Source: a virus (taxonomy: Duplodnaviria > Caudoviricetes). Taken from it: a stretch of DNA of 64,000 nt. Of the stretch, positions 1 through 64,000 are shown one piece after another (position 1 is the first letter of the stretch; each line of letters starts with the position of its first letter). The stretch spans positions 167,744 through 231,743 of IMG/VR virus record IMGVR_UViG_2595698668_000001. One strand, given 5' to 3'. The notes under the pieces are model-generated. The model ran no database searches, was not told the DNA's origin, and saw nothing but the letters and a program-made list of their open reading frames with translations. A program made the translations under genes and the position numbers.

Positions 1-959
1 TCACTAGCAGAACCAAGAGAACGAGCCAAGTCATCAGACAGACCTTCGGTTTGTTTGGCGATGCCACTAATATAATCCACGTCTTTCTTGACATGTAAAG
101 AATAATCGTATAGATTACCTACTGTTTGATAAGAATCTGTTTGTACATCAAGGTATTGAAGAGGGAATTCACCGTATCCAGTGTGTTCTACAAGTTCTTG
201 AACTAAAGGTGAATTTGTTTCGTCAGCCATTTCTAAATCGCTGATACGAGAATAAATGTTCCTAGTTGGATCCGGGTCTTGTCCAAGTTCGGTTCTAATC
301 TGGTTAACTTCTTCCCTCAAAGATGCAGGGGTGGAGTCTTCCCACCATTTTTCAAGAGAAGTAACGCGAACATCAAGATTAACTCCTGTGTTATAGTTAC
401 GTTCGATTTGACCTTTTACCCCAGAAGAAAGTGAACCGGGTGATGGAACTCCATCAATATCAAAATCTTTATAATTACCCAACATTTTTTTGATATGAAG
501 GTCATCTGCTCGGAGAGTTCGGAATCTAAGAGATGGATCACCAACTCCGATATTATCTGAAATTGACTGGATTTTTGCGTCGAGGATCACGTCGGTTTCT
601 TTGATGTCTTCAAGGATCCCACTATGGACATCCATTTCTGTTTCCAAATCGCCGACTCGTTGATATAAATCTCGTCCGTCACCAGCATTAATTATATCAT
701 CATGAATATTCACCTTGTCGATAACTTCCGACATCTTAGAAAGGATTGTTTCTTGGTTTTTATCCAATGTCTCTACGTTAGCAGAAATTTGAGTAGAGGG
801 GCGGTTTAAAACGCCCCCTTTATCACCAACAATAGTCGGATCCGCACCTTGCGGTTGCTCACCATTTTTAATCCATTCAACCTGTTTTTGACCAGAACCA
901 GCAACAGGCATATCAGAAGTATATTTCAGGTCATCCAATACAGGTTTAATAATTTCCAT
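1..959 (-). CDS. wac: Fibritin/neck whisker (5' part; runs off the window)
   Basis: ATG at 959 gives MEIIKPVLDDLKYTSDMP...VEWIKNGE...GVLNRP, matching the T4 Wac N-terminus (WIKNGE, MNRP); directly after gene 12; CTAAATA promoter upstream. Confidence 0.9.
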   Translation of the reverse strand, partial: MEIIKPVLDDLKYTSDMPVAGSGQKQVEWIKNGEQPQGADPTIVGDKGGVLNRPSTQISANVETLDKNQETILSKMSEVIDKVNIHDDIINAGDGRDLYQRVGDLETEMDVHSGILEDIKETDVILDAKIQSISDNIGVGDPSLRFRTLRADDLHIKKMLGNYKDFDIDGVPSPGSLSSGVKGQIERNYNTGVNLDVRVTSLEKWWEDSTPASLREEVNQIRTELGQDPDPTRNIYSRISDLEMADETNSPLVQELVEHTGYGEFPLQYLDVQTDSYQTVGNLYDYSLHVKKDVDYISGIAKQTEGLSDDLARSLGSAS

Positions 960-989
960 TAGTTTTTACCCCATTCGTTTATATATTAG

Positions 990-996
990 TATTTAG
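990..996 (-). promoter_or_regulatory. Late promoter CTAAATA for wac
   Basis: Same heptamer recurs upstream of many virion genes in this window. Confidence 0.7.
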
Positions 997-2348
997 GTTG
1001 TTTGGTATATGTCATTAACACCCCAAACATGCCATATAATACAGTTGTCACCCGTGGTATGGAAATAAGTACCATTGGCGTTAAACCTACCAATCCACCA
1101 AGTAGAATCGGTGTCCGCAATCCACCAAGCGTTGGCGAAATTATCTTGAAGGATAGAAATTTGAGCCTTTGATATATAGTTAGACTTCATATGTCTACCA
1201 TCATCCCCAGAGGATACAACTATTAACCCATCGTAATTCCACCACGGCTGTGACATATTAAAGTCACCACTTTTATGACCGCCATATGGAGCAGCATTAA
1301 AAATCAATTGTCTATCAGTTCTATTAAGAGTTACTGCACTTCCACGATTAACCTTTCCATTTATTTGGTTTTGTTTATCCTCAAATGCTCCAACCGCCCA
1401 ATCATATCTCACAACCGCATTAGGTGAACCATCTTGGGGATTTGTAAGATATATATTTGGGGTAATCAACGCACCGGTCATTGTTCCACCGGTTTTTGCA
1501 ACTAAGGTTGTTGCTCCATGAGAACTTAACGCTTTATTCGTTGCCCCTTGTACAGCAACGTCTGTCAATGCAACAATACCCCACTGGGAAGACGATGCAA
1601 TCGGAAGAGTTGCGGGGCTAATGGCTACGTCAGTTGCAGTACGGGCATTAGACTCGGCTTGCGTTGCCATTTTTACTGTACCAACTCTTGATTGAGTTGC
1701 ACGAGTCTCAATAAAGCCTTTCGGACTAACTGCTACACCGTTATGCAAAGCCGCATTGATTACTGGGGATGGGGAAATCTTAACTATCCCAGAGGTCAAT
1801 TCAGTTGCGCCAGAATTTGCAGTAACTGCAAACTTATCTATCATTGCCTTAACAACATCAGGACTTGTTGCAGTAGTTGAATCAGTCCCTTGTTGTCCAA
1901 TGGTAATCGTGGATAATTTCAACGTACCGGCTTTTGTGGTAGAACCGATTGCTTTTGTTCTGATGATATCCCATATACCAGCCGTATTAATGCCTATAGA
2001 GGCGCTTGCTGCTGTTTCTAGACGTTCCGCGCTGGTAGCGTACCTAACTAGACCCTTAACCGTTTCTGATGCGTCTGGGCGCACCCATTTGGCTTGTAAG
2101 GTCTTGGGGGTAACGATTGCATCAGCCACTGTTCCTGCCAATACTTCCGCTTCCGTCGCAATCCTGAGAATACCCATTTTTGTTTCGGTCGCTTTCATAT
2201 CCTCATACCTTCCAATTGCATGGGGTTGTATGAGTTCAGCCATTTTTTGTACATCTTTAGTCGTTGCTGGGAAATTAGTGGTGCTAGGATCTAGCACCAC
2301 ATCAACAGCTTTAGAACTAATATGTTGTTCTGTATTATTAATCATCAT
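993..2348 (-). CDS. 12: Short tail fibre gp12
   Basis: NNT.QHIS N-terminus, ATET..G...AT shaft repeats, position between 11 and wac. Confidence 0.9.
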   Translation of the reverse strand: MMINNTEQHISSKAVDVVLDPSTTNFPATTKDVQKMAELIQPHAIGRYEDMKATETKMGILRIATEAEVLAGTVADAIVTPKTLQAKWVRPDASETVKGLVRYATSAERLETAASASIGINTAGIWDIIRTKAIGSTTKAGTLKLSTITIGQQGTDSTTATSPDVVKAMIDKFAVTANSGATELTSGIVKISPSPVINAALHNGVAVSPKGFIETRATQSRVGTVKMATQAESNARTATDVAISPATLPIASSSQWGIVALTDVAVQGATNKALSSHGATTLVAKTGGTMTGALITPNIYLTNPQDGSPNAVVRYDWAVGAFEDKQNQINGKVNRGSAVTLNRTDRQLIFNAAPYGGHKSGDFNMSQPWWNYDGLIVVSSGDDGRHMKSNYISKAQISILQDNFANAWWIADTDSTWWIGRFNANGTYFHTTGDNCIIWHVWGVNDIYQTT

Positions 2349-3319
2349 TAACCAATCCTTTTCCAGTAATAAAGTGTTGTTACCGTGGTATCAATTGCGA
2401 CTTTATCTTCTTTGAAAAACATTTCCCAATATCCGTAACCATAAGATGCAGGAGATCCAACAACCCAATCGACGGTCATCCCATATTCAGACCATGGTTC
2501 TGGTGTATGATCACGAAGATCTCTATATGTGAAGTTTATAGAATCACTAGAAAGTTTAGTAACATCCCTCACATATAAACCATCTACTTCAAATTGTTTA
2601 AGTAAGTCGAATACTTTATCTCTAACAAATGTCGGACTTACACCATCTGCAACTTCAATTCGAGTACCAAACACATCAAGAACAACAGGCATACCAGAAA
2701 TTGGAGATGAAATAGCACCAGAAAAGGTTAATGTGTCGATTTGTGGTTTTCCGCTTGGGTCTGTATTATCTATATTTATGATGACAGAACCTTTATTAAG
2801 TCTTCCCACATATGCAGCATCGGAAATTGCGTTTTCAACTGTCTTGAACTTGTTATGACTTCTGGCATCTTGGATTGTTAGGTTACCGATACCACCAACA
2901 ACAGATAGTGTCTCTAATGTCGGGTCTCCATTAAACTCATGGTCTGATGCTTTCCGGCTCTTAATCATAGAAGCCATTCGACTTCTAGTCATATCTGTGT
3001 TTGTTCTACCGTCAAACATAGTCACGGTTACAACAGACGAATCCAAAGAACTTAGTTCCGCACCTGACGTGGAATTAACTTCTTTAACACGACATCTGAA
3101 ATAACCATGATTATATGATGCGTTTGATGGAAGAACCCTTAGATTATCAGTTGCCGCACTAGCATCAACAACAGCAGTCCAAGCATTGCTATCTACGGAA
3201 GATTCCCAAGAATATCTAAGTTCTGCATCTACGTTGTTTGTACTTGCTAAAATAGAAAGCTGGTAGGAACTACCAGCATAATATGTTAGGCTTCTTGGTT
3301 GTTGAAAAATACTTATCAT
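2348..3319 (-). CDS. 11: Baseplate wedge/tail pin gp11 with N-terminal Ig-like domain
   Basis: gp11 C-terminus (GYGYWE...YYWKRIG); likely start 3319 (TAATG overlap with gene 10); first ~100 aa Ig-like. Confidence 0.85.
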   Translation of the reverse strand: MISIFQQPRSLTYYAGSSYQLSILASTNNVDAELRYSWESSVDSNAWTAVVDASAATDNLRVLPSNASYNHGYFRCRVKEVNSTSGAELSSLDSSVVTVTMFDGRTNTDMTRSRMASMIKSRKASDHEFNGDPTLETLSVVGGIGNLTIQDARSHNKFKTVENAISDAAYVGRLNKGSVIINIDNTDPSGKPQIDTLTFSGAISSPISGMPVVLDVFGTRIEVADGVSPTFVRDKVFDLLKQFEVDGLYVRDVTKLSSDSINFTYRDLRDHTPEPWSEYGMTVDWVVGSPASYGYGYWEMFFKEDKVAIDTTVTTLYYWKRIG

Positions 3320-5457
3320 TATTCTACCCTTAGCCATCTATGGGCGGTGGTTGTAGGTTGGATCACAGAGAACGGGTTTACTGTTTCGTTTGGTCTGGTA
3401 TAGACATAATCCTCTCTGTATTTCTTATAACCCGGACCACTCTCGTCTGGGTCGTATTGACACCCACCAACAAGAACATCACCATTCGGATCTGCAATAA
3501 GCGCCTTTTCCGTGCTTTTTGTTCCGGGGGTGTTATCAACCGCAAGGGTTACGTCGTTTTCACCAAAAATACTACCGGCACTGTGTCTTGGTTGTCCGTT
3601 AATATCCAAATCTTGGTTATTCAGACCGTATATCGGGTCGTTTGGATTCTGACTATTCCACCCAGCAACAACCTTACCCTCTGCCCAACGAACCCAAGTA
3701 CCAATCCCCATATAGGTTGCTGGGTTGTTCGGGTTATGTGCGTTTTCGTAGATAGTACCAACTGGATAAAACATATCAAACAGCATTGCAATAGAGTTTG
3801 CAGGAACGTTGATCAAATCGTTAGGATCTGGTTGTACTGTCTTTGGGGTTGGATTGAAAGGATCGGAATATCTAATTTTCCCGGTCAAAGTAACAGGAAC
3901 AGTATTGATATACTTTTTGTCTGTCTCTTTGATAATATCGTCAAGTTCAAGCAACGAACCAATATCATTATTAAACCAACGAATCGTAATAACGTCTTCA
4001 TGGTTGAACGGTTCGTTCACCACGATATCACGCATATAACCGTTCTCATCTTCGATAGGTCCAAAATCAACACCGGTAGGAACCCAAACACCACCATTAG
4101 CAATACAAGATTCTTGAGTTAAGCTATCCGCACCTTCACAAGTAAAAAACGGTATATCGCCCTGTCCAGATTTAACCAATTGACGACCGTTGACAATCAT
4201 CTCTAGAGTTTTTGGGTTAAAAGTCTCACTCGGTTGGAAGCCGAATTCGGAAAGGTTGAATCTAAATTTAGCAGACAGATCACCAACAAACCGACGTCCA
4301 GTTTCAGAAACATAATCAACAGGAACATATTGATCAGAATAAACCCGAATAGTCGCAGTTTCGTAAGAACTTCTATATGTAGCCAAACCATCTAAGAAAG
4401 TTTCGATAACAACAACATCACCAGCTTCACATGGCTTTTCTAGCTTAATGGTATATCCATCAAGGTCTGTTATTTTACTAACACCAACATAGTATGAAAA
4501 TTTTGTTGCTATTTTCATTTGAGCTAGAATGTCGGGGGTTTCATTCACAGAAACATATTCGCTGGTCAGTTTATCAAATTTCATGAGGTATGTTTTATCG
4601 TTATAAACACACACCAGACGGTCTTCGTTAAGTGGTTTCTTATTAAGGTCGAATTTTATGTATGTCTTTTTATCAGATTCTTTAGAATAGAAAGATACTA
4701 CAGTATTCCCTTCAACTGTTCCAAACCTAGTTCCCTTACCAACAATAGTACCCCATCTATCGCTATCGATTTTTACCGGGTTAATATCAATCTTGGCTGG
4801 GTCTGCAACAGTCTTTTGAACAATAGAACCATAGTTTGATTCGGGACCGTATTCCTGACCGTAATAAAGAATGTTACCGCGCTTATATACGTTAATCGAG
4901 TTTCTGTTATAACCAGACGAGAATATATTTTGAAAATCGGTTTGACCTTCGGTTGCAATAAATTCTTTTTTAGCAACGGTTGCTATGTCGTTGGATCTAA
5001 TTTCACCAACATATTTACTTGGTACATAATCCCAGTTACCGGGAGAGCAATATACAAGTTCAACGTCCATGAAATTGTTTTCTAATCTGTGTGTACCAGA
5101 AGACCCTTTGATGGTATTAAATCCACCGGGAACCAGAATTACAGGGTTTCCGCCCCAAGTTCCCATTACATCACGAACACGAATAACCTTACCATAATCG
5201 GCTGGTGTCCCACTCGGAAGATTGACAGTAATACGACCGGTTGTTGTATTAATTACCCAAGCCTGACCCATAATAGCTGAGAGAGTTTTTGTGTGGTCGC
5301 TATATGGTTTCCATGCACCGGCAGCATGAGGAATGTTACCATCCCCCAAGTTGTAGTAAAGTTCATTAAAGTTGTCGTTTGTCTTCTGACCACCTTTTCT
5401 AAGGTAATCACCGGTTCCGTCATCAACACGATTACCAATAATAATTTGCTGTTTCAT
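3319..5457 (-). CDS. 10: Baseplate wedge gp10
   Basis: MKQQIIIGNRVDDGTGDYLRKGG N-terminus; YPVGTIY, QP...RWLRV C-terminus. Confidence 0.95.
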   Translation of the reverse strand: MKQQIIIGNRVDDGTGDYLRKGGQKTNDNFNELYYNLGDGNIPHAAGAWKPYSDHTKTLSAIMGQAWVINTTTGRITVNLPSGTPADYGKVIRVRDVMGTWGGNPVILVPGGFNTIKGSSGTHRLENNFMDVELVYCSPGNWDYVPSKYVGEIRSNDIATVAKKEFIATEGQTDFQNIFSSGYNRNSINVYKRGNILYYGQEYGPESNYGSIVQKTVADPAKIDINPVKIDSDRWGTIVGKGTRFGTVEGNTVVSFYSKESDKKTYIKFDLNKKPLNEDRLVCVYNDKTYLMKFDKLTSEYVSVNETPDILAQMKIATKFSYYVGVSKITDLDGYTIKLEKPCEAGDVVVIETFLDGLATYRSSYETATIRVYSDQYVPVDYVSETGRRFVGDLSAKFRFNLSEFGFQPSETFNPKTLEMIVNGRQLVKSGQGDIPFFTCEGADSLTQESCIANGGVWVPTGVDFGPIEDENGYMRDIVVNEPFNHEDVITIRWFNNDIGSLLELDDIIKETDKKYINTVPVTLTGKIRYSDPFNPTPKTVQPDPNDLINVPANSIAMLFDMFYPVGTIYENAHNPNNPATYMGIGTWVRWAEGKVVAGWNSQNPNDPIYGLNNQDLDINGQPRHSAGSIFGENDVTLAVDNTPGTKSTEKALIADPNGDVLVGGCQYDPDESGPGYKKYREDYVYTRPNETVNPFSVIQPTTTAHRWLRVE

Positions 5458-5459
5458 TT

Positions 5460-6386
5460 TTATGCCCCAATTGCATCGATAGATTTGATATATACGTCTA
5501 TCGTTGACTGACTAATGTTTTTTATGGTCAGTAAAACAGAATTACCTGTGATGCTATAAGAAGCTTCGAATAAAAGGTTTTCTTCCGCTTTATCTGGTGT
5601 TTTGGTTCGCAGTCTGGCGTATTCAGTAGAATAAACTTTGGTATCTGCGGTACTGGTATTATTTACCATCAGTAAAGTTTCGCATGATTCTTGAAGGGCA
5701 CCAACACCACGTTGAGTAACAAAGACCATGTGTTTAACGGCGTTGAATTGTGGCTTACTAAACAAAACTACGTTTCGGTCAGCACCAACAGCAATCCCAG
5801 TAATAGTGGCGCTATATGAAGTTGCAGAATCGCCATAAATCGATTCAAGCTTATAGTTCCATTTCGAACCCGCTGGGCTTGCTTCTGCTACCCATATGGT
5901 CAATTTGAAATTGGAACGGTTTACAACCAATCTATTCCCACTAGCACCGATGGTATCACCAGAACCACTAGTCCGAATGATCACTTCTTTACCAGCACCA
6001 AACCCCACAGAACCGTCTGTATTGACGAATTCTATGCATTCCCCACCATGACCACTACCTTGGGGAAGAGTTATAGTAAGGTCTCCTGTACCGTCTCTGA
6101 TAACAGATAGGTCGTGCATAGAACCAAATTCTACTGGGTTACCAGATGGCTGTTCTGCCCCCGCATAGTATGCCCGAGTGTGTTTCTGATAATATCCAGT
6201 ACCATGGAGGGTTTGGACGCGATTACCAAAACCAGAAGTCTTACCAATTCTGTAGTCCCCGAACACGTTCCAAATACTGTTTATATCTTGGTTTAATTTT
6301 AAGCCGCCGTCATGAAGGGTATCACCTGTTCCTTCTTGACCACGGACGCCAGTATCAACTAGCTCTTTAGGCTTTTGTACAGACAT
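5460..6386 (-). CDS. 9: Baseplate tail-fibre connector gp9
   Basis: QKPKELVDTG...TGDTLHDGG.KLN and HGTGYYQKH motifs of T4 gp9. Confidence 0.93.
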   Translation of the reverse strand: MSVQKPKELVDTGVRGQEGTGDTLHDGGLKLNQDINSIWNVFGDYRIGKTSGFGNRVQTLHGTGYYQKHTRAYYAGAEQPSGNPVEFGSMHDLSVIRDGTGDLTITLPQGSGHGGECIEFVNTDGSVGFGAGKEVIIRTSGSGDTIGASGNRLVVNRSNFKLTIWVAEASPAGSKWNYKLESIYGDSATSYSATITGIAVGADRNVVLFSKPQFNAVKHMVFVTQRGVGALQESCETLLMVNNTSTADTKVYSTEYARLRTKTPDKAEENLLFEASYSITGNSVLLTIKNISQSTIDVYIKSIDAIGA

Positions 6387-6422
6387 TATTTTATATCCTT
6401 TATTTTATAGGGTTCACCCTTG

Positions 6423-6429
6423 TATTTAG
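6423..6429 (-). promoter_or_regulatory. Late promoter CTAAATA for gene 9
   Basis: Heptamer ~40 nt upstream of the gene 9 ATG. Confidence 0.7.
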
Positions 6430-6437
6430 GAGAAAAT

Positions 6438-6467
6438 AAAAAACCCGACCTGACGGTCGGGTTTTTT
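6438..6467 (-). terminator. Intrinsic terminator after gene 8
   Basis: AAAAAA-CCCGACC-TGAC-GGTCGGG-TTTTTT. Confidence 0.8.
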
Positions 6468-7449
6468 AGAAACTAAACACCACGTTAAATTCTTCCGTTT
6501 GATCTCTAGAACGAATTACCGGTTGTCTATTATCCATATAGATAACATTACCGCTATGTCTTTCTAGTTGTGACGGATCGTAACTGAGTGCAGTTGCTTT
6601 TACATCTGGGTCCGCTGGTGTATTTTTCACCAACAGTGGGTTGTTTATAATTCCCATCTGTCGAAAACCAGTGTTACCTATTTTACTAGATGCTGGGAAA
6701 TTATAACTGTCGAAATAAGACCTAAACCTAAGTGTATTACATTTTATCCTACCAATTAGGTTATAATCATTTGGATACCAAGTTATAACATGTTGGTATC
6801 CCCACACATCGGGAGATGTTTTTAGTTCATCGGGGGTTGGCACTACGATATATTCATTTGAACAATCGTTTATTGCAACGTCGGTTGGTATTGTGTATAG
6901 ATATTCCCATATATAACCATCTTGCATGTTTACGCCATCAGAACGTCCAATCGGGAGTATGCTGAATATTGATGGAGTCCATTTACCACCAACTTTCAAA
7001 CACTCTTCCTTGTCTTTAATGGTTTGAATCGAACACATACCATCTGATGGTACATCGACACAACGATAAACCATCCACCCAGACCCAATTTCAGTTGTGT
7101 TATATGGTGCTGAGTTGGTAACTACAATGTCACCGATATGGAAAGTGTATGGGTCTGCATATCTCTGGTCACCCCAATCTTTACGAGGCACCACCGGACG
7201 GATAAGTTCTTTTTGGATCTTAACTGCTCCGAGCATCCTAGACCAAATATCCGAATACCCCTCCGATGTATCGTCAGGATATGGCGGTGCAAATTTTGGA
7301 TCCGACTCGTTATCCGCCCATGCTTCACTTCTTCCGAAATATGCATAGAGGGTATTTTGTGTATTACCATCTCCGATAAGAGAATAAAAGTTTAAAAGGT
7401 TAGCGACCCGAAAGTCGCTAGTAACCATTGCTCTATAAATCACTGACAT
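6466..7449 (-). CDS. 8: Baseplate wedge gp8
   Basis: SVIYRAMVTSDFR start, VPRKDWGD, WEYLYTIP, NRQPVIRSRDQTEE end. Confidence 0.95.
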   Translation of the reverse strand: MSVIYRAMVTSDFRVANLLNFYSLIGDGNTQNTLYAYFGRSEAWADNESDPKFAPPYPDDTSEGYSDIWSRMLGAVKIQKELIRPVVPRKDWGDQRYADPYTFHIGDIVVTNSAPYNTTEIGSGWMVYRCVDVPSDGMCSIQTIKDKEECLKVGGKWTPSIFSILPIGRSDGVNMQDGYIWEYLYTIPTDVAINDCSNEYIVVPTPDELKTSPDVWGYQHVITWYPNDYNLIGRIKCNTLRFRSYFDSYNFPASSKIGNTGFRQMGIINNPLLVKNTPADPDVKATALSYDPSQLERHSGNVIYMDNRQPVIRSRDQTEEFNVVFSF

Positions 7450-10400
7450 TATTGTTCTACCTTAACTTGGGTAGGCGGTACTGGCACAAGGAGTTTACTT
7501 ACATCACGAGGATTGCCTATATCATCCTTAAGCCGTTTTTCTGACAACCGTTTAAGGTCAGAATACCTACTACTGAAATCGCTAAACAAGGGACTACCAT
7601 CAAGCCTACGCGCCGATGGGGTATAAACAACACCGTCAACAGTCCAATTTTGTTCATCTTGGTCATAATTTCTGACCTCAAATACATTACCGGTACTTGT
7701 ATCAATTGCGTTATTCCACTCAGACACATCAAATGGCGTTTGTGGTTGTTCCACTTCCATTAATTCCCCTGTTATCGGGTCGAATAGAGGTACTGGATCT
7801 GTAAACGAACCATTGGGGTCTGGTACTGTTCTATATTTAGGGGTTAGGCTAGGTAAACCTGAATCCCACCGATATGATTTATTTATATCGACGATAGTCT
7901 CTATGTGTTTCATAGAAATACCACCGTTAACCATAACAGTTAGTAGAGTAATACCAACAAATCCAAATCCAACTGGATGAACAAACCGAATAACATCATC
8001 CTTATATCGAGATGTGTTCAATTCAGAACGAATTCTCATCATATAGTAAGATCTGTTTCTGTTTATATAATCTATGTCGGAATATGCCAGCTCTTTACCC
8101 TTAACTCCCCGCGTGACTTCACCAACAAAAGAACTTGATTCAGATTTTATTTCTTGCCCAACTTCCAACTTACCAATAAGGTTATGAATCGTTATTTTCC
8201 ATCTTAACTGACCATCAACAAACTGACGCTCAATATAGGTAACGTTGGCTCGACCAGTTTTGGTAAATATCGTTCTTCCAACAAGATCAGTACTGATATT
8301 AGACGACTTAACCAGTATATCATAATCTATCCCAACTTGAGATTCGATTTCAATATCTACATCGGCATCATATAGCAGTTTGAACAAGAACTTATAACTA
8401 TCCAGAGTTCCCTTTGAGCTATAAAAGTTATTGGCGTTAGCTTCGAAGAATTTAACAACCTCATCTCTCTTGTTTTGGTCTAGATATATATTCCGTCTTC
8501 TCATCTCAGACCACAAAAATACGAAAGAATCTTTTTCTCTCGGGTATTTCAGTTTGATGAAATTGAGAAGCTTGCCATACATCGAATCAGTACCATCAGA
8601 TAGGAATTGAAGATAATATTCAGCAAACTTAGAGTAATTTGAATCATTGAAATAATGTTCAGGCCCCATAATTCTCAACATAGGTGCGATATTTGGGTCA
8701 ATAATTCCTGTATCATCCTTCTTCTCTTCAACAACTTCTCTTTCTTGGTTTATCAAAGAAGCTTGCAACGCGATATATTCTGGTCTCCAAAATACAGATG
8801 CTTCGTCTCTAACACGATAAGGGAACTCATAGTATCCAAATATCTCTCCACCAAGACCATTCTCTCTATTATAAGCAGTATGGATCAAAATACCGTTACA
8901 ATACTTACTAAAGTTTTTGAAATTGATATTGTTCAGATAAAATTTTACAGAACCTTTATTCCAAACTTCTTTGTTATATACCCGTGTAGGGTCTATGTTA
9001 TATTGGTATTTGGTGGAAGGTGTTATAAGAACTATTCGGTTTTCATGGTTTTTCCAAACCCTCTCCCCAGTCATAGCCATATAATCAAACCCAGCCTCGT
9101 TATAATATCTAGCTGGTCTTAAGGAGAAAACATCACCATCTTCGGTTTCCCATTGATACATGAAAACTTTCTTTTCACTAAGATATCCAAAGTCGGAACT
9201 GTATTTCACCGCATAGGTCACATCATCCGGGTATTTATTAACGGTATCAAGATCTTCGATAGTATTGGTGTATTTGTAAGTTGCACCTGATACAAATAAT
9301 TTAGTACCATCAACACTCATATCTGAATATTTGTGTTCGATATTATACCGTTCATCCTCGGTATTCCCAAATACTCTTTCCCATGAACCACCATCCGGAA
9401 CAGAAGGCTTTACTATCTGTCCATCTTCTTGGTAAAGGTCAAAAATATTAGGATAGGCAAAATCGTCAACAAACCGACTATATTTCACCGGGTCTACTAT
9501 CTTTTGTACAGGGTCAGAATAGATATCAGCAATAAACTCAAATGAGTCGTGGCTATCACTTGGTACAAAGTTGACTTTCATTTGCATTCCATGGGTTCTA
9601 CCTTGGAATATCCTAGATTCCCATCGTGTAGAAACTTTACCAACGTGTGTACCGTCAGGAAGGAAAGTCACCATCTCACGACCAACGTCAATACCATTGA
9701 TAAAACTAATATCTTCTGCTGGGTCGGAGAAGTTCATATTCCCCAACATAAAATCTTCTTTCTTGTATTTTTCGTTGAGACGATATACACCAGAATATGT
9801 AGATTTCTTTACGTTTTTCGGATCTCTTTTATCTTTCCCTGCGTCTACTTCACCGGATACCAGCGCATAACAAACCTCGTTAAGCACATCCATTTTCTTA
9901 ACTACTACGTTTGGATTATCACAGATCGTAAAGACTTCCGGATCCCATATGATATTACCTTCATTATCGGTTGGGCCACCAGATACACGTATACGTCTAG
10001 CAACACCATTTGCAGAGGCATATAGCCACATATTAGAGGACGTTTGAGCTTCTACTTTTCTTCTGATGTCGTCGGGGTACTTGGCAAAAGTCCCAAAGAA
10101 CATAGTAGGAAATGGGATAGACGAATCAGTATCCATCTTAACAAATGTAAGCTGATCATCAGACCAAAAATGAAGATCTGAGCTAAATCTTACTTCATCA
10201 ACGTTTCGTCCATAAAAGCAAAATCATATCCAAGAAGGAAAGATGTATTCCTGTTTTGGCTCATTACGGTATTACCGGTTGGATATCCAACACGGTCAGA
10301 AATAGCTTGGTAGTAATACCAGTTCTGCCCACCGTCGTTAGTTACCTTACAGTAGTTTTGATATTTTTCAAATGCATATACAACACGGCGATTCGCACCA

Positions 10401-10951
10401 AGGTAAACACTATTAATATCCCGACAAATTTTTGATACAGAACCCAAAATCTCATGATATTCGTCGTCGCTAGTAACAAAGTTTTCTATATTTGTGACGT
10501 TCGAGATGCTAGGGTCATATATAAAGTTTTCATTCATCAAACTAGCCTGAATTACATCACTATTGAGGTTGATATAATCCATCTTGTTTTTATGCAACTT
10601 CATATCAATAAACTTAAACGACGGAATGAATTTCTCCATGGTAGATATTTGATATGCGTTTGTTGTGAATGATTCGATTACATCACTAACAACCCAATCA
10701 GACGGCTCCAAACCGGGATGAGTTGTAGATATTCTAAATTTATATTTTGTATCTGGGATGAGAGATGAACTGAAAAATTCGGGGGAATATTCCACCCCCA
10801 ATTGTGTCCAACTATCTACCCCAGTACCTGAAACGATGGTGTATTCGACAATATAAAAATAGTTCGAACCTACATCATCCCATTTTAGGTGAACGAAGTT
10901 CGCGCCGAGCATGGCGACGCGAAGACTTGTTATTGTTGGAGCTTTTATCAT
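7449..10951 (-). CDS. 7: Baseplate wedge initiator gp7, split by a 1-nt frameshift into ORFs 10190-10951 and 7449-10136
   Basis: MIKAPTITSLRV...WDDVGSNYFY start; VHPVGFGF and RLKDDIGNPRD end; one extra T in the run at 10214-10217 restores GYDFAFYGRNVDEVRFSSD, like T4 GYDKIFYGR. Confidence 0.9.
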
Positions 10952-10953
10952 TT

Positions 10954-12909
10954 TTAAATTACCACCGAGTTCATTTCAATTGTTGTGTATTGAGGACGTA
11001 GGTTATTCTCAAAAACGATCAATGTGCCATCCGACGGGAATATATTAAGTGAAGTTGGTTCACTATGTAATTCAATATATGCCGCAATAAACTGATCTGG
11101 GTCTTTATTGAGAACACCAAGGTCAAATGTGATTTGGTCTATTTCATAATTTATAGACCCAACTACATAGTATTTACTGCGCCCATCAATTACTTTCCTG
11201 TCAAAGTCGCTTCCGGTATATTCTTGAACACCGGATATATGACCAGCAGCAAAGGGTCCAACCAACATCAATCCAGTATTTACACTGTGTACACCAGACG
11301 GATCAGGAATATCGTTCTTCTTAGTACCAACATAATGAACATCATAACTTGTTGTTGTGTTATGGATATATTTTATTTCGGTGCTATAGATAGAACCTTC
11401 AACTAGGTCGTTATTGTACTGGATACCATTCATAGGACTAACTAGATAGTTGTCGATTTCTCGAACAAGTCCAATTTTTGTTTCCGTACCAAGAATAGAC
11501 ACATCAGTATTATCAATACGACTGTTCATTTTTGATGTATAGAAACCAGCATTGAAGATTTCAACCTCTTCCGTATAATAACGGTCTATGGAATTCAAGA
11601 TCTGACCTTGTAACCATTCTTCGGTTTGTGGGAGCTGGTTTATTGCGTAGGTAACCTTGGCATTGGTTTTCACATACATATAATTTGGACTATGAACAAC
11701 CGGTGTGATCGTACTAACGTTAAACGGTCTCAGATAGTTTTGGATGTCTTCTTTCTGAACAGTAGTCAGATATAAACCATCTTGAGGCTTTATCGCAATG
11801 AATGCATAACCCGGCTTTTCCGGGTTGGTATAACACTGGATAGCCTGAACAATGTTACCGAACCGACTGGATATGAAAGTTTCGTAATCGGAAGCAGTAA
11901 CACAACGACGCTGTGTCTCTCTCATTACCGGGCCTAGTGAACGAATACGTTCTATATCCTCAACTTCACCACCACCAATAGATCCAACATAATTCACATC
12001 GTTGATTCCGTCAGGATGAGTTGGGTTTTCTCTGATCTCTTCAACAACCAAGTTAGGAATTGTATCAACATAATCAAAACCACGAGAACCGTTAGCGGCG
12101 GTTCCTTTGGTGCTTATGTATTCCAAAACGATGGTATCACCTACAGAAGGCTTTAAACCACCAACGTAGTTACTGCGGAGCATACCGTTAGTATCAACGG
12201 TAGAGTCGCCTTCCCCGAAATATATTTCAGTGAAGCTATCAATTGTTTCTCGTTGATAAAAAACAGTCGAAGTACCACCAACACGAACAATCGGTTTATT
12301 AGACCAGTCTTCCCATTTAGCCCCGTTCACATAAACGTTAACATATCTACGGTCAATATTTGGATCCTGAATTACAATAGTTCCATCCTGACCAAACGTC
12401 ATTTGGTTTCTGATAATTCTACCCTGAACTAAGTTAAGATCGGTAATGTATCGTTTATCTATACCACGTATTACCTCAACATCTTCCCAAGTGACATAAT
12501 CATAAAATTCAACTTCTTCAATAGAAGCGGTAAATTTAGTACCCTTCGGAATTGTAATAGAACGAGGACTACTATCAATCGGGCTATAATACGCTTGGAT
12601 CTGTATCATATTAGTACTAGCACTCATACCCCAAGGCATATACCCATTGTCTTGTGCGTGTTGAACCACAGAAGAACGAAGGCGGGCTGTTTGGTTATAC
12701 CCTTCAAATAAAGCCCCGTTTGCAAATTGCTGATGATACAGCATAGCATAAGCCATCGATTCAATTAGAACAGTCAATCTTGACCCTTCAAAATCATAAT
12801 CTTTAAATTCATATTGGTTTTTAAAGAAATCCCGCAATCTGGTTTTGAAACCTTCAAAGGTACTCTCTTTGAATACGTTGGGGATTTCAACTGAGTTAAT
12901 ATTAGCCAT
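10954..12909 (-). CDS. 6: Baseplate wedge gp6
   Basis: EFKDYDFEGSRL, TARLRSSVVQHAQDNGY, QRRCVTASDY. Confidence 0.95.
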   Translation of the reverse strand: MANINSVEIPNVFKESTFEGFKTRLRDFFKNQYEFKDYDFEGSRLTVLIESMAYAMLYHQQFANGALFEGYNQTARLRSSVVQHAQDNGYMPWGMSASTNMIQIQAYYSPIDSSPRSITIPKGTKFTASIEEVEFYDYVTWEDVEVIRGIDKRYITDLNLVQGRIIRNQMTFGQDGTIVIQDPNIDRRYVNVYVNGAKWEDWSNKPIVRVGGTSTVFYQRETIDSFTEIYFGEGDSTVDTNGMLRSNYVGGLKPSVGDTIVLEYISTKGTAANGSRGFDYVDTIPNLVVEEIRENPTHPDGINDVNYVGSIGGGEVEDIERIRSLGPVMRETQRRCVTASDYETFISSRFGNIVQAIQCYTNPEKPGYAFIAIKPQDGLYLTTVQKEDIQNYLRPFNVSTITPVVHSPNYMYVKTNAKVTYAINQLPQTEEWLQGQILNSIDRYYTEEVEIFNAGFYTSKMNSRIDNTDVSILGTETKIGLVREIDNYLVSPMNGIQYNNDLVEGSIYSTEIKYIHNTTTSYDVHYVGTKKNDIPDPSGVHSVNTGLMLVGPFAAGHISGVQEYTGSDFDRKVIDGRSKYYVVGSINYEIDQITFDLGVLNKDPDQFIAAYIELHSEPTSLNIFPSDGTLIVFENNLRPQYTTIEMNSVVI

Positions 12910-13342
12910 TTGATAGTTCCATTTTTAGTTCAACAACAGTTGATAAATTTGTGATAAGAGAATAATAAATAGAAACTATATATTCGTTTCTGTCGTATAA
13001 AGGAACGACTTGTACCTGCCTCAATTTTACACGAGGTTCATAGTTTCTTATTGCATCATATATACTTCGTTCAACTGCACTAGTTGACGCATCATTCATT
13101 AATTCAAATAGTTCCGCACTGATATCACAGCCAAAATCAGGATCAAACGGTTTTTCTCGCTTCCTAGTTGCTATAATACCAGCCATTGACAATTGCACCG
13201 CACCGATATTCTGTGTCATAAGAACATCGTTTGTCTTTATATCACGACGAAAATTAGGGTCTATATCTGTATAATAGACAGTCTTCTCGTTGGTGATAAT
13301 TTTTAATCTGTTTCCAAAAAATCCAGCCATAATAAACCTCAA
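12902..13342 (-). CDS. 25: Baseplate wedge gp25
   Basis: YTDIDPNF, EKPFDPDFGCD, AIRNYEPRV. Confidence 0.92.
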   Translation of the reverse strand: MRFIMAGFFGNRLKIITNEKTVYYTDIDPNFRRDIKTNDVLMTQNIGAVQLSMAGIIATRKREKPFDPDFGCDISAELFELMNDASTSAVERSIYDAIRNYEPRVKLRQVQVVPLYDRNEYIVSIYYSLITNLSTVVELKMELSNG

Positions 13343-13641
13343 ACAACAAATACATTAGATGAACATTCCACAATAACTTCCCCTTCTGTACAAAGATCTG
13401 CTAATTGTGCAACCCGTTTCCCCTCGATGAATACTTTCGCACTACTGGCGATAACAAGCCCAGACTTCGGACTCGGATCATCACCGGGTTTTATGTGAGT
13501 AACCACCCTATCATCTTCTCTAACTAGAATTTGTTTTCCGTTAGCAAATACCGTGGTTGTGGTTCCAATAACCTGACTTGGTAACCAAGGCCCCGGTCCA
13601 ACAGTTTTTGCTCCATTTAATACTAAACCTGCCATTTTCAT
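13339..13641 (-). CDS. 5.4: PAAR-like spike tip protein gp5.4
   Basis: TVFANGK, KVFIEGK...AD, SSNVFV pattern; position after gp5/5.1. Confidence 0.8.
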   Translation of the reverse strand: MKMAGLVLNGAKTVGPGPWLPSQVIGTTTTVFANGKQILVREDDRVVTHIKPGDDPSPKSGLVIASSAKVFIEGKRVAQLADLCTEGEVIVECSSNVFVV

Positions 13642-14150
13642 ATCCCCAATTTTGGAAAAGGCCCAGATGAAGATACATACGCCCTAAATTTTGCAACCCA
13701 ACCATCAAAAGAACCTATGATAGTCATATTTATAGAATCACTAACTGTTTTTCTAACTGGTAGTACAGGATCTGTAATATCGTCATAAACCAACGTCTGT
13801 GTATAAGCAACAACCTTTTTTAATTCGCTTGGTGGATTAAATGCTACGAGGTCACAAGTAGTTGGTTCTGGTAAAGAAGCGAACGAATTTGTTTGTGATA
13901 TATGTAGAGATGTTCTATCTCTATACTTTAGAACCAAATCTACTTTTCCATCAAAATAGTCATTGACTTTCCCATGTAACCTGTTACCATCAAGAAAAAT
14001 CCCGTCTGGTGCTAGGTCTTCTGACGGAACTACCGCAAAACTCACAAGTTGTTCAGATGCGGTTAGTGTATAGCTAAACAAGCTATCCACGGAAGTTTCC
14101 CCATCAAAAATGGTTGATTTCCAGTTGGTAGGTGTGTTAATTTGCGCCAT
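13638..14150 (-). CDS. 5.1: gp5.1-like baseplate-region protein
   Basis: Likely start MAQINTP at 14150 downstream of CTAAATA; LKYRD, W..KFRAYV end; synteny. Confidence 0.7.
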   Translation of the reverse strand: MAQINTPTNWKSTIFDGETSVDSLFSYTLTASEQLVSFAVVPSEDLAPDGIFLDGNRLHGKVNDYFDGKVDLVLKYRDRTSLHISQTNSFASLPEPTTCDLVAFNPPSELKKVVAYTQTLVYDDITDPVLPVRKTVSDSINMTIIGSFDGWVAKFRAYVSSSGPFPKLGI

Positions 14151-14172
14151 ATAAAAATCCTCCATTATGGAG

Positions 14173-14179
14173 TATTTAG
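14173..14179 (-). promoter_or_regulatory. Late promoter CTAAATA for the 5.1-8 operon
   Basis: Heptamer upstream of GGAGG RBS and ATG 14150. Confidence 0.7.
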
Positions 14180-14208
14180 GGTTGTTCATATAAAATAGAG
14201 GGTATAGT

Positions 14209-14577
14209 ATGCTAATGTGCAATAAATTCAAATTCAAAAACGAAGAAGCAATGGAAAAATTTATACGGCTTGGAAAAAAAGATGACAACGAAGAAAACAA
14301 TCGTATCATAGCGGAAACACTCGGTATGGATATCTTTTTTGTCGATGAAAAACAGGCAGATGAAATCTATAAAATAGAAGGATATGAAAATCTAAATGAA
14401 TTCAGCCCAATCTTTACTTCGAAAGAGATGAAAGAATGCCTTATGATAGCCGAATCAGATGATGAGGAATCGTATGAACCTCCGAAGGTAAACAAAACCA
14501 AAAATGATTTATTGGTTTTGCGTAAAGAACTGATGAAGCAAGTACATCGAATTGATGAAATGTTGGAATCTCTATAA
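14209..14577 (+). CDS. Hypothetical protein (antisense insert in baseplate cluster)
   Basis: ORF with GAGG RBS; FKFKN..A N-terminal motif shared with several early ORFs. Confidence 0.7.
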   Translation: MLMCNKFKFKNEEAMEKFIRLGKKDDNEENNRIIAETLGMDIFFVDEKQADEIYKIEGYENLNEFSPIFTSKEMKECLMIAESDDEESYEPPKVNKTKNDLLVLRKELMKQVHRIDEMLESL

Positions 14578-14589
14578 GGGGAAATAAAT

Positions 14590-14865
14590 ATGAAACTAAT
14601 TTATGTAGGAACTAATTTTGCTGGTTTTAAAGAAAATCAGGTTCATAATTTTCGAGTTCGTCGAGAACTAAAAAACTTTATCGAAAAGAACTTTGATAAA
14701 GTGGAAGATGAAGAACTTCTGATGGAAGTAAAGATGAAAGAAACCATTTATTGGGATTTCTGTCCATATGAACTTGATGTAGGTAGTGGCACTCTATCTT
14801 TTGTGTGGGGACTTGAAAAAGAAGCACTCCAAGAATATATCAAACAAAGCGCCGACGACATCTAA
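14590..14865 (+). CDS. Hypothetical protein
   Basis: ORF with RBS; ends at the bidirectional terminator. Confidence 0.7.
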   Translation: MKLIYVGTNFAGFKENQVHNFRVRRELKNFIEKNFDKVEDEELLMEVKMKETIYWDFCPYELDVGSGTLSFVWGLEKEALQEYIKQSADDI

Positions 14866-14868
14866 AAC

Positions 14869-14897
14869 AAAAGGGATCCCGATGTGGGATCCCTTTT
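14869..14897. terminator. Bidirectional terminator between the insert and gene 5
   Basis: AAAA-GGGATCCC-GATGT-GGGATCCC-TTTT. Confidence 0.8.
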
Positions 14898-14899
14898 CG

Positions 14900-16738
14900 T
14901 TAGTTAATACTAACAGTAGAACCACTAATCTCGGTCGTACCTTGAGAGGTAATAAGAGATTGAGCAGCTTGCGATTTATAGCTACCAGATACAGTTACTG
15001 TATAATCACCCAAAACGTTAAGATTCATATCACCCTCAACATTCTGATTGCAGTTACCTTGAACTGTTGCAGTTAGATTCCCTTCTATGTCACTAACAAC
15101 ATCACCGCCTACAGATAGGGTCACATCGGCGTCTATACGCGATTCTAAGCCACCGTTAACAGTTTGCTTAACGTTCCCCTTCACCGACTGTTCAACGTTG
15201 CCATAGACCGATTCAGACACATTTCCTTTGACAACCTGAGTCAAGTTTCCATCAACTTGCTGGGTACAGTTTCCCATAACGTATACGGTCGCGTTACCTT
15301 CAACAACTACCTGATAATCACCCTTTACGTTGATCATCCTGTTTGCCATATCGATAACATAGTCGTCACCCATAACTTTGTTTACTTGACGACCACCACC
15401 AGAGATCTCAATATAGGTTCCTGATGTATGTTTCAGGTTATATCGTTCTTTCCCCGGAGTATCGTCAAATTCCTGAATGTGACCACTCTCCGATTCATAT
15501 ACATGGTTATATGGGTATTCAGCAGCATATGCGCTTGGTGGTTCTTCGAAAAGAAGACCATCGGTGCGAGGCGGTGGCGGAACGGACGGATCATCTGGGT
15601 CGATTTCATCAGCAAAAACAACCGGAGAGGACAATGCCATAATAGAACGCTTCATTCTTCCTGATATTGGGGGAATGGGTGGTTCCTCTGGTTTTGGTTT
15701 GACACCGTAAGACTCTAGGTTTCCGGTTAAAATAATCTTGGCGACACGATTCGCTCTCCCCGGAGTTTGTCTAGCCCAAAGAGAGTCAAGCATACCATTA
15801 TATGCATCCCGCCAACGTTCTTCATACATAGCGTTTAGCGTATTTTTGAATTTTGCTAATCCGCCAGCTCCCATCTGAAACGCCATATTTTCTAAAGCCA
15901 TTTGACGACTTCTATTTTCCTTGACGTAGACACGACGTATATTTTCGAATCTCATCATATCGGCACGAGTCTTTTGAATGTCCTCGTTAAACAGCTTTGT
16001 AACGTCTTCTGGGGAGATTACACCACCTTGCACAGGATGACCTAACTGTTGAGTTAGAATCGCATCTATACGGGCTACGTTTCGTGTATTCTCATGTATG
16101 ATTAAATGACCAATACCTATGGTTGGATATCCAAGGGAATCAAGATACCATTTGTTCCTAACCCCTTCATCACCCTTCAACATTTTTTCAATTGTGAAAT
16201 CCGGATCATCATCTGCGATTGCATCTTCAAATGATTTGTCATCAGGGGCTAATGCACCAGAAGTATTTTCATCCTGAGTATAAACCGATAACGGCTTCCC
16301 ATCAATAGAAACTGGTGCCGTTCCATGGATTCCATCCCCTTTTTGTCCACCACCGGCTAATATATTAACGTCATTACCAATATAACGAGGATATTGACCG
16401 GTTGGGTCACAGAAACCCCGCAGAGTATTTGGTTTCTGGACATAGGATCCGGGTATAGAAAAAAGTATTAAACCATCCTGTTTAAACTCATCCTTGAAAA
16501 CCCCCATAACCCATACACCCTCTACTAGGTTTGTTGGGCTATTTCCTACACCAGATATAGAGGCTGAATCCGTTGATGTGGCACAACGCATCCAAAGAAG
16601 TTCATCAGTAGGTATACCAATTAAATCATCTTTTGATTTTTGATCTGTGTGGTATCCCATCACACGAACTCTATATCTCCCTTGACTAAGAGGATCAAAC
16701 CGATCCTCTACAACTCCAAAAAAGAATTCAAATTTCAT
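14900..16738 (-). CDS. 5: Baseplate spike/tail lysozyme gp5
   Basis: OB-fold (FFGVVEDRFDPL..GR.RVR), T4-lysozyme domain (DEG...D..GYPTIGIGH), YPYNHVYESESGH, V.GN beta-helix repeats. Confidence 0.97.
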   Translation of the reverse strand: MKFEFFFGVVEDRFDPLSQGRYRVRVMGYHTDQKSKDDLIGIPTDELLWMRCATSTDSASISGVGNSPTNLVEGVWVMGVFKDEFKQDGLILFSIPGSYVQKPNTLRGFCDPTGQYPRYIGNDVNILAGGGQKGDGIHGTAPVSIDGKPLSVYTQDENTSGALAPDDKSFEDAIADDDPDFTIEKMLKGDEGVRNKWYLDSLGYPTIGIGHLIIHENTRNVARIDAILTQQLGHPVQGGVISPEDVTKLFNEDIQKTRADMMRFENIRRVYVKENRSRQMALENMAFQMGAGGLAKFKNTLNAMYEERWRDAYNGMLDSLWARQTPGRANRVAKIILTGNLESYGVKPKPEEPPIPPISGRMKRSIMALSSPVVFADEIDPDDPSVPPPPRTDGLLFEEPPSAYAAEYPYNHVYESESGHIQEFDDTPGKERYNLKHTSGTYIEISGGGRQVNKVMGDDYVIDMANRMINVKGDYQVVVEGNATVYVMGNCTQQVDGNLTQVVKGNVSESVYGNVEQSVKGNVKQTVNGGLESRIDADVTLSVGGDVVSDIEGNLTATVQGNCNQNVEGDMNLNVLGDYTVTVSGSYKSQAAQSLITSQGTTEISGSTVSIN

Positions 16739-17973
16739 TGTATATCCTTCCCTCTAGTATCGGAATCAGATATCAATTCTAAGTTCATGATATAAGAGCC
16801 CTGTGTACAGACATGATTTATTGAGTTGATAAGCCAGCGTCCTGCATCTTTTGATGTCATTTCACCATTCATATCACCCGCAATAATATTTACCACTTGA
16901 CCACAACTCAGGTCCGAATTACCGGCAACTTGGATAAGCATTCTTTTTGCGTTTAGTGATGTTCGGTTTGTTGCTCTTATACCAAGAGAGTTACCATTAG
17001 AACCCATATTGATATACTTATACATCTGATCTTCTGTTGTGAAATAAACACAAGCATTTCTTTCTGGTTTTATATCACCACCAAACCATGGCTCTGGGTT
17101 TAGTGTTGGATATACATCTTTTACAGACGTATAATCCTGATAACTATTTGTATAAAGCTTTTTATCCAAAGACATCGAATGAACGTTAACGCCAAGACCA
17201 CCATTCCTATATTGTTCTGGTATGTTGTATCCCTTAACACGCTGCATCTTGATTATCTTGTTATACATTGTCGTGTCGTGGGTTGCTTCAAATATCAGAT
17301 CGACTACAGGGTCTCCAACCATCATTGATGTACCAGTTCTGAATTTGGCTCCATCTACATCCTCATAAAAATAGAAATTACTATCACCCTTTGAATTAAC
17401 ATCTGATGATTGTGCAGAAGAAGCCAAGAAATTAATAACTGATATCGGTGTTAAATTTGGAATTACAATATCCCGGTTATAAAGCGTTGGTTCAACAAAT
17501 ATAGTTTCATCAGTGAATCCAATCACCCGGAGCATATCAGAAACTATTGCATGAATGGATGTCCCTTTATAGCTTTTACTGATCCGACTGTATTCATTCT
17601 TATGGTCTTGTTCGGATACAAGATGAAGCCTTACAAACTTTTGGGTTTGTGTATTTGGGTTTGTAATATCTTCATAACGAGTAACCTTGAATATTTTAGA
17701 ATACGTTTTTGCATCAGTTCCGTTTAAATGGACAGACCTAAAACTTATTTGTACCTTCTCATCACCTCTTGGATTAATTGAGTTTATTAAATTCATGAAA
17801 TCAACAAATTCAAGGGTGCCTTTCAGCAACCCTTGACTAATCCCTTCATATATGGAGAAGGATTTGAATATATCAGTTATATCAAACCCTTCACTATCCA
17901 AGCTTTGAAAGAAAACAATACGCTCAATGGTAAAGTTTTCATACGCCGCCGTACTGCGTCTACTTATTCCCAC
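16735..17973 (-). CDS. 27: Baseplate hub gp27
   Basis: 412 aa; FSIYE...GTL.FVD, FYFYED..G..F, VAGNSDLSCG, GRWLINSINH hub motifs. Confidence 0.75.
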   Translation of the reverse strand: MGISRRSTAAYENFTIERIVFFQSLDSEGFDITDIFKSFSIYEGISQGLLKGTLEFVDFMNLINSINPRGDEKVQISFRSVHLNGTDAKTYSKIFKVTRYEDITNPNTQTQKFVRLHLVSEQDHKNEYSRISKSYKGTSIHAIVSDMLRVIGFTDETIFVEPTLYNRDIVIPNLTPISVINFLASSAQSSDVNSKGDSNFYFYEDVDGAKFRTGTSMMVGDPVVDLIFEATHDTTMYNKIIKMQRVKGYNIPEQYRNGGLGVNVHSMSLDKKLYTNSYQDYTSVKDVYPTLNPEPWFGGDIKPERNACVYFTTEDQMYKYINMGSNGNSLGIRATNRTSLNAKRMLIQVAGNSDLSCGQVVNIIAGDMNGEMTSKDAGRWLINSINHVCTQGSYIMNLELISDSDTRGKDIQ

Positions 17974-18526
17974 GGATACGCTCCATTAATCTTGTATATT
18001 CATCCATAAACCTACCCAGATCAGACGGATTTAAAACGTTTATGGTTCTCTTGGATTCGTTGGTTGCTAATTCATGTTCTATAGCAGTAACAGGGACTAA
18101 AGTCCCGGTATGCTGTTTATATAGATGAGCGGTATCCCCTTCATCATACCAAACACCAGAACCAACAGGATATTCTTTCATACGAAAATACATCTCACCA
18201 TTTTCATCAATATGATATAAAACAGTTCCCTCTTTTGCTGGAAGGTTTTTATATTTTTGTGCTGTATATTGATGAACTATTTCTTCCTCACATATCCAAT
18301 CATAAAAAGGATCGTATACTTGGTTAAGAAATAGTAGGATCCAATAATATTTCGTATCCCCATATAAATCATAGGAAACAACTTCTGGTCTGGGAGAACC
18401 AGATACGATATATTTTCTTACAATGAATTTGCTCAAAATATCATCAAAATAGTTACCATGTGGACGAAATATATCAGCAGTTGGTGCCCCATTATATTTT
18501 ATAGGGGGGAAATAGTTAAATAACAT
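17960..18526 (-). CDS. 53: Baseplate wedge gp53
   Basis: MLFNYFPPIKY, PRPEVVSYDLYG...YWILL..N...DPFYDW. Confidence 0.93.
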   Translation of the reverse strand: MLFNYFPPIKYNGAPTADIFRPHGNYFDDILSKFIVRKYIVSGSPRPEVVSYDLYGDTKYYWILLFLNQVYDPFYDWICEEEIVHQYTAQKYKNLPAKEGTVLYHIDENGEMYFRMKEYPVGSGVWYDEGDTAHLYKQHTGTLVPVTAIEHELATNESKRTINVLNPSDLGRFMDEYTRLMERIRGNK

Positions 18527-19584
18527 TATCTCTTACCTCCATACGATCCGAAGAAGAATTCACCAGAATCGGGATTACCCAAATCTGATGTAAGAGCTTC
18601 CCAGTAATCGCGATAAACCGGACGAAGTTCTGTAACAGTGATTTCTAGATCTATTGCAACAGAATCAGCAGCCGTTGACGCGAATGTATCATATATTTGG
18701 TCTGGGGTTTTGTTGATCCGGATATTACTAATACCGGCTGGACCCATTGCAAATTTAGGTGTAAATCTAATCTTCTGTTCTTGACTTTGACTTACCCTTT
18801 CCTCGATAAACCATAGAGGGGGAACTTCTAGATAAGTATACCCTTCCCCAGCTCCGAGTTCTGAATCCGTACCAATTCCAAGAGAAGCAAGATCTACAGC
18901 CCCTTTGTTTTCAGCAGCACTAAGAACCATAAAAGTTTTGATTATTTGCCCAACCTCTTTTAATTCTGCCATAGATCTTGGTCGGAATTGAAATATAAAT
19001 GTTTGGGAACGTACACCAGTACCACGATACATTTGAGCGGCTCGGTCACCAAGCAAATTACCAGTCACCTGAGAATTATATCGTTGTGCAATACCACCAG
19101 TAGAGACAATGACCTTTTGAGCCATTGCGTTTACAACGGCTTTGCCGCCGTTTGCAATACTATCCAATGTACCATCTCTTTCTGATGCGTTAGCTTGATA
19201 GTTCATAACTATATCTTGAAGGAATCCACCATCATTATCTTCATAATTATGACTAATGTTTTCGTTCATGTTTGGCATATATAACTGAATAACTGCTAGG
19301 GTTTCTTCGTTGAATTTACCCTTAACAGACCTCATAGAACGTTCGTGGATATCACTATTTTTAAGCCCCCCATTTGTTGGTTTTACGGCATAGAAAACTA
19401 GATAAGAAGAGTGTTTGTTGTCACTACCCTTCATGGTTAATGGGTACTGCAAAGCCTTTATACCGGGTTTCTTAGAGTTTTTATTTTCTATAATAAGATC
19501 TGTTCCCTCTGACTTAGTGTCAGTGAGTGGGTTGAAACTACCACCGGTAGCTCGGTTAACCCCATTGAGAATATTAACTTTCAT
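18526..19584 (-). CDS. 48: Baseplate tail-tube cap gp48
   Basis: LQYPL, IQLYMP, QMYRG...RSQTFIFQFRPRS..E...V..II, PPLWFI. Confidence 0.85.
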   Translation of the reverse strand: MKVNILNGVNRATGGSFNPLTDTKSEGTDLIIENKNSKKPGIKALQYPLTMKGSDNKHSSYLVFYAVKPTNGGLKNSDIHERSMRSVKGKFNEETLAVIQLYMPNMNENISHNYEDNDGGFLQDIVMNYQANASERDGTLDSIANGGKAVVNAMAQKVIVSTGGIAQRYNSQVTGNLLGDRAAQMYRGTGVRSQTFIFQFRPRSMAELKEVGQIIKTFMVLSAAENKGAVDLASLGIGTDSELGAGEGYTYLEVPPLWFIEERVSQSQEQKIRFTPKFAMGPAGISNIRINKTPDQIYDTFASTAADSVAIDLEITVTELRPVYRDYWEALTSDLGNPDSGEFFFGSYGGKR

Positions 19585-19609
19585 TTTTAAACCTCATGTT
19601 GTTTACTTG

Positions 19610-19632
19610 TATTTAGGGGCAAACCCTAAATA
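19610..19632. promoter_or_regulatory. Divergent pair of late promoters (CTAAATA on each strand)
   Basis: TATTTAGGG-GCAAA-CCCTAAATA between divergent genes 48 and 4. Confidence 0.75.
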
Positions 19633-19653
19633 AAACAAATAGGAGAATTTATT

Positions 19654-20124
19654 ATGGCCGGAAATAACACATACAAAGGTCAATACTTTGTAAAGAATAG
19701 AGAAAAATATAAAGGTGATCCAAAAAAGGTTACCTACCGTAGTTCGTGGGAAAAGTATATAATGGAGATGCTGGATAATAATCCAGACGTTAGATATTGG
19801 AATAGTGAATGTATGGTTATTCCGTATTTTTCTAATGCAGATGGAAAGAAACGACGTTATTTTATGGATATGTGGATACAGTGGTCTGACGGTTCTATTT
19901 CTCTCTGGGAAGTTAAGCCTAAAAAAGAATGCTTTCCACCAGTACCACCAAAAAGGAATACATTAAAAGCAAAAAATGCTTATATTCAAGCTGTGTATAC
20001 ATGGCAAGTCAATAACGACAAATGGAAAACCACCGCAGAATTATGCAAGAAAAAAGGGTGGAGATTTAATATAATTAATGAGGACTCATTGAAAGCAATG
20101 GGTTTCAAAGGACTTACTAAATGA
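19654..20124 (+). CDS. 4: Head completion protein gp4 (TnsA-like nuclease fold)
   Basis: KYKGDPKKVTYRSSWE, WNSE, RRYFMD, EVKPK. Confidence 0.95.
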   Translation: MAGNNTYKGQYFVKNREKYKGDPKKVTYRSSWEKYIMEMLDNNPDVRYWNSECMVIPYFSNADGKKRRYFMDMWIQWSDGSISLWEVKPKKECFPPVPPKRNTLKAKNAYIQAVYTWQVNNDKWKTTAELCKKKGWRFNIINEDSLKAMGFKGLTK

Positions 20125-21119
20125 TATTCGAAATAACGGAACGTGCAGAGTCCACAACAGAAAAACGCAATAGAAAACAATGGATTGATGTTGGTGTTGA
20201 TTATATGAACGCCAAGAAAAAGAACCCAAGTCTTACTGCAAAGAAATATGCAGAGGAAAAAGGGTTGAATTATGAAACATTCAGTAGAGCTATGCGCAGG
20301 CACAGAGAAGAAATAAAGACTTATTATTCTCTGGTGAATCCAAACAAGAATAAACAACAATGGATTGAGCTTGGTGTTGATTATTTGACACAAAAAGAAA
20401 AGAGTAGCATTACTCTAAAAAATTATATTGAAGGACGGGGACTTAATAAAGAAACCACGGAGCGGGCATTCAGAAGATTCAAGCAAGATATTCTATTGGC
20501 TAAGAAATTAAAAGACGCACAAATAAGCGGAAGAAAACTATCTAAAGCCGAAAAATATCAGATGCTATTGGCTGACTTTAGAAATAAAGTAAGACAACAT
20601 GAAAAAGAGCCAGTCAAGTCTCAGAAGAAGTCAACGGAATGGTTTAACAATTTCATAAAGAAAAACGTTCGGGGACACCAAGTAACAAGACCTATTGCTG
20701 GTCGATTGTATACTTTCGCATATGATGCAAAACATAAAGCAACCCTACCATACTGGGATAAATTCCCCCTGATAGTATATCTTGGTCTTAGTGCAAAACA
20801 CAAAGGTTTGATGTTGGGTCTCAACCTCCACTATATTCCGGTAAAAGCCCGTAAAGAATTTATGGAAGAGTTGCTGAAACATGCAACCACAGAGAGGATT
20901 ACCAACCGTACATCCCTAAATATCAACTGGGGTAAGGTTAAGGGAATGAGGGGTGCAGACCATATGATCAAAGCGTATTTGCCGGGTCATATTAAGGGTC
21001 CATTAATGGAGATTAAGCCGCAGGATTGGAGTTCTGTTATTAATCTACCGACTCAACGGTTTGTATCTGGTGTTCCTCCGAAGACCTATAATACGAATTC
21101 CGTTTGGAGATCATACTAA
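20121..21119 (+). CDS. 2: DNA end protector gp2
   Basis: YDAKHKATLPYWDKFPL, GLNLHYIP, IKAYL; N-terminal repeat duplicated. Confidence 0.95.
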   Translation: MIFEITERAESTTEKRNRKQWIDVGVDYMNAKKKNPSLTAKKYAEEKGLNYETFSRAMRRHREEIKTYYSLVNPNKNKQQWIELGVDYLTQKEKSSITLKNYIEGRGLNKETTERAFRRFKQDILLAKKLKDAQISGRKLSKAEKYQMLLADFRNKVRQHEKEPVKSQKKSTEWFNNFIKKNVRGHQVTRPIAGRLYTFAYDAKHKATLPYWDKFPLIVYLGLSAKHKGLMLGLNLHYIPVKARKEFMEELLKHATTERITNRTSLNINWGKVKGMRGADHMIKAYLPGHIKGPLMEIKPQDWSSVINLPTQRFVSGVPPKTYNTNSVWRSY

Positions 21120-22075
21120 TGAATTTAATACCACCTATTCCAACCATAGATACGTTGCAAAATGCGTTTGACCGGACACTTGAGTCCGGTCTTAATTCAC
21201 TAACAAATTTATCAATAGATGCATCAGATGAAATACCAGACCTAACTAGGTTCATGAGAAAAGTAGAAAATTCGGATTTGGCTAGACCTAACATGTTTAT
21301 TGTTCGGTTTGGGGATTTCCGAACATCTATATTCAGTGATGGTGTTTTTGACCGAGATCTTCCGATATTTCCGGACTCAAATAGTGGGATGGACGTCAAC
21401 GACAGCCTTTTCTCTGGTACAAGTTATGCTTGGCATAGAGTTCAGGATATTGCATTGGGACAAGCGCACAAAATCCTCACACCTAGCATGAAGAAGATTT
21501 TTGGTGCTTGGGATCCGTCCTTGATCCGAATCATACCGGGTGCAGGAGAGATCCTTGACGGATTTTTGGGAACTGATTACGATGTAAACCGTGATCTTGC
21601 ACTTATGGTAAAGAGTGTCGGTCTTCCTAGTTCTACTTTAGAAACGACAATCAACCGTACAGACAAACTACCTCGACATGAAGTACGGGGTAGAAACTAC
21701 GGAACCATGAGTATGACGTTTTACTGTTCCCCTTCTTACGAGGAACGTTCTTTGATGCTAACATGGCAGAATACAATTGTCAACCCAAGAAATGGACAAT
21801 TTGGATTTTATAATACGTATGCAAAGGATATTGACGTCATCACATTAGACCGTCATGGAGTTAAGCAATCCACCGTACATAATACAGGGTGTTTTCCCAT
21901 AGAGGTAGGTGAAGTCCAACTAGATTTTGAGAACAATTCTCAAGTAGCGACCTTTACCGTCACATTCGCTGTATCAACCACAGTGCATGTTCCTACTAAG
22001 GGTGAAGAGAACGGTATAGACTCTATAGAGAGTATCATAAGACGTACTACAGGCGTTGTGAAAGCCATACGTTAA
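21119..22075 (+). CDS. 54: Baseplate tail-tube initiator gp54
   Basis: DLARPNMFIVRF, LALMVKSVGLP, GCFPIEVGEVQLDFENNSQVATFTVTFA. Confidence 0.88.
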   Translation: MNLIPPIPTIDTLQNAFDRTLESGLNSLTNLSIDASDEIPDLTRFMRKVENSDLARPNMFIVRFGDFRTSIFSDGVFDRDLPIFPDSNSGMDVNDSLFSGTSYAWHRVQDIALGQAHKILTPSMKKIFGAWDPSLIRIIPGAGEILDGFLGTDYDVNRDLALMVKSVGLPSSTLETTINRTDKLPRHEVRGRNYGTMSMTFYCSPSYEERSLMLTWQNTIVNPRNGQFGFYNTYAKDIDVITLDRHGVKQSTVHNTGCFPIEVGEVQLDFENNSQVATFTVTFAVSTTVHVPTKGEENGIDSIESIIRRTTGVVKAIR

Positions 22076-22080
22076 TACTA

Positions 22081-22104
22081 AGCCATCCTACGGGGTGGCT
22101 TTTT
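22081..22104 (+). terminator. Intrinsic terminator after gene 54
   Basis: AGCCATCC-TACG-GGGTGGCT-TTTT. Confidence 0.75.
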
Positions 22105-22110
22105 CATATC

Positions 22111-22220
22111 TATAGATCTCGAACGTAGTGAGACGGCGTAGCCGCCTGTTCGCTTCGCTCACACTCTTTCTAATTATAGATCTTCTATATAAATACTTAT
22201 AGAGACTTTATAATTTGATT
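22111..22220. repeat. Origin-like dispersed repeat, copy 1 (GC mini-hairpin block + 53-nt AT block)
   Basis: 22168-22220 matches 52102-52154 at 49/53 nt; GC block is the reverse complement of the copy-2 block. Confidence 0.8.
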
Positions 22221-22272
22221 ACAAGTGAAACCATCTAAGATCAAGTCTTGAAGAACATCATGTTACAATGTA

Positions 22273-22279
22273 CTAAATA
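22273..22279 (+). promoter_or_regulatory. Late promoter CTAAATA for gene 26
   Basis: Heptamer ~30 nt upstream of the ATG. Confidence 0.7.
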
Positions 22280-22307
22280 AGTATAGATCTATAAGGGATT
22301 TTTAACT

Positions 22308-23093
22308 ATGACAAACAAAACCACGATTGACAAGAGTGTACTTCTTGCTGCTATGCAGAAAAACGTACAACAGACCAATGTGACTTTATCAGATGGTAGG
22401 AAGATCAAGGTTCGTGCTTTCTTGATGAAAGAAATGAAACTGTTGATGCTGGCTAACGAAGCTAATACTGGAATCGATGATGCAATCATTCAAATCGTAA
22501 AAAACTGTATCCTAACCGATAATGTTGATGTAGACCTTTTACCTGTGTTCGACTTAGAGGCTGTTTATCTAGCTTTGTATAAGCTATCAAAAGCCAGTCC
22601 TACTGTCCCAGTTATGTTTACTTGTGCTAACGAAATTCTTGATGAAGATGGTAATGTCCAATATGATCAATATGGTGAAATTGTTCGTTGTGGTTCTGAT
22701 ATCAAAGTAAACGTAAACTTGAATAATGCTAAATTGTCTGATGCACCAGATAACAAAATTGTTCTGAATGAGAACATGACCGTTTATATGAGATATCCTA
22801 ATATCAGCGAGGTTGAATATTTCAACGTAGAAGTTGAGTCTGACTTGTTTAACTTAATAAATCGCTGTATTGACGAAGTTCATATGGGAGATCAGGTTGT
22901 TAAGGTTGGTGTTGATATTCCGTATGAGGATATTTCGGAAATTATGGAATATGCCGATTCAGTTGCTTTGACCAAAATGGGAACATTTGTAACGGCTCTC
23001 CCCCAACATACTCTAAATATACCTGTAAAGTGTAAAAAATGTGGACACCAAGAAATTGTTACACTTAAAGGGGTAGAAAGTTTTTTCGCATAA
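22308..23093 (+). CDS. 26: Baseplate hub assembly chaperone gp26
   Basis: VRAFLMKEMKLL, LPVFDLE..YL, MRYP, CKKCGH...LKGVESFF. Confidence 0.85.
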   Translation: MTNKTTIDKSVLLAAMQKNVQQTNVTLSDGRKIKVRAFLMKEMKLLMLANEANTGIDDAIIQIVKNCILTDNVDVDLLPVFDLEAVYLALYKLSKASPTVPVMFTCANEILDEDGNVQYDQYGEIVRCGSDIKVNVNLNNAKLSDAPDNKIVLNENMTVYMRYPNISEVEYFNVEVESDLFNLINRCIDEVHMGDQVVKVGVDIPYEDISEIMEYADSVALTKMGTFVTALPQHTLNIPVKCKKCGHQEIVTLKGVESFFA

Positions 23094-23257
23094 CGCTTGT
23101 TAACCATACCATATACGATCATTTTAATACGGTATATAAGCTTAGAAAAGATGGATGGAGCCATTCAGACCTTGAGGATATGACCCCCTTTGAATTTGGT
23201 GTTTATGTTCACCTCTACCTAAACGATCTTAAAGAACAGGCGAGAGAAAAGGACTAA
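23084..23257 (+). CDS. 51: gp51-like ORF with no start codon at its 5' end; probable -1 frameshift extension of gp26
   Basis: -1 frame RITLVNHTIYDHFNTVYKLRKDGWSHSDLEDMTPFEFGVYVHLYLNDLKEQAREKD*; slippery T TTT TTC at 23081-23087. Confidence 0.7.
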   Translation, partial: FRITLVNHTIYDHFNTVYKLRKDGWSHSDLEDMTPFEFGVYVHLYLNDLKEQAREKD

Positions 23258-25120
23258 GTGATGATTGACAAGCAGAAACAGAACGAACTTGATAAATCGG
23301 TTCGAGATGTCACGGATGCTATGGATATTGTTTCTGATTCGATGCTTAAGTTGGACGACAAGACAGAAAAGTTGTCCAACTCAACAAAAGACCTTACCGC
23401 GTCTTATGATATTACCTCTGATTCCAGTCTGGAAGTCGCACAAGAACAAGAAAAATTAGCGAACCAGATAAAAGGTGCAAGAAAGGATAATAAGCGTAGT
23501 AATAAGGTTGAAAACGAATTAGTTTCAGCTAGACGAAAGCAACTGGAAGACATTTTAAATAATAAACAACCCCTAGTGGATTATAGCCAAGGTGTAAAAA
23601 GTCAGAACCCGGAACAGGGGGAAACTGCCAAACCTATGCAGGAAGACACTAGGGAGACTTTGAAAGAATTTATACAGCGCGAAGTTGGTGATCGCCGCGA
23701 ATTTGTGGAAAATTTCAAAGAAGAAAATCAAAAAACTGGTAAATTTGTTCGAGAGATAGCAAAAAAAGCTAATATAGTTGATCGAATGAAGAAATCAGAA
23801 ACATCAGCAACAGCGAAAATACTTGGTCATACCATGTCCGCTGGTATCGGTATGGTTACTGGAACCATAAACGATTTGTTATCAACTATTCCCGGTTATA
23901 ATCAGGCCGCTAATGCAACGAAGTTTGTTGGTGGGTCTATTATTGATGCACATAACGCACGTAAGGAAAAGAAATTAGATGCAAAAGCGAATGCGGCTTA
24001 TGAAGAGAAGAAGGCTGATGCTACTTCTAGATTCCAACAGATCCCACAAAACAAACCAGAAGACAAAGTAAAAACAGATAGAAATAACCAAGAGCAAAAG
24101 AAAGAAAGACAAGAAAATGGAAGAGAACGAGAGAATAACGAAAAGCGTCATAAAAGCTTAATCGATGTTCTTAAAGGTATCCAGATGTCCATGTTGATCG
24201 GTAAACTGATTGGTGGTGTTGGATTTGTTCTTAGTGGTCTTGTTTCTGGTATCAGTGTTCTATCTGGTGCAGTTCTCGGTTTGGCCCCTATGATTGCGGG
24301 TGCCCTATCTGCTGCTGTTGGTGGTTTAATTGCTAAGTTTTCGGGGTTGTTTGATAAGATACCGGGATTGGGAAGTAAGACCCCAACACCATCGTCTGGT
24401 GGAGTTAATCCAAACGATGTGTCTAAGGATCCTAAGAAGTCTCCGAAAACTACACAGCCGGATGGAAAGAAGCCACCAACCCCAGAACCAAGACCGGGAC
24501 AACCAGCAAAAATAGAGACACCTAAGACAAAGACTCCTACCCCTAAAGGGAAAGCTGGTATTTTGTCAAAGGCTGCGGATCTTGGTAAAAAAGGTTGGTC
24601 TGTTGCTACTGATGCTGCAAAATCAGCCTCTAAATTTATACCAAAAAGCGCACTAACTGGTGCCGGTATGGCGGTACGTGTCGCTGGTAGAGCAATTCCT
24701 TTTGTTGGTGCTGGCTTGATGGCTTATGAGTTGTATAACTTCGCCAAAGAGAATCCAGAGCTGTTAGATAAGGGTGTTGATGCTGCGAAGGGTGCTTGGG
24801 AAAGTCTTACCGGATCATTGTTTGGAAAAGCTAATGCTAGTGAAGCTCAACCGGAATCTAAATTAGGGAATGAAATTAAGGCTGGTGAAAATGAGCCTGT
24901 ATTTAAAACCCTTGAGAAAAGAAACCAAGAGGTTGAAGAATTCCGAGCTAAACAACAACGTGAAAAGGAAGAACGAGACGCACGACGTCAAGAAGGTGCG
25001 TTAATGGCTGCTGTAAATAATACCACATATAACAGTATGAATTCCGTTCTACCGTCTGGTTTTGGTGAATTTAGACCAGACCAACCACAATATTCATATG
25101 GGGTTCAACCGTCAACATGA
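23258..25120 (+). CDS. 29: Tape measure/baseplate hub gp29
   Basis: 620 aa helical, Gly/Ala-rich hydrophobic segments, RAIPFVGAGL motif; follows 26/51. Confidence 0.75.
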   Translation: MMIDKQKQNELDKSVRDVTDAMDIVSDSMLKLDDKTEKLSNSTKDLTASYDITSDSSLEVAQEQEKLANQIKGARKDNKRSNKVENELVSARRKQLEDILNNKQPLVDYSQGVKSQNPEQGETAKPMQEDTRETLKEFIQREVGDRREFVENFKEENQKTGKFVREIAKKANIVDRMKKSETSATAKILGHTMSAGIGMVTGTINDLLSTIPGYNQAANATKFVGGSIIDAHNARKEKKLDAKANAAYEEKKADATSRFQQIPQNKPEDKVKTDRNNQEQKKERQENGRERENNEKRHKSLIDVLKGIQMSMLIGKLIGGVGFVLSGLVSGISVLSGAVLGLAPMIAGALSAAVGGLIAKFSGLFDKIPGLGSKTPTPSSGGVNPNDVSKDPKKSPKTTQPDGKKPPTPEPRPGQPAKIETPKTKTPTPKGKAGILSKAADLGKKGWSVATDAAKSASKFIPKSALTGAGMAVRVAGRAIPFVGAGLMAYELYNFAKENPELLDKGVDAAKGAWESLTGSLFGKANASEAQPESKLGNEIKAGENEPVFKTLEKRNQEVEEFRAKQQREKEERDARRQEGALMAAVNNTTYNSMNSVLPSGFGEFRPDQPQYSYGVQPST

Positions 25121-25674
25121 TACATAATCAAGCACACATAACAAACATGCGTCTGGAAATCCCAGACGCAAACACAACAGCTAACTTTGTTACATCAGCT
25201 CAATCCGTTGTACTTCCAACTATGGAAATGGATATAACAAGGGTTTCGATAAATCAGATGACGTCCGGACTTATGCCGGGTTCGAAGATCATTTACGAAC
25301 CATTTAGGATTAGATTTTTGATTGATGAAAATTTCGAATCTTATAAAGAGTTATATCAATGGATGATCTCTGTTACTGATAGTAGAACTTTCAATTCCAC
25401 CGCCCATCTACCGGGGGCTAGACCTAGATCTATTTTGGTTCATATTCTAGACAACTCAAAAAAGAATATAGTGTTGACTTTCAAGTTTCACGACCCGTTC
25501 CCAAGTTCTTTGGACGATATAGAATTGTCCTATGTTGATGATGGAAACCCAGCCCTTATAGGTAATGTAACGTTTAGTTACTCATCTATGAGTGTTGTTG
25601 GTGTCAACGATTTGGAAATTCTACCAAAACAAAACCCGGTCGGTATCGGTGCAGGGCACCCATTCCAAAAGTAA
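25117..25674 (+). CDS. 3: Tail tube terminator gp3
   Basis: NQAHITN..LEIPD, FLIDENFESYKELYQWM, HILDNSK, FPSSL. Confidence 0.92.
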   Translation: MIHNQAHITNMRLEIPDANTTANFVTSAQSVVLPTMEMDITRVSINQMTSGLMPGSKIIYEPFRIRFLIDENFESYKELYQWMISVTDSRTFNSTAHLPGARPRSILVHILDNSKKNIVLTFKFHDPFPSSLDDIELSYVDDGNPALIGNVTFSYSSMSVVGVNDLEILPKQNPVGIGAGHPFQK

Positions 25675-25727
25675 AATCTAAAGGTACTTCGTCTTGGGGT
25701 ATAATAAACAAAAAGATGAGGTACTAT

Positions 25728-26459
25728 ATGATATACGCTATTTCTGGTTTGAAACGAACAGGTAAAGACACAGCCTCTAAGTTCATTCAAGAACTTACTG
25801 GGGCTGTTCCATATGCTCTAGCTCACCCAATTAAAAAATCTATCCATAGTGGATTACAACGTATTCAGAAAACAAAAGATATCAGCTTTGCTGATGTTAA
25901 TGGTGAAACTGAGTATGACAGAGAACAAGATTTAGGTTTGACTACTTTAGAATTAAAGAGTCTTCTAAATAATGCTATAATGTTTTGCCATAGACACAAT
26001 ACTTTCACATTTGGTGAAATGCATAAACTTTTCAATTCTGTTTCTGATCTTAGGTCAAGTGACAAAATGACAATAAAGGATATGTTGTGTATTGGTTTTG
26101 CTGAATTCTTTGGTAATAAGAAAAAAGCAGCAGAAATCGAAAATAAATATAAATGGTCTATTCGTAGACTGATGCAAGTTCTTGGTACGGATCTAGTTGT
26201 CAATGTAAGACGCGATTATTGGTTAGAGTGTATACCAGATGATGGGAAAGACATCATTATAACCGACGTAAGACAGGTTCACGAAATGCAATTTTGTCGT
26301 GCTGCTGGTGCCAAAGTAATCTTTATTTGTAAGACTGGTATTGTATCAACCGATTCACATATCACCGAGCGTGGTTTAGAACCATCGGCAAGTGATATCA
26401 TAGTTTTTAATGATGGTACATTAGAAGCTCTTAAGAAAAACATCAAATCAATTATTTAA
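25728..26459 (+). CDS. 1: dNMP kinase gp1
   Basis: ISGLKRTGKDT P-loop, SIRRLMQVLGTD, ITDVRQ.HE, DSHITE.GL. Confidence 0.95.
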   Translation: MIYAISGLKRTGKDTASKFIQELTGAVPYALAHPIKKSIHSGLQRIQKTKDISFADVNGETEYDREQDLGLTTLELKSLLNNAIMFCHRHNTFTFGEMHKLFNSVSDLRSSDKMTIKDMLCIGFAEFFGNKKKAAEIENKYKWSIRRLMQVLGTDLVVNVRRDYWLECIPDDGKDIIITDVRQVHEMQFCRAAGAKVIFICKTGIVSTDSHITERGLEPSASDIIVFNDGTLEALKKNIKSII

Positions 26460-26472
26460 TAGGAAAAATAAA

Positions 26473-26697
26473 ATGCAAGAACAAATTCAAAAACTGTCTA
26501 GTGACATCATCGTACTGAAAGCCCGGATCTTTGATATGAGCGAAGAATCAGTGGCAATTAGCCAACAGAATGCTAAAATTTTTAGTATGCTTGCGGAAGC
26601 ACTCGAACTAGATAAAGAAGAATCTTCTGACATTCAGTTCTATCTGAATAAAATCAACCACCTGAAACAAAATCAGGTTGAAGTTGTAAAAGAATAA
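26473..26697 (+). CDS. 57A: Tail fibre chaperone gp57A
   Basis: IQKLSSDIIVLKARIFD motif; synteny after gene 1. Confidence 0.8.
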   Translation: MQEQIQKLSSDIIVLKARIFDMSEESVAISQQNAKIFSMLAEALELDKEESSDIQFYLNKINHLKQNQVEVVKE

Positions 26698-26754
26698 TGT
26701 TATAAAGGGGTTGCTTTAATTAGCAATCCCTTTTCTTTTATGGAAGATAATAAA

Positions 26755-26895
26755 ATGGATGACTACTTTGATTTTGATCTTGAACGGATGCGAGTTGCTG
26801 TTGAAGGAGATACAATTTATAAACCAGAAGGTATGACTGTACGGGAGTGGCTGGATTGGTTAAAAACAGTTGACAACGAAAACAAAGAGATGTAA
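26755..26895 (+). CDS. Small hypothetical protein (46 aa)
   Basis: MDDYFDFDLERMRVAVEG...; below the ORF-track cutoff. Confidence 0.55.
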   Translation: MDDYFDFDLERMRVAVEGDTIYKPEGMTVREWLDWLKTVDNENKEM

Positions 26896-26940
26896 CCTAT
26901 AGTTGTTGCCTAAATACTGTTTTATAAAGGAATGATTTTT

Positions 26941-27954
26941 ATGTCTAAGATGTTTAATGAGCTGTTTGAATCTATGACTCAAGCAGTCGCGATGAAAGCT
27001 CTTGGTTTGACTGGTAAGTTTACTGATGACCAACTAAAGGCTGCATATCGCAAGGCAGCAAAGGATAACCACCCAGACCGTGGTGGTTCCACCGAAAAAA
27101 TGCAGGCAGTAAACCAAGCTTACGAAGAACTGAAAAAATCCGGCTCTCCTGCAACCCAAGAAGCCACATGGGCGCAGCGCAAGCAGAAACAGGAAGAAGA
27201 GAAACACGTTGTAACTAACTTCGTGACTCATATGTTTGACAAGTTTTTTGATACACAGGCTTATCTTGACTACTTCCAAAAGATGAGCGGTAAAAAGTTC
27301 ACATTTGAACGGAAAATTACCGTTGGTACTTGGGGAACCTCTTCTGTTGATTATAAATTTACGTCGGAAGACCGTACAGTTTTCTTTGACCTGAATGCAA
27401 TGGCTCATGTGTTTATCACCAAAGCTCTGGGTGCAGGTATTGATAAACCTGAGTTGGATAAAATGGGTGTTTTCACAGAGGTTCTTATTGACCGTAAAAA
27501 AGTAAAAATGACCCAAAGCAATTACAACCAATCCGAAACTGAAAAGTTTATGAAGGATCCGAAAATCCTTTTCCCAGAAACTAAGCTAAAGAAAGCTTTT
27601 TCTGGTGATAAAAAGGTCAAGCCGCTCAAGAAAGCCGATTATGTTCTTTTCGTCAAAAAAGAGCTTGAAGGGAAACATTTGGGTGGTGATGATTTCGCAG
27701 TTGACATTGGTAATGGTTCTGTGATTTACTTCTCTCGAATGACGTGGATGAGAAAGGGTGTATGGAATATCAGTGGTCGGACTGGTACTAAAGAACGTTG
27801 GTCTGTAACTACTCCGTTCTACGAGACCGAAACCCCGGAAAACATGGATGTAATGAAAGAACTTGTACATACCATGAAATCCCATAGTTCTTCTGGTGGA
27901 GCACAGATGGAAGCTCTTGTAAAGAAATTTATGTTGAAAGCCAACAAAGTTTAA
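26941..27954 (+). CDS. J-domain (DnaJ-like) protein
   Basis: LKAAYRKAAKDNHPDRGGSTEKMQAVNQAYEEL; CTAAATA at 26910-26916; AAGGA RBS favours ATG 26941. Confidence 0.9.
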   Translation: MSKMFNELFESMTQAVAMKALGLTGKFTDDQLKAAYRKAAKDNHPDRGGSTEKMQAVNQAYEELKKSGSPATQEATWAQRKQKQEEEKHVVTNFVTHMFDKFFDTQAYLDYFQKMSGKKFTFERKITVGTWGTSSVDYKFTSEDRTVFFDLNAMAHVFITKALGAGIDKPELDKMGVFTEVLIDRKKVKMTQSNYNQSETEKFMKDPKILFPETKLKKAFSGDKKVKPLKKADYVLFVKKELEGKHLGGDDFAVDIGNGSVIYFSRMTWMRKGVWNISGRTGTKERWSVTTPFYETETPENMDVMKELVHTMKSHSSSGGAQMEALVKKFMLKANKV

Positions 27955-28015
27955 AATTAAAAATAGGAGATTATAGTGTTATAATCTCCTTATAAAATAA
28001 CAAAAGGAAAGATAA

Positions 28016-28240
28016 ATGATTTTTATTGCTGATATTGTGGATCCATCTGAATTGGGTGGTGCGACTCGTACCGTTATTGACACCAAATTTATCAAAGGAC
28101 TATCCGAGAAGAACGGTGTTTCTTACATCACCTTTGATGTTCGTGGAACCGATAAGCAAAAAACTATTGCAATCCATCAGGATTTCGAAGCAATTTTCTC
28201 ATATATGCAGTTTGATGAACGGATCAAACTTAGCCAGTAA
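28016..28240 (+). CDS. Hypothetical protein
   Basis: ORF with AAGGA RBS followed by a hairpin terminator. Confidence 0.65.
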   Translation: MIFIADIVDPSELGGATRTVIDTKFIKGLSEKNGVSYITFDVRGTDKQKTIAIHQDFEAIFSYMQFDERIKLSQ

Positions 28241-28298
28241 AACGTATTAACACCCCTAGCGATTTTCGTTAGGGGTTTATTTTTTGATAGGATGGTTT

Positions 28299-28433
28299 AT
28301 GAAAGTAGTTCTTAAAAATGGTCAAGTAATCGAAGCGAAAGATGTAGTAAAATCAAAATACGATCACCTTGTTGTTACTGAACGCGCTGCATTTTGGATT
28401 GATAACAAAGAAATCAAAACCGTGGTGGTGTGA
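28299..28433 (+). CDS. Small hypothetical protein (44 aa)
   Basis: MKVVLKNGQVIEAKDV...; AGGA RBS. Confidence 0.5.
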   Translation: MKVVLKNGQVIEAKDVVKSKYDHLVVTERAAFWIDNKEIKTVVV

Positions 28434-28434
28434 T

Positions 28435-29424
28435 ATGGGTAGTTTTAATACTGTTTGTTCTGTTAGTCGTCAAATCGTTCAAGGTGGTGATAAAGTTCGC
28501 TTGATCCCAGTTGCTGGTAATCACTGTATTAGTGCTTTCCCACTAACTGCGGTGTATGACGATTATGGTGAGTTTGACATTGATGATAATCTTGCATTAG
28601 AATGCTTAATGAAAAACGTATCTATGTTTAACGATGGTGTCTCTAAAGAGAACTTAGCCCATGGGTTTTATCCATACGATGAAAATCGTTGGACAATTCC
28701 AGACCTATGGAACAAAACAAAACACGAGACTTCTTTTATTGTAGTAAAGTCTGATGTATATGATCTCGTCTCGGAGTTTGGTATTACTTGTTGGTGGGAG
28801 AAACCTGTATACGACGTTTCTGATGCAGATGACTGGCTACCGGTAACACCAGAACGAGTCGCTAGGCATCTTGAAACTCTCCAAGAAAGACTGAAAGAGT
28901 TGATCGAAGATAGTGAAGACCCAGAAGATGACATCCTTGTGAATCATGTTAAAATGATGATTGATAGTGTTCATATTGGTAATGCAAAACATTATAGACT
29001 TAACGAATTGATGAAAACCCAAGATCAGATTAATGATTATGCTCATCACGACGATACAACTTATGCAATTTTCAAAAATATTGAAGAATTTGCAAAATTA
29101 GAAAATTTTTATGCCGGTTGCAACAACTTGGATATTGTGTTAACATCACAGGAATATGGTCGTCAGACATGCAAACAGTTTGAAAAGGTTCGTATGATGA
29201 CAAAAATCCAGATTACTGGGTTTAACCAAACAGAAAAAATTCAGTTGACTCCGGTTGAGTGGGATGTTAAAATTCCTTACTCTATGGTTGTGGAATCAAC
29301 TAAACCCAATTGGTCAAATGAAGTTGATTTGATTCGAGTTGGCGACGGTCTTGAAATTACGGACTCTAAATACAATGAGTTCAAAGAGTATAAACACGAT
29401 GATGTCTATCTGAGTGAGAAATGA
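28435..29424 (+). CDS. Hypothetical protein
   Basis: Likely start MGSFNTVCSVSRQ; YDDYG motif; long ORF. Confidence 0.75.
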   Translation: MGSFNTVCSVSRQIVQGGDKVRLIPVAGNHCISAFPLTAVYDDYGEFDIDDNLALECLMKNVSMFNDGVSKENLAHGFYPYDENRWTIPDLWNKTKHETSFIVVKSDVYDLVSEFGITCWWEKPVYDVSDADDWLPVTPERVARHLETLQERLKELIEDSEDPEDDILVNHVKMMIDSVHIGNAKHYRLNELMKTQDQINDYAHHDDTTYAIFKNIEEFAKLENFYAGCNNLDIVLTSQEYGRQTCKQFEKVRMMTKIQITGFNQTEKIQLTPVEWDVKIPYSMVVESTKPNWSNEVDLIRVGDGLEITDSKYNEFKEYKHDDVYLSEK

Positions 29425-29674
29425 TATGATGGTTTTAGAAACAGAAAAAGTAAATTTAGCTGGAAGAATATACCCACTAGATATAGCAAACCAAATATGT
29501 TCTGTTCAACCTATAGATCCTGAGCCATTTCGAAAACTGTATGAGCGGGCTAAAGAGAACGAACGTATTAAGATTCGTCTTGCTAAAACCTTTATGGTCC
29601 CTGTATCGAGGATCGATGCATACTGCGTGGAAGCATATCGAATTGGTATAAAAGAAAGTAAAAATAAAAGTTAA
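29414..29674 (+). CDS. Hypothetical protein
   Basis: ORF overlapping the previous stop. Confidence 0.55.
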   Translation: MRNDMMVLETEKVNLAGRIYPLDIANQICSVQPIDPEPFRKLYERAKENERIKIRLAKTFMVPVSRIDAYCVEAYRIGIKESKNKS

Positions 29675-29711
29675 ACATTCTTTCTTGTTGTGATATGATG
29701 TTTATATAAAT
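29671..29711 (+). promoter_or_regulatory. tRNA promoter cassette, copy 1 (TTAAAC-17-TATGAT with extended TG)
   Basis: Near-identical cassette at 30828-30868; each sits directly before a tRNA. Confidence 0.7.
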
Positions 29712-29713
29712 GA

Positions 29714-29806
29714 GCGTGAGTGGCGAAGTTGGTTGAAACGCATCGGACTTAAAATCCGATACTGCATAATGGCACATCGTGGGTTCGATTCCCACCTCAC
29801 GCACCA
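29714..29806 (+). tRNA. tRNA-Leu(TAA)
   Basis: GCGTGAG/CTCACGC acceptor, loop CTTAAAA, long variable arm, GGTTCGATTCC, CCA. Confidence 0.93.
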
Positions 29807-29811
29807 AATAC

Positions 29812-29878
29812 GAGATGATAAACTCAAATTCCTTTTTGTTGAATGAGATTTTTGGACGTTATATGAGTTTATCATCTC
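29812..29878. repeat. 15-bp perfect inverted repeat
   Basis: GAGATGATAAACTCA ... TGAGTTTATCATCTC. Confidence 0.85.
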
Positions 29879-30042
29879 TCAAATTTAATATGAGAGGCTT
29901 AATATGAACGTATACATCAGAAATTACATGTGTGAAGTCCTTTGGGTTAGTATCTTCAACGAAGATCACTGTAAAGGTAAATGTGTTAAGATTATGCGTG
30001 GTAAACATTTGAAGCCTTTCTATCAAAAATCGAGATATTAAA

Positions 30043-30432
30043 ATGAAAGTGAAGCTTGGTGCCTATAACCTTAATGAAAAAAGTTCTTTGGTTAATACGA
30101 ACGGTATAAAATTCATTTTGAGTGAACAAGTTATAGATGAATTTTCTAAAAAACTACCTGTTCTAATCAATTTTGGTCAAAAATGTTTTAACATCGATAA
30201 TGTTAGAGATACACCCGATCCGGTTGGTATTCTAAATTCAGTAGAAACTTACAAGAAAGATAATATCATTATTGTTACTGGTGATGTAGAAATAACCAAT
30301 GGTAAAGTATATGATGTTCATGGATGTTTACCTTCTTTTTGTGTCAGAACTTTAACTAATCGTCATGGTGATACTTGCAAAGTTATCGAAATCATTGCAT
30401 GGGACGTGGAAATATATGAAGGTTTATCATGA
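30043..30432 (+). CDS. Hypothetical protein
   Basis: 129-aa ORF in the tRNA region. Confidence 0.6.
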   Translation: MKVKLGAYNLNEKSSLVNTNGIKFILSEQVIDEFSKKLPVLINFGQKCFNIDNVRDTPDPVGILNSVETYKKDNIIIVTGDVEITNGKVYDVHGCLPSFCVRTLTNRHGDTCKVIEIIAWDVEIYEGLS

Positions 30433-30824
30433 ATAAACGTGATATCCATCTCATTGGTATTAGTAAGTTTGTCAAGAAAGGTCTCACTGTTATTCAATCT
30501 AGTTTGATCTTCAAGCAAACAAGTGATGAATGGAAAAATCTCCATGATGTTGATGTGGACAAAATTTATTGCTATATTAACAATGATGGTAAGGATATCT
30601 ACGCAATTGGTAGACTCAAATCCTGTTGTGGGCCTTGGTTGAGTGTTAGTTGTCGTTCTCTTCGTAAAAAAGGTTATATAGCATTTGACTTTAACGATGA
30701 AATTGAGATACCATATGGTTCTGGGATGAAAACTGCTTATAGGGTGTTGTTTTCTGATACCCCTAAATACGAGTATGAAGAAGCCAGACATCCAGTCGCT
30801 TACTTCGAAAAATACTTCAAATAA
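30429..30824 (+). CDS. Hypothetical protein
   Basis: 131-aa ORF with ATGA overlap. Confidence 0.6.
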   Translation: MNKRDIHLIGISKFVKKGLTVIQSSLIFKQTSDEWKNLHDVDVDKIYCYINNDGKDIYAIGRLKSCCGPWLSVSCRSLRKKGYIAFDFNDEIEIPYGSGMKTAYRVLFSDTPKYEYEEARHPVAYFEKYFK

Positions 30825-30827
30825 AAG

Positions 30828-30868
30828 TTAAACATCCTTTCTAACTATGATATGATGTTTATATAAAT
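30828..30868 (+). promoter_or_regulatory. tRNA promoter cassette, copy 2
   Basis: TTAAAC-17-TATGAT, then GTTTATATAAAT identical to copy 1. Confidence 0.7.
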
Positions 30869-30869
30869 T

Positions 30870-30946
30870 GCGCTGTTAGCTCAGTTGGATAGAGCAACGT
30901 TCTTCTAAAGCGTGGGTCACTGGTTCGAATCCAGTACGGCGCACCA
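30870..30946 (+). tRNA. tRNA-Arg(TCT)
   Basis: Cloverleaf, loop CTTCTAA, GGTTCGAATCC, CCA. Confidence 0.95.
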
Positions 30947-31030
30947 CGGGATGTGGTGAAATTGGCAGACACACTAGATTTAGGTTCTAGCGCCATAGGC
31001 GTGACGGTTCGAGTCCGTCCATCCCGACCA
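30947..31030 (+). tRNA. tRNA-Leu(TAG)
   Basis: CGGGATG/CATCCCG acceptor, loop TTTAGGT, CCA. Confidence 0.93.
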
Positions 31031-31031
31031 A

Positions 31032-31107
31032 GCGGGTAAGGTGTTTATGGATACATGCAAGCCTTCCAAGTTTGAGTAGACCGGATCGTTACCGGCTACC
31101 CGCTCCA
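31032..31107 (+). tRNA. tRNA-Gly(TCC)
   Basis: GCGGGTA/TACCCGC acceptor, loop CTTCCAA, atypical T-loop ATCGTTA, TCCA end. Confidence 0.88.
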
Positions 31108-31118
31108 AAATTTAAAAT

Positions 31119-31188
31119 TGATGTGTTACAGCTATCAGCTCACCGTTGAAAAAATACGGATAAGTCGGCTCGACTAAAGAACATATCA
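31119..31188 (+). ncRNA. Small cloverleaf-like RNA candidate (non-canonical)
   Basis: TGATGTGTT/AACATATCA closing stem with three internal hairpins; no TTCG loop or CCA. Confidence 0.4.
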
Positions 31189-31191
31189 TTT

Positions 31192-31268
31192 GGCCCCTTA
31201 GCTCAGTTGGTTAGAGCAGCCGACTCATAATCGGTTGGTCACTGGTTCGAGTCCAGTAGGGGCCACCA
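31192..31268 (+). tRNA. tRNA-Ile2(CAT, lysidine type)
   Basis: GGCCCCT acceptor and overall sequence closely resemble E. coli ileX; loop CTCATAA. Confidence 0.88.
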
Positions 31269-31286
31269 GATAAAGGGAAACGTGAT

Positions 31287-31526
31287 ATGAAAATGGAATA
31301 TGTTGGTGATAACGGATTAAAGTCATTTGATGTAAATTCTCCAACCGAATTGATTTCATATAAACATATCGGGTTTTCTGATTGGGATATCGATATTATA
31401 TCGAATTCCATATCTAAACTATCTGTTATTTATTGGTCCGATACACCTCCTTGGATAAAAGAAAATAAGATATCATGGTGTGTTGATAAAGAACGGTTGA
31501 TAGATTATATTAATAAGAGCTGTTAA
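31287..31526 (+). CDS. Hypothetical protein
   Basis: 79-aa ORF between tRNAs. Confidence 0.5.
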   Translation: MKMEYVGDNGLKSFDVNSPTELISYKHIGFSDWDIDIISNSISKLSVIYWSDTPPWIKENKISWCVDKERLIDYINKSC

Positions 31527-31561
31527 GAGTTCCATAGCTCTCTAAATTATCAAAAGGGATG

Positions 31562-31628
31562 TTGATGCGCGTGTGTAGCCGGGTTATAATGACCAAGATT
31601 CATGAAGGGTGAAAGACCACCCTAAATA
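31562..31628 (+). promoter_or_regulatory. Tandem sigma70-type (TTGATG-17-TATAAT) and late (CTAAATA 31622-31628) promoters
   Basis: Exact 17-nt spacing; directly upstream of the Met-Asn-Tyr...Trp block. Confidence 0.55.
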
Positions 31629-31633
31629 TTCAT

Positions 31634-31711
31634 AGCGGGGTGGAGAAGTCAGGAGTTCTCACCAGACTCATTATCTGGAAATCGGTGGTTCAAATCCACC
31701 TCCCGCTTCCA
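31634..31711 (+). tRNA. tRNA-Met(CAT), atypical
   Basis: AGCGGGG/TCCCGCT acceptor, loop CTCATTA, GGTTCAAATCC, CCA. Confidence 0.85.
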
Positions 31712-31712
31712 A

Positions 31713-31789
31713 TGGCGTGTAACTCAGTAGGTTAGAGTGGCGGACTGTTAATCCGTATGTCGTGGGTTCGAATCCCACCTCGCCAGCCA
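31713..31789 (+). tRNA. tRNA-Asn(GTT)
   Basis: Loop CTGTTAA, GGTTCGAATCC, GCCA end. Confidence 0.92.
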
Positions 31790-31794
31790 ATTCT

Positions 31795-31885
31795 GGATGT
31801 TCGGCTACGATGGCGGTGTAGCGGCGGACTGTAAATCCGTTCCCTCTGGGTAAACAAGTTGGTTCGAATCCAACAGCATCCACCA
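31795..31885 (+). tRNA. tRNA-Tyr(GTA)
   Basis: Loop CTGTAAA, long variable arm, CCA. Confidence 0.92.
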
Positions 31886-31889
31886 AATA

Positions 31890-32038
31890 GAAGAAGTTAG
31901 AAGACGTTCTGATAAAATCCTCGGAGACGATGCCCCCTTGCGGTTTTAGACCGTTACGGATAAGCACGGGGTAATCCAAATCAACCATTATAGGGATGTG
32001 GTCATCTGGTATGCGAATACAGTTGGTTTGGAACTTTT
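31890..32038 (+). ncRNA. ~150-nt structured RNA candidate between tRNA-Tyr and tRNA-Pro
   Basis: Closing GAAGAAGTT/AACTTTTC; CCAAATCAAC/GTTGGTTTGG; TGCCCC/GGGGTA. Confidence 0.5.
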
Positions 32039-32114
32039 CGGTGATTAGCGCAGTTGGTAGCGCGTCTGGTTTGGGACCAGAGGGTCACAGGTTCGAGTCC
32101 TGTATCACCGACCA
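32039..32114 (+). tRNA. tRNA-Pro(TGG)
   Basis: CGGTGAT/ATCACCG acceptor, loop TTTGGGA, CCA. Confidence 0.95.
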
Positions 32115-32390
32115 CTTAGCACAAAGAACGGGTAATGACGTATGCCCCGGAATAAGCCAGCCATAGAGAATCTGGATATCCTGAAACGTGCCATTAGGTT
32201 TCAGGCGGGATTGGTAGTATAAAGACGATATGGTAACTACCCCTTGACAGGCAGGGTGAAACTTGAGGTAACAGTCCTTTACCAAACAACGAACAGATGG
32301 ACAAAAATCGGTTGAACGTCCTTCCTCCTTGTGATAGCATGTCAACCAAGGATATAATCACAGTCTAAGGATCCTGATTATATTCCGCCT
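32115..32390 (+). ncRNA. ~275-nt multi-hairpin RNA candidate between tRNA-Pro and tRNA-Thr
   Basis: CCTGAAAC/GTTTCAGG, GGTAGT/ACTACC, TCCTTG/CAAGGA, ATATAATCA/TGATTATAT, closing CGGAATA/TATTCCG; no sense ORF. Confidence 0.55.
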
Positions 32391-32466
32391 GCCGGGTTAG
32401 CTCAGTTGATAGAGCGACGGTCTTGTAATCCGTAGGTCGTGGGTTTGAGTCCCACACTCGGCTCCA
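32391..32466 (+). tRNA. tRNA-Thr(TGT)
   Basis: GCCGGGT/ACTCGGC acceptor, loop CTTGTAA, CCA. Confidence 0.9.
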
Positions 32467-32472
32467 AATTTT

Positions 32473-33020
32473 GGATTCTCGTCAATAGTCCGGTCTATGA
32501 GAATCGACGCTTTAAGTGGCCCACCGGTATTTGTAAAGAGTGACTGTCTCTAGTGGAAGCTAGAAAATAAAAACCGAACCCCGACCTCTCCCATTACTCA
32601 AATGGTGATGTAGGTTCCTTTCCTGTAATAAGGTTCCTGTCCGCGACGGGTAAAAGGTTACATAGGGAGTCTGCTTGTGAATGACCACTGATCCAAGCCA
32701 TCACATAAGCGCGTCTGTAATGACGTTAAATATAAAGGCTTAGATTCCCGAAAGGGCCTAAGCGTAAAAGAAGGAGCCAGCGAATTTATTTTCTGGTGTA
32801 CCGAGAAACTAGTATATTATTCCTTCCATATAATGTTATATGTTCTGGTTGATATACGTTAGGCGAAAAGGCTTAGATTATCCCTCTGGGATCCTAAGCG
32901 TAAAAGTAACGAGCAAGACCTTCTTGTAGGCTTAACTCATTGGGGTGTTTGAGGTTTACATGTGTGGGCTCGGGTAGCCAATGCTATTAAGTCCGGTGAT
33001 GGTGCGACCGGATCGATTCT
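32473..33020 (+). ncRNA. ~550-nt large structured RNA candidate between tRNA-Thr and tRNA-Trp
   Basis: No ORF of 60 aa or more; long-range AGAATCGA/TCGATTCT; duplicated AAAGGCTTAGATT-hairpin-CCTAAGCGTAAAAG module. Confidence 0.65.
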
Positions 33021-33095
33021 AGGGTGTTAGTATAGTGGTATTATGCCGGATTCCAAATCCGTGCGACTGGGGTTCGAATCCTCAACGCCCTGCCA
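33021..33095 (+). tRNA. tRNA-Trp(CCA)
   Basis: AGGGTGT/ACGCCCT acceptor, loop TTCCAAA, GCCA end. Confidence 0.9.
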
Positions 33096-33274
33096 ATTTA
33101 CGGAACCACAACAACAAGTATGTGCCTTGGTGGTTCGACCTGCTTTGCAGCCGCACATGAAGCTAAAACTTAAAAAGAGAGGTTGTATATGTCACCGCTA
33201 AACGCAAGCCGTTAGGACGTAAAGGTAAAAATAGTGTTTTTGTAAATGGTTATACCAATAGTGGTATTCCGGTT

Positions 33275-33511
33275 TTGTGTAATGTATTTTATCAGTTTGA
33301 AACAAATGGTATTCCGTTGGATATTCTGATAGAGAAATTTTATAATTCCGGTTATATTATTGATTGGGTTTCTTTCGTTAATGATGCTTTCAAGATCGGA
33401 TGGAAGAAAGAAACTGTAATAAAAAAGATAAAGTATGCATTTGATGATATTGAGATAAATGATTCAGATGAAATACTAAACCGAGTGATTAAATACATAG
33501 AAAGCCTGTAA
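33275..33511 (+). CDS. Hypothetical protein with AlaRS-like FETNGIPLD motif (start uncertain)
   Basis: Motif resembles AlaRS YDTYGFPLD; frame is open upstream to 33167 with no ATG. Confidence 0.55.
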   Translation: MCNVFYQFETNGIPLDILIEKFYNSGYIIDWVSFVNDAFKIGWKKETVIKKIKYAFDDIEINDSDEILNRVIKYIESL

Positions 33512-33521
33512 GGAACGATAT

Positions 33522-33773
33522 ATGGGTAAGACATTTCGTCGTAAAAATGAAAAACATCTGGACAGTTGGTATGGTGATGAACTTAAAGTGAATCGGGATC
33601 TGGGAGATAAATATCCTAGTTATCCAGAATCGGGTGTCAAAGATCGTTATAATACATTGAGTCGTCAAAGGGATCGTAAATTGAAACATGATATCATGCA
33701 TGGAAATCACGATGTTTTTGTTGATGATGATTACGAAATGAAAAAGGCTAACGCCGGTTATCAATATAGTTAA
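33522..33773 (+). CDS. Small hypothetical protein
   Basis: AAGGA RBS; MGKTFRRK start. Confidence 0.7.
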   Translation: MGKTFRRKNEKHLDSWYGDELKVNRDLGDKYPSYPESGVKDRYNTLSRQRDRKLKHDIMHGNHDVFVDDDYEMKKANAGYQYS

Positions 33774-33784
33774 GATTTTAAAGT

Positions 33785-34024
33785 GTACGCGCCCCAAGAG
33801 TGGCGCAGCGGCGTCAAACAATACGAGTCAAGGGTAAAGGTGATATCCTGTATTGTCACTAGACGAAAAGAGATCATATTGCCTCGATTATGATCCCCGT
33901 TTTAAAGAGGGTGGTGTGACCTACCACTATCAAAAGGTTGTCGTCTGACACCAAAGACGACGTTCGGCAACGGGGACTTTATCTTGCTTTGACTGGCTTG
34001 ATATAGTCCCCGTTTTTCTTTTTA
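33785..34024 (+). ncRNA. ~235-nt multi-hairpin RNA or attenuator ending in an intrinsic terminator
   Basis: Five consecutive hairpins, then AACGGGGACT/AGTCCCCGTT plus T-run. Confidence 0.55.
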
Positions 34025-34035
34025 TTAACGGAGAA

Positions 34036-34227
34036 TTGGATATGTGGACTGGAATTTTTATTGTGTATTTGATTGGTGTTCTGGTATTCATTACCGCATT
34101 TGGGATTACCGATCATCAAGACCGAGAAGAGGATAGGATCCCTACTTTTAAAGAGGCTATGGATTATCTTGCGGTCTCTGCGTTTTGGCCCGTTTTGATT
34201 GCCATGTCGATTATTCGTAGTCTGTAA
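34036..34227 (+). CDS. Small membrane protein
   Basis: Two hydrophobic segments, FWP motif. Confidence 0.65.
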   Translation: MDMWTGIFIVYLIGVLVFITAFGITDHQDREEDRIPTFKEAMDYLAVSAFWPVLIAMSIIRSL

Positions 34228-34265
34228 CCCCTAAATATGTTCATAACAACTTTAGGAGAATTTAA

Positions 34266-34472
34266 ATGGCTATGATGCATGAGAAAAGTCATGCCCGAGA
34301 GGGTCGTGGTGGTGCCAATGGTGGCAATGAAAAATGGTATAACTCCAAGCTATGGGAAAACGTAGAAGCCAAACAGGTTAGTCTGGATGCAAAGCCGGAT
34401 GAACTGTTGAAAGAGAAAGAAGGTGAAGACCTTCGGGCAAAACAGCGTCGCATGTTCGCGATGGCTTATTAA
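34266..34472 (+). CDS. Small late protein
   Basis: CTAAATA at 34231-34237; AGGAG RBS. Confidence 0.7.
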   Translation: MAMMHEKSHAREGRGGANGGNEKWYNSKLWENVEAKQVSLDAKPDELLKEKEGEDLRAKQRRMFAMAY

Positions 34473-34500
34473 AATAAACTAATAAGAAGGTAAAACAGAT

Positions 34501-35055
34501 ATGATGATATCGCCAAACAGTTTCTTTAGAGACGAATATGTTAGTATGGTAAACAAAAAATTAAAATTATTTAAAAGATCTGAATATATAGACAGGAGCC
34601 GATTGATGATGTCTCCTGATGCATTCCAACAAGAGTTGGGGACTATATGCTTGGATATGGGAAGACAAACAGGAAAAACATCTGCTGCTATTATGTTGTT
34701 AGAAGAACATAAAGACGCTTTGTATGTTGTTCATAACCATCCTACTATCAGATCTATATTGTCGGTGGCACCACATTTAAAAGACCAAGTGTTGTCGATT
34801 AGCGACTTTGTTAATAGGTTTTATTCTCGTGGTACATACAATCATGTTATTCATGGAAGTAGGATTGAAAAATATAGTATGATCATTATTGATGAACCGT
34901 ATTTCACATGTACCAATGGTCAGAGACAATTTACTAATCGTAATAGTTGTTCATATCACTTGGATGGTGGTAAAGAAATAAATACCACATACGGTCTAAT
35001 TAGTTATGCCGCATTTAGGATGGATTCATTAATCGTTAAATTGGGAATGCAATGA
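34501..35055 (+). CDS. Stand-alone P-loop ATPase (T4 NrdC.10-like)
   Basis: GRQTGKT Walker A, IIIDEP Walker B. Confidence 0.7.
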   Translation: MMISPNSFFRDEYVSMVNKKLKLFKRSEYIDRSRLMMSPDAFQQELGTICLDMGRQTGKTSAAIMLLEEHKDALYVVHNHPTIRSILSVAPHLKDQVLSISDFVNRFYSRGTYNHVIHGSRIEKYSMIIIDEPYFTCTNGQRQFTNRNSCSYHLDGGKEINTTYGLISYAAFRMDSLIVKLGMQ

Positions 35056-35453
35056 AAATAGCTTATAAATATGATATGAAACGAATCTCAGATAGAGTAT
35101 CTATATTCGTTACTCTTGGATTGAAGACTGTTGCAAAGATTCACTATCTCCATCTTACAACCAACAATTATGCGCTTCATATGGCACTGGATGAGTTCTA
35201 TAAAGAATTCCCAGATGACTACCTTGATTCGGTAGCAGAAAGCGCCTTGGCTAACGATATCGAGTTGGTATACAACCACTTCGAAGTTGCGTCAGACGAT
35301 GCCCTAGGTGTGTTACAGGGGCTATATGACAACGGTTCGGAGTTGGCTGAGTTACTTGATGGAAAACCAGAGTTTAAAGGAACTTTAAACGCACTTGAGG
35401 ATTCATTGGAGTTCATTAAGCTGGTGATCTACAAGGTAAAACGTTTCAAATAA
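35052..35453 (+). CDS. Ferritin/Dps-like four-helix protein
   Basis: H..H...NYALHMALDEFY...D..AE pattern. Confidence 0.65.
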   Translation: MKIAYKYDMKRISDRVSIFVTLGLKTVAKIHYLHLTTNNYALHMALDEFYKEFPDDYLDSVAESALANDIELVYNHFEVASDDALGVLQGLYDNGSELAELLDGKPEFKGTLNALEDSLEFIKLVIYKVKRFK

Positions 35454-35531
35454 AAACATCCCTCGTCTATTGACGGGGGATTTTCATTTGTGTATAGTGA
35501 AGAAACTATAAGAATAAAAAGGAATAAAAAG

Positions 35532-35783
35532 ATGTACGATGTAAAACGTGTTATTGAAATCTGCGAAGAAGCTTACGAAAAGGTAGAAGTTGTTGATATG
35601 GGTAACTATACCAAGATCAAAACTTTCTACACTAAAGTTTGCTTTTTTGATGAACCATGTGAAATGGTATGTGAATATATTGTTGGTGTTATGGAATCCG
35701 GTATTGTTGTTACTAGATTCAAAGACAAACGGATGATGGTATTCAAGACGATTGAAGAGTTTTCTTATTGGGTAGATGCCTAA
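35532..35783 (+). CDS. Hypothetical protein
   Basis: ATG after AAGGA RBS. Confidence 0.6.
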   Translation: MYDVKRVIEICEEAYEKVEVVDMGNYTKIKTFYTKVCFFDEPCEMVCEYIVGVMESGIVVTRFKDKRMMVFKTIEEFSYWVDA

Positions 35784-35816
35784 ATACCAAGGTAATCAAC
35801 CTATAGGAAAATTAAA

Positions 35817-36668
35817 ATGAAAATGAAATTTAGTGAATTCGTTCAATTGGAAGAAAAATTGATGGTATTCGGAAAGAAGGCATACCCTAAGTTTAACAAC
35901 GTCTTGATCTTGGCTGGTGGGGCCGGTTCAGGAAAGGGATTTGTTACTTCTAAACTAGTTGGTCTGGAAGGTATTACCCTAGACGTAGACCGTGTAAAAG
36001 AGCTTGCTATGGCATCCACAAAGCTCGCTGGACGCATTAAAGCAGAAACCGGACACGATATATCAAAGTTTGACTTGAAGAAGCCAGAAAACGTTTCTAC
36101 TCTGCATAACCTTCTATCTGATGTATACAAGACAACCAAGAACATGGATAAACGTGTTTTTAATGGTGTATTGGCTGCTCCGGAAGATCGTAAACCTAAT
36201 TTGATCTTCGACGTTACCCTTAAAGATATGGGTAAGATGGCTCAAATTGCAAAACAGGTTCGTGAACTTGGTTATAACAAGGAAAACGTTCATATCGTGT
36301 GGGTAATGAATGATATCAACGTTGCTATGAAACAAAACGCCGAACGTTCCCGTACTGTACCGGTTGAGATTCTTGTTGCAACTCATGAGGGTGCAAGTAT
36401 GACCTTCAAAAATCTAATGGCTATGGGTGAAGGTGCTCGGAGTTATGCCGATGGAGATTGGTATATTGCCTTCAATAAAATCGGGGTTGACTCTTCTATT
36501 GCTAAATCTGGTAAGGGTGGTTCTTATGTTAAAGAAGCAAACTACATCAGAGTGAAACAACAGGGCAAAGCTCCGATGAAAGCAACTGAACTTGATAAAC
36601 AGATTGTGAATAAGATTTCTGATTATATTCCAAACCCAGAAACATGGGCTATGGTAATGAAGAAATAA
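35817..36668 (+). CDS. P-loop kinase (AAA_33/zeta-toxin-like), late expressed
   Basis: ILAGGAGSGKG, LIFDVT, QNAERSRTVP lid; CTAAATA at 35780-35786. Confidence 0.8.
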   Translation: MKMKFSEFVQLEEKLMVFGKKAYPKFNNVLILAGGAGSGKGFVTSKLVGLEGITLDVDRVKELAMASTKLAGRIKAETGHDISKFDLKKPENVSTLHNLLSDVYKTTKNMDKRVFNGVLAAPEDRKPNLIFDVTLKDMGKMAQIAKQVRELGYNKENVHIVWVMNDINVAMKQNAERSRTVPVEILVATHEGASMTFKNLMAMGEGARSYADGDWYIAFNKIGVDSSIAKSGKGGSYVKEANYIRVKQQGKAPMKATELDKQIVNKISDYIPNPETWAMVMKK

Positions 36669-36720
36669 AGGTACTAAATAAAAGGGGCATGATGCCCCTT
36701 TATCTTTTGAGGTATTATAA

Positions 36721-37488
36721 ATGAAATTTTATTCTAAAGGTTCGTCTGTCACCTTGAGTTCAGAAATTACCACCGAAGGTGCAACTTATGTGTGGAAAAA
36801 AGGGTCTACCGTCATTTCCGGTAAAACAGAAAAAGACCTTATTATTAGTTCTTTCGGGGCTTCTGATGTTGCCACTTATACAGTAACTGCAACAGTAGAT
36901 ACTACCGACACCGACACGGTTTTTGAAGTTGGTATGGCTGAATTGGATCTTACACCACAACCACTACAAACCATTACCCTTGAGGAAGGTGGTAGTTTTA
37001 CATCTACTATGACGGCAGTCGTTAAATTTACCCCAGATACCGCTGGTGATAATAAGTCTGATTTTACGATCAAATATCAATGGAAGAAAGGCCCCATTAA
37101 CGTATCTGGTGCAACCTCTGCGGTATTAACAAAAAACAACGTCGTTGTTGCGGACTCTGGTAATTATCTGGTTGAGGTAACTCTGATGGATAAAACTACT
37201 TCTGGTCAAATGATTTCGACTAGAATGGTTGATCTAACCGTTGTTACGAAGGTTCTTGAGTCTCTATGGAAAGTTATCCCTCTTGAGTATAGAGGAACTA
37301 GCTTTACTTGGATTGGATACTGGGTTATTGATGAAATAAAGAAAAATCCATCATGGTTTACAGACTATAGCTCTCTGAAATATAAAGACGAAATAGAAAC
37401 CATAGTTAAAGCGTTTGATGAATATGGGGAAGTTGAACTACAAGAATCCAGAAATGGTCGGATCCTAAAGGTTAGTGACTTAAAATAA
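36721..37488 (+). CDS. hoc: Hoc head outer capsid protein (2 Ig domains)
   Basis: Two Ig-like domains (YVWKK/YQWKK, DSGNY) and C-terminal W.GYWVIDEI...QESRNG capsid-binding motif. Confidence 0.88.
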   Translation: MKFYSKGSSVTLSSEITTEGATYVWKKGSTVISGKTEKDLIISSFGASDVATYTVTATVDTTDTDTVFEVGMAELDLTPQPLQTITLEEGGSFTSTMTAVVKFTPDTAGDNKSDFTIKYQWKKGPINVSGATSAVLTKNNVVVADSGNYLVEVTLMDKTTSGQMISTRMVDLTVVTKVLESLWKVIPLEYRGTSFTWIGYWVIDEIKKNPSWFTDYSSLKYKDEIETIVKAFDEYGEVELQESRNGRILKVSDLK

Positions 37489-37512
37489 AAAGAGCCTTCG
37501 GGCTCTTTTTTT
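37489..37512 (+). terminator. Intrinsic terminator after hoc
   Basis: AAGAGCC-TTCG-GGCTCTT-TTTTT. Confidence 0.85.
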
Positions 37513-37554
37513 CATTTCATAATCTCTAAATATGTTATATTAAGGAGAATTGAA

Positions 37555-37971
37555 ATGAAATATGAAAACAGTAAAGGTATAGATAGACAAAATATGCCTC
37601 AAATTGCAGCAGAGAACGTCCCCGGATTTTTGGATTGGTGTACAACAAACGGGGTCGGGTTCGTTAAGGAGAGGGTTAAAGTAAAGACTTTACTTCCGAC
37701 GCAATCAGAGTATAATGAAGAAAAAGTGGAAAAGATGAGAAGTGCGCCATATAGTGTGTTATCAAAACCTATTGTTGTTTCTGATGATAACTATATTCTA
37801 GACGGACATCATCGGTATAGTGCGTTATTAGCCAATGATGGTAATAACCTGATTGAAATATATCGGGTACGTTGTGATATTGTGGAGCTATTGATTGCGG
37901 CTCATAAATTTCCACTAACCTTTTATAAAGGGCTCAAAGAGAGTCGCAAAAAGTTTTCTGATTTTATCTGA
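37555..37971 (+). CDS. ParB/Srx-like protein
   Basis: LLPTQSE, PIVVS.DNYILDGHHRY; CTAAATA at 37526-37532. Confidence 0.8.
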   Translation: MKYENSKGIDRQNMPQIAAENVPGFLDWCTTNGVGFVKERVKVKTLLPTQSEYNEEKVEKMRSAPYSVLSKPIVVSDDNYILDGHHRYSALLANDGNNLIEIYRVRCDIVELLIAAHKFPLTFYKGLKESRKKFSDFI

Positions 37972-37979
37972 GGTATGAT

Positions 37980-38555
37980 ATGTCTAGTTTACATTTCCAT
38001 CATTCCGCAATGAATGCGGGAAAAAGTTCTCATTTATTGCAAGTTGCTTATAATTATGAAGAAAGAGGGATGGGAGTTTTAGTTTTAAAACCGTGTATTG
38101 ATACTCGTGATGGAGAAATGGTTTCTTCTCGATTGGGTGTTTCTCGTCCATCAATTATGTTTTCTAATAGAGAAAATTTAACCGATCTTTATTTGAGTTA
38201 TAAGATCGGAAAGAAAATAGATTGTATTCTTATCGATGAAGCCCAATTTATGACGGTTGAACAAGTAAAACAACTGGCTTTTATTGTTGATAACTACGAT
38301 GTTCCTGTTATGTGTTATGGTCTTATGTCTGACTCCAATGGAGAGATGTTTGATGCAAGTCGTCAACTTGTGGTTATGGCGGAGCAAATCGTGGAACACA
38401 AAACAATTTGTTGGTGTGGTTCGAAAGCAACAATGAACCTTCGAGTTGATGAAAACGGTAAAAAAGTTATTGGTGATCAAGTTTGTATTGGCGGAAACGA
38501 TAGATACATTTCTGTTTGTCGCAAACATTGGGTTGCTGGTATGAGTGGAAAATGA
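37980..38555 (+). CDS. tk: Thymidine kinase
   Basis: SAMNAGKS, ILIDEAQF, C.CG...Y.SVCRKH. Confidence 0.96.
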   Translation: MSSLHFHHSAMNAGKSSHLLQVAYNYEERGMGVLVLKPCIDTRDGEMVSSRLGVSRPSIMFSNRENLTDLYLSYKIGKKIDCILIDEAQFMTVEQVKQLAFIVDNYDVPVMCYGLMSDSNGEMFDASRQLVVMAEQIVEHKTICWCGSKATMNLRVDENGKKVIGDQVCIGGNDRYISVCRKHWVAGMSGK

Positions 38556-38585
38556 AAAAGGGATCCCTATTTGGGATCCCTTTTT
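38555..38585. terminator. Bidirectional terminator between tk and e
   Basis: AAAAA-GGGATCCC-TATTT-GGGATCCC-TTTTT. Confidence 0.85.
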
Positions 38586-38587
38586 GT

Positions 38588-39088
38588 TTATGCGAATGGA
38601 TAACCTTTGTAAGTACCAGTCTCAATAATGTCTGTAACTCTCTTAGCGCGATTTGGTGTTTGTCTCGCCCAAGCACTAGCAAGACCGTGCTTCTTGGCTT
38701 CTACCCAGTTCTTGGAGCGCATAGCGCGAAGCATTGACGGGAACCCATTTACACCTTTAGCACCCATCTGAAAAACCATATTTTCCAATGCGGTTTTTCT
38801 AACCTCATCTAATCCGACATATGTAGACCACAAATCGACATACCCCTTCATAGAATTTCTAACTACTTCAAGGTCTTTAGAAAAAAGTTGACTTTCTTCT
38901 AACTGAGTAATCTTCCCATCGGTAATAACTCTCCCAACATGAGAACTTAACTCGCGGTTAATTTCTCCCATGTCTTTGGTACGGAGCCTTTTTATTAAAT
39001 GTCCGATACCAATTGTTGGGTATCCTTCGGTGTCCCAATAAACTACTAGCTTACTACCCTCATCAAATTTAAGCATTTTCTCTAACAT
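38588..39088 (-). CDS. e: Soluble lysozyme (endolysin)
   Basis: DEG...Y.DTEGYPTIGIGH catalytic E/D/T, NMVFQMG, W.RQTPNRAKRV. Confidence 0.96.
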   Translation of the reverse strand: MLEKMLKFDEGSKLVVYWDTEGYPTIGIGHLIKRLRTKDMGEINRELSSHVGRVITDGKITQLEESQLFSKDLEVVRNSMKGYVDLWSTYVGLDEVRKTALENMVFQMGAKGVNGFPSMLRAMRSKNWVEAKKHGLASAWARQTPNRAKRVTDIIETGTYKGYPFA

Positions 39089-39133
39089 ATAAACCCCTTG
39101 AAATAAGGCTCCCGAAGGAGCCTAATTAATTAA

Positions 39134-42100
39134 TTAAGTAATGCGTTGTGCAAGTGTGACGTTCCAAGAACCCCAACCATCAGAGTTTTGTGATTGTGCT
39201 CTTGACACCCCCATCAATCTCCAAGTTCCATAGTTACAAGCAACGAGGTTAGTACCTTCTGCGTTAGAAAACTGGATCTGTGTCCCTTGTAGGACCGCAC
39301 CCGGACCAAGTGGACCAAGGTTGGCTTTAACCGTGATCATTGCATAAGATCCAATATCCATATTACCACCACCGTTAACAACGGAACGTAATATCACACC
39401 ATCTGGGATTGGGTTTGATGCAGAGTAAACACGGTTACCAGCGTCATAAACACCATTTCCTGTAACGTTGGTTCCTGCATTCAACGCACCTCTTAATGCA
39501 ATATTACCATCGGTATCCAATTGCATTCTTAAAAGCGTTTCACCAGCAGAACCATTTGAAGTAACAAATCTCAGATTGCCATCTTGTCCTTTGTAGATCA
39601 TTGCTGCTGTCCTACCCGGTGTATGAAACTCAATTAATGTATTACCGGCACTCGTGAGTGAAATATAACCACCTACATCAATGCTACCAGTACGTATCGA
39701 GCCATTCACGGTAGCATTATTGGCTACTGTTAACGTTGTTGCGTAAAGACCTGCATTAGCTTTAAATGTTCCATCTGTTGCAATAGTAACCGGTAACTGT
39801 TGCAACACACCATCCAAATATCTATGGATATTAAATTCCCGTGTGCTTGCATCAATACCCATCCCCCACGTTACGCCGGTACGAGAAGTATTTGGTGCAA
39901 GAACCAGACCACCGTTATTTTCAATCAGCATTGACGGAGAAACTAGAGTATCCGTCGCAACACGAATGGCACCTTTTTCGAATGTCATTGCAACTCGGTT
40001 TACGGTATCACCCGTCGCACGAACAGCAATATATGGGTTAGCGTTAGCTGGGGTTTCCATACTCAACCATTTAGTACTGGTTGAATCTTGAGAGATCAAT
40101 CCACCTCTTGCAAAAACAGTAGTACTCGACTCAACACCAGCAGCACTAATTTGCAAAATCTGGTTTTCACCTGCATTACCATGTTTAACTTTTAGGTAAT
40201 TACCCTCGGCAAACAAGTGATACATTGTATTGGCTTGGTCTTGGAAACTAATAGATTTCTGGTTATCAACTTTAATTGCGCCTTTAGTATTAGCAACAAT
40301 TATAGGTCCAGTCATTGTTCCCCCAGAAAGAGGTAAACCCGTTGATACTCGGCTATCAACATAATCTTTGCGAGTAAGTGCTGATGCATGATCATATTGA
40401 GACGTCGATGATACTGGGTTTGCAATGGCGAATGTTCCATCCGTTTGATATTTGAAAATAGCAAGACCGCTTGATGTATCCTTGTTTAAACGGATAGTGG
40501 CCCCATCTACTACAAAACCAAATTTACTGGAACTGTTGTCGGTTTCATCCATCCAAATTTGCGGGGCGCTGGCTTGAATTGTCAAAGTACCGGTCAATGT
40601 CCCACCAGACAAATTAAGCTTTTTGTTAAGCTCCGTATTGATCTGTGCGGTTGTCATCGTTCCAACATCAACCGCAGTTGGTTTATTACCAACATGATAG
40701 ATATCATAGTCGGTGTTATTAACTCTAACCTTCGGATTAATAGTACCAGAAGCTAATGTTAAACCAGATGGCGAACGTTCAACGTAATAATCAGATCCAC
40801 TACCAAGAGACAATCTTGTTGTGTTACCAGAGTTAAATCTAACATCCCCGGTTACAGTACCACCAGTTAAAGACAACGCTCCAACATCAGCAGAAGTAGG
40901 TTTAAACTCTTCGTTATAATCACGATACCATGGTTTCCATGCCCCTGTATTATATTGAGCACGAGACCAAACCTCGGATGAGTTATATACCCAATATTTT
41001 TGAATTACACCAGCAGAAGTAGTAACAATCAAGTTACCTGCTTTCTCAACTGGATAGTTCAAACTAGTCAATGCTTTAGCGTTGGCAACTTGGCTATATA
41101 TACCAGAGGTTTTTATATCGTTGAGGTTATCAGTATCTTTCAATGTAATAATAGAACTAAAACCACCAAGAGCAACACCATCAACATATGCCTTATTGGT
41201 AAGGTTATTTGAAGATGAAGGTGCTTGGTTATTGGATATTGTACCATTCGAGTTAAATGTTGTCTCACCAGTTGCAGTTCCGGAACCATTTGGTCTGATT
41301 ACAACACCAGATGTATTATTCGAAGCCCCGCCCAAAATAGTTCGGTTATCAAAATAAACACCTTGTTGTGCATTTGCTTCATATTGTAGTGCATAACCAG
41401 AAGCAGTTACTGAGTATTTTTCCGCACTAACAACGCCAGTATTAATACCTACTTTCTTGCCAGCATGAGTGAATTCCGCACCAGAAGCTCTACTTAAAAC
41501 CAACGTACTTGTATCACCTGTCGATCCGTCAGAACCACGACGCCATCTGGAAGCTAAGAACAAACGACCTTCATATTCGTTAGGGATTGTTGTATTTTCT
41601 GCCTGACCAATTATTCTAGCTAGTAGATCCGCGCTATGTGGGTCATATCTATTAGTTGCCCCAGCTCGGAATCCTAGTTCACCTATTGTATAAGCAATAC
41701 CAGCAGCAACACCATCACGATACTTTTCCTTGGTATAAGATACGTAAGGATAAACCGAATCGTCATTAGTTGAGTTATTGTGTCTTAATACCCCAGATCT
41801 ATAGGTGTTAACTTGTTCCCAAACACCAGTAGGTATCCAAGGACTCCAACCAGTAGACGCATTCTGCCAAATCCGTGTGTATGCACGTTGTGTGGTTAGG
41901 TCTGCAACATTCACATGATAATAGAATGTCTGAATAGTCATATTATCAAAAGAACGTTGCTTAACTTCTACCATACCAGTATGTGTGGATGCAGTTGGTG
42001 AATTATCAATACCATTTGCCCAACTACCATCAACAGTAAACACACCAGTTGTCTTAACTAGGTTGAAATCACGAACCCCACCAGTTACGGTTGTTGCGTT

Positions 42101-43123
42101 TGGACCATCACCAACACCAAGACCCATACCACCAACAGGTTGTTTGTTCAAAGATGTATACATCTCAGCCCAAGGCTGCCAAACACCGATATATTGACGA
42201 CGAACCCATACTCTATTTTCTGTATAAGAAAAGAATATTTGAGCATTAGCCCCATTACCCCATTTGGTAACAAGAAGAGTCGAACCACTAGGACCAGTTC
42301 CATTTGGTGTATTTTTGGTATTGGCAAAGATACCATAGTTACCGGGCATAATTGCTTTATCGCAATCATCTTCTGGTGGACGCTCATATACCGCCATCGC
42401 CTTTACTTCTTCCGCACTAGGCAAATTACCTTTATGGAAAATATCATAGTTTGTATTTCCATAGGACACTTGAGGATTAACCCCAGTAGCCATATTAAAT
42501 CTTACTTGAGTGAGAGGTGTACCATACCAACCACTAAAGGCAATTCTTTGGTCTGTGACGTCTCTATCTACTTTACCACCTTGGAAATAAAGTAAGGAAC
42601 CAGATGCAACCAGACGTTGTGCATATGTATTGGTAGCAGAATCATAAACTTCAACTTGACCGTTGGACTTGATTCTATTCGCCTCGACTTGACCGTTAAC
42701 CATTAGGTTTCCAGTCATAGTGTCGCCATCTCTATTAACAGCTCGAACAGGCAAACCGTCAAGTTTTGTTTTGTCTTCTTTACTCATTGCCCCATGGGCG
42801 GTTTGTGTTGCGTTATTAATTGAAACTCGCGGACTTACACCGGTTGTAACGACGATTGGGAGAGTCCCTGTTACAGATTTCACCGATGAACTATCTAGGT
42901 TATCAACATAACCTTTAATGGCAACTTCATTAGAATTGACAGGAGTTTTATATGTCAATGTTCCGGTAAAGGTTTTAGCCCCACCAATAGATTGATTACT
43001 AACACTATCAATAACCTCATTACCATTATAAAACAGCTTAACGTCTTGCGGGGAAAATGGTAGGTTAGTCTGTGTCCAAACTAATCCACCCCCAGCGGTA
43101 GACGAACTCTTAAGGTCTGCCAT
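39134..43123 (-). CDS. Large distal long-tail-fibre protein with gp36-type N-terminus
   Basis: MADLKSSSTAGGGLVW..NLP resembles T4 gp36; shaft repeats (GGTMTG, NKPTA.DVG) and knob domains; CTAAATA at 43162-43168. Confidence 0.85.
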   Translation of the reverse strand: MADLKSSSTAGGGLVWTQTNLPFSPQDVKLFYNGNEVIDSVSNQSIGGAKTFTGTLTYKTPVNSNEVAIKGYVDNLDSSSVKSVTGTLPIVVTTGVSPRVSINNATQTAHGAMSKEDKTKLDGLPVRAVNRDGDTMTGNLMVNGQVEANRIKSNGQVEVYDSATNTYAQRLVASGSLLYFQGGKVDRDVTDQRIAFSGWYGTPLTQVRFNMATGVNPQVSYGNTNYDIFHKGNLPSAEEVKAMAVYERPPEDDCDKAIMPGNYGIFANTKNTPNGTGPSGSTLLVTKWGNGANAQIFFSYTENRVWVRRQYIGVWQPWAEMYTSLNKQPVGGMGLGVGDGPNATTVTGGVRDFNLVKTTGVFTVDGSWANGIDNSPTASTHTGMVEVKQRSFDNMTIQTFYYHVNVADLTTQRAYTRIWQNASTGWSPWIPTGVWEQVNTYRSGVLRHNNSTNDDSVYPYVSYTKEKYRDGVAAGIAYTIGELGFRAGATNRYDPHSADLLARIIGQAENTTIPNEYEGRLFLASRWRRGSDGSTGDTSTLVLSRASGAEFTHAGKKVGINTGVVSAEKYSVTASGYALQYEANAQQGVYFDNRTILGGASNNTSGVVIRPNGSGTATGETTFNSNGTISNNQAPSSSNNLTNKAYVDGVALGGFSSIITLKDTDNLNDIKTSGIYSQVANAKALTSLNYPVEKAGNLIVTTSAGVIQKYWVYNSSEVWSRAQYNTGAWKPWYRDYNEEFKPTSADVGALSLTGGTVTGDVRFNSGNTTRLSLGSGSDYYVERSPSGLTLASGTINPKVRVNNTDYDIYHVGNKPTAVDVGTMTTAQINTELNKKLNLSGGTLTGTLTIQASAPQIWMDETDNSSSKFGFVVDGATIRLNKDTSSGLAIFKYQTDGTFAIANPVSSTSQYDHASALTRKDYVDSRVSTGLPLSGGTMTGPIIVANTKGAIKVDNQKSISFQDQANTMYHLFAEGNYLKVKHGNAGENQILQISAAGVESSTTVFARGGLISQDSTSTKWLSMETPANANPYIAVRATGDTVNRVAMTFEKGAIRVATDTLVSPSMLIENNGGLVLAPNTSRTGVTWGMGIDASTREFNIHRYLDGVLQQLPVTIATDGTFKANAGLYATTLTVANNATVNGSIRTGSIDVGGYISLTSAGNTLIEFHTPGRTAAMIYKGQDGNLRFVTSNGSAGETLLRMQLDTDGNIALRGALNAGTNVTGNGVYDAGNRVYSASNPIPDGVILRSVVNGGGNMDIGSYAMITVKANLGPLGPGAVLQGTQIQFSNAEGTNLVACNYGTWRLMGVSRAQSQNSDGWGSWNVTLAQRIT

Positions 43124-43184
43124 TTTTAAATTCCTCTATTTTGAAATTGTTTCTACTCTTTTATTTAGGTAACAAAAAAGTCCC

Positions 43185-43484
43185 TTATTTGGGGACTTTT
43201 TGACATTGTGGTTCTTTCAGATCCTTTCTATAAGAACATAACATTCTATTTTGAGAATCTATATAAACACCTATTTTTTCAAGCCAAGCCCTATATCTTA
43301 AACTGTCTTCATATGACATCCCGACATAAGTTGTTTCACCTTCCTTAATAACAGTCCATTTAGGAATATAAGTTTTTACAGGGGTTGGTCTATTTGGATG
43401 AAACACTAATACCGGATCTGGTTTCGGTGGAGTTGAACAGGCAGCCAAAACCACTATACACATCATAATTAGAATTTTTTTCAT
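43185..43484 (-). CDS. o-spanin (lipoprotein)
   Basis: Lipobox LAAC, Pro-rich, YVGMSYEDS...LC.YR..L.E..C as in T4 PseT.2. Confidence 0.85.
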   Translation of the reverse strand: MKKILIMMCIVVLAACSTPPKPDPVLVFHPNRPTPVKTYIPKWTVIKEGETTYVGMSYEDSLRYRAWLEKIGVYIDSQNRMLCSYRKDLKEPQCQKVPK

Positions 43485-43858
43485 TTACATTCCCCTAGAG
43501 TAAGGCAATCCATTCTGTTTCCGAACTCTTCATAATCCTTCTGGATTATCTTCTCTACTAGCTTAGGTTTCTTGTTTATTGCATCCTTACCGCGACTGGC
43601 ATTAGATTCCAGTGTACCAATGCGCTTAGAAAGCTCTCTGTTCGATTTCTCTTCCGTCTGACTATACTCACTAGACTGTTGTTTGAAATCGCTTATACTC
43701 AATTCTATGGCTGATAGTCTGGACGTCGTTATTTCTAGTTGTTGGGTCATCTCTCCGATTGTTATAGCCTGTGATTCGATCTTGTTGAACATATACCAAG
43801 CAGATCCACCAACCAGAATAAGAAGAACTCCAAATATAATTGCCTTGTATCGTACCAT
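43481..43858 (-). CDS. i-spanin
   Basis: N-terminal TM, coiled coil, KPKLVEKII motif; start MVRYK after GGAG RBS. Confidence 0.85.
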   Translation of the reverse strand: MVRYKAIIFGVLLILVGGSAWYMFNKIESQAITIGEMTQQLEITTSRLSAIELSISDFKQQSSEYSQTEEKSNRELSKRIGTLESNASRGKDAINKKPKLVEKIIQKDYEEFGNRMDCLTLGECK

Positions 43859-43875
43859 TGTTAATCTCTCCAAAT

Positions 43876-43910
43876 AAAAAGGCTCCAACCTTATTTAGGT
43901 TGGAGCCTTT
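43876..43910 (-). terminator. Terminator hairpin containing the spanin late promoter
   Basis: 14-bp stem with CTAAATA at 43892-43898. Confidence 0.7.
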
Positions 43911-43923
43911 GGGAGAAAAATGA

Positions 43924-44418
43924 TTACTTTTTATCCCATTCAACACAAATCAATTCTTCGAAATCGTCTTCATCAAAACAATTTTCAATAACTTGCGAAA
44001 TGATGTCCCAATCTCCACCGGCAACACCCGCGCCAATTTTTGGAAATACAAGGCGATATCCTTCATATCCAAAATCTTCTGCCAGTTGAATGAATCCATC
44101 CTCCAACGCATCCAATCGAAGATCTCGACCGGGGAAATATTGTGTGTATAGGTTGATTAAGCGAGAATCGTATTTTAATGGGGTCCAGCTATATTGACCA
44201 AGCATTCCAATATCCACTTGACCGTTTGTCTTAAACAGTCGTTGGAAATGTGCGTCTACAATAGGTGCATCTGGAAAATTCATGGCAATACCAGCAGCAA
44301 TACCGGAACCCATTGCAGTATGACAATTACACCCATGAACGAACAGGGTTGGGATCTTCAAAACTTCTGGGTCTTTCATCATGGCGATCATATCGCCTTT
44401 AACATAACGAATTTTCAT
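43924..44418 (-). CDS. Macrodomain protein (ADP-ribose binding/hydrolase)
   Basis: VKGD, HGCNCHTAMGSGIA, INLYTQ, FPKIGAGVAGGDW. Confidence 0.9.
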   Translation of the reverse strand: MKIRYVKGDMIAMMKDPEVLKIPTLFVHGCNCHTAMGSGIAAGIAMNFPDAPIVDAHFQRLFKTNGQVDIGMLGQYSWTPLKYDSRLINLYTQYFPGRDLRLDALEDGFIQLAEDFGYEGYRLVFPKIGAGVAGGDWDIISQVIENCFDEDDFEELICVEWDKK

Positions 44419-47055
44419 TCAATAATATCCTTATGAAATTCACCAATAACTTTTTCTGGTGAATGACCCAACACAACCATATTGACTGGATGGGAAATGG
44501 TATGGACACCGCTAACAAAATAAAATTTAACTACGTTTGTTTCTGCAATACCACGAGATTCGTCAAGGGTTACGAAATCATACATCCAATCGTTGAATCC
44601 GCGATATTTTGCATTGTTCAAAATAATTTCAGCAGCAAGCCCGAAAGACCGAGCTTTATCCTTCAATTCTTTAACTGTCATATTTAACACCGACACGGAA
44701 TAAAAAGAAAACTCTCTTTTTGGTTAATAAAAACGGTTCCATCATTGATATAGATTGGATTTTTCTTTTCCTTATCTTCAATATCACAAACCGCGATTAC
44801 GTTTTCATCATCGTCGATATGAAATACAATGAATCCATTCTTGAGAATTTCATAATTATAAAAATTACGTTCGCAACTGGTACGATATTCTTGAGCCGCT
44901 TCGGCAGACCGAAAACGGTAAATGGTATCAAAGTTCATACGTGGGTATTGATCATTTGGATACACTGAATGTCACCTTACCATTTTTAATGGAAATTTTG
45001 ATTTCCATATCTTGAGAAAGTTTACCTTGTGTGTTAACTAGATTGAAAATTGCTTGATCTAATGGTGCTAATTGGCAATTACCAATTTTTAGGTTTCCGG
45101 TAATATTAAGACCTTCATCGTTTTTCTTCAACGGTTTAGTTACATCCCCAAAAGGGGCGGGCTTGATCTCCCCGAACTTAGAAACTACTGGTGTTTTATT
45201 GAGAATAATTTCATTACAGACCCCACCCATTAGTTCATCATCACTAATCTGACGAGGTTTTGGGAGATCTTCAAGCTCAACCTCTTTATCCAGTGTAAAA
45301 TATTTATCAAATTCGTCACGTTCAATGGTATTGAATTCGTCTACCTTCAATACACCATTAACAATAAAACGACTAATGTAACCATCGCTATTAAGCCGGG
45401 TCAAGCTGTCTTGGTTAACTGTCAGACTATAATCAACCAGATAATTAGAAACAATCCAATCATTAATTTTGGCGAGACCGATAAACTCTTTCCGGTCTTT
45501 TGGAGTTTTGAATTTATAAACAAATGCTTTCATTATTTTTCCTTTTATTAGTCCATGTAAGAGCTGCGATATGCAACTTTTTCACCTACCACATCATTAA
45601 TTTCGTCACAAATAATCTGCATGATTTCCTCTTTGTAAGTCAACGACTGATGACCACAATATGGGATCTTGAATTTTGGTTCCAAGAAAGATTCTTTCCC
45701 TGATTTATACGCAATGTCAAACCCAAGACCCAAAACAAGGTCTTTTACTTTTTTCTTTCTTCCAAATTCAACATACACAGAGGAAAATCCACAACAGTCC
45801 CAATCGTGGGGATGACGCTCAAGATAATCCTGATGATATTCATTGATTTTCTCGATTACTTTTCCAACAAAAGAAACATCATATCCAGATTCCGGTTGTA
45901 GTACTGCCGGAAGTGGTTTCTTCTCTTCCTTGTCAATACAAATCAGTTCATTTTCTTCGTATGCACTGATAGTACCATTGGGCCAAGTAACCTCAACCCA
46001 AACCTCCGGATTGTAGTATGATACTACACCAACGACACCAATCAAGTGACGCTGACCATCGTCGTTCATCACATTAGAATTGATCTGAACATTGCTACCT
46101 TCTTTCATAGTAATTTCCCCTTTGTTGTTTACGAGATAGAGAATACCAGATTGTGGTTTGTTATGTCAAACACTTTATTACATTAGTTTCAGTTTCAGTG
46201 ACTTTAGTTGGTCTCGGTCGTTTCGGTTGATGAAATATGATTTACCATTGTAATCGGTTGCAAGTGCGGACCCATCTTGACCAATAAACGAAACGGAAAT
46301 ATCTTTTGGTTTTTTGTTTCGACGAAGACCAATAGTGAGAAGGTCACCAACTTCCAGTTCCAGAAACTCAGTTACTTTCTCTTTCTTGGTTGTAAACAGA
46401 TCACCGTTCAGGGTCATTCCAAACATAGACACATCAGTTACATAGGTAACAGTACCACCAGAATGATACTCGGTAACACGAACACCGCCAGCCAGATTAA
46501 ACTGGTCTAAAATAATAGTAATCCCTGTATTACACGCAATAAGTTGCGACACTACCCCATTCTTTTTGCTAATAACGGAAACGACTAGTAGTTTCGATTT
46601 ATAGTTGAATCCGCTACCCTCTTCAACCATAACCCCCGAAACGTCTTTCATTACTTGTTTTTCTACATAAAGTTTTTTCATTACATACCCCATTCTTTTT
46701 CAATTACATCGTTGCAAAAATCAACTGAATTTTCGAAATCATACATTTTGTTCATCAAATCACCAAATTTGGATTTGATAAGTTGTTCCGCCGCTTCTCG
46801 TACCCGTTGATCAAACGCCTCAACGTTGTATTGTTTTTTGATCCGGTTTTCCATCACTTCATACTGGTACTTCATGAAGTTTTCGTAAGACTCAACATGT
46901 TCAATCTCAACACCATTTATCAAAATAGTTAGCTTGAACGGTTCATCCTTGATATCGTTTTTTCGAGTGTCGCGAATTTTTTCCAAAATTTCGTCTGATT
47001 GGTCAAGAAAAAGATGGTTCACAACGAGGTTAGCTTCATCAAGTCCAAATTTCAT
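44415..47055 (-). other. Run of six early hypothetical ORFs (44415-44696, 44684-44965, 44952-45533, 45548-46108, 46178-46693, 46681-47055)
   Basis: Tightly packed minus-strand ORFs with RBSs; no recognisable family. Confidence 0.7.
46140..46169 (-). promoter_or_regulatory. sigma70-type early promoter
   Basis: TTGACA ... TGG-TATTCT upstream of ORF 45548-46108. Confidence 0.5.
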
Positions 47056-47067
47056 AATAATTTCCTC

Positions 47068-47406
47068 TTAATCACTGAGTTTACCGAATGGGATTTGTTC
47101 AACAAAAGCCCAAGCGGCATGATAAACGGTAGCACCGGGGGTTTCGCTCATAAATACAGTGTCAACTGGGGCCACAACACGAAACAAAGTTGGCTCTCCG
47201 CCAATCGAGCGAGCCGCCCGTCGTGCATATACTTTAGCCAGCCCACGGTCTTTAGTAAAGAACACACGATCTAGGTTTTTCTTACGACCTTTCTCTGAAA
47301 TTGTATCAGTCATCTCAGGAGGAAGCAACATATTACCTTTCAAACCAAGAGTACAGGAACCGTGATAGAACTCAACATAATCTGGTTTGCAGTGAATAGT
47401 TGTCAT
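47068..47406 (-). CDS. Small ADP-ribosyltransferase-fold protein (Arr-like)
   Basis: FYHGS...LLPP...VFFT...A.VYA...LFRV motif order. Confidence 0.65.
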   Translation of the reverse strand: MTTIHCKPDYVEFYHGSCTLGLKGNMLLPPEMTDTISEKGRKKNLDRVFFTKDRGLAKVYARRAARSIGGEPTLFRVVAPVDTVFMSETPGATVYHAAWAFVEQIPFGKLSD

Positions 47407-47446
47407 ATCTTCTCTCCATCAACGTTATGACCCATATTCTACACTT

Positions 47447-47803
47447 TCATCGTTTGGTGTCAACATGTTTTTTGGAAATAAAATTTATTACCCCATCATC
47501 TGGACGCTCAAACAACCAAATGCAGTTTAGATATCCAGAAGAACGTGGATCCTCTGGATCAATGCGCCCAACTGGGATTTCACTATCATATCCAAACTTA
47601 CCATCACCACATACATAGAACCCACAATGGATACTATAGACGATCCCAACGTCAATACAAGATTCCGACCAGAGTTCTACGAGTCCATCGTTATTAACTG
47701 TAATTGCGAATTTGTCGTATTTGTGTTCGTTTACTGGGAGTTGAAGGAACAAATTATCAATTACGACAGAAATGTGGAAACTCTTAAAAATTGGCGCATA
47801 CAT
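47447..47803 (-). CDS. Hypothetical protein
   Basis: ORF after asiA; probable start MYAPIF. Confidence 0.55.
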   Translation of the reverse strand: MYAPIFKSFHISVVIDNLFLQLPVNEHKYDKFAITVNNDGLVELWSESCIDVGIVYSIHCGFYVCGDGKFGYDSEIPVGRIDPEDPRSSGYLNCIWLFERPDDGVINFISKKHVDTKR

Positions 47804-47869
47804 TTTTAGTACCCCTAAATATAAATGAATAATATAAGCTATAACTTGACTGATAGTAACCAAGAGGTT

Positions 47870-48142
47870 TTATTCGTCAACCATACAGTTTATCAAATGG
47901 TCAATTCTACCAGCATCAAATTCTTTTATAATCTCTTTTTTCTGATATTGGGTTAGACTACTTACCATAACTCTGAAATTGAAAATCGTTAGTGGTTTAC
48001 CTCGCACGGTAGTAAACCCTAGTTCATTTAGAAAATCTACAAACCCAGATTGAGTATCTAGAATGTCATCACAGCCATATTTTGCTAGGATAGATGCGGT
48101 AGCTACAATATCTTTCATCAATTCAACTTTTGTAATTTTCAT
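47870..48142 (-). CDS. asiA: Anti-sigma70 factor AsiA
   Basis: 90 aa; DIVATASILAKY..DDIL...F..FLNELG...LT...EFD.G aligns with T4 AsiA. Confidence 0.9.
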   Translation of the reverse strand: MKITKVELMKDIVATASILAKYGCDDILDTQSGFVDFLNELGFTTVRGKPLTIFNFRVMVSSLTQYQKKEIIKEFDAGRIDHLINCMVDE

Positions 48143-48387
48143 ATTTTATAATCTTTATCTCTTAGGATCACATCAGTTCGATTTCGAACATCACCAATAA
48201 ATCTTGCAGTACTACCACATGGAAAAATAATAATACTTACTTCATACCCAAACGCATCTTTTTGGATAGATAGCTTGACCGTTTCCATGGAATGGTCTTT
48301 GAGGTTGATATGGGTAGGTTTTCCATCTTTTGTAAGACCAGACACTACCCCACCACCAAATAATGTCATATCAATCATAATCACCAA
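48139..48387 (-). CDS. Hypothetical protein
   Basis: ORF overlapping the asiA start. Confidence 0.55.
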   Translation of the reverse strand: MVIMIDMTLFGGGVVSGLTKDGKPTHINLKDHSMETVKLSIQKDAFGYEVSIIIFPCGSTARFIGDVRNRTDVILRDKDYKI

Positions 48388-48491
48388 CCCTCTGATTTCT
48401 TATGCTTTTTTCCACGAATTTTCTTGGAATTCTCTTTCTTGTCCTTCATAACAGAAGGACGATTGAAATTATGTTTAGCTACTGGATTCAT
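48381..48491 (-). CDS. Small basic Arn.1-like protein (36 aa)
   Basis: MNPVAKHNFNRPSVMKDKK...KHK resembles T4 arn.1; syntenic; below the ORF cutoff. Confidence 0.65.
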   Translation of the reverse strand: MNPVAKHNFNRPSVMKDKKENSKKIRGKKHKKSEGW

Positions 48492-48575
48492 TTTCTATTC
48501 CTTATGTTATGAAAGAGGGGGCGAACCCCCTTGATGTGGTTATAGTCTCATAACCAATACATGTTTGCAAGTGGT

Positions 48576-49025
48576 TTATACTGGGAGAATCCAGAAAAGA
48601 CCGCAGAAGAATCCAGAAACGGCAGCAATAAGAGCCAAAAGAGCCACTACCGTGATTACATTGATTCGTTTGTTTGCGGCTTCTCGTTCATCGTCGGTCA
48701 TTGCTTCCCACTTTCGAATTGACTCTTCGAGGTCTTTAACCCCATCAATACCGCTCTCTATGTAGATCAGTGTCATAGGGTTAGCATATGCCTTACCAAG
48801 ATAGCCGACGCGCTCTTTGGCATAAGATATCATGGTCAGATACTGGAACATCACCATCACGATAGCGCCAACAATAATAGGGCCATACATAGTGGATGCA
48901 GGGATTGATGCAAGGGCTGCTGCCATGAAGAACAGGCCCCAAGTAACAATCGCATTCGACTTGACCCGCTGGGTTTCTTCATGAATGCGTTGTTTTACTT
49001 TTGTTACACGAGTTTCAATAGACAT
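48576..49025 (-). CDS. Membrane protein
   Basis: Three hydrophobic segments. Confidence 0.7.
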   Translation of the reverse strand: MSIETRVTKVKQRIHEETQRVKSNAIVTWGLFFMAAALASIPASTMYGPIIVGAIVMVMFQYLTMISYAKERVGYLGKAYANPMTLIYIESGIDGVKDLEESIRKWEAMTDDEREAANKRINVITVVALLALIAAVSGFFCGLFWILPV

Positions 49026-49052
49026 TTTATTTTCCTTTTTACAAAACTATAT

Positions 49053-49481
49053 TTAGAGGAACAACCAAGAGGATATCATTACAGGAACACCAAATAAACC
49101 AAGATAAAATACAAAAACACCAACATATATTACTAATCCAGCTATAGTAATTCTCAGATTAAAGTTTGATGTATTTTTATAAATATGAATGTATTTCCCA
49201 ACGTTATTATCACAAAGGGAATAAAGCATACACATAGATAGAGGATGTTTGAACTCTTTGCCGTAATCTGGGCGGTTAATCCAGTTAACCGTCATAATCA
49301 CAATATCAAAGAGAACATAAAACATGGCACATAATAGTACATATAGATTGACTTCCGGTACAAATCCACAACCAACAAGTACACTCGCTACCAATGCACC
49401 CATACAAGACGGAATAAGCATAGGTAACATCGCATTTGTTTCTGTTTCTGCCTGCTTCTTAATGTTTATTTCTATAGACAT
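49053..49481 (-). CDS. Membrane protein
   Basis: Three hydrophobic segments with the same layout as its neighbour. Confidence 0.7.
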   Translation of the reverse strand: MSIEINIKKQAETETNAMLPMLIPSCMGALVASVLVGCGFVPEVNLYVLLCAMFYVLFDIVIMTVNWINRPDYGKEFKHPLSMCMLYSLCDNNVGKYIHIYKNTSNFNLRITIAGLVIYVGVFVFYLGLFGVPVMISSWLFL

Positions 49482-49484
49482 TTA

Positions 49485-50828
49485 TCAATTACCCTTCAAT
49501 TTATTTTTCAAAGTAGTCAAATCTTTCAGATATTCTTTTTTGGAGTTTGTACTTTTCCAATAAGCTAGATCTTTTTCTGCTTGTTCGTATTCTTTAACCA
49601 GTTTTTCTACTTCGTCTTCTGTCATGTTAAAGATTGGAAGACCAACCACCTTATCAGCATAAACCGCAAGATCTGGTTCCAGAAGGGTTTTGACTTGTTG
49701 GATCATAGATTTCTTCGGTTGATTGTAACCGATTTTTCCATCACGAGCCAGACGAATAAATTCTGCCTTCGCTTTAAGTTCTGGAATCAAATCGGTTAGA
49801 TTTTTGATCATATTTTCAATACGACGATCAACGACCGTCATGCGATAATCGACAAATTCGCACACAAGTTGACTAGTATTGTCGTATTTTCGCAGATCCA
49901 TATCCTCTGTAACCATGTTGGAGTTTGGACCAATCACGTTGATATTCTGATAGATATTCTCAGACAGAGAGAACTGTTTCATGATATTTTCATGAGAAGT
50001 ATCAAAATCACGTTTCAAAGTGACTCGGAATGTAAAATCACCTTCACCCTCAATCTCATCATAACTAACAATCTGATCTTTTTCAATAAGATTATTCAAA
50101 ATAGCCACATATTTGATTCGATTAAAACTAACTGGAATCTCTGTGATCAGAAGCTTGGTTTTACCTTGAAGTTCGTAAACCCCTTCGTTTGTCCATTGTT
50201 CTCCGGTAGTGTTAACCTTCCCAATAAAAGACGGAAACTTGATTTTTGGTTCGTTACACTTCCCGGTCTTCACATAAGAAATACATTCATCAATAACGCT
50301 GTGGATGTCATGTGGTAGGATATGAGTCGCGTAACCGGTTGCAACACCACGAACCCCATTGATCAGCACAAACGGAATGACAGGGAGATAAAATTTTGGA
50401 ATAGAATAAGAATCAATCTCGCTAGGGAGAACCAAATCCAGATCTTTAAATAGTAGGTCAAAATTATCATCCAGTTTACCAAATATATAACGTGGTTCTG
50501 CTGCTGCTGGGTTCTGTCGTGAACCAAAGTTACCACGACCCTTGATAACTGGGAAGTTGTTTGCATATTGTGTCGCCATACCCGCTAGAACATCATACCC
50601 GCTTGCTTCACCATGGGGATACCCGTAGTCAGAGATAACACCACAAAGGAATGCAGATTTCTTGAAGTCCTTACTTGCGTTTTTTATTGTGGAGTACAAA
50701 ACAAAACGTTGGGATGGTTTGAACCCATCTATCATAGAAGGCAATGCACGGTTTACGATGGTGTAAAATGTATATTCTTTTGCTTCGTTATGAATATAAC
50801 TTGAAATAGTACGATCTACGAATTTCAT
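49485..50828 (-). CDS. 52: DNA topoisomerase II medium subunit gp52
   Basis: RALPSMIDGFKPSQR, GYPHGE, GNFGSR, PRY active site, GVATGYAT. Confidence 0.96.
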   Translation of the reverse strand: MKFVDRTISSYIHNEAKEYTFYTIVNRALPSMIDGFKPSQRFVLYSTIKNASKDFKKSAFLCGVISDYGYPHGEASGYDVLAGMATQYANNFPVIKGRGNFGSRQNPAAAEPRYIFGKLDDNFDLLFKDLDLVLPSEIDSYSIPKFYLPVIPFVLINGVRGVATGYATHILPHDIHSVIDECISYVKTGKCNEPKIKFPSFIGKVNTTGEQWTNEGVYELQGKTKLLITEIPVSFNRIKYVAILNNLIEKDQIVSYDEIEGEGDFTFRVTLKRDFDTSHENIMKQFSLSENIYQNINVIGPNSNMVTEDMDLRKYDNTSQLVCEFVDYRMTVVDRRIENMIKNLTDLIPELKAKAEFIRLARDGKIGYNQPKKSMIQQVKTLLEPDLAVYADKVVGLPIFNMTEDEVEKLVKEYEQAEKDLAYWKSTNSKKEYLKDLTTLKNKLKGN

Positions 50829-50912
50829 ATCATTCCTTATTTTTAATTTATTTTATGTATTATACCACACATGAATACAAACTGTAAAGCCCATCAAAAG
50901 ACGGGCTTTGTT

Positions 50913-51317
50913 CTAGCTTACCATTCGACCATGGATGATAAATTTGTTTCGGATCTTTCCAGTCAACTCATGACCATTATTCATCTGTCCGTACTCTTCG
51001 ATCCCAAGAAGATGGCGAGCTTGGCTATATTTAAGGAAGTAGAGTTTTACGGTTTTTCCTGTCATCAGGTAATCATGAACATCTTTAGCCTGTCCGGTGC
51101 GGGGTTTTCGAAGTCGGATCATGGTTTCACCAAAACCACGTTTTCGCTGTTGATTTCCAACATGTGTCATATAAACAACAGAACTAGCAGGGGCAGATAT
51201 GAAGTAAAACCCTTCTTTTGTTACGTCGCCAGTTTCGTTAAGGTTGATACCATTAAAGTTACCAACAACAACTGCACCAGACTTGACAAGCTCCTTTGTA
51301 GTTAAATTCTTTTTCAT
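50913..51317 (-). CDS. ndd: Nucleoid disruption protein Ndd
   Basis: LT.KEL...GA.VV, GFYF, VG.Q.RK.GF as in T4 Ndd; adjacent to gene 52. Confidence 0.75.
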   Translation of the reverse strand: MKKNLTTKELVKSGAVVVGNFNGINLNETGDVTKEGFYFISAPASSVVYMTHVGNQQRKRGFGETMIRLRKPRTGQAKDVHDYLMTGKTVKLYFLKYSQARHLLGIEEYGQMNNGHELTGKIRNKFIIHGRMVS

Positions 51318-51318
51318 A

Positions 51319-51967
51319 TCAATCCTCTATCATTTCAATGTGTTCAAATGAACCAAACGCTTTAAACTTTGGGTGGTCAATTCGCTCGAAGTTAACAACG
51401 ATTGAAGTACCACATCCATACATACGAAAAGGCATAGACCAGTGAGTAAAATGTTTCGCAAAAGTTGCAAAATAAGGGCCTCGACAATGCTCTATAAATG
51501 CCTGCTTACTTTTAAATCTATAAGTTTTCATTGCATCGACATATTAAAAATTAAAAACAAGACAATACCAAGACCCAGTATTTTAATAAACCATCCAGTT
51601 GGAGTGACCATCATTGATTCTGGATGATACATTTCTTCTGGTATATCTCTTTCATTGCCACGACGATCATGGGTATCCATCGACCTAGGGCCTTCATCCT
51701 CATCATATGGTTGATATCTCATTCGCCTACCCGAAAAAATTTTCCATCTCGAACCAGTACATGATTCAAATTATAGATGATAAACCCTTTAGTTTCATAT
51801 GGGGTAACAACACGATATTCAACGTCTTTGGAATCGTGGTTTACATGAAAGGAATACACCCAGTCTTTAACCTTTAGTTGGAGACTGGTATAACCAGACA
51901 CAAACGGCATTACTTCCTTATAGCCTTCACTTTTCTTAATGTTTACGAAACTCTCGATAGAAACCAT
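51319..51967 (-). other. Three small early ORFs (51319-51531, 51528-51722, 51719-51967)
   Basis: ATGA-overlapping ORFs. Confidence 0.6.
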
Positions 51968-51988
51968 GATTAAACCTCTTGTAGGGTG

Positions 51989-52052
51989 CCTAGAATCAAT
52001 TCCTGCGAAGAATACATAACATTGTATGAGATAACAAGGAATTGATTCTAGG
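51989..52052. repeat. 16-bp perfect inverted repeat
   Basis: CCTAGAATCAATTCCT ... AGGAATTGATTCTAGG. Confidence 0.85.
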
Positions 52053-52059
52053 AAGATTG

Positions 52060-52154
52060 GTGAGCTTTAGCGAACCGGCTACGCCGTACTCGTTTCACTC
52101 GTTCTAATTATAGATCTTCTATATAAATACTTATAGGGGATCTATAATTTGATT
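52060..52154. repeat. Origin-like dispersed repeat, copy 2
   Basis: Homologous to 22121-22220. Confidence 0.8.
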
Positions 52155-52571
52155 TCATTTGATATTAAGTACTTTTTTAACAAGGTTACCATCAAACAAA
52201 AGACCTTTAGTCGCCGCAGCTTTCTTACATGCGCCCATCACCTGACCAATGGTAGAACCATCCACTAGTTTATTGAGTACTTCTTTGATTTCGTCTTCTC
52301 CGAATACTTGGGGGAGATATGAAGTATAAAGAGCCCTTTCTTTTAGAAGTAGTTCTGTTGGTCCAACCTCTTTGATAGTATCATCAATGTTCTTTACAAA
52401 CTTACTTACAACGGCTTGTACTTGTTCGTCGGTTACTGTTTCGTTACCGGCTGGGCTCGCTTCACCGAGAAGAGTGGTGAGAGCCTTGATATGCATCTGT
52501 CCTACTTCGGTAGAACGAGAGAACGATTTACGGGCTTTAATTTGGTCTTTCTTAATTTGTTCAAGTAGCAT
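52155..52571 (-). CDS. GatB/YqeY-domain protein
   Basis: LLEQIKKDQIKARK, LTTLLGE, VTDE.V, E..LY.SYLPQ, IGQVMG. Confidence 0.85.
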   Translation of the reverse strand: MLLEQIKKDQIKARKSFSRSTEVGQMHIKALTTLLGEASPAGNETVTDEQVQAVVSKFVKNIDDTIKEVGPTELLLKERALYTSYLPQVFGEDEIKEVLNKLVDGSTIGQVMGACKKAAATKGLLFDGNLVKKVLNIK

Positions 52572-55500
52572 TTAATACACCTTTCATATATTGGATAGTT
52601 GATTTGAGGGTTTCCAGATCTTCTTTGCAAGAGTTGTTTTCAACCCAAGCAATAAACGCCATAACTTCTTGAGCTTCCATAACGTTTAGAGATTTCTGAT
52701 GCATCATACGATTATAAACAGCTTCGATTGCATACTGGGAAGGGTCTTCAATACAAACCCACTCTTGATAACGCGGATAAAGTTCATAAAACTCATGCAT
52801 GTTCAGACGAATAATCATGGTAAACCCCTTTGTTTTGTACTTTTAAATTAAAATACTATGTTGTTAATGTCAATCTTTTATCGGATGGAAATGAAGCCAT
52901 ACACACCAGAGGAAGAACCAACAGACATTGCTTCCTTCCAGTTGTCGATGTGACCACGGACATACTTAGAAGCACCTTTCCAGCCATTTCCTTTGTGAAT
53001 ATCACCGGTTTCCATGTTTACAAACCAAACCATCGACCCGGTAGTTTCTTCTCTCCCATAATCGTGCATCACGATTCGAGCAAACTTACGGCCTGTTTGA
53101 TAAGAGTAAGAACGACGGTTGAGATTTGCAGAGATAAAAGATTCTACATGTTCTTCACTATAACGAGCCCGCATTTCGGGGAGAACACGATTGAACCAGT
53201 TATCCTCTGAAAAGGCATTCATTTCAGCAACCATAGTTTCGATTTTGTTCAACATAGTTATTCTCCTAATTGGTGTCTCGTCTCAACAGGGATAGTATCT
53301 CATAACAGTGTTATTCGATCAAGTACTTTTCTACAAAAGTTTTAGCCAATTTTAGTTCGGAAACGATTACATCAAAGTATGCTTGTCGCACATCCACATC
53401 TTGAACATTAAAAAATTCGTTTTCTGTTGCGATCTGATACTTATTGAAAACTTCACTTGCCCGCACTAAAGCCTGAAAAGAGAATGTGTGGTGTTCGAAA
53501 TAAGGACCACCATTCAAAGAGAACATTGCCACACTAATACAATCATTAGTACCTTTAAACAGAGATTCGTTTTCGAAAATACCTATTGCACTATTGATAT
53601 CATTGATAATTTTCTTTTTCATATCAAACCTCGTAATCCAGAACATCTTGAAAATCAAAGGATTCAACACCGCCACCGGACACTTTGTCATAGTAGCAAT
53701 GCACATCACCTTCGAAATCTTCGTCGTAATAGCTTTCATATACCATTTCAACACCAGATTTCAGAACAACAACGATCTTGTCCTCAAATTGAGTCAAATC
53801 GATATGCTTGAAACCTTTGACATCATGCAGAGCAGCCAATACGTTATCCATCTTAATCTCCTTTGGGAACCATTTCCCGACAAAGCTAGTGTCTCATAGG
53901 CCGAAACCTAGGTCAACTACTTTTTAAGTTATTTTTCCAAATTAATGTAAGCGGCACGAAGATTAGCCACAACCAGATCCATGTAAATGCGAAACACTTC
54001 GGTAATTTCTCCGTCGTGGGCAGCGCACTCATCGTGACAGTTTACAAACTCAATCAACGCACGTTCTACATAGTCACGAGAAGGACACGGACCAATAGCA
54101 ATCATGAGATCCTGCATATCTGTGGCAGTCTGTACGAAAGTAAAGTTGGAACTCGTTCCTGTAACCACTTTGGCATTAACCATTACCAGAGTGGATTGAA
54201 TGTCCATGATGGATTCACGAAGGCTTTGCATAGTGATGTGAGTCATAGTGTGTTCCTCTTATTTGACGATGGTGAAACCAGATTGTACCAGACTTTCCAC
54301 TTGACCAGCACCAACACGACCAACGGTGTTCATTGAAAAGTCTGGACTGTGAGTGATCCCCTGAGATTCGAGATAATCTAATACGGTGATATATGCAACT
54401 TTCAAGCTTACTGCTTCCACTAAGAAATCTTTCATATTGGTAGAACCCAGAACCTTGATAGACACAGCGTAATTGAACTTTTTCATTTCTCTCTCCTTAA
54501 GGGGAACACTCCCCGTTTCGACAAGACCTATATTATCAGAATACGACTAGATGTCAACGCTCTAATTGCGATTGTTTGCAAATATTTTTATATCGTGCTT
54601 CTAAGCAATCCAACCAGTGACGATGCACAGGATCCGGATTCTTTTCCAGATGTTCTGTCAACATATCGATCATTAGCTGGAAATTATCAATCAGATATGC
54701 TTGGTCGTCAAACTCTAGTGGGATGAATGTAACCCCTTGATTCCACGAATATTTTTTCATACAAATACATCTTCCATAGTGAAGTTGATAGAGCCTAACG
54801 CTTCTTTGAGGATATCAACCGTTTTGTATACTGCTGGGATTGTCTGATAGTCCTCCAAACCCCGATGACGATACAGATGGTGGCGGATCATCATATCAAT
54901 GACGCTACTGGTAATCGTCTTGATATCACTGGGGTATTTGCTGCCGATATACCGTTTGTATTCCTTGATGAACCATTCTTGAGAACGAAATTTAGTTCGT
55001 TTCAGAAATTCCGTGGGGATCGTGATACTCATTTCTGAGGTAATCCACACCTTGGTATATTCGCGACCTACAATATATTCCTTTTCTTCACGAACAAACG
55101 CTTTATAAACGGTATCTCCAATAGAAGAGTTAGGTTCAAATTCCCAATGAGAGATAACACCATCATTGTTTATCTCGATTGTACCAGCTTTGTGGTCAAC
55201 AGTACAATCATCAGGATTGTACCTAATTGCATCTTTGAATTCGCCACTTTCGCCGACCCAAACAACCCATTGACTCATGAATGTACCGTAGTGGCAGTAA
55301 CCAATTTTCATCATTAACCCTCGATTTTGAACTCGTTGTAACCGATAAGAGATACCTTACGTTCTTTCTTATGGTACACCAGTTGGCGAATTACATCAAC
55401 TTCTTTAACGTGATTTCGAATATAGTTGTCAAGATCCATCATGGAGTAACCTGAAATTCTAACCCCGTTTATAACTCGGTCTGATGGCATCGATACGGTA

Positions 55501-58445
55501 TCAAATACATTAACACACAAAGTACGAGCTTCTTGCCAAGACAGGTTAATCATAGCCTGTTGTTGCCCACCACGAGTATCGTAGTATCCTGTCCAGCCCT
55601 TTCCATTGTTCGGACGATAACCAATCAACCACATAAGGTTATCCATATGTTCCATTACTACTTTAGCATTAGGCCATTTGTCGAAGTTTTTCATTTTACT
55701 TGTACCCATTCGTTGTTTTCATGATAAATAGAGTCTGATTCGCGGAAGAATACCGGAAGGTCGTCGAATTCTTGAACAAGGCTTTCAGCAATCATCTTCA
55801 TAATCTCGATACCTTCTTGGTTGTGACCAATAGAGATATAAACCTTATCTCCCTCGTAAACAAATCCATCGATTTCCTCTTTCTGAGAAACGGTACACAT
55901 AAACATGTTTCGTTTTCCACTCTCTGAGTTAAAGACGACGGAAAAGTTTTTGAAGTCGTAAGAATGAATCGTTGCAAATCCACCAACGCCACTGGTATTC
56001 TTCGCATGAATCCGTTGAACAAGATTATGAACAACGTGGCCGATGTCGGTGATGTTCATGTTATGATTGCTGATGTCAACAAAAATAGAAGTACATACGC
56101 TCATAATAAAATTCCTTAATTGTGTTTTGTTTCGACAAATAGAGGATACCTTTATTGATATCCTCTTGTCAACATGTTTAATCAACAAATTTCAGGGAAG
56201 GACAGAATTTTTCTTTCTTCGCTTTCAGGAAAGATACAATCAACGATTCTTTATATTCTCCATTGGCTTTTTCTTCTAGCTTCTTGGCGTCCCGCTTCCA
56301 TTTCTTTTGGCGGGCAGAACTCTTAACATGGTCGTATAGAATGGCTACCCCAACCATAATTGTAACAAAAATTGCAATCAATACAGCACCAATCAAAGGA
56401 GAAGTTACCAAAACAATACCACTTGTGATACCAAATGCTTTCAGAGTAGCCAACCCAACACTCGCCATTGCAAAAATAAATAGGGTTGCTAATCCAGATA
56501 CCATAACCAAAGCCCAAACAGTTTTCCAAAAATATGGACACAAACTAGTCGGGATTTTGTTGAACAGTGTGTTAAGTAGACGATAATGCCAGCTTGATTT
56601 GTTAATATTCATTTTTATTCCTTTTCAATTTTCCAGTTGATGATGAGATTATCTAATGTACTCATCTTTTTATCGCCGCGATTATAACCTATATGATCAT
56701 AAAAGTCCCATACACTATCAAAATAAATTTCTTGATTTTTGTAGTAGTCTGTTTCTCCAATAGATTTATTCAACCGTTCATTACTACCGGGATCGCTCGT
56801 ATCATACCGACCGAATACACCCTTGTCAATGACCCCCATATGTTTGTCATACCACCGGTTTAGGATACGACCGACAAACCCCTCAATAGAGGTAAGTTGA
56901 CGATACCAACCGCCTTTTGGGTGTCCGTCATAAATCCGGATCCGATATAGCTGTGTGATCGGGTGTTCATAAAATTTATAAGTATAAACTTTATCCATTA
57001 CTGAGTTCCTTTAAGATACGAATAGACTCTTCACGCATTGCCTTCATTTGGGTTGTCCACCAGTGCCAATGAAGGGTCTTACATTGGGCAGCCGCTTCAT
57101 TTGCTTTCTCTTCTGAGTCAAAAACATACTTGACGGTTTTGAATCGGATGAAAGAGTCTTCCACCAACTCACCTTCTGTTTGGTCAACAGGACAATAATC
57201 CCGTTTGGAAATGTATATCCGGTCACCAGAAACCTTGGTTACTAGGTTTGGTTTTGAAGAAACCACGCCACCATGGAAAATCGATTCAGTTAAAATCCAT
57301 TTGTCAACTAGATGTGCGTGTTTTTCTACTTTTTCTTTCTTACTCATTTACCACCTCAAACTTGTCAGTGTTCATCTCTTCGAGATGACCCCATTCACTA
57401 GTACCCAACGAGATGACTTTCCCTTCTTCTGTGACGATTACGTAATCACGAGCACAAATATCCAAACAATCACCATCTACTGTTGGAGGATTATAAGCCT
57501 CTTGACCATCAAATGGAATCTGTTTCAGAACATAAACCCATTTGATGTTAGGAAACAACCCTTTCAGGTTAGCCAATGCATGTTCACATTTAACATACTT
57601 ATATGAATCGACATGCCAACTTTCGCCATAGAATTCATTTACATTATCAAAATCAATCATAAATTACCTTAAAATTGAATACTCGGAGAAACCATATAAC
57701 TTTCGACATCCATATGTGGGAAGTACGTGATTGTCAAGGTATCAACCCCTTTAACCATTCGATCCTCGACTGGAACAAGACGGTTAATCTCCTTCCGGAT
57801 CTCCTTGAGGTCATCTTTAACACTATGAGTTTTCCCACGGACCTTTTTACCAGAAAGGCTAATTGTGGTTTTTCCAAGTACATTACTATAATATGAAGTG
57901 ATATAAACCATACTTTTCTCCTTTGTCGGTGTATTGGTATGTTCTCATTCAATACACCTTTTGTCAACTACTTATACAGACAAACACCAAATATCTTGAG
58001 TCTCTGTGTCGTCTCGAACTACATCTAGTTCGCCCCAACAATCAGTTTTCTTCGCAATTTCAATTGCTTCCTCTTCTGAGTTTGCATATACATAAGCAGT
58101 CTTGTGCCCGCGAACGTATCCACTAATCTCTTTTCTTACCTCATATTCTTTCATCTGGCTCATCTTTTACCCCTTATAATTCTTTTCAAGTACATCAATG
58201 ACGTGAGAAACCATAGCTTTGTTTTTATTCTTTTCCCTACTGAATTCCCTGATATCCATAGAGAAAAGACTTTTTGGGAGAGAGAATGCTCTCATCAAAA
58301 ATCCATCACCCCGAGCTGATGAATCATCAATAAAGAAGTCATATTCATCTTCCCAAACACGAATTTCTCGTAGATATTTCTTGACAAATTGAGAAATTGT
58401 AATCTCAATTGTTTTTGTTGTTACTACTTGATATGTATATTTCAT
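52561..58445 (-). other. Array of ~17 small early hypothetical ORFs (52561-52818, 52878-53255, 53311-53622, 53624-53851, 53929-54246, 54259-54486, 54554-54760, 54757-55314, 55314-55709, 55691-56188, 56178-56612 membrane, 56615-56998, 56991-57347, 57340-57660, 57669-57911, 57972-58163, 58167-58445)
   Basis: Co-oriented ORFs with strong RBSs and TTGAC-type promoters in the gaps. Confidence 0.7.
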
Positions 58446-59161
58446 CAGTAAAATTCCGCTGTTGCTATTTCGACCATAGGACTTACCCCATGCCATTCAG
58501 AAAGATAAATCGACGTGTCTACACCACATCCCGGATCAAGACGGATACCGGTTTGTTCGGTGAACTTCAAATACTTGTTTGATTGTTCTTTGTCACAAAA
58601 TGAACGTACACCACTATATTTAAATCCAGCACTCATTTGCGGGATAATAAAGACCCCGTATTCAGATACCTTACTAGCGGCCTCTATTACCTTATATTCG
58701 AATTCTGCCCCAGTATACCGACCTTTATAACCAGATGTATTGATGTTACCAAAAGGTGGGTTGCTAATACAAAAATCAAACCGGTCATTAGTGTTATCAC
58801 AGTATTCCAGTGCGTCACCACGGATCCAGTTTGCATTAGGTACGACTCGTTTACCAACCTCAAAATACTCGTGGTTCAATTCAACACAAGTAATATCGTT
58901 GTCATACAACCAGAAAGACAGGCCACCAATACCAGCACACAGATCCAATACAGAGCGATCTGGATTGACTTCAATCATTGCATCACGAGCTAACATGACT
59001 GGGGTGAAGAATGCACCAGCAAGTCCATTCATCTGGGTTGCTCCCTCTTGGTAATTCTCAAGGATAAAACAACGTTCATCCCATGAGAGGACTTTATCAG
59101 AGTGAACAAGATCCATAGCCTTGTTATGGAGTTTCAAAGCCTGTTTGCTGATCTTAGCCAT
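58445..59161 (-). CDS. Amino (N6-adenine) DNA methyltransferase
   Basis: AFFTP motif X, VLDLCAGIG motif I, ISNPPFG motif IV (gamma-class order). Confidence 0.85.
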   Translation of the reverse strand: MAKISKQALKLHNKAMDLVHSDKVLSWDERCFILENYQEGATQMNGLAGAFFTPVMLARDAMIEVNPDRSVLDLCAGIGGLSFWLYDNDITCVELNHEYFEVGKRVVPNANWIRGDALEYCDNTNDRFDFCISNPPFGNINTSGYKGRYTGAEFEYKVIEAASKVSEYGVFIIPQMSAGFKYSGVRSFCDKEQSNKYLKFTEQTGIRLDPGCGVDTSIYLSEWHGVSPMVEIATAEFY

Positions 59162-59164
59162 TGG

Positions 59165-62100
59165 TCATTTACTCCATCGCTTATATTCAGTTGGGCAAAT
59201 GTCTTGGACCGGACATTCATCACAATAGCCTGATGTATGCATCACTTCTACACCGGGCTTGGTCACTTCTTCCCATACATCATTATCAAGTGTCTCGTTA
59301 TGGATACAGCCCCAGATTTCTGCTTCTTTCCGTCCCCAGTAAAAGATTGGCATTGTGTTAGCAATCTTGGTGCACAGTTTTTGAAGCTTCTTCTTATCGT
59401 TCATCACATTACGTTTTTGAACGGCTTTCAGTTCTTTGTACTCTTCTTCTGTCAAAATATATTGCATTACACAAACTCCAATTTAAGGAAAGACCCTTGG
59501 AGATGACCGACGTTTCGGCCACCCATAGATGGAACACCAAGATAAGAATCCCAATCAATTCCGTACTGAGATTTTTGTGGGAAAAGAACAACAATAATAG
59601 AACGAATATCTGGCTCGTTCGTGGTCCCGCTATTCCACAAGTAGGTTCCGGGGGTTTTTGGTGTATAAGGTGAAAAACTACTCAGGTTAATCTCCATCAC
59701 TTACCCTCTTTCAACATATCGATAAACGCACCACGAATTGATTCTTTGCATTCGTCTGTGTTTTGGTTACTACCACACCAGATAGACTCCGCAACACCTT
59801 TAAGGCCCTGTTCCTGCACGTTAACGGCGGCATAACCAACGAGAGCAAATTGTGCGACAACCATCAAGAGGATACCAATAATGAACACGGTAAAGATCTT
59901 GTTGAAGTGACGGAAAAACCAAGGCTGGTTACTGTTAAAATTGCGCATATTTTATTCCTCAAGATTAATATAAAAATTTGATGGTGTGATATTTGAGCCG
60001 ATTGACTCAAGTTCTTTATAAATATCACGTTCGCGAATCTTAAGCTGTTTAATCTCTTTTGTCAACGCGATCTCTTTACTTTTAATATGGCGGCTCAGAT
60101 CGAATTTTTTCTTGATATACTCAGATACTTCTGGGTCATTCATAGCCCATTCCATCATCATGGTCTTTGTGAATTTCGGTTGTCCACGCAAAATAATTTC
60201 TTCTGAATCAAGAAAAGCTTCGATCTCCGTCTTAGAAAATGGCATGGTGTAACCCGGATGATAATTCACTGTTTTCCTGTCTTCGCTAATGACAACTGGT
60301 CGGAAGAATTCATCCTCTTCAATAGTAAACCATTTCGGATATGCACATACATCTCTGATACTATTATATAAATCGATATTGTTGTTGGCGATAAACAAAT
60401 CCCAATTCTTTTGACTTTTAAACTTATATTTCTTTTTCATCTTATTTTCCGTTCAAAAATTGTTTCAGTTGTTCTTTACATTGGTCGAGTTCAATACGAG
60501 CTTGTGCTTTAGCTGCCTTATTGACTTCATTCCGAATAGTATTGCTGTAGATCCAATGGTTATCAGTACCACCAGAAGTCGTTACAGAGATACCATTTTT
60601 GATAATATCTTCTAAAACTTTGATTTGGTCAATGATTTTATGGGATTGTTCGTAAGTCATGTTATATCTCCTAATTATCCAAGGTCTTGAAGGATGAGGA
60701 TGGTTCGGTTAGCTGGGTCGGCGTGAACATCATAGAACCCTTTATATTGACCGTCTGTGATGACGAAAGAGTTACCCCAACCGATGGATACCTTTTGGTA
60801 ATTGATATCGTGGCGCTTGAAGAAACGTTCTGCCATTTCTTCGCTGTGACCAGACAACCATTTGACTTCAACTGCGTAAGCACCAGTAGGAAGGAGTTCG
60901 AAATTTTTCATGATATTACCTCTTAGTTGAACCATGGGTCGTTAATCATTTCTTCTAAACGAGCTTGGATTTCTTTAATCTCTTGCTCGTAATCAGCGAG
61001 AAGACCAGCATATTCTTTTTTGGCGTTATCGTCAAGGTCTTTTGACAACATATTTCGACAGTATGCGGCCTGTTTGTCAAGCGATTCTAACTTCTTCATG
61101 TTCAGTTCAACGTAATGGTTCATATCGTTTCCTCCGAATCAACAAAGCCCATTCTACATGAACGGGCTTAAAATGCAACTACTATTTTTGGAAACTATCC
61201 TAATTCATGTAAGCCTGATATAGATAAATTTTTGGACCATAATGAGAATATTTCTCAATCCACAAAAATTCATGCACCAGACCAAACTTGTTTGTGGCTT
61301 CCCAGATATACCCATCGTCACGATTTGCGTTAACCTTGGTAAATTCTGGTTTCTTTGTGCACTTGAATGGACCAAAGCGACCATCCCAAAACTCAGTACC
61401 GATATCAATTTTTTCGATTATGTCTTTCATAGTTGAACCTCGTAATATGACTGTATGATATCATTGACTGTTCCAATAGAACAAGACTTGATATTATCCT
61501 TACTGGTGTAGTATGTCATTACTAAAACATCTTCGCCTTGTATGCACATTTCAGATACAAAGAAATCGTATGTGTCATCATATCCATATTCGGTGATTTT
61601 ACCAGTGGACCCTACTTGTAGTCGATCTGTTATCACCCTGTTTACATCATGTCCGGGTGGGGTGTTGATCCCATGTTCGACATGTTCGATATCATCACCG
61701 TGTTTTTCTTGAAACTCAGTACTAGACATATAGACAGGGTGGTTTCCGAATGGATTAGGTGTGATCTGACGTCCATTGGTAACATGAACAAAAATTTGGA
61801 TATCACCTTTCATATAGACTGTATAATAACCGAACGTCATTTTCTTGACAAAATCATTTAGCTTTATATTCATCACAAGTCCTCACAGAGTAACAAAGTA
61901 ATAGATACCGTAATACCAAAGGATCTCAGTAATAGTACCAATTGGGTGTTGACTAACAGTCAGTTTGCCATCACCAAACAACTTGTTATTGATTACCGCA
62001 ATACGAAGAAATGGTGCATTCCAATGGAAGTATGTACCAATAACCATAAGTACCAGAGAAAAACATTCCCAAGCAGACAAAGTAAACAACCAAGTATTGA

Positions 62101-64000
62101 TAGATTCGAACATAATAATTTCCTCAGTTAAATTTGGCTACAACAGCCATAAAGTTTTCGACGTTTTCATTAAAGAACTTGATTACCGCATCACATGCTT
62201 CGAGTTGAGTTTTCTTCTTACGAAGAACCGGCTTACCAACACTACTCAGTAGGACTTTAAACTTGGTTTCGTCTTCGTGTATGATGAATTGAATGATGCG
62301 CCCGTTGAAATATTTTACACCAGTTTCAACCTCTTTACCAGTTGCAATGAATGCAACGGTAGTATCAGCTTGTCCAATACACCAGCTAGGATATGCCTGA
62401 ATGTATGGAAGAAGAACAGGATCTACCTTAGAAAGGATATAATCCGCATTCTTTTGCATTTCTGCGAGACGGGTGGCCTTGTTTACTTCATATTCGTTAG
62501 CAGTCATGATTTCTTCCTCTTGTTTCGATATGGATAATGTAACCTATCTATTTTTAAAAAGCAATAGCCATCTCATCACAATGTCGATAAACATATGATT
62601 TTCTTCCAACGAATACGCGATAGCTTCCACCAATGGTTACTTTGACGTCAGTAATTACACCGACATCAACTCCATATCGAAGAAGGTTTTTATCAACAAG
62701 TTCTTTCTTGATGATGTTAACGAAGTCCACTGACATAATTTTCATAGCTACTTTTCCTTACGAACTTCAAGCCAGACCAACAAACCAAATATTACTGCAA
62801 CACCAACCAAAGTTTCAAGAACAAAAACATTAAAAAATGTCATAAAATCTCACATATCCAAATAAATATTGCTTGCTTTTTCTAGGTCTTCTTCACCGAA
62901 AAAACTGTAAACAAGACCGTCCATTCCCATGGTGGATTCATCCCCTTCCCGTTCTTCCCACTCGTATTTTATTCCGGATAGTTCGAGTTGAGTTTCAAAC
63001 ATAGAAGCTGAATTATTCCAGTGGTCAAACCATAATGTATAATACATTTCACACCCCATATTCTCTTTTGTAAAGTTCAATATCATCATTGGTAAGGTAT
63101 GATGAACTACATTTTGTCATATAGCAAGCACTTTCATTATTCATCTTAAAGATTCTGGCCGAACCTATTGATAAATAAGGAATTTTATTAAGGTTGAGGA
63201 ATGAGTCAACCCATTCCTCTTTACCTTCAACCTCAAGTTTAACAAGTCCGTCGTTCATCTCGGATCCTCTCAACCAGACCACCAACACCAACCTCAAGAT
63301 CGTTACAAAAATAAGAAGGTAGATCGTCGTTGTAAAGTGTAATCAAATGACCGTAACCGACAGTCAAGATCTCTTCATTACCTTCAATATCAACGATAAT
63401 AGAGTCCGATTTGAAGAAATCTTTTACCTCAAACCATACATGTTTAAGTCGGTCTGCATCGTCATAATAAGAAGCTCGTACAACGTCACCAACCTTAAGT
63501 TCTTCACGTTCACCAAACGTATACAAACAACCGTCAATAAAGGCGTAATGCCACTGAGTTGTGTTACAGTGAGATGTAGGTGTTTTGTAATAGTAACTAT
63601 GAACAGAATCAAATTTGATGTCTACACCGTTTTCTAACTTGATCTGACCATACATATGATTCAGATCGACAATTTTTGATTTCAGGTTACCATCATTGAA
63701 CGAGTCACCAATAACCAATCGTTTCCAAGTATTCTTTTTCCAGAAAATCACACGTCTTCCCTCAGTTTTTCGATATCTTGTTCGATATCATCAATCTGAC
63801 CACGGAGTTTTTCCCGCTCCCAATAATGGTCAACTCCCGTCATCGCCTCGATATTGAAATATTCTTCAATATCGTTATCAAGTTCACGAACTTTAAAATA
63901 GAGATCCATGATCTCAGACTCATGCTTATGACCAACCGGGAGAAAACGAGATGGATAGACCAGATTTTTAATCCCTACCAATTCAACAAGATTCTCAGTC
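59165..64000 (-). other. Array of ~16 small early hypothetical ORFs (59165-59467, 59467-59700, 59697-59948, 59952-60440, 60442-60660, 60675-60935, 60923-61123, 61200-61430, 61427-61876, 61883-62113, 62124-62507, 62554-62745, 62850-63089, 63049-63297, 63239-63751, 63748-end)
   Basis: Co-oriented, often overlapping ORFs typical of T4-like hyperplastic regions. Confidence 0.7.

What the first reader, a model, noticed from the sequence alone, without database searches (positions are those of the whole stretch)
32473..33020. ~550-nt ornate non-coding RNA between tRNA-Thr and tRNA-Trp, with a duplicated structural module
Seen: about 550 nt with no ORF of 60 aa or more, in an otherwise gene-dense genome, filling the whole gap between two tRNAs. 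A long-range helix can close it: AGAATCGA 32500-32507 with TCGATTCT 33013-33020, competing with local GATTCTC 32474-32480. Many local stems are visible (ATAG/CTAT with loop TCCGGT able to pair with ACCGG, TCTAG/CTAGA, GCTTGTGA/TCACATAAGC, TCCGGT/ACCGGA). The module AAAGGCTTAGATT-[hairpin]-CCTAAGCGTAAAAG occurs twice (32734-32770, 32867-32906) with identical flanks but different, still paired apical stems (CCC-GAAA-GGG versus ATCCC-TCT-GGGAT), which is what structural selection would leave. Established: large phage ncRNAs such as GOLLD and ROOL lie beside tRNA genes, and T4 has small stable RNAs C and D in its tRNA cluster. Inference: a large RNA released by tRNA processing, possibly a new class, whose repeated module may bind protein or mediate multimerisation.
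Basis: partly seen in the sequence, partly recalled or inferred. Interest (0 to 1): 0.82.

Follow-up and report, generated by a model that had tools for sequence, protein, structure and literature searches.

The report
Chain of folded RNA cassettes between tRNAs
The 554-base gap between two phage tRNA genes is not one giant RNA but a string of separately inherited small folded RNAs, and one of them belongs to an uncatalogued RNA family that is also present in phage T4 and more than a thousand other phage genomes.

Summary
There is a 554-nt ORF-poor gap between tRNA-Thr and tRNA-Trp in an Aeromonas T4-like phage, it carries the duplicated hairpin module, and it has no Rfam match.

The reading as one ornate ~550-nt RNA does not hold. 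Eleven aligned phages show a mosaic of cassettes that come and go independently:
- A: 32467-32545
- B: 32569-32667, plus hairpins to 32733
- C: 32734-32770
- D: 32907-33020

The second module copy arrived with a 136-nt insertion (32771-32906) that no readable relative has. The proposed closing helix is broken in 4 of 11 phages without compensation.

RNA structure itself is well supported by covariation. B is a doubly pseudoknotted ~100-nt RNA. A model of B also detects copies in T5-like Aeromonas phages, Cronobacter/Citrobacter phages and T-even phages (downstream of denV, upstream of vs.8). Blastn with the T4 copy matches 1049 phage records. Earlier agents of this scan found that T-even RNA on other DNA (e1-180401, e1-142854). 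New here is its presence inside tRNA operons of a phage with no vs.8 homologue.

Function is unknown. My best guess is small stable RNAs cut from the tRNA precursor, like T4 RNA C/D.

The parts
32329..32358 (+). Sigma-70-like promoter match (TTGTGA-18-TATAAT, 10 of 12) just upstream of tRNA-Thr. It is a candidate start of the Thr-spacer-Trp transcript.
   Evidence: Consensus scan only. The scan found 22 sites in 29400-33700 against 13.3 +/- 3.7 in shuffles, so function is inferred, not shown.
32391..32466 (+). tRNA-Thr (TGT), the 5' border of the spacer.
   Evidence: ARAGORN; Rfam tRNA at 66.1 bits.
32467..32545 (+). Cassette A, an H-type pseudoknot. Outer stem 32474-32480/32499-32505; inner stem 32485-32488/32495-32498; hairpin loop 32490-32494 pairs with 32523-32527. 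The linker GACGCTTTAAGTRGCC (32506-32521) is nearly invariant.
   Evidence: Alignment A4 of 8 distinct sequences of 4 types. 91.4% of cells pair against 72.4% in shuffles (0/500). Covariation score is 0.54 against 0.20 (0/500) and at most 0.19 when slid. The pseudoknot helix is paired in 100% of cells, with 4 of 5 pairs changed on both sides. In the T5-like contig L075 the cassette sits as an insertion directly behind a B copy. Model R2 finds one good copy in the window's own genome and none in T5, Aeh1, 44RR2.8t, T4 or AhSzw-1.
32569..32667 (+). Cassette B core, a doubly pseudoknotted RNA of about 100 nt. Helix a 32572-32575/32613-32616; b 32580-32582/32665-32667; d 32584-32585/32610-32611; variable hairpin c 32591-32594/32602-32605; e 32617-32621/32653-32657; f 32622-32624/32631-32633; g 32636-32641/32645-32649. 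CCTCT (32585-32589), the f loop GTAATA and the tail TTACAT are conserved.
   Evidence: 16 sequences (A2): 95.2% paired against 86.2% in shuffles (0/500); 10 pairs change on both sides (3/500); covariation 0.239 against 0.091. Helix a is complementary in 16 of 16. On 40 matches (A5), helix a, which the model does not contain, shows GC:19 CG:10 AU:5 GU:1 at one pair and CG:16 GC:11 AU:6 at another. Overall covariation is 0.483 against 0.170 (0/500). There is one copy in the own genome.
32668..32733 (+). Two lineage-specific hairpins that follow the B core. They are shared with the ceceduoviruses, ZPAH1 and Aswh_1 but not with the T5-like or Nanhuvirus copies.
   Evidence: Alignments; fold z = -2.09, with 4 of 200 shuffles as good.
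32734..32770 (+). Cassette C, copy 1: hairpin GCTTAG-ATT-CCC-GAAA-GGG-C-CTAAGC with flanks AAAGG and GTAAAAG. This copy has the apical stem seen in relatives.
   Evidence: Fold z = -2.54. The stem is kept and the loops vary among relatives.
32771..32906 (+). 136-nt insertion. It consists of 96 nt with no known relative (32771-32866) plus a second C hairpin (32867-32906) with apical stem ATCCC-TCT-GGGAT. None of the readable relatives has it.
   Evidence: Absent from the 9 of 10 aligned relatives that can be read here; the tenth, Assk, has 84 N at this spot. Blastn of 32765-32870 against the phage collection gave 1 irrelevant 25-nt match. DNA contigs of runs X1 and X3, from two studies, span 32300-33191 in one piece with the insertion, although one of them may be the source sample.
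32907..33020 (+). Cassette D, a multi-hairpin RNA ending in hairpin 32991-32997/33007-33013 (loop TGATGGTGCGA) and tail ATCGATTCT, which abuts tRNA-Trp.
   Evidence: RNAalifold on 9 sequences gives 43 pairs, 4 with changes on both sides. Counted, 99% pair against 97.1% in shuffles, and covariation is 0.156 against 0.118 (0/500), but the count of double-change pairs is reached by 119/500 shuffles. The last hairpin shows C-G, U-G and U-A variants. Its loop and tail are kept before tRNA-Trp in the distant phage 44RR2.8t.
33021..33095 (+). tRNA-Trp (CCA), the 3' border. It is precisely absent in Asswx_1, Aszh-1, AS-sw and G2, and ARAGORN does not call it in Assk or AS-szw.

Best explanation
The Thr-Trp spacer is a chain of at least four RNA cassettes (A, B, C, D) that fold on their own and are inherited separately, plus one lineage-specific insertion. 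All are transcribed on the tRNA strand as part of a polycistronic tRNA precursor.

**Shown**
- The cassettes assort independently among related phages and even between phage families.
- A and B have covarying, pseudoknotted folds.
- The G-U pairs fit only the + strand.
- B is the Aeromonas-phage branch of a widespread uncatalogued phage RNA family that in T-even phages lies downstream of denV and upstream of vs.8.

**Inferred**
- RNase P cutting at the 5' end of tRNA-Trp and 3' processing of tRNA-Thr release the spacer.
- The A/U-rich single-stranded linkers between cassettes (AATTTT, TATTTGTAAAG, AAAATAAAAA, TTAAATATAAAG, GTAAAAG) are cut by RNase E-type enzymes.
- The compact pseudoknotted cassettes survive as small stable RNAs of about 80-170 nt, as T4 RNA C/D and T5 RNAI/RNAIII do.
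- Because the window's genome has no vs.8 homologue, B probably acts as an RNA in its own right (protein or RNA binding, or catalysis) and not only as a leader for vs.8.
For: **Mosaic**
- Blastn of the window against 12 loci and the 11-sequence alignment show A+C+D without B in phage 65 and avDM6. ZPAH1 and Aswh_1 carry an A variant plus B, C and D. The insertion is seen only in the window.
- The B core alone occurs in T5-like Shenzhenvirus phages, in Ahp1 and in Citrobacter/Cronobacter phages, in or at the head of tRNA clusters and on the tRNA strand.
- In L075 an A cassette lies directly after B, at a place where AhSzw-1 has 4 nt.

**Structure**
- Counts.
- Helix a was not in the model yet covaries in the newly found sequences: AAAGG/CCTTT, AAAGC/GCTTT, AAAGA/TCTTT and T4 GGGAA/TTCCC.

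**Strand**
- Many G-U pairs occur on the + strand, for example GU:9 at three D pairs and UG:4 in B helix g.

**Family spread**
- Model R1 scores 41.8-53.9 bits at 22 places in T4-like and other large phage contigs.
- Blastn with the T4 copy matches 1049 records.
- denV is found beside 18 of 26 loci, and denV or lysozyme beside 21 of 26.
- No vs.8 homologue was found in the own genome.

**Precedent**
- T4 rnaC and rnaD, and T5 rnaI, rnaIII and rna1, are annotated stable RNAs inside tRNA clusters.
- Their function is still unknown (passages of PMC9697503).

**Weak hint of RNA**
- A 210-nt contig of a metatranscriptome run covers 32522-32731 with 1 difference.
Against: - No RNA ends, processing sites or stable species are shown. 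All laid runs are contigs, and RNA libraries can contain DNA.
- The promoter is a consensus match only.
- Folding energies of A, B and D are no better than shuffles (z -0.3 to -0.6). Nested folding cannot score pseudoknots, so this is not decisive.
- The structures were derived from the same sequences they were counted on, and the sequences are related, so the shuffle controls overstate significance. Helix a in A5 is the only truly held-out test.
- Support for D is modest.
- In Citrobacter/Cronobacter phages, B lies upstream of an early-type promoter that I read by eye in front of the tRNAs. There it may belong to the upstream transcript, so co-transcription with tRNAs is not universal.
- In T-even phages B sits like a 5' leader of vs.8, which would fit a cis-regulatory role.
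Confidence: 0.6

Rival explanations
1. One reading: one ornate ~550-nt RNA closed by a long-range helix, with the repeated module as a repeated functional unit (protein binding or multimerisation), comparable to GOLLD or ROOL.
For: The 8-nt closing complement exists and is perfect in 4 of 11 phages. The whole-gap MFE uses it. The module occurs twice with paired apical stems.
Against: The parts are inherited separately. The closing helix has 2-4 uncompensated mismatches in 4 of 11 phages, while the competing local stem covaries. The second module is seen only in this lineage's insertion. There is no GOLLD, ROOL or other Rfam match at E<=10. Whole-gap z is -1.79.
Confidence: 0.08
2. The cassettes work only in cis on the precursor. 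They would act as folding insulators between tRNAs, as roadblocks to 3'-5' exonucleases, or as guides that present the A/U-rich RNase E sites. They would have no function once released. In T-even phages the B family would be a leader that controls vs.8.
For: Cassette A starts 7-8 nt after the tRNA 3' end in three lineages: after Thr in ceceduoviruses, and after Asp in phage 65 and avDM6. A/U-rich linkers flank every cassette. B lies 60-90 nt upstream of the vs.8 start in most T-even copies.
Against: B keeps about 60 nearly invariant bases and the same fold in phages where it has no nearby tRNA (T-even) and in phages with no vs.8 (window genome). No single cis target explains that. A simple insulator would not need invariant unpaired motifs such as CCTCT, GTAATA, TTACAT, or the 16-nt linker of A.
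Confidence: 0.22
3. B and its family are a self-cleaving ribozyme with the nested double-pseudoknot topology of HDV-like ribozymes. It would cut at its 5' edge and so help to process tRNA or mRNA precursors.
For: The order of strands (a, b, hairpin c/d, a', a three-way domain e/f/g, then b') is the P1-P2-P3-P1'-P4-P2' order. Sequence conservation begins abruptly at the 5' strand of helix a. HDV-like theta ribozymes do occur beside phage tRNAs (PMC10879173, section 7 read).
Against: The P1-equivalent is only 4-6 bp and the P2-equivalent 3-5 bp. The first base of the J4/2-equivalent is U, not the catalytic C that the paper requires. B is not within 5 nt of a tRNA 3' end. No HDV-type or other ribozyme family of Rfam matches at E<=10. 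The P4-equivalent is the most conserved part. By my recollection P4 is variable in HDV-like ribozymes, so this would be unusual for one.
Confidence: 0.06
4. The conserved pieces are DNA-level features (recombination scars, homing-endonuclease targets, promoters) or decayed tRNA genes, and not functional RNAs.
For: tRNA clusters of these phages are plastic. tRNA-Trp comes and goes precisely. Homing or HNH endonuclease genes lie in the clusters of P19 and ZPAH1. In Ci1, the B core reads by eye as a -35/-10-like pair.
Against: Compensatory changes in at least 7 helices, including two pseudoknots, together with strand-specific G-U pairs, indicate selection on RNA pairing. The tRNA model gives no match in the gap even at E<=10. 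The promoter-like reading is not kept in the Aeromonas copies.
Confidence: 0.04

Closest known systems
Unnamed structured RNA upstream of T4 vs.8 (between denV and vs.8), reported by earlier agents of this scan (e1-180401, e1-142854); not in Rfam 15
   Same: Cassette B is detected by the same covariance model: 128.8 bits for the window, 41.8-53.9 bits for T-even-type copies and 21.3 bits for T4 itself. They share helices a, b, e, f and g, the invariant CCTGTAATAAGG hairpin and the CCTCT motif.
   Different: In the window it lies inside a tRNA operon, and the genome has no vs.8 homologue. It lacks the 3' GCCA-AGGAA-TGGC hairpin of the T-even copies. Hairpins c and g differ in detail.
Phage T4 stable RNAs C and D (rnaC, rnaD; species 1 and 2) and phage T5 RNAI, RNAIII and RNA1
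   Same: These are non-tRNA RNAs of about 105-145 nt that lie between or after tRNA genes on the tRNA strand of large virulent phages, with unknown function (annotations; PMC9697503 passages). In phage 65 the A+C+D block is the last element of the tRNA cluster, as rnaD-rnaC is in T4.
   Different: I found no sequence or model similarity. R1 and R2 find nothing in the T4 or T5 tRNA regions. Stability and processing of the Aeromonas cassettes are untested.
HDV-like / theta ribozymes next to phage tRNAs
   Same: The context is a phage tRNA neighbourhood. B has a nested double-pseudoknot strand order.
   Different: Helices are short, there is no C at the first J4/2 position, B does not abut a tRNA 3' end, and no Rfam HDV-type match appears.
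GOLLD and ROOL large ornate RNAs
   Same: They are non-coding, phage-associated and often near tRNAs.
   Different: There is no Rfam match at E<=10. The region is not one conserved unit but separable cassettes of 40-170 nt.

Membership tests
GOLLD / ROOL / any Rfam 15 family other than tRNA | Match to the family covariance model | tested here: not met
   No match in 32467-33020 at gathering score or at E<=10. Also none for the T4 copy or for three T-even-type loci at E<=1.
vs.8-upstream RNA family of T-even and other virulent phages (uncatalogued) | Shared sequence and structure model, with the same helices kept by covariation | tested here: met
   R1 hits. Pair counts on 40 matches are. Helix a, which the model does not contain, covaries.
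vs.8-upstream RNA family of T-even and other virulent phages (uncatalogued) | Position downstream of denV/lysozyme and upstream of a vs.8-type P-loop gene | tested here: not met
   The window copy lies between tRNA genes. No vs.8 homologue was found in the 231,743-bp genome. denV is found beside 18 of 26 other loci.
T4 RNA C/D and T5 RNAI/RNAIII-type stable RNAs of tRNA clusters | Non-tRNA RNA gene within a phage tRNA cluster, on the tRNA strand | tested here: met
   Strand is set by G-U pairs.
T4 RNA C/D and T5 RNAI/RNAIII-type stable RNAs of tRNA clusters | Homology to rnaC, rnaD, rnaI, rnaIII or rna1 | tested here: not met
   R1 and R2 give no match in the T4 and T5 records except the T4 denV-vs.8 site. 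Blastn of the gap found no T4 or T5 match among 24 records.
T4 RNA C/D and T5 RNAI/RNAIII-type stable RNAs of tRNA clusters | Accumulates as a discrete stable RNA processed from the tRNA precursor | not testable with these tools
   Only contigs of public runs were available, and they show no ends.
HDV-like / theta ribozyme | Catalytic cytosine at the first position of J4/2 (PMC10879173, section 7) | tested here: not met
   The junction after helix e begins with T. TTACAT is invariant in 16 of 16, set against the criterion read.
HDV-like / theta ribozyme | Cleavage site within 5 nt of a tRNA 3' end (tRNA-associated theta ribozymes) | tested here: not met
   The B core starts 103 nt after tRNA-Thr in the window. 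It is not adjacent to a tRNA in the other phages either.
HDV-like / theta ribozyme | Nested double-pseudoknot strand order | tested here: inconclusive
   The order a-b-c/d-a'-e/f/g-b' fits, but the helices are only 3-6 bp and a P1.1 equivalent was not identified.
tRNA or decayed tRNA gene | Match to the tRNA model or an ARAGORN call | tested here: not met
   No ARAGORN gene and no RF00005 match at E<=10 inside the gap.

The most novel reading that the evidence does not exclude
tRNA operons of large virulent Aeromonas phages may carry arrays of small pseudoknotted RNA cassettes that fold on their own and move as units between unrelated phage families (Straboviridae and Demerecviridae). One of them, B, would belong to a trans-acting or catalytic RNA class shared by more than a thousand virulent phages, T4 included, and still uncatalogued. 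On this reading, the old puzzle of stable RNAs of unknown function in T4 and T5 tRNA clusters would be one face of a general, mobile RNA toolkit.
Probability: 0.3. Interest if true: 0.8.

Novelty: new variant of a known kind. Interest (0 to 1): 0.62.

Why it matters
T4 and T5 have carried "stable RNAs of unknown function" in their tRNA clusters since the 1970s, and nobody knows what they do. This window shows that such spacers can be built from discrete, separately exchangeable folded RNAs.

It also ties one of them, by model and by covariation, to a conserved RNA that sits unannotated in T4 (under an over-long vs.8 annotation) and in about a thousand other phage genomes.

Finding the same RNA inside tRNA operons of phages that lack vs.8 argues that it is more than a leader of that gene. 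It also offers a natural experiment, with two genomic contexts for one fold, for working out its function. Cassette A adds a second, narrowly distributed pseudoknot with a 16-nt conserved linker that can be tested directly.

Tried and rejected
**Searches that added little**
- A strict core pattern in IMG/VR found only 2 loci.
- A looser pattern found 4 viral, 6 metagenome and 2 genome loci. Only L018, L019, L023, L026, L030 and L075 proved real.
- The A-linker 16-mer pattern gave 42 IMG/VR loci, and all but L019 were chance matches in unrelated contexts without tRNAs. That scan was wasted.
- The C pattern gave only 2 known phages.
- Blastn of the insert found nothing.
- Pfam on 7 neighbouring ORFs gave no family.

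**Readings considered and dropped**
- Small ORFs in the gap. A 5-nt indel and other indels inside hairpin c break any frame. An 8-codon ORF seen by eye in ZPAH1-type copies stops after 3 codons in the window.
- B as a promoter. A -35/-10-like pair is seen by eye only in the Ci1/Cronobacter copies.
- A T-arm reading of GGTTCC... in B, rejected because covariation supports hairpin g instead.
- A link between B and the window's P-loop ORF at 35817-36668. It has no similarity to T4 vs.8 (E = 0.77).
- Resemblance of A and C to pistol ribozymes. This rests on my recollection only. Rfam's models gave nothing at E<=10, so I make no claim.

**Evidence not used**
- Assk's apparent two C copies flank a run of 84 N.
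- Depth in RNA-library contigs (X11: 444-467 over 32610-32671, against 0-14 in the bins on either side) sums several organisms. The library is probably DNA, so it is at most a hint.
- Small-share runs were not used to name a habitat.

**Literature**
- Six full-text searches turned up no description of cassettes A or B or of the denV-vs.8 RNA.
- I read passages of PMC10879173 (plus its section 7), PMC10690425 and PMC9697503.
- Supplementary tables of PMC10690425 (10,006 candidate viral RNAs) were closed and might list these motifs.
Full report
**What the window is.** The window is the last 64 kb of a 231,743-bp virus record. Its closest public relatives are Aeromonas T4-like phages of the Straboviridae subfamily Emmerichvirinae, genus Ceceduovirus, such as P19 and AS-szw (89-94% identity over the query; taxonomy). 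Phage 65 and other Ishigurovirus phages are further away.

The finding lies in a cluster of 11 tRNA genes, all on the + strand, at 29714-33095. Several sub-clusters are preceded by sigma-70-like promoter matches. One of them, TTGTGA-18-TATAAT at 32329-32358, lies in front of tRNA-Thr. No terminator-like site lies in the gap.

**Check of the observation.**
- The gap between tRNA-Thr (32391-32466) and tRNA-Trp (33021-33095) is 554 nt.
- Its longest ORFs are 42 and 36 aa on the minus strand.
- The stems, the 8-nt long-range complement and the duplicated module are in the sequence as described.
- The module pattern occurs twice in 64 kb where 0.01 is expected.
- Rfam 15 gives only tRNAs at gathering score, and nothing inside the gap at E<=10.
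- Folding energy is weak evidence. The whole gap scores z = -1.79, with 5 of 100 shuffles as good.
- Piece by piece, only the simple hairpins stand out (z -2.1, -2.5, -3.05). Cassettes A, B, D and the insert score z -0.3 to -0.9.

**The gap is a mosaic.** I fetched the homologous regions of 12 public phage records, compared them by blastn and aligned 10 relatives with the window. I call the parts A (32467-32545), B (32569-32733), C (32734-32770) and D (32907-33020).
- Seven ceceduoviruses have A-B-C-D with a single C. Six were in the alignment, and the seventh, Aszh-1, was compared only by blastn.
- Phage 65 and avDM6 have A-C-D without B, placed after tRNA-Asp instead of tRNA-Thr.
- ZPAH1 and Aswh_1 have a differently sequenced A, then B-C-D.
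- tRNA-Trp is present in P19, ZPAH1 and Aswh_1.
- tRNA-Trp is cleanly absent in Asswx_1, Aszh-1, AS-sw and G2. ARAGORN does not call it in Assk or AS-szw.

The stretch 32771-32906 is missing from 9 of the 10 aligned relatives. The tenth, Assk, has 84 N at that spot and cannot be read. So the second module copy came in with a 136-nt insertion. The insertion's first 96 nt have no relative in the phage collection.

The insertion is not an assembly artefact of this record. DNA contigs of two runs from two studies cover 32300-33191 in one piece with 4-8 differences, although one of them may be the source sample.

**The closing helix.** AGAATCGA/TCGATTCT is perfect in 4 of 11 phages. It has one mismatch and one wobble in 3, and 2-4 mismatches with no compensating change in 4. 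The competing local stem GATTCTC/GAGAATC does change in a compensatory way: T-A becomes C-G in phage 65 and avDM6, and two pairs swap in L075. I therefore reject the single closed 550-nt RNA.

**Cassette A.** Four sequence types are known:
- ceceduovirus;
- phage 65/avDM6;
- ZPAH1/Aswh_1;
- a T5-like contig, L075. It is labelled as a Phocaeicola MAG but carries 23 tRNAs in a T5-like order.

All four keep an outer stem and an inner stem. All four also keep a pairing between the hairpin loop and a stretch 29 nt downstream of the stem. That pairing reads CCGGT/ACCGG in the window, CGCCT/AGGCG in L075 and CGCA(C)/(G)TGCG in ZPAH1.

On the ungapped 8-sequence alignment the pseudoknot is paired in every cell, and 4 of its 5 pairs change on both sides. 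The whole structure pairs in 91.4% of cells against 72.4% in shuffles (0/500). Its covariation score is 0.54 against 0.20, and at most 0.19 when the partners are slid.

The 16-nt linker GACGCTTTAAGTRGCC is nearly invariant.

In L075 the cassette lies directly behind a B copy, where AhSzw-1 has only 4 nt, so it behaves as a separable unit. A model of A finds one good copy in the own genome and none in T5, Aeh1, 44RR2.8t, T4 or AhSzw-1.

**Cassette B.** Blastn showed that window bases 32566-32664 are 84-85% identical to sequences in three T5-like Aeromonas phages (Shenzhenvirus). Shorter pieces of the same core are 85-89% identical to the straboviruses Ahp1_CNU-2021 and Citrobacter phage Ci1. 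A second blastn, with the Ci1 copy as query, added Cronobacter phages LPCS28 and S13. In all of these, the element lies in or at the head of a tRNA cluster, on the tRNA strand.

On 16 distinct sequences, RNAalifold found a covarying long-range helix b and hairpin g. Reading the alignment added:
- helix a, AA[C/G]C with G[G/C]TT, complementary in 16 of 16;
- helix d;
- the variable hairpin c;
- helix e, where C-G becomes T-A in the Cronobacter/Citrobacter branch.

Counted together, 95.2% of cells pair against 86.2% in shuffles (0/500). Ten pairs change on both sides (3/500). The covariation score is 0.239 against 0.091, and at most 0.10 when slid. Helices a and b cross, so the fold is a pseudoknot. 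The strand order is a, b, c/d hairpin, a', e/f/g three-way domain, b'.

**B belongs to a large family.**
- A covariance model without helix a (R1) found one copy per genome among the known members. It found nothing in T5, Aeh1 or 44RR2.8t. It gave only three weak matches in phage 65 (E = 0.24 to 4.1), which I take as noise.
- In T4 it gave a weak match (21.3 bits) at 64842-64941 on the minus strand.
- That site starts at the denV stop codon and lies under the annotated 5' end of vs.8.
- Blastn with this T4 stretch matches 1049 phage records: Escherichia 646, Klebsiella 141, Shigella 81 and others, including Vequintavirus phages of about 136 kb.
- In Citrobacter phage Merlin the element lies in a 191-nt gap after denV.
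- In MaxTheCat it lies in a 249-nt gap about 600 nt before a tRNA cluster.
- A pattern scan of IMG/VR gave 66 loci. Across 67 sources, R1 gave 30 matches at E<=1, 22 of them at 41.8-53.9 bits.

On the 40-row model-fitted alignment A5, helix a serves as a held-out test, because the model does not contain it. Its pairs read GC:19 CG:10 AU:5 GU:1 and CG:16 GC:11 AU:6. The unpaired cells come mostly from a one-column shift of the T5-like rows. T4 itself has GGGAA/TTCCC there.

Overall, 90.6% of cells pair against 71.0% in shuffles, and covariation is 0.483 against 0.170 (0/500). No Rfam family matches the T4 copy or three T-even-type loci.

In T-even-type genomes the element follows lysozyme and denV: denV is found beside 18 of 26 loci, and either gene beside 21 of 26. 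There it is followed by a conserved hairpin and then, in most, by the conserved start of the vs.8 gene (MKTFLTG...). This implies that the T4 vs.8 annotation starts about 40 codons too early.

The window's genome has no vs.8 homologue.

After I reached this point, a look-up showed that earlier agents of this scan had described the same T-even RNA on other genomes (e1-180401, e1-142854). My result agrees with theirs. It adds the tRNA-operon branch and the pseudoknot helix a.

**Cassettes C and D.** The C stem GCTTAG/CTAAGC and its CCC/GGG top are kept in all relatives. The loops differ: GAAA, GTAA, ATAA, TTTCTCA, and TCT in the longer top of copy 2.

D folds into a multi-hairpin structure of 43 predicted pairs, 4 with changes on both sides. 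The controls are only modestly exceeded: covariation is 0.156 against 0.118 (0/500), but the count of double-change pairs is reached by 119/500 shuffles.

D's last hairpin shows C-G, T-G and T-A variants. Its loop ATGGTGCG and tail ATCGATT are kept in front of tRNA-Trp even in the distant Biquartavirus 44RR2.8t.

**Strand and coding.** G-U pairs are frequent on the + strand and would be A-C mismatches on the other strand. Indels in hairpin c and elsewhere rule out a conserved ORF.

**How it most likely works.**
- Shown: separable cassettes, covarying folds, the tRNA strand, and family membership of B.
- Inferred: the gap is transcribed with the tRNAs from the promoter-like site at 32329-32358. 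It is released by RNase P at 33020/33021 and by 3' processing of tRNA-Thr. It is then cut in the A/U-rich linkers that separate the cassettes. The compact cassettes persist as small stable RNAs.

This is what T4 does with RNA C and D and T5 with RNAI, RNAIII and RNA1. All are annotated inside their tRNA clusters and their function is still unknown (PMC9697503 passages).

The one direct hint of RNA is a 210-nt contig from a wastewater metatranscriptome that covers 32522-32731 with one difference. A second contig from the same run carries a new B variant whose helix b again pairs. DNA carry-over cannot be excluded.

**What B is not.** By the criteria in PMC10879173 (section 7 read), theta/HDV-like ribozymes have a catalytic C at the first J4/2 position and cut within 5 nt of a tRNA 3' end. 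B has T at that position and is not adjacent to a tRNA, so it is not a member, although its strand order is the same. Self-cleavage remains a minor, testable possibility.

**Verdict.** The sequence features are real. The single ornate RNA is not. The region is a chain of folded RNA cassettes. One cassette (A) is a new, narrowly distributed pseudoknot. Another (B) is a new-context member of a widespread, uncatalogued phage RNA family.

Noticed in passing
L079:1451-1600 (-) = T4 NC_000866 about 64792-64941; L083: The annotated start of T4 vs.8 (219 aa) lies inside the conserved RNA. The start conserved among relatives (MRTFLTG... / MKTFLTG...) is about 40 codons downstream, so the T4 annotation looks over-extended. 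The old entry X04567 already lists alternative starts of 203 and 190 aa.
   Followed up: partly
window 33021-33095 and loci L005-L010: tRNA-Trp is cleanly absent in Asswx_1, Aszh-1, AS-sw and G2 (window 33018 joins 33096). ARAGORN does not call it in Assk or AS-szw, although most of its sequence aligns there. This is a tRNA gene caught being lost within one genus.
   Followed up: partly
L075 (4926-nt contig labelled as a Phocaeicola MAG): The contig carries 23 tRNA genes on one strand, among them one with anticodon CTA, plus B and A cassettes in a T5-like order. It looks like a phage fragment binned into a bacterial MAG.
   Followed up: partly
L117:8965-9195: One 172-kb T4-like contig has two B-family copies in tandem directly after denV. 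The second copy has a much reduced hairpin c.
   Followed up: no
window 32115-32390: The 276-nt spacer between tRNA-Pro and tRNA-Thr has no ORF of 60 aa on the tRNA strand; its longest ORF is 86 aa on the opposite strand. Its last 90 nt, from about 32300, align with the ceceduovirus relatives together with cassettes A and B. An earlier first-reader note (e1-6201261) flags it as a second structured RNA. I did not analyse it.
   Followed up: no
L078:187-531 (phage 44RR2.8t): The same Thr-then-Trp arrangement has a 345-nt spacer. It seems to hold a small ORF with a hydrophobic product, followed by the conserved last hairpin of cassette D.
   Followed up: no
L005:471-589 and 1975-2058 (Assk, record marked UNVERIFIED): There are two runs of N (119 and 84). 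The second lies between two identical C+D-start copies, exactly where the window has its insertion. The record cannot show whether Assk shares the insertion.
   Followed up: no
L020:1327-1540 (Cronobacter phage LPCS28): The roughly 210 nt between the lysozyme-like gene and the B element contain a repeated GAAAATTGGGG-type motif and look like an unannotated small ORF or repeat array.
   Followed up: no
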